A stretch of DNA of 26,986 bases from a virus. Lineage: Duplodnaviria; Caudoviricetes. This document shows, in pieces, positions 1 to 26,986 of the stretch; the stretch's first letter is position 1, and every line of letters starts with the position of its first letter. The stretch spans positions 1 through 26,986 of IMG/VR virus record IMGVR_UViG_3300035134_000016. The stretch is one strand, 5' to 3'. Position numbers and translations under genes: made by a program. The notes beneath the pieces are model-generated. The model made no database searches. It had not been told where the DNA came from and saw only the letters and a list, made by a program, of their open reading frames with translations.

Positions 1-2
1 TA

Positions 3-188
3 GACACCGGATCGGCTACAGCACCTACTGCGCCAGCTGCATACGATGACTACGACATCACTGGATACACAGAGATCACCGCGAAAACCGCAACGGACAT
101 CACTGCTACTGCAAGTGATTGGGTAAAAACTGTGCTCGTTACTGACGATGGTAAAGTTGTCGCTTACGATCAGCGGACCGCACTCTAA
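3..188 (+). CDS. 3' end of probable major capsid protein (C-terminal decoration/Ig-like domain), truncated by window edge
   Basis: Open frame from nt 3 reads DTGSATAPTAPAAYDDYDITGYTEITAKTATDITATASDWVKTVLVTDDGKVVAYDQRTAL* with TAA at 186-188. It lies upstream of the head-completion genes and is absent from the ORF track because it has no start in the window. Confidence 0.6.
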   Translation, partial: DTGSATAPTAPAAYDDYDITGYTEITAKTATDITATASDWVKTVLVTDDGKVVAYDQRTAL

Positions 189-195
189 AAAACAA

Positions 196-215
196 TTCCC
201 CGGGCAACCGGGGGA
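196..215 (+). promoter_or_regulatory. GC-rich GNRA-tetraloop hairpin after the capsid stop (mRNA stabiliser or attenuator)
   Basis: TTCCCCGG-GCAA-CCGGGGGA. There is no U-tract, and it abuts the RBS of the next ORF. Confidence 0.5.
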
Positions 216-224
216 GGGGATAAA

Positions 225-401
225 ATGGCAACAAGTCAGAAAAAAACAACCACAGCCGCAGCAACTACTAATACAAAAAAGTCCGCGAAGAAAAGCAAAG
301 ACGGGCGGTTTTACTTTACACGCGACGGTGTGACAATATTGAGATCAAGTACATCTGCACGAGCGCTCATAGCTGACGGCTGGCACGCTGTTGCAGAGTG
401 A
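225..401 (+). CDS. small basic hypothetical protein (58 aa)
   Basis: ATG at 225 after GGAGGGGA. Reads MATSQKKTTTAAATTNTKKSAKKSKDGRFYFTRDGVTILRSSTSARALIADGWHAVAE*. Fills the gap between the capsid gene and the 414 ORF. Confidence 0.7.
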   Translation: MATSQKKTTTAAATTNTKKSAKKSKDGRFYFTRDGVTILRSSTSARALIADGWHAVAE

Positions 402-413
402 GGGGGATAGCAC

Positions 414-938
414 ATGATTACGCAACGTGACTTTGTAGTGCCCGGCAACTATTTTTCTGCGGATTATCTGCGACAGACAGAACTTGACGGGTCAGGATCT
501 TTCCAGTCTTTCTATAGCCTGATAAGCGCTGCCGATAAAAACGCATCTGACAGTGACGTACAGAGTGCCGGCGCTGGCGATGTGTCACCTGTGTATCGTG
601 TGCAATCTAAAAACCCCAAGTACTTTTACAGAGCTGTCGAATATACTGAAAATCAGACAGCAACCCCGGTTGTAGATCCCTCTGAAATACCGAGCGATGC
701 ACAAATGGTAGTGACCTATGTGTCTGTCAGATCAGAGAGCAGCAACGGCACTGTTTACCTGCATAACTCCGACAGCAGTATTATATTCGGGCTGCTCTAT
801 CTTGCAACTACTCAGCGCCTTATCGCTGGTAACGTGCGTGTGCCACTTGGCGCGGGTGAGGGTATCTATGTTACATCAACACAGGGGAGTAAAGGACTTT
901 TTGTTGTAATCAATGCATATTTTGAGAGGATCGGATAA
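414..938 (+). CDS. hypothetical virion-associated protein
   Basis: RBS GAGGGGG, beta-rich C-terminal half, TAATG-coupled to the next gene, in the head gene cluster. Confidence 0.7.
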   Translation: MITQRDFVVPGNYFSADYLRQTELDGSGSFQSFYSLISAADKNASDSDVQSAGAGDVSPVYRVQSKNPKYFYRAVEYTENQTATPVVDPSEIPSDAQMVVTYVSVRSESSNGTVYLHNSDSSIIFGLLYLATTQRLIAGNVRVPLGAGEGIYVTSTQGSKGLFVVINAYFERIG

Positions 939-1327
939 TGCCGTACGCAGATGTTGAGTTTTATCAGGATGTATATCTCGGCAGCCCCGCACCCAGTGAC
1001 GCAGTTTTGTCACGGTATCTACAAAGGGCTAGTGACGACATCGAAGCGGTTTGCATGGACGGCATTGATACATCAGAATTGAATGACACCGCGCTATTGT
1101 GGCTTAAGAAGGCGACCTGCGCACGTACAGAGCAATACATTTTTGCCGGAACAGACGATCCAAACGACGCGCGCGACGGATCACTGGGATCTTTTTCTGT
1201 GTCGGGGAATGATATGTCGGAATCGGCAGGGGGGCTACCTCTGAATACTCGGTGTAAGATGTTTTTAGTGCACACCGGTCTGATGTCGCGATGCGTCGGG
1301 GGAATCAGATATGAAGCGTATCCCTAA
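938..1327 (+). CDS. head-tail connector/adaptor protein (SPP1 gp15-like)
   Basis: N-terminus MPYADVEFYQDVYLG, RASDDI and KKATCA motifs, S-LGSFSVS strand; position after the capsid gene. Confidence 0.75.
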   Translation: MPYADVEFYQDVYLGSPAPSDAVLSRYLQRASDDIEAVCMDGIDTSELNDTALLWLKKATCARTEQYIFAGTDDPNDARDGSLGSFSVSGNDMSESAGGLPLNTRCKMFLVHTGLMSRCVGGIRYEAYP

Positions 1328-1658
1328 ATGCTGGCTACGTCAGTCAGTGCAGTACTGCGAGTATCTTGGCAAAGACAAGTACCATAATATTTCATATGCT
1401 GATACTGTCACCTTGTCGAACATTCGGATTGAGTACAATGTACAGACTGTCAACGATGCGAATGGAGAGACGCAAGTCGATGACGCAGTGGTGTATTACG
1501 ATCCTGTGCAGTCATCGCCTGCCGGATTATCATTCAAGCGGAGGAGTAAAGTTGTATTTGGCGGTGATGATTTTGTGTTGCGCTTGTATGATCCAAAGTT
1601 TGACGAAAAAGGAGTTCTGCATCATGCGGAACTGAGGCTGGTAGGAAGTGAAAGTTAA
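1311..1658 (+). CDS. head closure/stopper protein (A118-type 'minor capsid 1')
   Basis: IPKCWLRQSV start and HHAELRLV end; synteny. Confidence 0.7.
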   Translation: MKRIPKCWLRQSVQYCEYLGKDKYHNISYADTVTLSNIRIEYNVQTVNDANGETQVDDAVVYYDPVQSSPAGLSFKRRSKVVFGGDDFVLRLYDPKFDEKGVLHHAELRLVGSES

Positions 1659-1974
1659 GGCAGTGTTTAACACGCAGCAAGCATCCAAGCGCCTGTCCGG
1701 CATTACGGCCAAAGCACAAAAGATGGTTGATGCACAGATTTTGAAAGATAGCAACTACTTCTGCAAAGAGGATACAGGCGATTTGATCCGGTCCGGAAAA
1801 GTGATGCGCGCCGGTGTGCTGGTCTGGGATGAACGGTACGCGCATGAACAGTACTATTTGCCGAAAGCGTCAAAAGATAAAAACCCAAACGCTGTATACA
1901 AGTGGTTTGAAAAAGCAAAGGCAACTTGGTTGCAGACATGGGTTGATATGGCTCAGGGAGCATTCGGGAAATAA
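1648..1974 (+). CDS. tail completion/neck protein (A118-type 'minor capsid 2')
   Basis: DSNYF..DTGDLIRS, YAHEQYY and NPNA..KWFEKAKA motifs; GTG start. Confidence 0.8.
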   Translation: MKVKAVFNTQQASKRLSGITAKAQKMVDAQILKDSNYFCKEDTGDLIRSGKVMRAGVLVWDERYAHEQYYLPKASKDKNPNAVYKWFEKAKATWLQTWVDMAQGAFGK

Positions 1975-2372
1975 TGGACACTGGAATCGTAGACGCAATT
2001 TATACATATGTTACAACCCGGCTTGATCTGTATGCACCCGTGTATATTGACGGATTGGGTGAAGAAGTTGAGTGTTTGGCAATGGTACATGATCCATCTG
2101 TAGACAACTCAACGATTTACATGGATGGATCCAGCGAGGGTGTACAAACGGTGTCGTACCTGGCCAGGTCTAAAAACAAGGCCATTGCTATAGATGCGCT
2201 TCAACAGATTAGGGCGCTATTCAATGCTAACCGGCAAACTGACATCGGAGAGGGGTACACGATAGAGGATAACAGAGTTATGACTTTACCGTCTTGGATA
2301 CAGACGACAGAGGACGGGCAGGCAACCTATGGGCTGTCTGTTAATTACACGTATAGCAAGGAGATAATTTAG
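1974..2372 (+). CDS. tail terminator (A118-type 'minor capsid 3')
   Basis: YMDGS motif, size, and position immediately before the tail tube gene. Confidence 0.7.
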   Translation: MDTGIVDAIYTYVTTRLDLYAPVYIDGLGEEVECLAMVHDPSVDNSTIYMDGSSEGVQTVSYLARSKNKAIAIDALQQIRALFNANRQTDIGEGYTIEDNRVMTLPSWIQTTEDGQATYGLSVNYTYSKEII

Positions 2373-2373
2373 T

Positions 2374-3090
2374 ATGGATTTTTCAAAAAACTTTCAGTCG
2401 TTATTCATGGTCGATATAACGCCTGATGCTGCACCAACTTATGTAAGACTGGCAAAGGGTATTTCATCTGTCACGCCAGCAACAAACGACGACACAGATG
2501 ATACTGCATACTTGGACGGAGACGGCGGGAAAGACACCGAAGTCACCGGAATGCAGATGCAGTACGACTTTTCTGGTCATCGGGCAGACACCGACGCAGC
2601 GCAGAACTACATTGCCGGTCTTGCCCTGGAGGTTGGAGACGCGCGGCGCACTCATTTCAAGGCATACCATCGCGATGGATCGGGAGCAAGCGGCGACTGC
2701 ACTATCACGACCATTGTCGACGGCGGAGGCGATGCAAACGCAAAAGGAGAGTTTTCATGCAGCGTGATGATGAACGGTAAGCCGACAAAAATAGTCAAAA
2801 CTGTGGCTGACGTTATGACTGTAGTTATTGCAGCTGGCACCACTACTGGAACGACAACCGCAACTTTTACATCGGCCGATGGATGGAGTGAGTACTACTC
2901 ACTGACATCGACAGCAGAAACCGCATATGCAAACGCATATAAGGATCCACAAAGTTTGACCAGTTTGACAAGCGGCGCGGAAATCGCAGCAGAAGTTGGG
3001 CAGTACCTGAACATGTGGACGATTGACTTGTACAAGCGTGTCGTTTCGTTTGTATCTCACGAACTTGTAACTGCCGACATCGCGTCATAA
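2374..3090 (+). CDS. major tail tube protein with C-terminal decoration domain
   Basis: RLAKGIS, YLDGDG, FSGHR..D.AQNYI and GGGDANAK motifs typical of A118-like tail tubes; RBS AAGGAG. Confidence 0.85.
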   Translation: MDFSKNFQSLFMVDITPDAAPTYVRLAKGISSVTPATNDDTDDTAYLDGDGGKDTEVTGMQMQYDFSGHRADTDAAQNYIAGLALEVGDARRTHFKAYHRDGSGASGDCTITTIVDGGGDANAKGEFSCSVMMNGKPTKIVKTVADVMTVVIAAGTTTGTTTATFTSADGWSEYYSLTSTAETAYANAYKDPQSLTSLTSGAEIAAEVGQYLNMWTIDLYKRVVSFVSHELVTADIAS

Positions 3091-3101
3091 GGAGGGATTA
3101 A

Positions 3102-3461
3102 TTGACTAACATTACTATACGGGACACCGTTCAGCGAATGACTGTTACGTGGAAAGTCCGCCGATTTTTGCCAGATGTCAAGACAGTGTACACTTTTGAC
3201 CTGGGATCACCGGAAGTGCTTGACACTCTCACAAAAAAAGCTGGAGAGATTGCAAAACTCGTGGACGGTGCAAAAGATGCTGAGATCATCGCAAAGATCC
3301 GTGACGCAGAGAAAAAAAGTCTGGCACTTGTGTTTGACAGCAAGACAATCGCTGACATAGAAAAGCGCTCTGGCGGTAACATCTTTGCAACGATCCAGAT
3401 CATCAACGCAGTTTGTGAACTGTCTGAAAAGGGAATGGATGAAATCAAGCAGGGACTTTGA
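3102..3461 (+). CDS. tail assembly chaperone
   Basis: TTG start with strong RBS GGAGGG; helical protein between the tail tube gene and a Gp15-like gene. Confidence 0.7.
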   Translation: MTNITIRDTVQRMTVTWKVRRFLPDVKTVYTFDLGSPEVLDTLTKKAGEIAKLVDGAKDAEIIAKIRDAEKKSLALVFDSKTIADIEKRSGGNIFATIQIINAVCELSEKGMDEIKQGL

Positions 3462-4002
3462 TTTTCTGACAGAACAGCTTCCTCATGATTTTAACGGGTG
3501 CGCCCTGGAGACTGATTTCAGGGTTGCACTCGTATTTTTTAGAGAGTATGCAGAGTGGGAAGAATCAGAAAGGGCACAGAAAACACTGGATATGTTTTTC
3601 CCGCATGGCGTGGCCGGCGAACCCGAACAAGTCGGGGAGTTCCTTCGCTGGTATCTGTCATGTGGCGACGTGCCGGAAGATGACGACGAAGAAGAAGCGG
3701 AAGCGAAGCCGATAGATAAAAGTTACGACTTTGTGGAAGATTCTGCTAAGATTTACGCAAGTTTTATTCAAGCGTATCAAATTGATTTGACTACAGCACG
3801 GCTGCATTGGTGGTCTTTTATGGCGCTTTTCAGGGCTTTGCCGGAAGATACATTTATGCAACGAGTGATTGAAATACGTACAAAGAAGCCGGAAACCGGC
3901 AAGGGTTACGACAAATACAACGCGGCTTTGCGGAAACAAAAAGAAGCATTTGCACTTCACGGCACGCAGGCCGACGAGTTTGACGTTTTTGCGGGGCTTT
4001 AA
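3439..4002 (+). CDS. tail assembly chaperone, A118 Gp15 family
   Basis: TDFR, YDFVED..KIYASF.QAY.IDL..LHWW.F.ALF..L and VIEIR motifs. Start moved from 3385 to the in-frame ATG at 3439, which follows AAGGGA. Confidence 0.85.
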   Translation: MKSSRDFDFLTEQLPHDFNGCALETDFRVALVFFREYAEWEESERAQKTLDMFFPHGVAGEPEQVGEFLRWYLSCGDVPEDDDEEEAEAKPIDKSYDFVEDSAKIYASFIQAYQIDLTTARLHWWSFMALFRALPEDTFMQRVIEIRTKKPETGKGYDKYNAALRKQKEAFALHGTQADEFDVFAGL

Positions 4003-4013
4003 TAGGGGGATTT

Positions 4014-7000
4014 ATGGCTGATGGATCAGTAGTAATCGATACAAAAATGGACACAAAGCCGACAGAAGCGGGGCTTAAATCTCTCACTAAATCGTTAGTG
4101 TCTTTTGCAGCAAAAATGACCGCGGTTATCGGGGTTACAAAGCTAGCGACAAAGGCTATTAGCGGCATGGTTGAAGCCGCACGGGAAATAGAGGACATTA
4201 CGGCCGAGTTTACCCCGCTTGTTGGCGGTGCAAAAAACGCTACTAAAATGATAGCAGCACTAAATAAGGAAGCGGCAACGACACCTTTCGAACTCACTCA
4301 AATTGCTGGCGTGGCTAAGCAGCTGCTGCCAGCAGTCGGTAATAATGTCAGTGCAATAACAGAGCAGTTCCGCATGCTTGGGGATACCGCCGGCGGCAAC
4401 ATCGAGCACTTGCAGTCTATCACACGCGGTTACACTAAGGCACTACTGAAAGGTAAAGTGGACATGGAGGCGCTCAACATGATCGCCGACGCGGGGGTGC
4501 CGATTTACCAGCAACTTGCTGACACTCTCGGTGTATCTGTATCACAGATGTACACTATGTCCTCAGCCGGTGAGATTACTGCAAAGGATCTGACGAAAAC
4601 TTTCCGCCGGATGACAAAAGCTGGCGGGATTTATTACAAAGGTATGCAGATTGCTTCCGAGACTACGAGCGGGGTACTGTCTACTATGCGCGATAACATC
4701 ACACAAGTGAGCGCAACATTGGGGAGCGGTTTTACGCCTGTAATGCGCGCGGCCGCAAAAGATATTTCTGACGGAGCTATAAGACTTAAGTCTTTTCTGG
4801 AGCGTACGAAAGTCGCACAAACTCTTGCAGCGGCGCTTACAAAAGCATACGACAAACTAAAAAAAAGTGTATCAAACCTCATAACGCAATTCAGAAAGTT
4901 CGAAAAAGAGACGCAGCTAATAACTCGACTAATGGCAGGGGCGCAAAAAGCGCTTGACAACGGACGCCGAACGATAGACGCCTTGCGTGGCGCTATGGAA
5001 GCCGTAGCAGAAATACCAGGTATGAAGAAGCTTGTTAAAAGCTTGCAAGAACTTGGCGACACGCTTCTGACGGTTTTTACAGATACCGGCTTTTTAACAG
5101 ATTTTGGCACATCAATGGCCGAAGGCATCGAGCAGGCTTTTAATAACAGCACTTTGCAAAAAGTGATCAATTTTGCAGCGAGCATAACCGCGGAAATGAC
5201 GGGGATGGTAAATACAGTTATAAAAGAGTGGGATAAGTTGCCATTGACGGCGGCACTTGTCGTGCTTAAGATAGAGTACGCTTTCAAAACTTTGGGTTTG
5301 CAGATCAAGACCAGCATGACTGTTGCTTTTAATTCAGTGCGTATTGCAGCTCTTTCTCTTGGGCAAACCATCGTTACTAAAGTGGTTTCTAAAATACAAG
5401 GATTGCTAAACACTCTTTCAAAGTTGCCTGGTGGCGGACTTTTTGGCGACGCAGCAAAATCACTGGACAGCATGATGCAAAGTTTTGATGTTGGGGCTGA
5501 CGATCTCAAGCAGCAGTCGGCGCAAGCAATCGCAGATAGCAAGACGGTACAAAAGCAGCAGCAAGCGCAGTACGACGCAGAGCTGGCAAATATCTATCGT
5601 AATTACAATGCACTCACATCAGCGAGAGACAAGACCAAAACACCAACAGCGCCAAGTATCGCGCCTCAAACCGGAGGTGCAACAGGTGCAGCCTCAACAC
5701 CATCCGGCACAATAGACACAACGGGCACCGATGCATACATAGACAAAGTGCAGTCTGTCACAAAAGATCTGGCCGCGACTTATGCAGAGATAGACGCAAG
5801 ACTGTCTGACGGGGTGATAAATACAGACGATGCGGCAATAAAAAAGATTGACGCGCTCAAGTCTGCATTAGACGATATGTATAAAGCCGGTGTTAGCTCA
5901 AAAACTGCCGGAGCGGGTGGCGATTTTGTACGCAATCTCAAAAAGCAGATTGAAGATCTGGAGGCGAGTGTCAACCCGAAAGTAGCCGGGGCAAAAATAG
6001 GAACGGCCCTTTTAACTGGGCTAAAAGAATCGCTTAAGGCCGCGAGTACAGGAGGCATTATCGGATCTCTGAAAGACAGATTATCAACTGCGTGGAAGGC
6101 ATCCCAGAACGCGCTGAAAGATGTCATCAGTAAGTCTGGCGTTTCAAAAATCGGTAAAGGGGTTAGCGAACTGATTGACGGAGTCGGTGAAAAGGTGAAG
6201 TCTGGCGCATTGAAACTTGCTACAGCTCTCGGCGGAGAAAAGTTCGCAACTGCGACCGTATCCGCGCTCAAACGATCGGGGACCACTATATCTAAATATC
6301 TGCCAGTTATGCTCAAAGGGTTGTCAAAGGGATGGCCTAAAAAACTGGCCAAGTTTGCTAGTAGCGCAGTGAAAGCGGCTGGCACGGCAGTGCGTGCAGT
6401 CGCTAACATTGTCGTGTCCGGTATAAAAACACTGTCAACACTGGCCGCGTTAGATCCGTCTGATCTGCTCGATAGCCTAGATGATTTTTTGACAAACGTC
6501 AAAACATTTTTTACAACGACATTGCCAGCTTTGCCAGTATACGCAGCCGCGGCATTGTCTATGATTACGAATCTACTGAACACACTACTAACTAATTGGC
6601 CGACAATAACGAAGGCTATAACAAATGCAATGATAGAAACATTCGCGATGCTGATGAATGCATTACCGTCTATCGTGACATCTGTTATCACTCTAGTGAG
6701 CGGCCTGGTCACTGCATTAATACAAGCGTTGCCTGAAATACTATCGTCCCTTACATCGTTTGTGACTGGTGGCGGCCTAGCACTGATCCTATCTGCTATA
6801 CAATCTGCAATTACTAGTGTAGTAGCAGCACTCGTCGATGCACTGCCGGATATTCTGGATACAATTTTGGTTTTTATAAAAACCGGTCTCCCGCAATTGC
6901 TGACCGCAATGACAACAGTTTTAACAACTGTACTAAACGGACTCGTGCAAATGCTCCCAGAAATACTTGCTTTTGTGATAGACGCCATAACCAGTATCGC

Positions 7001-7988
7001 GACTCTTTTGATCCAGCAGCTGCCCACGATCGTGAAGCTGTTCGCAGAAGTTCTGCCGGAAGTTATAACTATTTTGCTTAGTCAGTTACCAGCGCTTATA
7101 ACTGCCGTACTCCAGATAATTACAGCAACAATAAATGCAATTTTACAGAGCTTGCCTGCGATAATTGACGCAGTAGCAGAGATCATTCCTGCTATAATTG
7201 TGCAACTGGCCATTGACAGTCCTAAAATTATACAAAGCATTATTGAAATGTCAGGGCAGATAGCAGCGGCGATAATAGCAAATCTACCCGCAATAGTAGC
7301 GGCTGTACTCATGATAGTGCCGCGAATCATTTACGGTCTAGCTGTTTCCCTCCCCCAGTTCGGACAGGCTGGGATTGATTTAGTATACGCCATCGCAGCT
7401 GGCATGACATCTGCCGGGTCTGCTGTATATAACGCACTGGCTGATATTGTGCGCAATACTTTGTCTGGCTTTCAGTCGATTTATTCGGGAGCTGTGAGCA
7501 TATTTTCTGGGCTGGGTGCGACTCTCAGATCTGTTTTTGTGGCTCCGATCAATGCAGTTATACGCATGATAAACTACGTAATCAGCGGTCTCAATAAGCT
7601 ATCGTTTAAGCTGCCGAGCTGGATCCCGGGGATTGGCGGTAAACGCTTTGGTGTTGATATCGATAAGCTCGATTATTTGGCGAAAGGCACAGACAGCGCA
7701 CGCGGTGGCCTTACGATAGTCGGGGAAAAAGGGCCCGAACTGGTTAATATGCCACAGGGTGCGCAGGTATTTACTGCAAAAGAGACGCAAAACATTCTTG
7801 CGGGCTCCGACATGTCCGGCATTACAAACTCGCTCAACCGCGTATCCCTGCCGTCTATGTCCGGTACGGGAGGCACAACAACACCGATAGTGATAAAAAT
7901 GACAAGTCAGGGCATGATCGAAGTTGACGGCAAGCAGCTAGCAAGTGCAGTCTGGGAAAATATAGACAGCGTGGCAGCGGGGGCATAA
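4014..7988 (+). CDS. tape measure protein
   Basis: 1324 aa; MADGSVVIDT start, AATTPF tape-measure domain, amphipathic LPxI repeats, and C-terminal LAKGT..GG.TIVGEKGPELV.MP.G motif. Confidence 0.95.
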   Translation: MADGSVVIDTKMDTKPTEAGLKSLTKSLVSFAAKMTAVIGVTKLATKAISGMVEAAREIEDITAEFTPLVGGAKNATKMIAALNKEAATTPFELTQIAGVAKQLLPAVGNNVSAITEQFRMLGDTAGGNIEHLQSITRGYTKALLKGKVDMEALNMIADAGVPIYQQLADTLGVSVSQMYTMSSAGEITAKDLTKTFRRMTKAGGIYYKGMQIASETTSGVLSTMRDNITQVSATLGSGFTPVMRAAAKDISDGAIRLKSFLERTKVAQTLAAALTKAYDKLKKSVSNLITQFRKFEKETQLITRLMAGAQKALDNGRRTIDALRGAMEAVAEIPGMKKLVKSLQELGDTLLTVFTDTGFLTDFGTSMAEGIEQAFNNSTLQKVINFAASITAEMTGMVNTVIKEWDKLPLTAALVVLKIEYAFKTLGLQIKTSMTVAFNSVRIAALSLGQTIVTKVVSKIQGLLNTLSKLPGGGLFGDAAKSLDSMMQSFDVGADDLKQQSAQAIADSKTVQKQQQAQYDAELANIYRNYNALTSARDKTKTPTAPSIAPQTGGATGAASTPSGTIDTTGTDAYIDKVQSVTKDLAATYAEIDARLSDGVINTDDAAIKKIDALKSALDDMYKAGVSSKTAGAGGDFVRNLKKQIEDLEASVNPKVAGAKIGTALLTGLKESLKAASTGGIIGSLKDRLSTAWKASQNALKDVISKSGVSKIGKGVSELIDGVGEKVKSGALKLATALGGEKFATATVSALKRSGTTISKYLPVMLKGLSKGWPKKLAKFASSAVKAAGTAVRAVANIVVSGIKTLSTLAALDPSDLLDSLDDFLTNVKTFFTTTLPALPVYAAAALSMITNLLNTLLTNWPTITKAITNAMIETFAMLMNALPSIVTSVITLVSGLVTALIQALPEILSSLTSFVTGGGLALILSAIQSAITSVVAALVDALPDILDTILVFIKTGLPQLLTAMTTVLTTVLNGLVQMLPEILAFVIDAITSIATLLIQQLPTIVKLFAEVLPEVITILLSQLPALITAVLQIITATINAILQSLPAIIDAVAEIIPAIIVQLAIDSPKIIQSIIEMSGQIAAAIIANLPAIVAAVLMIVPRIIYGLAVSLPQFGQAGIDLVYAIAAGMTSAGSAVYNALADIVRNTLSGFQSIYSGAVSIFSGLGATLRSVFVAPINAVIRMINYVISGLNKLSFKLPSWIPGIGGKRFGVDIDKLDYLAKGTDSARGGLTIVGEKGPELVNMPQGAQVFTAKETQNILAGSDMSGITNSLNRVSLPSMSGTGGTTTPIVIKMTSQGMIEVDGKQLASAVWENIDSVAAGA

Positions 7989-9592
7989 TGGCACAAATAA
8001 CAGTCGAAATAAACGGGGAAAGCTACGCAAAACCTAGCGATAGTTACACGGTCACGCAGAGAGCAGGGGCAATCGCCACGAGTCAGATTGACATTTTAAT
8101 GCAGTCAGGGGATCACATCCCCGAAGTGCAGGACATTATAAAACTGTACCATGACAGCGAGTGTTTTTATATCGGCATTGTGTCCGAAGTAGATACCGCC
8201 GAGTACAGTAGCGGCTACGAGCCTGAAAGATATCGAGTTGAAGCGCAATCTTTTGAGGCCGTACTCAAAAACAGACTTGTAAATGACGCATGGGACAGTG
8301 ACAGCGCAGACATCCGTACAAGTGACATCGTAGCAGACATTTTTGCTAGCTACATAGAGCCGGAAGGCATCACGCTGGGCAAAATCACACAAGCGTCAAG
8401 AATGTGGCAAACTTACAAAGCCCAATACATGACCGTGTATGCAGTACTCCAGGAGTTAGCCGACGAGATCGGTTACACTTTTCAGATCGATTGTGATCGA
8501 AAGTTTTATTTCATCCAAAAAAATGACTTTATTGAAGTTACACCGCCAGAGCACACTACGAAACTCAAGGGAAAATATACGAAGGACGACATGCGCAGTG
8601 TGCAGATCATAACAGGAGGGAGTGAAGATACCAGCAGACAAACAGAGTCAACGTACTGGACAACGGGACAAAGTACCGTAACATTGGGCTATGCCCTATC
8701 GTCACTTGTGGGCGTCACTATAAACGGGTTGACGGCATCGACAGGGATCCGAGGAGTCGAGGACGCCGATACAGGGGTGACTTTCCTATATCAGGTTGAC
8801 AGCAATGTAATAACCCTGAACTCAAACGCTACGACACAGCCAGCGACAGGGGATCTTGTAGTATTTGTTTATTATGGGACATACGGCATAACAGTTGTAC
8901 GTAATAACGCGAGCCTAGAAGCGGACATCGCATCACGAAACGGAACCAGCGGACAGATTGAAAACTTGTACAATGACGAGACGTTGGCAACTTTCGGGGA
9001 TGCAGAAAAGCTGGCACAAGGGCTTTTGACGCAGTACGGGGAAGCGCAGGCAAACATTTCATGCGTCTGTCATGACTTCGATGCCTCACAGATTCTTAAC
9101 ATCTGGCCGCTGGAGCAGGGGCAAAAAATAACAGGACGTTTTGTTGTCGTAGAGCGCACAATATCGTCGTTTGGGCCTGATAAGTTTAAGATAAATGTTA
9201 AACTCAAAAACAGAAATTACTATGCTCGCTATGGACTTGTCATTACGAGCACGGAAAAGAAAAAAAGAGCGGACGTAACGATATATAAAACGCCGCTTGT
9301 ATCAGAGATGCTAACAATGTATGATCATATAACGGCGGAAGGGGAATACATAATATCGGGAGAATTGGCCAGCGCATCAGATGCAATAGCGGCGTTTGAA
9401 GCGTTCGGAGATTACGGAGAAACAATAAACACTGCTGACGCAATCGGTGCGCAGGGTGAAAAAAAGCTGGAGGAAACTATGCAAATGACAGACGGGTACT
9501 ATACAGGAATAGTAACAGGGAATGAAACGTATTACGCGACAAGCGGGGATTACACAGATCCTTGTTTGTTCGATGGATTTTACGCGAGCTAG
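7988..9592 (+). CDS. tail tip/baseplate hub protein
   Basis: 534 aa, TAATG-coupled to the TMP; LQELAD.IGY.FQID..RKFYF hub-like motif. Confidence 0.7.
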   Translation: MAQITVEINGESYAKPSDSYTVTQRAGAIATSQIDILMQSGDHIPEVQDIIKLYHDSECFYIGIVSEVDTAEYSSGYEPERYRVEAQSFEAVLKNRLVNDAWDSDSADIRTSDIVADIFASYIEPEGITLGKITQASRMWQTYKAQYMTVYAVLQELADEIGYTFQIDCDRKFYFIQKNDFIEVTPPEHTTKLKGKYTKDDMRSVQIITGGSEDTSRQTESTYWTTGQSTVTLGYALSSLVGVTINGLTASTGIRGVEDADTGVTFLYQVDSNVITLNSNATTQPATGDLVVFVYYGTYGITVVRNNASLEADIASRNGTSGQIENLYNDETLATFGDAEKLAQGLLTQYGEAQANISCVCHDFDASQILNIWPLEQGQKITGRFVVVERTISSFGPDKFKINVKLKNRNYYARYGLVITSTEKKKRADVTIYKTPLVSEMLTMYDHITAEGEYIISGELASASDAIAAFEAFGDYGETINTADAIGAQGEKKLEETMQMTDGYYTGIVTGNETYYATSGDYTDPCLFDGFYAS

Positions 9593-9600
9593 GGGGCTTT

Positions 9601-10098
9601 ATGATTTTTAATGACACAGGCCATTTAGTGGGCCGGTACACAGTGCAGGGCTATGACGAGAACTGGAATCCGGCTGAGTTTGAGTGCAACGGACAAATGG
9701 TCAGTACTTACAGGGGCAAAAATGTTTTAACGCAGCTGCTTTTCACTGGGTTTTTCAAGTTTCTGAATGCCGTCACAGATACGCCTGCATATGATGATCT
9801 TAACATTACGCACTTGGCTGTCGGCACGGGTACAACGGCACCGGCAAAAACAGACACGACACTAGAGAATGAGTATTTTCGCAAAGCCGTATCATCAAAA
9901 AGTTATACGGATGACATTTTTACAGCTAAAATGCTGATGGGAACGACAGAAGGCAATACAACTATCACAGAAATAGGGGTTTTTGCAGACGCGACAGATA
10001 CTACTGATTCAGGGACTTTGCTGTCACACATCGCAGTAAATATCACAAAGACAGACAGTATATCATTACTGCTGACATGGACACTAACACTGGAATAA
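9601..10098 (+). CDS. tail-tip/fibre-attachment protein
   Basis: ITHLAVGTGTTAP..TDTTL.NE.FRKAV and N.TITEIGVF motifs. ATG at 9601 after GGGGGC is preferred to 9562. Confidence 0.7.
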   Translation: MIFNDTGHLVGRYTVQGYDENWNPAEFECNGQMVSTYRGKNVLTQLLFTGFFKFLNAVTDTPAYDDLNITHLAVGTGTTAPAKTDTTLENEYFRKAVSSKSYTDDIFTAKMLMGTTEGNTTITEIGVFADATDTTDSGTLLSHIAVNITKTDSISLLLTWTLTLE

Positions 10099-10108
10099 AG
10101 GGGAGACG

Positions 10109-11680
10109 ATGGCTTATAGTAAGATTGGATGGACAGCACGCGAAGGCGTGGACTTGAACAAATACACAAAATCATCGGAGACGAGCAGCAGCGTAATCCT
10201 TACAAACTCGCCGACGGACATAACGGTTGCAGGGACACCTTTTACAGCAGCCAACATGGCGCACATGGACGACGGGATAGAAGCGAACGACACGGCGATA
10301 ACCGCTGAAATTGCTGACAGGGAAGCAGCGATTACCGCTGAAATTGCTGACAGGGAAGCAGCGATTACCGCTGAAGCATCGGCGAGAGCGTCAGCGGATA
10401 CGACGCTACAGAGCAATATTGATGCAGAAGCGTCTACGCGAGCGGCAGCGGATACGACACTGCAAAGTAATATCGATGCAGAAGCATCGGCGAGAGCATC
10501 TGCGGACGCAACGCTACAAAGCAACATCGATGCAGAAGCATCGGCGAGAGCATCAGCGGATACGACTTTACAAAGCAATATCGATGCAGTCGATTCGTCC
10601 GCTGTGCACAAAACCGGAGCGGAAACGATAGCCGGAGAAAAAACTATATCTGATATAGCAATACTATCGGCGGGCGCACAAGTTGGCCCCAACGCTGCAA
10701 CAGACAATCGGGATCACGTAGCGTATGCGGGCGGTACGGGCATCAGTGACTTTACTACAGCTTTGGCAGCAAAGCGAACGATTGTTGGAACTGTTTATCA
10801 TGAGCCTACAGAGACATGGTACGACATCATTAGTGTGAGGCACCTGAACGGAGCGGACGACGGGAACTTGTACGGGATGTACATACGTGTGCCCTTGTCT
10901 GCTGCTGGAAGTCTTGAATGGGCGAAGCAGACATTCGGGGTGTGGGGCACTCCTGCGACCATCTTAGACAACACGAACTATAAAACTGTCATGTCGTTTG
11001 ATGCATCGCCGACAGACGGCAGTACGAACCTTGTCAACAGCGACGCAGTGCATGATGCCATCGCATCCGAAGCATCGGCGAGAGCATCTGCGGATACGAC
11101 ACTGCAAAGCAACATCGATGCAGAAGCATCGGCGAGAGCATCAGCAGACACGACTTTACAAAACAACATCAATTCCGAGGCGTCTACTAGGGCATCGGCA
11201 GACGCGACACTGCAAAACAACATCAATTCCGAGGCGTCTACTAGGGCTTCTGCCGATACGACACTGCAAAGCAACATCGATGCAGAAGCGTCTACTAGGG
11301 CTTCTGCGGATACGACACTGCAAAGCAACATCGATGCAGTCAGCACTACGATAACCGGCGAGCTGCCAGCATCAGGGGATGCCGGTACTATAACTGCATC
11401 GGATTTGTATACAACGATGGGCGCACTGGTGCCGTCTGTCGGAGATAAGGCGAGAATAAACGGTGGTATAGGAGGCGTAGCCGGCCTGTCCGGCGGTGAC
11501 GGTGATGATTACAACATAAGTCTAGCCGCGGTGAGGCGAATCTCGTCGACAACTATCAGACTGATGGGTATATGCTACTTCAACGCAAACGACAGCAGCG
11601 GGTCGTATACCTCGGGGGCTTATGGTCGCGATATTACGTCAAGCACAACGGGTAGTTGTTCTGGATATATAAATTGGTAA
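10109..11680 (+). CDS. tail fibre/receptor-binding protein with coiled-coil repeat stalks
   Basis: GTPFTAANMAHMDDGI anchor motif, AVHKTGAETIAGEKT fibre motif, 18-aa repeats, last gene before lysis. Confidence 0.85.
   Translation: MAYSKIGWTAREGVDLNKYTKSSETSSSVILTNSPTDITVAGTPFTAANMAHMDDGIEANDTAITAEIADREAAITAEIADREAAITAEASARASADTTLQSNIDAEASTRAAADTTLQSNIDAEASARASADATLQSNIDAEASARASADTTLQSNIDAVDSSAVHKTGAETIAGEKTISDIAILSAGAQVGPNAATDNRDHVAYAGGTGISDFTTALAAKRTIVGTVYHEPTETWYDIISVRHLNGADDGNLYGMYIRVPLSAAGSLEWAKQTFGVWGTPATILDNTNYKTVMSFDASPTDGSTNLVNSDAVHDAIASEASARASADTTLQSNIDAEASARASADTTLQNNINSEASTRASADATLQNNINSEASTRASADTTLQSNIDAEASTRASADTTLQSNIDAVSTTITGELPASGDAGTITASDLYTTMGALVPSVGDKARINGGIGGVAGLSGGDGDDYNISLAAVRRISSTTIRLMGICYFNANDSSGSYTSGAYGRDITSSTTGSCSGYINW
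10295..10372 (+). repeat. 33-bp tandem repeat (11-aa AITAEIADREA), about 2.4 copies
   Basis: Units start at 10295, 10328 and 10361. Confidence 0.9.
10373..10588 (+). repeat. 54-bp tandem repeat block 1 (EASARASADTTLQSNIDA x4)
   Basis: Units at 10373, 10427, 10481 and 10535. Confidence 0.9.
11069..11338 (+). repeat. 54-bp tandem repeat block 2 (same 18-aa unit x5)
   Basis: Units at 11069, 11123, 11177, 11231 and 11285. Confidence 0.9.
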
Positions 11681-11693
11681 AAGGAGGCGCAAG

Positions 11694-12152
11694 ATGTGTA
11701 CAAAAAAAGATGAAATAGTAAAACTAGTAGTGCCGGAAATTGTCAGAATGTTGGTTTTTATTTTCTGCCTGCTCACGATCGGAGCCGTAGGCCGCAAAAG
11801 CGCGTGGGATCTCGCAGCAGATGCATATGCACAGCAGCAAGCGGAGGCGGTGCAAAAAGAACTGTCAAAAAAAGGCGGGGTTATCGATCAGCTAAAAAGC
11901 TTGACTACCGCTGTACAAAGTCTCGTAGACCAGCAAAAAGCGGCAAACATGACGACATGGGCTGTGTACAAGCGGGACATAGAAAAATACGTGCACAGGG
12001 CGCAGGATGACAATCCTTATAACGATCCGACGGCTGACAACATCGACAAAGTTGCGCTTTATCTCAAAGCGATACCCGAGTCCGAAATGTCGGAAGTGGA
12101 CAAGCGGAATGCTGACTGGCTCATTAACGTATATAAGCCGCCGAAGGAGTAA
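11694..12152 (+). CDS. single-TM membrane protein in lysis cassette (holin/antiholin-like)
   Basis: RBS AGGAGG; N-terminal hydrophobic helix (IVRMLVFIFCLLTIGAVG) followed by a soluble helical domain; upstream of the endolysin. Confidence 0.6.
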   Translation: MCTKKDEIVKLVVPEIVRMLVFIFCLLTIGAVGRKSAWDLAADAYAQQQAEAVQKELSKKGGVIDQLKSLTTAVQSLVDQQKAANMTTWAVYKRDIEKYVHRAQDDNPYNDPTADNIDKVALYLKAIPESEMSEVDKRNADWLINVYKPPKE

Positions 12153-12154
12153 TT

Positions 12155-12751
12155 ATGCAAATCAAAACGCAGTTATTGACTGTGAATCCGTATTCTCGGC
12201 CAGGTCGGCGCCTGGTGGGAGTCAAGGCAATTGTGATGCATAACACCGGTGTACCAAAGCAATCAGCGCAGACAGTGCGCAACTTTTACGAACAGCGGAA
12301 ACACGGGGGAACGGGATACGGCAGCGCTCATGCAGTGATCGGGTTACGGGGTGAGATCATACGCATAATTCCCACTAACGAAATGGCCTACGGGTGCGGG
12401 GTTCCAGACTTTCAGGATGAACACAAAGATCCTGAAAGTGACCGGTTTTATACAGACTACGCGCGCGAACAGTTTGGGGTGTACGCAGAGGATTACAGGC
12501 ACAAAAGCCCAAACCAGTGCACGCTGAATATTGAACTGTGTCAACTTGATGCTGCCGGTAATTTCAGCGATGAAACACTGAAAGCAGCGGCGGAATATGT
12601 AAAAACACTGGCTGGCTTTTATCGGCTTGAAATCGACACGGATCATATCACGACACATCACAATGTTGTCGGGTGGAAGCCCTGCCCGTTGCTGTGGACA
12701 AACCTCCCTGAAAAGCTGGGCGAGTTCGTAGACATGGTAAAGGGGGTCTAA
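12155..12751 (+). CDS. endolysin, N-acetylmuramoyl-L-alanine amidase (Amidase_2)
   Basis: IVMHNT, SAH, E.AY, IELC and HH.V.GWK.CP Zn-amidase motifs; no cell-wall-binding domain. Confidence 0.92.
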   Translation: MQIKTQLLTVNPYSRPGRRLVGVKAIVMHNTGVPKQSAQTVRNFYEQRKHGGTGYGSAHAVIGLRGEIIRIIPTNEMAYGCGVPDFQDEHKDPESDRFYTDYAREQFGVYAEDYRHKSPNQCTLNIELCQLDAAGNFSDETLKAAAEYVKTLAGFYRLEIDTDHITTHHNVVGWKPCPLLWTNLPEKLGEFVDMVKGV

Positions 12752-12990
12752 TGGACAAAACAAAAATGACGGAAGAAGTGCCAGGGACGACATCAAGCAA
12801 GCGCGTTATGGGCACGGTAGCAATGGCGGCCGGTATTGGGCTGCTGCTTTTTGTCGGTGTGATGGGGTGTTTCCGCCAGTCAATGCCAAATGCTCAAGTA
12901 AGTATACAGGCAGGGACCGCGTTAGCGTGTATCGGAGCCGGTCTGCTGGGCGTCACAGTAGTAGAAAAGTTTGCAGACAAGGGGGCGTAA
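12751..12990 (+). CDS. putative holin (2 TM helices)
   Basis: 79 aa, SSKR motif followed by two hydrophobic helices and a charged C-terminus; TAATG-coupled to the endolysin. Confidence 0.65.
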   Translation: MDKTKMTEEVPGTTSSKRVMGTVAMAAGIGLLLFVGVMGCFRQSMPNAQVSIQAGTALACIGAGLLGVTVVEKFADKGA

Positions 12991-13471
12991 TATTTGCAAA
13001 AGATTATTTTTATTGCTAGTATTAGCTGCTTGCTGCTGGCAGGGTGTAGCACAGTCAGCCCAATCGTACAGTGTGACGGAGCTACAACTACAGCAACTAG
13101 AGACGTTGTATCAGAAATCCAGGGACAGCAGGCAGACATCGCTGCAACAGCTCAACGTGTTACAGACAAAAGCACAGACGTTGCAGAGCAAAGCGGAGCA
13201 GTTGCAGCAGGAATCAGTGAAGTTGCAGGAACGCTTGCAGATGGAACGGACGACGACGCAGCTTTTATCCAACTCTGTCAGCAAATTAGAAGGCAATCTA
13301 CAGACGCAGCAGGAGCAAGCAGCTGTGATGCAGCAAAAGTACAATGATGAAAAACTTGCATGTCAGAAAACCAAAAACCAGCGCAATATACTATTCTTCG
13401 TAGCGCTTGGGTTGGTTGTCGTAATTGGCGGTTATGTTTTTCTAAAAATATCTAAAATAATTTTGTGGTAA
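12971..13471 (+). CDS. putative inner-membrane spanin-like protein (signal peptide, coiled coil, C-terminal TM)
   Basis: KRLFLLLVLAACCWQGVA signal-like segment, Gln-rich heptads, ILFFVALGLVVVIGGYVFL TM. Ends just before the terminator. Start codon is uncertain. Confidence 0.65.
   Translation: MQTRGRNICKRLFLLLVLAACCWQGVAQSAQSYSVTELQLQQLETLYQKSRDSRQTSLQQLNVLQTKAQTLQSKAEQLQQESVKLQERLQMERTTTQLLSNSVSKLEGNLQTQQEQAAVMQQKYNDEKLACQKTKNQRNILFFVALGLVVVIGGYVFLKISKIILW
12994..13347 (+). CDS. putative outer-membrane spanin-like lipoprotein, embedded in the previous gene
   Basis: TTG start 7 nt after GGGGGC; MQKIIFIASISCLLLAG/C lipobox. Confidence 0.7.
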   Translation: MQKIIFIASISCLLLAGCSTVSPIVQCDGATTTATRDVVSEIQGQQADIAATAQRVTDKSTDVAEQSGAVAAGISEVAGTLADGTDDDAAFIQLCQQIRRQSTDAAGASSCDAAKVQ

Positions 13472-13477
13472 AGCAGG

Positions 13478-13510
13478 GCGGTTGACTGGATATTGTCAAC
13501 CGCTTTTTTT
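13478..13510 (+). terminator. intrinsic terminator ending the late operon
   Basis: GCGGTTGAC-8nt-GTCAACCGC followed by T7, between convergent genes. Confidence 0.9.
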
Positions 13511-13512
13511 AT

Positions 13513-14619
13513 CTATATCTGCTTAAGAATGTGTGCGATAACGTCAACAGTCCACCCGTTTCCAAGACATTTGTACCGCTGCGTGTTACTGATGCCCTCA
13601 GTGTAACCGTCTGGGAGTGTTTGCAGACGTTCACATTCTACGGGGGTTAACTTTCTCCAATATTCGTAATCGTTAAACGCGGGTTTTGCCAACGCGTACA
13701 GATCATTTGCCTGATTATGCGATGTCGCAGTCGTTATTGTGCCACTTTTCCCGTCATTACGCAGTTCCAAACGCCGTACATATTTTTTATCGCTGGTATT
13801 ATCTGGATTTCTATCAACAGTCTTACATAACACGTTGTCTTTTTGCACTGTCGTGAGCGTGCCTGTTTTGTCATCGTCTCTTATTTCCGGCATCTGTTCT
13901 GTCGGTAGACCCGGTCGGCGGCTTTTTGGGTTCCTTCCCGTTATCCTCCCACATTTTACCAGCTGTCTACGGCATTTATTTTTATACGATTCAACCGGCG
14001 CGCCTTTATAATAGCTCGCGTCGATGCAGTAGCTTTTGTCTTTATCTGTCCATGCTCCGTACTTTAACACATCTTGCATCATGATCCCCTTGTCTACTGG
14101 CTGTGACACTTTCCAGTTACACCAATATAACCGCTTTCTGCTTTGCGCAGACACAAGTGCAGAGTTAATCATTATCGGCTCAAGTCTCGGCGATTCAAAC
14201 ATTTCTGTTTGCTGCGTGCATTCAGGATAAATCGCGCCGAGCTCTCTTGATATCACGTCAATGTATTCTTGTTTCATGAGTACGTTCTCAAGTAAAAAAT
14301 ATTTTGGATGTATCGCTTTTACCAATCGCACAAACTCAAAAAACAACTTGCTGCGTTCGTCTTGGAAATTAAGTTGTTTACCGGCAAAAGAGAACCCCTG
14401 GCACGGACTTCCACCGATGATCATATCAACACCTGCATAGTCAGCAGGATCGATGTCTGTTACTGATCCGATGTGCTCGATATCCGGCCAGTTCCGACAT
14501 GATACTGTTATTGCGTATTTGTCAATCTCAGATGCGTAATACGCTTCTATGGGGATACCGGCACGATCGAGCGCAACGCGACCGCAACTTATGCCATCAA
14601 AAAGGGATAGTATTTTCAT
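13513..14619 (-). CDS. DNA (cytosine-5)-methyltransferase
   Basis: LSLFDGI (motif I), GGSPCQGFS (IV), ENV (VI), QSRKRLYW (VIII), RKLTPVECERLQ (IX), GNGW (X). Confidence 0.96.
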   Translation of the reverse strand: MKILSLFDGISCGRVALDRAGIPIEAYYASEIDKYAITVSCRNWPDIEHIGSVTDIDPADYAGVDMIIGGSPCQGFSFAGKQLNFQDERSKLFFEFVRLVKAIHPKYFLLENVLMKQEYIDVISRELGAIYPECTQQTEMFESPRLEPIMINSALVSAQSRKRLYWCNWKVSQPVDKGIMMQDVLKYGAWTDKDKSYCIDASYYKGAPVESYKNKCRRQLVKCGRITGRNPKSRRPGLPTEQMPEIRDDDKTGTLTTVQKDNVLCKTVDRNPDNTSDKKYVRRLELRNDGKSGTITTATSHNQANDLYALAKPAFNDYEYWRKLTPVECERLQTLPDGYTEGISNTQRYKCLGNGWTVDVIAHILKQI

Positions 14620-15156
14620 TCACTCCCCCGGAAAATTAAGTGAATCGAAAGGCAAGTGTCTCTTGATCCATAACGATTGATATAATGTAGAATTGATAGA
14701 TTTACACGCCGCCGATGCACAAGTAGCAATGTAGGCCAGGTTGCAGCCGTAGACAGTTGTCTTTGCTGCACAAGAAGCAACTTTCGCTGCTGCTCTATGC
14801 TCAGGATATTTATCGAAAAACTCGCTATCATCATAAGCCACTGCGTCAGCGCACTTGTAAACTCTGTGCATTTCTTCTTGCGTCACTTTACCCGCCAACC
14901 ACTTTTCAAGAGCGGGAATCACAGCCAGACTCTCTGTGTCAGTGAGGAGGTAGCTAACCTGTTTTACACAGTACAGTGCAAACGCCACCCTCTGCCTTCG
15001 TGTCATGACGCCTTCCCTTGTCACATACCAAACCAAGTCATCGGGGTAACCTTTATCGTAGCCTTCGCGGAAAGTTTTTATTCTGTTTTCTATTACCCAT
15101 TTAACACCCGGAGCACATGCGCCATTCTTCCGTAACCATTTGTATAGCTCTGTCAT
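14620..15156 (-). CDS. hypothetical protein (Imm5-like helical domain)
   Basis: WLRKNGAC..GVKW N-terminus and QRVAFALYC..V...LEKWLAGKVT pattern; coupled to neighbours. Confidence 0.65.
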   Translation of the reverse strand: MTELYKWLRKNGACAPGVKWVIENRIKTFREGYDKGYPDDLVWYVTREGVMTRRQRVAFALYCVKQVSYLLTDTESLAVIPALEKWLAGKVTQEEMHRVYKCADAVAYDDSEFFDKYPEHRAAAKVASCAAKTTVYGCNLAYIATCASAACKSINSTLYQSLWIKRHLPFDSLNFPGE

Positions 15157-15455
15157 TTTCCTTCCTCCGGTAAATCTTCTTTACTCATAATCCAATCTGC
15201 CAATTCTTTTGGGGTATCAAAAACATACACAATCTTTGGTAAGAACACTCTTTTCAAAGCATCTACAGCAGTATCTCCAATACAATTACCCCAAAAACCT
15301 CTAGTGTAGTTTACGCACACGGGGGCATATTTATCTTGATCTATACATGCAATATAACTTTTACATCCCACAGAAACAAATCCAATATGATCACTGAGTT
15401 CTGTTGTAATTGTGTCATCATTACCATTATAATACTCTATATACCTCTTTTTCAT
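15153..15455 (-). CDS. hypothetical protein
   Basis: ATGA overlaps on both sides; YVFDTPKELADWI tail; visibly AT-rich. Confidence 0.75.
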   Translation of the reverse strand: MKKRYIEYYNGNDDTITTELSDHIGFVSVGCKSYIACIDQDKYAPVCVNYTRGFWGNCIGDTAVDALKRVFLPKIVYVFDTPKELADWIMSKEDLPEEGK

Positions 15456-15928
15456 GATTTCACTTCCCCCTTGCGCCAGTCATAGCGCATTTTTAAGTCA
15501 TCCGGAACATCCGGCCATAACGGCTTGTAGTATTCCGGCTTTTTCTGAATCAGCACTGACCGGTGCGTCATAATCAGTTCGTCGGTTATCCAGTCGGGAA
15601 AAGTAGACATAGGCGACCCAGAGTGTGTGTATTCTATCGTTCCTTGAAGAAACTCCATATTTTTACGATTGATATCGGATTTATAACCTTTATCATACCA
15701 TGCCCGTAGCAACGAATTGATATAACATGCGTGAGACCTCTCCCAACCTTTCCACAGCTTACATGCGGGATGTGACGACACATCCCGTTTAGGGGTGATT
15801 AGATCGCTTGCGTGCCCCAAGTTCGATGCAAGCATCTGAATATTTTCATAAATCATAGCACCGTGGCGCCGTGTGTCCAACGTCATGCCAACTTTGTAAA
15901 AGTTCCTGTCTGTAATAAAACTGTTCAT
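15452..15928 (-). CDS. pyrimidine-dimer DNA glycosylase/DenV-like protein (MSMEG_6728-like)
   Basis: HPACKLWKGWE, W..KGY, PDW...THRSVLIQKKPEYY and YDW motifs; RBS GGAGG. Confidence 0.75.
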   Translation of the reverse strand: MNSFITDRNFYKVGMTLDTRRHGAMIYENIQMLASNLGHASDLITPKRDVSSHPACKLWKGWERSHACYINSLLRAWYDKGYKSDINRKNMEFLQGTIEYTHSGSPMSTFPDWITDELIMTHRSVLIQKKPEYYKPLWPDVPDDLKMRYDWRKGEVKS

Positions 15929-15950
15929 TGTAATACCTCCGACAGCTACT

Positions 15951-15978
15951 AGTATATCATTTTATTTATTTTTGTCAA
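15951..15978 (-). promoter_or_regulatory. sigma70-type promoter for the DenV-like/MTase unit
   Basis: TTGACA-16nt-TATACT with extended -10 TG. Confidence 0.8.
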
Positions 15979-15992
15979 TACGTTTTATTTAT

Positions 15993-16100
15993 TTACAGAT
16001 CATCATCACGAGACAGATACAATACAATGCCCGTGATACTAACAACGGCGATGATCACAATCAGTGCAATCACCGCCGCAAACAAAAACCTTACAATCAT
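15993..16100 (-). CDS. 35-aa single-TM peptide
   Basis: MIVRFLFAAVIALIVIIAVVSITGIVLYLSRDDDL*; ATGA overlap with the stop of the DUF1861 gene. Confidence 0.7.
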   Translation of the reverse strand: MIVRFLFAAVIALIVIIAVVSITGIVLYLSRDDDL

Positions 16101-16993
16101 TTTACATTCATACTCTGTTCTGTTTGAAATGGGTTTTTTATTTCGCAACTATATGTCTCACAATCAGAAACACCAAGCCACAGCGCCGCACGCTTTCCTT
16201 TCAAAAACATGCCACCCGGAAAAATCACATCTTTGAGATCAGGACGCTTTGCTGGTCCTGGTGGCAAATCCTCGCGGGTACACAAGATCTTGGGAGGTTG
16301 CACAACACGCCCATCAATCGGGTTTACAGTGAATGCTACAGGATAATAGTGCTTCCCTTTATCATTATCGTAGCATCCGACATGTCCCAATATCCCGATA
16401 GAACCCGAAGGCAAAAGCTGCACGTGATTAACGCCACCCCATTCGTCGCGGCTAAACCCATAGGAAAAACGCTGATCATGCACTTGCATCGAAATATTGC
16501 CGTCCGGACGAGTGAAAACGATGTCGCCGCAAACTCGCACATCTTTTCCCTGATATTCGGCCATTTTCAGCCCTGTTATCAGGTTAAAAAAAACAGTCAC
16601 ATCACGGTCAGGCTTGTACAAACCGATAAACGGGTCATCCCGATGTAATCCGATTACGGCACTCCCCTGCATGAGACATGGTCGCCTTGCCCATAGCGGT
16701 GTAGTTATCAAGCATGGATCCTGTGCGTAGCCTTCGCAAATCGTATACGGCCTCCACTTGAAAGACTTCCACCAAAACACGACGACTTTACTGTCTTTTT
16801 CGCTGTACCGACTCTCAACACGTACCGGCACTATCATGTTCCCGTTAATGCGTATTGGGTATGCCGGATTGTAGCAATCTCTCCCCTTTAAGTCGCCTTC
16901 AAGATGAAACTTCTGTCGCTCTATAAGTATAGGGTGTTCCCCTGATGCTTTGTAATCTTCAAGCAGGTTCTTTACCGGTTTAATGTGATACAT
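16097..16993 (-). CDS. DUF1861/GT108-like beta-1,2-mannosyltransferase/phosphorylase
   Basis: Motifs in order: D.YN, RVESR.SE..S, QDP, KDVR, FTRP.G, EWGG.N, IGILGH, HYY, R.D.P.GPAKRPDL.DV.F.GG, L..GVSD. Start placed at ATG 16993 (298 aa). Confidence 0.8.
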   Translation of the reverse strand: MYHIKPVKNLLEDYKASGEHPILIERQKFHLEGDLKGRDCYNPAYPIRINGNMIVPVRVESRYSEKDSKVVVFWWKSFKWRPYTICEGYAQDPCLITTPLWARRPCLMQGSAVIGLHRDDPFIGLYKPDRDVTVFFNLITGLKMAEYQGKDVRVCGDIVFTRPDGNISMQVHDQRFSYGFSRDEWGGVNHVQLLPSGSIGILGHVGCYDNDKGKHYYPVAFTVNPIDGRVVQPPKILCTREDLPPGPAKRPDLKDVIFPGGMFLKGKRAALWLGVSDCETYSCEIKNPFQTEQSMNVK

Positions 16994-17141
16994 CTTTCTT
17001 CCTTTTCCCTTGTTTTCGATCAGGGGAATCAATCCACAGCAGAATCGTTCCAACGATATCCAATACGACAAGCAACACAAGCAGAAAAATAGTTGCGATG
17101 CTGCAACAACAAAGCATCCCGTCAGCAAAAAACACAGTCAT
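16980..17141 (-). CDS. 53-aa single-TM protein
   Basis: MTVFFADGMLCCCSIATIFLLVLLVVLDIVGTILLWIDSPDRKQGKRKKDVSH; overlaps both neighbours. Confidence 0.6.
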   Translation of the reverse strand: MTVFFADGMLCCCSIATIFLLVLLVVLDIVGTILLWIDSPDRKQGKRKKDVSH

Positions 17142-17340
17142 CCGTCTTGTCTCTGATGTATACAAACGTTTCGCCGTCTCTCTCGAGTGAGCCCACCCTC
17201 TCATAAAGACGCTGTCCGATCACAAAATGATCTGCCCGATTAGTAGCAACCGTAGCCACCGCCGCCATTTTAAGTTCAGCAGTGCTTGCTTGTTCTAACG
17301 ACATATAATTGTCGTCCGTCCGTACAATCAAGTACATCAT
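17122..17340 (-). CDS. hypothetical protein
   Basis: ATGA overlap with the upstream gene; RBS GGGG. Confidence 0.65.
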   Translation of the reverse strand: MMYLIVRTDDNYMSLEQASTAELKMAAVATVATNRADHFVIGQRLYERVGSLERDGETFVYIRDKTDDCVFC

Positions 17341-17984
17341 GTCTTTGCCCCCTTTCTGTTTTTGTGCAAATCCTCAATCATGGCCTTTACTTCACCGTCG
17401 CACCATCTGTCCCGTCCCATGTCCTCTGTCTCCAGAATCTTTGCATCTAAAAAATCTGACATTTTTGAGATATCCCAAAAACTTGACGTCTCTCTAAAAC
17501 CTAAGCACACAAGACCGTTACCCTGTTCCACTTCTGTGACTAAATGCCCTCTATACTCAGGCTCGCCACTTTCTGCAAACGCTACAACCGCCGGCTTTTC
17601 AGACGCATGACATGTTTTGTAGTGCATCGTGCCGTAATCAGTCATGTCTATTTCGTAAAGCTCACGCGGTGTCACATCGCCGCCAACCCGTCGTCTCTCT
17701 CTGTTGATGATGTCGCACTGTATCTCATACAGTTTCCACATTAAAGCATTCATTTTCACAGTGCGATCTTGCAGTCGCGGTTTTATTGTTACTTCCAGCA
17801 TACAAGGCTGTTTCCCGTCAGCAGCGCGGGCTGCGTTTGTATCAACTGTACTACGCAACCACTGACGCACTACTGGACGCCAGTCTGCGGGATACCGCAG
17901 GATTACAAGATCATCCGATCCGGTCACGTCATGATCAATGTAATCCTGGTACTCTATCGATCCCCGGAAAAACAGCTTTTTCAT
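17337..17984 (-). CDS. NinB/Orf-like recombination accessory protein
   Basis: RT.KMNALMW and TSS.....MSDFLD patterns. Start moved to ATG 17984 (ATGA overlap). Confidence 0.55.
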   Translation of the reverse strand: MKKLFFRGSIEYQDYIDHDVTGSDDLVILRYPADWRPVVRQWLRSTVDTNAARAADGKQPCMLEVTIKPRLQDRTVKMNALMWKLYEIQCDIINRERRRVGGDVTPRELYEIDMTDYGTMHYKTCHASEKPAVVAFAESGEPEYRGHLVTEVEQGNGLVCLGFRETSSFWDISKMSDFLDAKILETEDMGRDRWCDGEVKAMIEDLHKNRKGAKT

Positions 17985-18298
17985 ACAGGCCCCATGCTGT
18001 CCATAGCTTTTTGTAACATGGCAGCAGTTTGTATGGCCTCGGCAGCACAATGAACTGCATTTGTTTTTGCACTTTCTAGCAGCCGTCTTTGCTCTGCTTT
18101 GTCGTTTTTTCTTACAGCCGTCCAGTACGCGTGCATTAAAATGCTGCTAAGAAGCCGGAGCTCTTCGCCCGTTTCCTCTAATTCCTCCTTTATCACTCCG
18201 TACGCCTCATGCCCGCTGCTAAACATTGGAAACTGCTCGTTTGCTCTTTCAAGCTCCAAATGTACTAAAACTTGCACATCTACTATTAATTCTTTCAT
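17981..18298 (-). CDS. MazG-like all-alpha NTP pyrophosphohydrolase-fold protein
   Basis: F.S.HEAYGVIKEELEE and AEAIQTAAM motifs. Confidence 0.6.
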   Translation of the reverse strand: MKELIVDVQVLVHLELERANEQFPMFSSGHEAYGVIKEELEETGEELRLLSSILMHAYWTAVRKNDKAEQRRLLESAKTNAVHCAAEAIQTAAMLQKAMDSMGPV

Positions 18299-18314
18299 TA
18301 GACCACCTTAATGC

Positions 18315-18345
18315 ACCCGCCGTATTTCATGCGGGTATTTTTTTT
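18315..18345 (+). terminator. hairpin plus T8, oriented against the surrounding genes
   Basis: ACCCGC-10nt-GCGGGT followed by ATTTTTTTT on the + strand. Confidence 0.5.
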
Positions 18346-18766
18346 AGAACGGCACACCTTCGGGAAAACCGCCGGAAGTGTCTATCGCTGGTGAGCGCTG
18401 CATGTTGCAGGTCTGCGCTCCGTCTGTTTTCCCGCCAAGCAACTGTACATTGTTAGCCTTTATGACAACACGGCTGAACTTTTGCCCGTCTTTTTCCCAT
18501 CGGTCTTGCTGTAAATGTCCATCAACTGCGATCTGCTTACCCTTCAAAAGATACGGTTTGAGGCTTTCGGCTTGCTTTCCCCAGATCGTTATGTCAAAAA
18601 AGTTTACGTCATCGACCCATTGATCGTCACTTTTTTTACTTCGGTTGACAGCAATGCTTATGCTTGCCCGTGCCTGTCCACTGGGAAGATATCCGAAGGA
18701 TTTACCGTCACTTCCCACATCTCGCGTCAAACGTCCAACAATAATCACATGATTAATATCCGTCAT
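18344..18766 (-). CDS. ssb: single-stranded DNA-binding protein
   Basis: NHVIIVGRLTRD, WGKQAE, KGKQIAVDG.L..DRWEKDGQK and C-terminal VPF. Confidence 0.96.
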   Translation of the reverse strand: MTDINHVIIVGRLTRDVGSDGKSFGYLPSGQARASISIAVNRSKKSDDQWVDDVNFFDITIWGKQAESLKPYLLKGKQIAVDGHLQQDRWEKDGQKFSRVVIKANNVQLLGGKTDGAQTCNMQRSPAIDTSGGFPEGVPF

Positions 18767-19383
18767 ACTTTCTCCTTATAACTTTTCAGTTTTTCCAGTT
18801 TGTCATTAAGCTCTTTCAAAAAGAGACTCACACCGTCAATTAGCTCGTCGCATGGCAGATCAGCCCTTGTGTATCTGTAGCGACAAAAACGCAGATCTTC
18901 TGGCAGTCTCGGATCATAGCTCACAAAATCCCACCACTGCCGGTTATAGATAATGAGGTTACCCGTCATCTGGTAGATGTAATCCCGTTTTATTTTACCC
19001 GTCAATAGATTGTCTAAATGCGTGGCGGTGTTAGGGCACTTTATTTCTATGCCTCCGTCTGTTCCAATCAGGCCGTCAGGAGATCCCCAGAAGCCCGGTA
19101 TCTCTGTGCACTCTTTGCCGCCGTCCTCCGTGATCGTCGCCCCCATGCGCATTTCATATTCCATGCGCGCCAGTGGTTCTGTTTCAGTTCCCCATTGCAT
19201 AGCGGAGTTTGCGGGGATTTCCTGACGCTGACCTGTCAACCGTTCGCAGATTAGTTCCGACATGTAGTTACGGCGTGTCGCTGACTCTTTTGAGCCGCGA
19301 CCACTAGCCATCACACAGCCTAGTCGCGAACATGTCACTTTACCGAGCCGGGCAGCAAACCACTCTTTACTTCGCTGCTCCAT
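18763..19383 (-). CDS. YqaJ/lambda-type exonuclease
   Basis: QRSKEWFAARLG.VT.S, WGTETEPLAR, SPDGL, IEIKCP and Y.YQ motifs. Confidence 0.93.
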   Translation of the reverse strand: MEQRSKEWFAARLGKVTCSRLGCVMASGRGSKESATRRNYMSELICERLTGQRQEIPANSAMQWGTETEPLARMEYEMRMGATITEDGGKECTEIPGFWGSPDGLIGTDGGIEIKCPNTATHLDNLLTGKIKRDYIYQMTGNLIIYNRQWWDFVSYDPRLPEDLRFCRYRYTRADLPCDELIDGVSLFLKELNDKLEKLKSYKEKV

Positions 19384-20017
19384 TCAGCGCCTCCTTGTAT
19401 TCAACGCCTGTCTTATCAGTGTACGCTTTTTTTACCGCAGCGAGTGCCCCGCATGGATCCTTCCCTGCAAAACGCCATATATTGTCTCTTTCCTCCTTTG
19501 TAAAGACCGTTTCCCCCGTCTCTATAGTCGTTTTAAGTATCCGGCCGACAGTCATAAGTACCGCCTTTGGATCAGTCACTTCATCCTGATATTCTTTGCC
19601 ATTCCAGAGACCTTCGTAAATAGACGACGCAACCCCTAGCATTTTCAGGGCGACACTAAGGGCGTCGGTTATCGCCATCTTGTAGCCTTCGTCAGATGAT
19701 TGTAACCTTTCTCTTTCTAAAGCAACCATTTTTGAGCCGCCAACACCTTGTATAGGTTCGCTCCATTCGTCCCCCTGTTTTGTCAAAACAGAAACCTGCG
19801 CAAAGGCAAGCACTTCACCGCCAGCGCCTTGCTCAGTCCACAGTCTATCAATTGTGAACTTCCACCCCCTGCCAATCAGTCCAAAGGTTTCAGTCATAAC
19901 TTTGTACCGCCACTGCGGGTTGATGTCGGTTTTACCCGACAACCTCCCGCCCGTTATTGCCCTCAGCGCACTTTTTGGCGGCTTTGACATTGACTCATAA
20001 ATCTCAATATCTTCCAT
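19367..20017 (-). CDS. Rad52/Sak-like single-strand annealing protein
   Basis: TDINPQWR...MTETFG..G.GW and DEGYKMAITDAL..A...LGVAS.IY motifs; adjacent to exonuclease and SSB. Confidence 0.8.
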   Translation of the reverse strand: MEDIEIYESMSKPPKSALRAITGGRLSGKTDINPQWRYKVMTETFGLIGRGWKFTIDRLWTEQGAGGEVLAFAQVSVLTKQGDEWSEPIQGVGGSKMVALERERLQSSDEGYKMAITDALSVALKMLGVASSIYEGLWNGKEYQDEVTDPKAVLMTVGRILKTTIETGETVFTKEERDNIWRFAGKDPCGALAAVKKAYTDKTGVEYKEALNGAAK

Positions 20018-20096
20018 ACAACCTCCGTGTACTAAAAATTGGCCGCATTGGCACCAAATCAGCTCCGTGCGGCACTATATCCGGTTTCCCGGTAAA

Positions 20097-20375
20097 TTAC
20101 TCAACTGTAGCGCTAGACGGCTCTTGTAGCTGCATAGCTATAGACAGGGCTTTCTTGTAATCAAAAACTGCACCAGCATCAACTAAGTAGTCCATAGTGA
20201 CACTCATATCCTGGCGACTAACAGGCATACATGCACCCTCGCTCTCTTTTGCTGACTCGTAAGCCCATTGACCGGCGATTTCCTCCGCTTCGTAAGCAGT
20301 GCCCCCGTTATTGATGCTATCAACCACATCTTCCAGTGTCGTCATTCCATCAAGATTAATTTTTTCCTTGTACAT
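20097..20375 (-). CDS. small acidic early protein (92 aa)
   Basis: ATG 20375 (MYKEKINLDG) after AAGGAG; first gene after the leftward promoter. Confidence 0.8.
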   Translation of the reverse strand: MYKEKINLDGMTTLEDVVDSINNGGTAYEAEEIAGQWAYESAKESEGACMPVSRQDMSVTMDYLVDAGAVFDYKKALSIAMQLQEPSSATVE

Positions 20376-20404
20376 TTGTCGCTCCTTTGCGGGCTGTTCC
20401 CGCT

Positions 20405-20449
20405 CTCTTTGATCTAGTAGTAGTATAGCAGATAATAAATAAAAGTCAA
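20405..20449 (-). promoter_or_regulatory. leftward early promoter plus conserved downstream element
   Basis: TTGACT-16nt-TATACT (TG extended) followed by ACTACTAGATCAAAGAG. Confidence 0.85.
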
Positions 20450-20612
20450 GTATAAAAACAAAAAAAATAAATAAAAGACGAGAATAAAACGCAATCACAC
20501 GCAATGCAAAAATAAAATAATAACAGGGTGAATACACGTGTATAATAGATAAAACTTGCACAAACGCAGGGTAATTTATCAAAAAAAAATAAATAAAAAT
20601 AGATAAAATAGC

Positions 20613-20657
20613 TTGACATAAATTAATTATCTGCTATACTACTTATAGATCAAAGAG
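20613..20657 (+). promoter_or_regulatory. rightward early promoter plus conserved downstream element
   Basis: TTGACA-16nt-TATACT (TG extended) followed by ACTTATAGATCAAAGAG. Confidence 0.88.
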
Positions 20658-20669
20658 CGGAGGTATGAC

Positions 20670-20987
20670 ATGAAATCGAACGGGATTATAGAAATAGAAC
20701 AGGGCTATATTGATTGGGATGTCTATGCAGACGAAGAGCTTGACGATGAAGGTTACGAAGTGGAAGGGGAAGAATACATCAAAATAGATAATCTGTTCGT
20801 CAAACCCGAATACAGGGGACAGGGCTTTGCACGTAAACTGCTGACGCAGGCTATCGAAATGATTCAGAAGCAGGCTCCGGGTCTGGAGGTAAAAATCGTC
20901 CCTGAACCCAAGGACGACCAGACAACCTTTACAAGGCTGGCTGCGTTCTATGAAAGTTTTGCAGAACTCACTGTAATAGCAGTGTAA
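20670..20987 (+). CDS. GNAT-family acetyltransferase
   Basis: IDNLFVKPEYRGQGFARKLL (motif A) and RLAAFYESF; RBS GGAGG. Confidence 0.88.
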   Translation: MKSNGIIEIEQGYIDWDVYADEELDDEGYEVEGEEYIKIDNLFVKPEYRGQGFARKLLTQAIEMIQKQAPGLEVKIVPEPKDDQTTFTRLAAFYESFAELTVIAV

Positions 20988-20999
20988 CAGGGGGCAGAT

Positions 21000-21131
21000 A
21001 TGAAGACTTTTAAGGAAAATATTGCTGGTGCGCAACAGAGCGCCATTATAGTAAGGGAGCTTAACGCTTTTATAAGATCGGAGATCAAAAGAATCGAAAC
21101 GAGTAAGGGGGCGAATCATGACAGTAAATGA
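21000..21131 (+). CDS. 43-aa hypothetical protein
   Basis: MKTFKENIAGAQQSAIIVRELNAFIRSEIKRIETSKGANHDSK*, RBS GGGGG, fills the operon gap. Confidence 0.6.
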   Translation: MKTFKENIAGAQQSAIIVRELNAFIRSEIKRIETSKGANHDSK

Positions 21132-21480
21132 AGCATACGAAAGAGAAAGAAAATTGATGATCGGCGCGCTGCCTGCCAGCTTGACAGGGCTTGTAGTCGA
21201 GGGCTCTAGCTTGATGAAAAAGATAGAGTCGATGTGCATGACAATGGCGCTTGAATCCGTGGCTGTCTCGGAACTATCGTCACGGTACAATGAAAATAAA
21301 ACGGCATTACATGACATCGCTACGGATATGTGCATCAGCACTGGCGTGTCGTATCGGTCAGCGTTAGAGACAATAGATAATCGGCTGGCAGCTGGCGAAT
21401 CGCTTAGCTATCTGAGTGGACTGTACAGCGTCGGACGGCTCACGTATAGAGGGTTGTTACACCCAAAAGGGGGCGAATGA
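21118..21480 (+). CDS. hypothetical protein
   Basis: RBS AAGGGGG; coupled in the operon. Confidence 0.75.
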   Translation: MTVNEAYERERKLMIGALPASLTGLVVEGSSLMKKIESMCMTMALESVAVSELSSRYNENKTALHDIATDMCISTGVSYRSALETIDNRLAAGESLSYLSGLYSVGRLTYRGLLHPKGGE

Positions 21481-21770
21481 TGATGATGACGGACAAAATC
21501 GAAGCAAGGGCGCGGGAACTGATCGAGCACGTAGAACAGCGCGCCATGCTGCATGATCCGGTAGTTATACAACACCGGGTAGAGATCCATACGATGGTAT
21601 GGGAGTACTCAAAAACTGTCAGTTTTTTCATGGCTTCATGGTTTGCCAGAGCTTTGTCACAAAAGCTGACTCATACCCAGGAAGAAGCAAACAAAATGTA
21701 TAGACGTCTTTTGAACACACTGGAAAACGGTCCAGCGGCATCAATAGCAGAAATTAATGAGAGGTATTGA
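21477..21770 (+). CDS. hypothetical protein
   Basis: ATGA overlap; RBS GGGGG. Confidence 0.75.
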   Translation: MMMMTDKIEARARELIEHVEQRAMLHDPVVIQHRVEIHTMVWEYSKTVSFFMASWFARALSQKLTHTQEEANKMYRRLLNTLENGPAASIAEINERY

Positions 21771-21771
21771 A

Positions 21772-21960
21772 ATGACAAAGCACAGTGCCCAGTGGTGGGC
21801 GAACGCTCTCGATACAACTGTCGAGAAAATAGATCTTACGGACGGGGTGTGCGTCGTTATTGACGGCAACCCTTGCTGGGAAGTCACGGGTCTTGTAAGC
21901 GATGTGGACACGATGGAAAAAGTGGTTCGTTCACAAATGATTGGAGGGAAAAATGCTTAG
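21772..21960 (+). CDS. hypothetical protein (one copy of a ~60-aa repeat domain)
   Basis: ATG 21772 after GAGGT; MTKHSAQWWAN. Confidence 0.7.
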   Translation: MTKHSAQWWANALDTTVEKIDLTDGVCVVIDGNPCWEVTGLVSDVDTMEKVVRSQMIGGKNA

Positions 21961-22306
21961 GACAGCACAGGAATGGTCTGACTATACAGGGCGTGACGTT
22001 GTGTGCGAAATAATTGGAAAGCATGTCTATTTCAATCTTATTGACTCTTCAAGGCGTTGTGAAGTAGCAGAGATAACTGAGCTTATGGCCCCATTAGACA
22101 TAGAAGTTGCAGACGGGCAGACTGTCGCAGAAAGCAGGGCGATCATATACAAATCACGTAGGCCGATAGAAGAGTGGGTACGCTGGTTGGAGCTGCCGGT
22201 TACGACTGAGCTGGAGAGCGACGGAGAGATACAGTATTATGTATACAGTGAAAACACACAGACCTGTATTACAAGCCTTGTAACGGAGGATGAAGATGAT
22301 AGTTAA
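21953..22306 (+). CDS. hypothetical protein (two copies of the same ~60-aa domain)
   Basis: ATG 21953 after GGAGG; MLRTAQEWSDY. Confidence 0.75.
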   Translation: MLRTAQEWSDYTGRDVVCEIIGKHVYFNLIDSSRRCEVAEITELMAPLDIEVADGQTVAESRAIIYKSRRPIEEWVRWLELPVTTELESDGEIQYYVYSENTQTCITSLVTEDEDDS

Positions 22307-22415
22307 ATGTGTTTTTATCATCATCGTGGGTGTCATTTTGAGCGCTATTGTCTTTGTTGGCCTGGGTATAATCATCAGCACACTTCTGGACAACGACAAA
22401 GAGGAAACAGAATGA
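22296..22415 (+). CDS. 39-aa single-TM peptide
   Basis: MIVKCVFIIIVGVILSAIVFVGLGIIISTLLDNDKEETE*, RBS GGAGG. Confidence 0.7.
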   Translation: MIVKCVFIIIVGVILSAIVFVGLGIIISTLLDNDKEETE

Positions 22416-22603
22416 GAATGAAAACAGATTTCGATATCTTGTTCGGTGCGATGGATCCGACAACCGACCACTCGCCGGACAGACCGCGCACGTGCTGGCA
22501 GTGCATTCATCGGTATCACTGTAAAAAGCTGTGTTACCGGTCATACCGCAAGAGTTTTTTGCAGCTTATGGAGTCGCGCGGTATTGCGTTGCATCACGGG
22601 TGA
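22412..22603 (+). CDS. small Cys-rich hypothetical protein
   Basis: ATGA overlap at 22412; CWQC..RYHC...C. Confidence 0.6.
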   Translation: MRMKTDFDILFGAMDPTTDHSPDRPRTCWQCIHRYHCKKLCYRSYRKSFLQLMESRGIALHHG

Positions 22604-22612
22604 TGCTATAAT
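22584..22612 (+). promoter_or_regulatory. promoter of the replication operon with palindromic spacer
   Basis: TTGCGT-17nt-TATAAT with extended TG; spacer contains GCATCAC-GG-GTGATGC. Confidence 0.6.
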
Positions 22613-22616
22613 ATGG

Positions 22617-22713
22617 CTACAGGACAGATACGGGAGTTGAGCGACGCCCCGCATCTGCCTTGTAGGTGGATTCGCCCTTGTATGTAGTCGCTCACATACA
22701 GGGGCTTTTTTTT
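22617..22713 (+). ncRNA. two-hairpin kissing-loop leader RNA ending in a terminator
   Basis: Hairpin 1 spans 22617-22665 and hairpin 2 spans 22674-22705 followed by T8. Segments TGAGCGAC and GTCGCTCA in the two loop regions are exact complements. Confidence 0.7.
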
Positions 22714-22725
22714 GTCGAGGTGAAA

Positions 22726-23448
22726 ATGATAAAAGATGATAGTTATTTTGTTGTGCAGGGCTGGATGATTAACCGGTTAGGGCTTAAGGGTAATGCTCTC
22801 AATGTTTTTGCAATAATCTACGGGTTTTCCCAGGATGGACAAAGCGAGTTTGACGGATCGGCTTCCTACCTCGCTGCGTTTTGCGGGATATCAAGGGTAT
22901 CTGTATTAAAAATCCTTGCTGATCTAACAGAAAAAGGGGTCATTACAAAGACGGAACATTATCACGGTAAGATCAAGTTTTGCAGCTATACAGCATGTAA
23001 AAAAAATGACACTCCGGTAAAGAAACTTGACACTACCGGTAAAGAAAGTTTACTGGGTGGTAAAGAAAGTTTACCGCAAAGTGGTAAAGAAACTTTACAT
23101 AATAACATACTAAATAAACTAGATTATAATACTACTAATAATAATATACCGAAAAAACAAAAACCGGTGAAACATCGGTACGGTGAGTACCATCATGTAC
23201 TGCTCTCAGATGAGCAATACAATAAGCTACTCGACGAATGGGGGAAGGCGGAACTTGAACGATGGATAAAAAAACTTGATGAAAAAATTGAAGAGAAAGG
23301 GTACAAATACAAAAACTTTTATATTACTCTAAAAAACTGGAAATCGCGAAACTATGACAGCAGGTACACCCAGTATGGAGGGGTCAGAGATAATTCAAAC
23401 GGGTATCAGCTCCCAGACCTGAGCGACATACCCGCAGAAATGATGTAA
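22726..23448 (+). CDS. phage replication initiator (N-terminal winged HTH, lambda O/DnaD-like layout)
   Basis: VQGWMINRLGLKGN.L.VFAIIYGFSQDG...GS..YLA, internal iterons, upstream of a DnaC-like loader. ATG 22726 after GAGGTG. Confidence 0.88.
   Translation: MIKDDSYFVVQGWMINRLGLKGNALNVFAIIYGFSQDGQSEFDGSASYLAAFCGISRVSVLKILADLTEKGVITKTEHYHGKIKFCSYTACKKNDTPVKKLDTTGKESLLGGKESLPQSGKETLHNNILNKLDYNTTNNNIPKKQKPVKHRYGEYHHVLLSDEQYNKLLDEWGKAELERWIKKLDEKIEEKGYKYKNFYITLKNWKSRNYDSRYTQYGGVRDNSNGYQLPDLSDIPAEMM
23016..23150. repeat. replication origin: four iterons plus AT-rich tract
   Basis: GGTAAAGAAA(C/G)TT(T/G)AC at 23016, 23038, 23059 and 23083, then AT-rich 23099-23150. Confidence 0.85.
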
Positions 23449-23463
23449 ACGGAGGTAGAAGGA

Positions 23464-23631
23464 ATGACAAATCAGCAACACTATGCGAATGAGATTGACA
23501 AATTGTCAAAGGCGGCACAAAGGGCAAAAGACCCGGAAGTGTCGGCCATGTGGAAGCAGAAGGCAGATGAACTCATGTATCATGCATCGCAGCTCACGGC
23601 GGAACAGCTGAGGGAGGAATATAAAGCATGA
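23464..23631 (+). CDS. 55-aa helical hypothetical protein
   Basis: MTNQQHYANEIDKLSKAAQRAKDPEVSAMWKQKADELMYHASQLTAEQLREEYKA*, RBS GGAGG, ATGA overlap with the next gene. Confidence 0.75.
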   Translation: MTNQQHYANEIDKLSKAAQRAKDPEVSAMWKQKADELMYHASQLTAEQLREEYKA

Positions 23632-24362
23632 TAAAAGTCTGCCCAAAATGCGGAAAAGAATATGAAGCCGGCCCGGCGCCTTTCCCGATGCCCGTATGCC
23701 CTGATTGTGCGCTAGAGTGGGACGAGGAAATTGACGCGAAACTGGCGGAAATGAAACCGCCGCCAAGTAAAAACGATGACTGGTACGAGCAGCTTGGGAT
23801 CAGACCGCGCCATTATCACTGCACATTAGATAACTACACGCCGCGCGACAGCATCGAAAGACGGGCGCTTACTGTGTGTAAAAAGATGGCGGAAGCGAGA
23901 CGGGGAATACTTGTGCTGATCGGCAACAACGGAACAGGTAAGACGCATCTAGCGGCTGCAACTGCGAAAGCAATAGGAGCGGGTAAGATTTACAAGATGC
24001 TGGAGTTTGGCACGTTTATACGTGAAGCGTATCAGACAAACAGCAGGGCAAGCGAACAGGGACAGCTTGACAAACTTATTGCGATGCCTTTTTTTGCCCT
24101 GGACGAGCTAGAGAAATCGAAATACACGCCTAGTGAAATGAATTGGCTGTCGTACGTAATCGATGAACGAAACGAGCGATACAAACCAACAATGTTGCTA
24201 GGCAATCTACACCCGAAAGCGATACATACAGACGGAAAAATGTGTGAAAAATGCTTCGAGTCAGTCATGACGGCAGACATACTTGATCGTATCACGGAAG
24301 TTGGCGTTATATGTCATCTAACTGGTAAAAGCAATCGCGCTGATTTACGCGGCAAAAATTAA
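23628..24362 (+). CDS. DnaC/IstB-like AAA+ helicase loader
   Basis: CPKC/CPDC Zn motif, Walker A GNNGTGKT, Walker B FALDE, IDERN and LDRI. Confidence 0.92.
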   Translation: MIKVCPKCGKEYEAGPAPFPMPVCPDCALEWDEEIDAKLAEMKPPPSKNDDWYEQLGIRPRHYHCTLDNYTPRDSIERRALTVCKKMAEARRGILVLIGNNGTGKTHLAAATAKAIGAGKIYKMLEFGTFIREAYQTNSRASEQGQLDKLIAMPFFALDELEKSKYTPSEMNWLSYVIDERNERYKPTMLLGNLHPKAIHTDGKMCEKCFESVMTADILDRITEVGVICHLTGKSNRADLRGKN

Positions 24363-24369
24363 TAAATAC

Positions 24370-24397
24370 TTGACAAAATAAATTAAAATGATATAAT
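24370..24397 (+). promoter_or_regulatory. consensus sigma70-type promoter
   Basis: TTGACA-16nt-TATAAT with extended TG. Confidence 0.85.
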
Positions 24398-24424
24398 GTA
24401 ATAAATAAAAGAGAAGGGGGAGGC

Positions 24425-24640
24425 ATGCCGAGAAAAAGGCTAGATGTAGAAGTAGGCGACTCTGAAGTGATCAGGGTCGCAGGACGTCTGACGGGGGCCG
24501 AGTATAAAGTGCTTGTTAAGTACCTACGGTCCAAAAAAGACGCGAGAACAGGGAAGCCGGTTAAAATGGATCGGTTTGTAGCAGGTATCCTGCGCGCGAA
24601 AATAAAAAGCATACGCGCGGGGAAAGAAGTAAAGTTTTGA
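24425..24640 (+). CDS. small basic protein, possible DNA-binding regulator
   Basis: RBS GGAGG, Lys/Arg-rich, strand-helix-helix-like pattern; first gene after the promoter. Confidence 0.65.
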   Translation: MPRKRLDVEVGDSEVIRVAGRLTGAEYKVLVKYLRSKKDARTGKPVKMDRFVAGILRAKIKSIRAGKEVKF

Positions 24641-24651
24641 GGGGGTATAGC

Positions 24652-24903
24652 GTGGAGACATCGCTTGAAATTACGGACAAGTTTCAGATTACAGGAACAG
24701 TTGGGAAGGTCGAATCGATGGAAACAAAAGGGGGCGGCTGGCAATTTAAAGTCGTTTGTAACGACGCGCAAGTGATAAATAAGCTTGCTATTGCACGCGG
24801 GCGTGTGTGCGTGTTTGATGTCGGTGTATCTGTCAATGGCAATTCCAGCGCCGACAATATGGACACCCAGGAAGAACTTGAGTTTGATGGATCGGTTGGA
24901 TGA
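24652..24903 (+). CDS. hypothetical protein
   Basis: GTG 24652 after GAGGGGG; acidic C-terminus; ATGA overlap with the next gene. Confidence 0.65.
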   Translation: METSLEITDKFQITGTVGKVESMETKGGGWQFKVVCNDAQVINKLAIARGRVCVFDVGVSVNGNSSADNMDTQEELEFDGSVG

Positions 24904-25439
24904 TTAAAGCAGAGGATTGCAGCTGCGTGGTGATAGATCCTTCACTGCGTAGCACAGGGGTCCTGCTGTGGGATCACGGCGACATGGAAACTTACGCAAT
25001 CCAGCGCAAGGAAGACCGCTTGCAAGTGCTCGGCTATTATGTCCGACACTTCGCCGCTCTGGCAAAAGAAAAACCGTGGAACTTTTTATGCATCGAAGAT
25101 TATTCTTTTTCGAGTAAAGGGCGCGCGGTTACAGGGCAAGCGGAAATTGGAGGAATAATCCGATCATGCTTTGTTGCTCGACATGTACCAGTCATTGAAA
25201 TGCCTATACAGGCATGGAAAAAAGTCACAGGATTAAGACTGTCAAAAAAAACGGTAAGAGATCGTACAGAGTACATCAATGCAGTGCGTAGCGTAACTGG
25301 ACTGACAGCTGAGACATCTGACGAGGCTGATACTTTTCTGATCTGGCATACACTGGTTAAAATGTCTCGCGGGTTGGATGGTACACAAGCTGGACCCAGG
25401 CTGCGGTGCATACTGGAATCAATAGGAGTGCAGCTATGA
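24900..25439 (+). CDS. RuvC-like Holliday junction resolvase
   Basis: IDPSLRSTG, CIEDY, AEIGGII, WKK and DEAD catalytic pattern. Confidence 0.85.
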   Translation: MIKAEDCSCVVIDPSLRSTGVLLWDHGDMETYAIQRKEDRLQVLGYYVRHFAALAKEKPWNFLCIEDYSFSSKGRAVTGQAEIGGIIRSCFVARHVPVIEMPIQAWKKVTGLRLSKKTVRDRTEYINAVRSVTGLTAETSDEADTFLIWHTLVKMSRGLDGTQAGPRLRCILESIGVQL

Positions 25440-25639
25440 CAAAATCACAACTGCAAGAGGGGATCGAACGCGGAGACCTTGACAAGGATGGTAAACCTAT
25501 TCAGTGCCCGAATTGCGGATCCAGGCAGATGTTTGACGAATCGGGGATTGATAAGGCCGGGCAAGTAGTTGAAAGGAAGCGTTACTGCATAAAATGCGGG
25601 ATGCTCGCAGGAACATGGGATCATGGGGCGTGGCTTTGA
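25436..25639 (+). CDS. Zn-ribbon protein
   Basis: CPNC and CIKC; ATGA overlap at 25436. Confidence 0.7.
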   Translation: MTKSQLQEGIERGDLDKDGKPIQCPNCGSRQMFDESGIDKAGQVVERKRYCIKCGMLAGTWDHGAWL

Positions 25640-25932
25640 CGGACCGTGAGCGTTTTAATCTTGCTGAATTAAAAAAAGAGCTATTTAGACGATGCGATTA
25701 TACGTGTGCAGTCTGCGGCGGATCGATCTATCAGTACGGTACTCCGCAGCTGGCACATCGCATTGCGCAGACAGAAAGCAACATAAAAAAATACGGTAAA
25801 AAAGTAATTCATCACAAAAAAAATCTTGTGTCCGTTTGTTGTCTCGCGTGTAATGACGCTTGCAACATCGGGCACAAACTTGCAGATGCAGACAGACTTG
25901 CGGCAGAGATAATGCAGGAGGTAGCGAAATGA
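25636..25932 (+). CDS. HNH endonuclease-like protein
   Basis: YTCAVCG, LAHRI and NLVSVC...CN; TTG start overlapping the previous stop. Confidence 0.75.
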   Translation: MTDRERFNLAELKKELFRRCDYTCAVCGGSIYQYGTPQLAHRIAQTESNIKKYGKKVIHHKKNLVSVCCLACNDACNIGHKLADADRLAAEIMQEVAK

Positions 25933-26345
25933 AAAACATGATGCGTAAGAAAGATGACTGTTACAGGTGTTGCGTGGCAGAATTGTTGGATATGCCTTAT
26001 GAAAATGTGCCTGATTTTTTTGGGGCCGAGATAGAAAATAAGTATACCCGTGTTCAGATTTTTAAGAGGGTGGCAGAATGGTTTGAAGGGAGAGGGTTGA
26101 CGTGTATAGGCATACCCTGTACGTCAGATGCTTTTGTAAATGGGTTATGGGTAGGCCACAATATGGGACTGATAGGCATTCTGAAACATGAAGATGAAGA
26201 AAATGGGCATGCCGTAGTAATGAGGACAATGGACTGTGGCGCTACATGGGACATACTGGACCCAAGCCGTGAGCCACACCATCATTTTCACGATCTGTGC
26301 GCCATAGAAGTTTTCCAACCGATAAAAATAAATAAAAACTATTGA
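25929..26345 (+). CDS. hypothetical protein, papain/C39-peptidase-like fold
   Basis: DCYRCCVAELL...VPDF, HAVV and ILDP give a Cys-His-Asp order; ATG 25929 after AGGAGG. Confidence 0.6.
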   Translation: MKNMMRKKDDCYRCCVAELLDMPYENVPDFFGAEIENKYTRVQIFKRVAEWFEGRGLTCIGIPCTSDAFVNGLWVGHNMGLIGILKHEDEENGHAVVMRTMDCGATWDILDPSREPHHHFHDLCAIEVFQPIKINKNY

Positions 26346-26386
26346 CATTTATTTATTTTATGCTATACTACTTATAGATCAAAGAG
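26342..26386 (+). promoter_or_regulatory. third copy of the early promoter element
   Basis: TTGACA-16nt-TATACT; 26361-26386 is identical to 20632-20657. Confidence 0.88.
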
Positions 26387-26547
26387 GAACGGGAGTATAT
26401 AAAACTGTAAATATGGCCCGTATGGGCTATAAAATAAACTGGGTGCCGGGGAGTACGGGGCACGGTCTTATATGCGTTTGTTTTAATGAGCCCTAACCGC
26501 TTGGGGGCCAAGCCGCCGGAAGGCAACGCGGGTAAAAGCGGTAACAT

Positions 26548-26619
26548 GGTTCCGTGGTAAATCTGGTAACCGCTGTATTATCGATTGCAGTGATGTGGGT
26601 TCGAATCCCGCCGGAACCT
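26548..26619 (+). tRNA. tRNA-like element with 8-nt anticodon loop (undetermined isotype or pseudo-tRNA)
   Basis: Acceptor GGTTCCG/CGGAACC, T-arm GTGGG-TTCGAAT-CCCGC, anticodon stem CTGTA/TGCAG with loop TTATCGAT, weak D-arm with GG, no encoded CCA. Confidence 0.7.
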
Positions 26620-26643
26620 TTCTACAAACAATAAGGGGGTATT

Positions 26644-26958
26644 ATGAAACTGGTTGCAGTATTAATGGCGCTGTCACTAGCGGCGTCAGGGTTCGCGGAA
26701 AGCGCGACAATCAAGAAGGCTCAAGAAAACATTGAGCAGCAGAGACAGGTAAATCAAAATATCGTCTCTGCTGTAAAGGACTCAGATCAAAGTCTGGATG
26801 ATCTTTCTGCAATGCTGAAAAAGGTTGCCGCGGAAGATGCGGCTTGTCGTAGGAGTGTTGCAACGTCGTGCACGCTGTGTTTCATCGCAGGCGTTGTCAT
26901 TGGTGGTGTTGCGGTGGGAGCCGTAACGACGTCGGAATGGGTGAGCCCGCAGTGGTAA
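26644..26958 (+). CDS. exported/membrane protein (signal peptide, coiled coil, C-terminal TM)
   Basis: RBS AAGGGGGT; MKLVAVLMALSLAASGFA signal; FIAGVVIGGVAVGAV TM. Confidence 0.75.
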   Translation: MKLVAVLMALSLAASGFAESATIKKAQENIEQQRQVNQNIVSAVKDSDQSLDDLSAMLKKVAAEDAACRRSVATSCTLCFIAGVVIGGVAVGAVTTSEWVSPQW

Positions 26959-26986
26959 GGAGAGAAGTTTGAAGAAACAGTATGCG

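Follow-up and report, generated by a model that had tools for sequence, protein, structure and literature searches.

A candidate two-component spanin with inverted anchors, encoded by two overlapping frames with shared start region in a phage of a likely spirochaetal host

The DNA analysed here, called the window, is the whole 27-kb stretch (26,986 nucleotides) of a virus record, with siphophage tail genes on the + strand that include those for the major tail protein and the tape measure. The gene at positions 10109–11680 resembles those for tail fibres; it contains two blocks of repeats, each of 14 residues per unit, which are the likely reason why its antisense strand and other frames are also open, over 106–197 codons. 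The lysis genes follow. Positions 11694–12152 (+), upstream of the endolysin, encode a 152-aa protein with one N-terminal hydrophobic segment, probably a product of the holin/antiholin type to judge from its slot; at cut-off Pfam assigned it to no family, and its Rz-like matches among the PHROGs are weak (E 0.018–0.031). The next gene (12155–12751, +) encodes the endolysin, an N-acetylmuramoyl-L-alanine amidase (PF01510, E 2e-16; phrog_9611 endolysin, E 1e-29). Since its closest named relatives come from Treponema or Spirochaetaceae genomes (7 of 10 loci), the host of the phage is likely a spirochaete, presumably one of the Treponematales. Positions 12751–12990 (+) encode a 79-aa protein with two hydrophobic segments, which would be holin-like by its size, hydrophobicity and position; Pfam, PHROGs and NCBIfam gave no family for it at cut-off.

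The gene pair described in this work is the final unit of this + strand operon, with a convergent DNA methylase gene opposite. It is thus linked to a holin-like gene and an endolysin gene, in a phage whose host is presumably diderm. A hairpin with a T run at 13475–13506 (+) is at most a consensus match to an intrinsic terminator, as two such hairpins were found in the window against 1.2 expected in shuffles. When the 27-kb window, which is an incomplete phage genome, was scanned for lipoprotein-like ORFs, the overlapped lipoprotein was the sole one.

The long frame is open from 12965 to 13468, with its stop codon at 13469–13471, and encodes a 159-aa protein (12992–13471, +), a candidate type I i-spanin. 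It presents a signal-peptide-like segment (residues 1–23) with basic N-terminus and hydrophobic core, a conserved YxITExEL-type motif (26–37), a Gln-rich helix and a C-terminal transmembrane (TM) segment (133–151), whose 19 hydrophobic residues are followed by KISKIILW. The TM segment (ILFFVALGLVVVIGGYVFL; codons at 13388–13444, +, 3′ of the end of the lipoprotein frame) has a mean Kyte-Doolittle hydropathy of 2.78 and sums to −2.9 on a Hessa-type scale. AlphaFold2 models the protein as a single long helix over residues 30–158 (pLDDT 92.6), and it scores 91 bits against a profile built without the window sequence.

The second frame, at offset −1, runs from TTG 12994 to the stop codon at 13345–13347 (12994–13347, +) and lies fully inside the long frame. 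It encodes a 117-aa lipoprotein, the candidate o-spanin, with a LLAG/C18 site that fits the lipobox consensus, a helix at residues 29–84 and a short helix at 88–106. The AlphaFold2 model has a pLDDT of 79.7, and the sequence scores 56 bits against a leave-out profile, with a maximum of 20 for shuffled sequences. Both chains are modelled as helical, coiled-coil-prone periplasmic domains, and the pair has four periplasmic cysteines. An earlier note on this DNA had described two + strand frames overlapping for 354 nt, the LLAG/C lipoprotein, and a long frame with signal-like N-terminus, coil and C-terminal TM, and in all three respects its description holds for the window.

A Shine-Dalgarno (SD)-like AAGGGGG is found at 12979–12985 (+), within the final codons of the holin-like gene (stop TAA at 12988–12990). 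It lies 6 nt before ATT 12992 and 8 nt before TTG 12994; the corresponding spacers are 4–6 nt in 10 of 11 other window genes checked. The two starts overlap as ATTTG (12992–12996, +), where ATT opens the long frame and TTG the lipoprotein frame, a form of the family motif NTGTG. The note had also seen one ribosome-binding site before both starts and no good one at TTG 12971, and the sequence analysis agrees: TTG 12971 was rejected as the long-frame start because no SD match precedes it and the homologues begin level with 12992. The ATT/TTG combination is taken as a real variant, since the start region of one relative (L149, ATGTGCAAAAAATT) is nearly identical and the window allele is carried, with 0 differences, by the deeper contig of run X1 (depth 10.7), a wetland metagenome from which the window may come. 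Related contigs in runs X1 and X2 carry one extra G behind 12994, which gives TTG/GTG (X1 depth 4.1).

The copy in the window may still be impaired by its weak ATT, or the long chain may be lipidated at its own LAA/C (residues 11–14) to give a one-piece form; both would be compatible with the reading preferred below. The relatives have ATG or TTG at the long start, the contigs with the extra G come from two runs, and L11-A12-A13-C14 fits the lipobox consensus. Nevertheless, the window allele is the one in the deeper contig, ATT stands 6 nt from the SD, within the usual spacing of the phage, both frames are intact to their ends, and the long-frame Cys is not conserved across the family. We consider such impairment or lipidation unlikely.

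The chance of such an overlap was estimated in several ways. When codons were redrawn with the long protein fixed and with phage codon usage, the −1 frame stayed open over 117 codons in 0.3% of 20,000 trials, and within-gene permutation gave 1.2% of 20,000 trials; in 19 other window genes, none of 2662 windows of 117 codons had an open −1 frame. At a laxer threshold of 95 codons, P is 0.08 for the window alone, and the proof of dual coding therefore rests on the family and not on the window copy.

A search of 1.84 billion representatives with the long protein gave 48 matches at E ≤ 0.001, one of them the window's own protein. The full-length members among the 47 relatives all show a signal, a helix and a C-terminal hydrophobic segment. 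At E ≤ 1e-6, the profile had matches in 30 of the 301 genomes sampled from the family around Treponema socranskii (G001), in 36 of the 401 sampled from the order around G005 and in 5 of the 401 sampled from the phylum; these samples share genomes, and at least one genome counted (G393) is false. Three false profile matches were dropped, one a long coiled-coil protein (L101) and two due to repeats (L155, L156). The lipoprotein profile retrieved 79 database proteins, the named ones being “hypothetical” or “Lipoprotein”, with named relatives from T. denticola, T. putidum, T. pedis and Treponema sp. OMZ. A single-sequence search with the lipoprotein had found no protein homologue before a profile was used. 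With the long protein as a single query, scans of genome_contigs, viral_contigs, metagenome_contigs and GenBank phages brought up no locus, and the atlas search of P0003 returned clusters without names only.

The 49 loci classified comprise 36 regular pairs (class A), 6 irregular class A loci, 4 fused genes and 3 loci of a class B. Among the irregular loci, L124 has an internal duplication with both frames kept, L129 is broken, and one near start is missing in the other four, that of the long frame in L146, L147 and L150 and that of the partner in L144. The −1 frame is open over 99–139 codons in all 36 full-length class A sequences, the window included, against 1.2 expected from within-gene permutation, and the +1 frame is open over at most 53 codons. 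One pair cut by a contig end (L145) was left out of this count, of the tail analysis and of the tree, and another cut locus (L159) of the tail analysis. As the loci are related, these are not 36 independent events. A correlation between the lengths of the two chains was discarded as a trivial effect of the shared DNA.

Class A proteins are 13–32% identical to those of the window. The lipobox Cys is the sole invariant column (37 of 37 lipoproteins); the residue before it is G, A or S in 36 of 37, and 15 of the 37 fit the strict consensus. A signal-like N-terminus and a C-terminal TM with a basic tail are present in all 36 full-length long chains. The lipoprotein's C-terminal FxxIIxRIR helix has a net charge of at least +1 in 34 of 37 pairs, and the N-terminal YxITExEL helix of the long chain one of −1 or lower in 35 of 37. 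Periplasmic cysteines beyond position +2 are lacking in 29 of 37 pairs, and 16 of 37 have a Cys at +2.

The two starts, chosen by hand from candidate lists, are within 28 nt of each other in all 37 class A pairs and within 4 nt in 31. Ten pairs have an NTGTG-type overlap (+2), the ATTTG of the window among them, and 21 an ATGNATG overlap (−4); in the remaining six the starts are 7–28 nt apart. In the +2 group (n = 10) one SD lies a median of 4 and 6 nt before the two starts, and in the −4 group 9 and 5 nt (SD found in 19 of 21). Among 50 stored family proteins, 11 begin with MC or MW, that is, with ATG-TG. From this geometry we infer that ribosomes would start both frames from one SD. The homologue comparison that the note had proposed as a check was thus carried out, and it found both frames, the lipobox Cys and the overlapping starts behind one SD to be kept, so that it did not refute the note's reading. 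At the level of sequence, both frames are shown to be coding, with starts overlapping behind one SD, and the two-frame feature of the window is confirmed as real and conserved.

Two of the irregular loci, L146 (− strand, about 1895–1865) and L147 (781–812), present one SD and one ATG followed by T13 or T10 in the shared signal region, with the second start absent. These runs could reflect either homopolymer errors of assembly or slippage that feeds both frames from one start.

The genomic context of the pairs is that of lysis genes. In 24 of 36 class A loci, the 1.5 kb upstream of the pair contain a gene for a Pfam peptidoglycan hydrolase from one of four families unrelated to each other (Amidase_2, CHAP, Peptidase_M15_4 or M23); one further locus has a Pfam holin upstream. 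Of the 12 loci without a Pfam hydrolase, this one included, three are at contig edges, two (L103 and L132) are described below, and the rest have unassigned or DUF261-like genes upstream. DUF261 (PF03196) genes occupy the usual place of the endolysin, directly 5′ of the pair, in L135, L140, L148 and L163, and similar ORFs occur in L122 and L134; DUF261 is a candidate for an unrecognised endolysin family. L103 and L132, sister sequences in the tree, have intact pairs among housekeeping-type genes (RidA/L-PSP, metallophosphoesterase) with no phage gene in view, a possible case of domestication or of a prophage remnant.

Among 27 loci with a related endolysin, 10 carry a canonical overlapped pair behind the holin (N-terminal TM protein and downstream lipoprotein), 4 carry a window-type two-frame pair and none carries both; 6 others are monoderm-like cassettes without either pair, 6 have neither and 1 is cut. 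The window-type pair therefore appears to be an exchangeable occupant of the spanin slot. The canonical pairs of these related Treponema phages (L001–L038) sit in the same slot, behind the same amidase family and a holin-like gene, and gave weak Rz-like PHROG matches in the 8 of 8 proteins tested. They differ in having the N-terminal TM protein first and a lipoprotein that starts in its distal half, and no homology to the window pair was seen.

Other observations were made in these loci. Behind a related amidase, L018 (3594–4122) has the layout of the window, a lipoprotein with a signal/coil/C-terminal TM protein and starts 7 nt apart, with no detectable match to the family profiles. Reverse-transcriptase-like genes lie beside tail and lysis genes in L118 (PF00078) and, as identified by eye, in L005 and L006, and are suggestive of diversity-generating retroelements.

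Six relatives (L125, L126, L128, L130, L152, L153) encode a single chain with the lipobox Cys, a lipoprotein-like first helix, the distal helix of the long frame and the C-terminal TM. An alignment of five of them matches the profile of the lipoprotein family at 98.5% and that of the long family at 99.5%, while the two family profiles match each other at only 25%. In L125 both part-profiles match in one frame (32 and 34 bits), and no match was found there for the N-terminal motif of the long chain or the C-terminal helix of the lipoprotein; both putative docking segments are missing from the fusions. Single-sequence part-profile scores are weak for L126, L128 and L130; L128 has R before the lipobox Cys, and a recognised endolysin adjoins one of the six genes (L125). 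The periplasmic part has 141–150 residues in fused chains, and medians of 76 plus 104 in split chains. On sequence grounds, the fused relatives have the topology of u-spanins, with lipobox and C-terminal TM on one chain; in the window these are on two.

The fused chains group together in a single clade (UFBoot 94) that is nested within the split forms, in a midpoint-rooted tree that includes five of the six and is based on a short unrooted alignment (159 columns). Because of this nesting, derivation of the fused from the split form is favoured. As the two parts overlap on the DNA of a split locus, their fusion requires that a short stretch be duplicated and read in two frames, and L124 shows a duplication of this kind.

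Databases gave little help with the pair itself. Against spanin families, the best PHROG matches, phrog_214 (E 0.008) and phrog_1804 (E 0.004), concern the window only, and there were none across 37 members; Pfam and NCBIfam assigned the pair to no family at cut-off. A Foldseek search of viral structures gave nothing at E ≤ 0.001 and a PDB sequence search nothing significant, as expected for plain helices.

Then, we propose, with a probability of about two in three, that the locus encodes a two-component spanin of inverted topology, which would connect the inner with the outer membrane of its host, probably a spirochaete, and disrupt the latter once the endolysin has done its work. The distinct class with inverted anchors suggested by the note finds support in the endolysin context, the exchange with canonical pairs and the fusions of u-spanin topology. 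Ribosomes loaded at the single SD would choose either start, so that the amounts of both chains would be tied. The long product would lose its signal peptide and be held in the inner membrane by the C-terminal TM with its basic residues inside, as a type I i-spanin, and its helix of about 105 residues would point outward. The −1 product would receive its lipid at Cys18 and be delivered to the outer membrane as the o-spanin. The membrane-distal ends may dock, with the acidic YxITExEL helix at the N-terminus of the long chain against the basic FxxIIxRIR helix at the C-terminus of the lipoprotein. After removal of the peptidoglycan, the helices would fold back and fuse the membranes, by analogy with lambda Rz/Rz1.

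Class B relatives bear on the placement of the two chains. These loci (L010, L020, L046, L102, L127, L131, L148, L157–L160, L163) keep the twin-start two-frame layout, and their −1 partner carries a TM at the N-terminus and lacks a clear lipobox. An inner-membrane stop-transfer anchor is expected to consist of a strong hydrophobic segment with K/R behind it. The long-chain tails of class A are strongly hydrophobic, with a median of 3 K/R behind them (n = 36), while those of class B are weak and Gly/Ala-rich, with a median of 1 (n = 11); the differences between the classes in hydrophobicity and in K/R and Gly/Ala content have p values of about 1e-5 to 6e-5, for loci that are not independent. 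Each pair thus seems, by its predicted segments, to have one inner-membrane anchor, which would therefore place the class A lipoprotein in the outer membrane. A stand-alone ORF of the window, distant from the lysis cassette (26644–26958, +; 104 aa), has a layout like class B long chains, with a signal peptide, a coiled coil and a Gly-rich hydrophobic C-terminus, but its −1 frame is short; its Rz-like/LysB matches, over the N-terminus, are weak. Just 5′ of it, ARAGORN called a tRNA with an irregular four-base anticodon (atcg) at 26548–26619 (+).

The main rival reading starts from the same relatives and assigns the −1 product to the inner membrane in every pair: the roles would be reversed, or both anchors would be in the inner membrane, with the lipoprotein as inner-membrane anchor and the C-terminal helix of the long chain entering or attacking the outer membrane. 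As class B keeps the two-frame layout with an N-terminal TM partner, parsimony would have the −1 product in the inner membrane throughout; class B long chains match those of class A at 98.8%, a partly circular value, since most were found with the class A profile. An inner-membrane lipoprotein is also named as a possible i-spanin in the text of Kongari et al. 2018 (PMC6139136). However, the class A tails look like stop-transfer anchors, unlike those of class B, and the match between class B partners and class A lipoproteins is confined to the first 24 residues. Furthermore, a fused chain anchored in the inner membrane at both of its ends would not span the periplasm. A reversal of roles is for these reasons improbable.

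A real two-frame envelope pair could also serve a purpose other than lysis, such as superinfection exclusion or membrane tethering for the lysogen. This would agree with the lack of matches to known spanins, with the location of L103 and L132 outside recognisable phage context, and with a weak match to the Cor exclusion family (E 0.013) over the signal region. Against it stand the position of the pair, last on the late strand behind the four unrelated hydrolase families, the exchange with canonical spanin pairs in that slot, and the finding of no second lipoprotein-like ORF in the incomplete genome of the window; we regard a non-lysis role as distinctly improbable.

The active product might instead be a one-piece spanin, made by +1 frameshifting or polymerase slippage from the lipoprotein into the long frame, with the separate products as by-products. 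Such a product, with its lipobox, helix and C-terminal TM, would share the topology of the natural fusions, and the single ATG and T runs of L146 and L147 would suit it. Yet 36 regular loci preserve a separate start and signal peptide for the long frame, and the lipoprotein retains a stop and a C-terminal helix of its own. No conserved frameshift signal was found in the overlaps of 37 loci; A7/T7 runs or CTT-type sites occur in 12 of 37, mostly out of frame, and none in the window. In the fusions, moreover, part of the shared stretch is read two times, each time in another frame, which calls for duplication and not for a simple shift, so this alternative is highly improbable. That the lipoprotein and the 11694–12152 protein form a separated canonical spanin, with the long frame as accessory, is almost negligible despite the N-terminal TM of that protein and its weak Rz-like PHROG matches (E 0.018, 0.031), because such an N-terminal TM gene precedes the endolysin even where a full canonical pair follows, and it is the long frame that stays with the lipoprotein across 36 loci and fuses to it.

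The proposed two-component spanin with inverted anchors can be compared with known systems. Like the embedded spanins of the lambda Rz/Rz1 type, it lies at the end of a holin-endolysin cassette, with a lipoprotein gene embedded in another frame of a gene for a coiled-coil membrane protein. Rz is a type II protein with an N-terminal TM, whereas the long chain begins with a signal peptide and carries its TM at the C-terminus; embedded o-spanins mostly start mid-gene, whereas in window-type pairs one SD precedes both starts, which share one spot; the chains would dock N- to C-terminus instead of C to C; and the family mostly lacks periplasmic cysteines and has no significant sequence similarity to that type. 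According to the covered sections of Kongari et al. (PMC6139136), i-spanins are defined as type II, the embedded o-spanin starts at 0.4–0.5 L in about 70%, a −1 embedded o-spanin is found in 116 catalogued cases, and periplasmic Cys occurs in 507 of 528 two-component spanins. They name a type I protein with a C-terminal TM as a possible i-spanin outside the search criteria, and the main text does not mention spirochaetes. The pair therefore falls outside the canonical two-component class in topology (no type II i-spanin) and gene layout (no mid-gene start), and most likely works like a canonical two-component spanin nevertheless.

The fused relatives resemble T1 gp11 u-spanins in their N-terminal lipobox and C-terminal TM, and the split pair has the same anchors on two chains. 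On the other hand, the periplasmic domain of the gp11 type is mainly beta, while the window chains are modelled as helical and the fused chains align to these helices. In the same sections of PMC6139136, no u-spanin has detectable similarity to an o-spanin and an independent origin is concluded; the fused chains, unlike the u-spanins catalogued there, match both parts of a two-component pair. The Rz/Rz1 pair of Shewanella LambdaSo (bioRxiv 10.1101/2024.01.23.576932), tested by experiment, is also nested and was first overlooked; it is canonical, with an N-terminal TM and a lipoprotein that has its own SD in the 3′ half. A search of the open literature found no description of the inverted twin-start architecture, and the sections covered of PMC8705779, PMC13474147, PMC7660901 and PMC4075078 contain nothing on inverted topology.

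The pair gives a likely function to many “hypothetical” genes of Treponema prophages. Overlapping starts behind one SD, retained in two geometries between proteins of 20–30% identity, offer a natural system for studying how a start codon is chosen and how the ratio of two subunits is set. In addition, the fused relatives suggest how one-piece spanins could arise, and the occurrence of fused and split natural versions makes the origin of these spanins testable.
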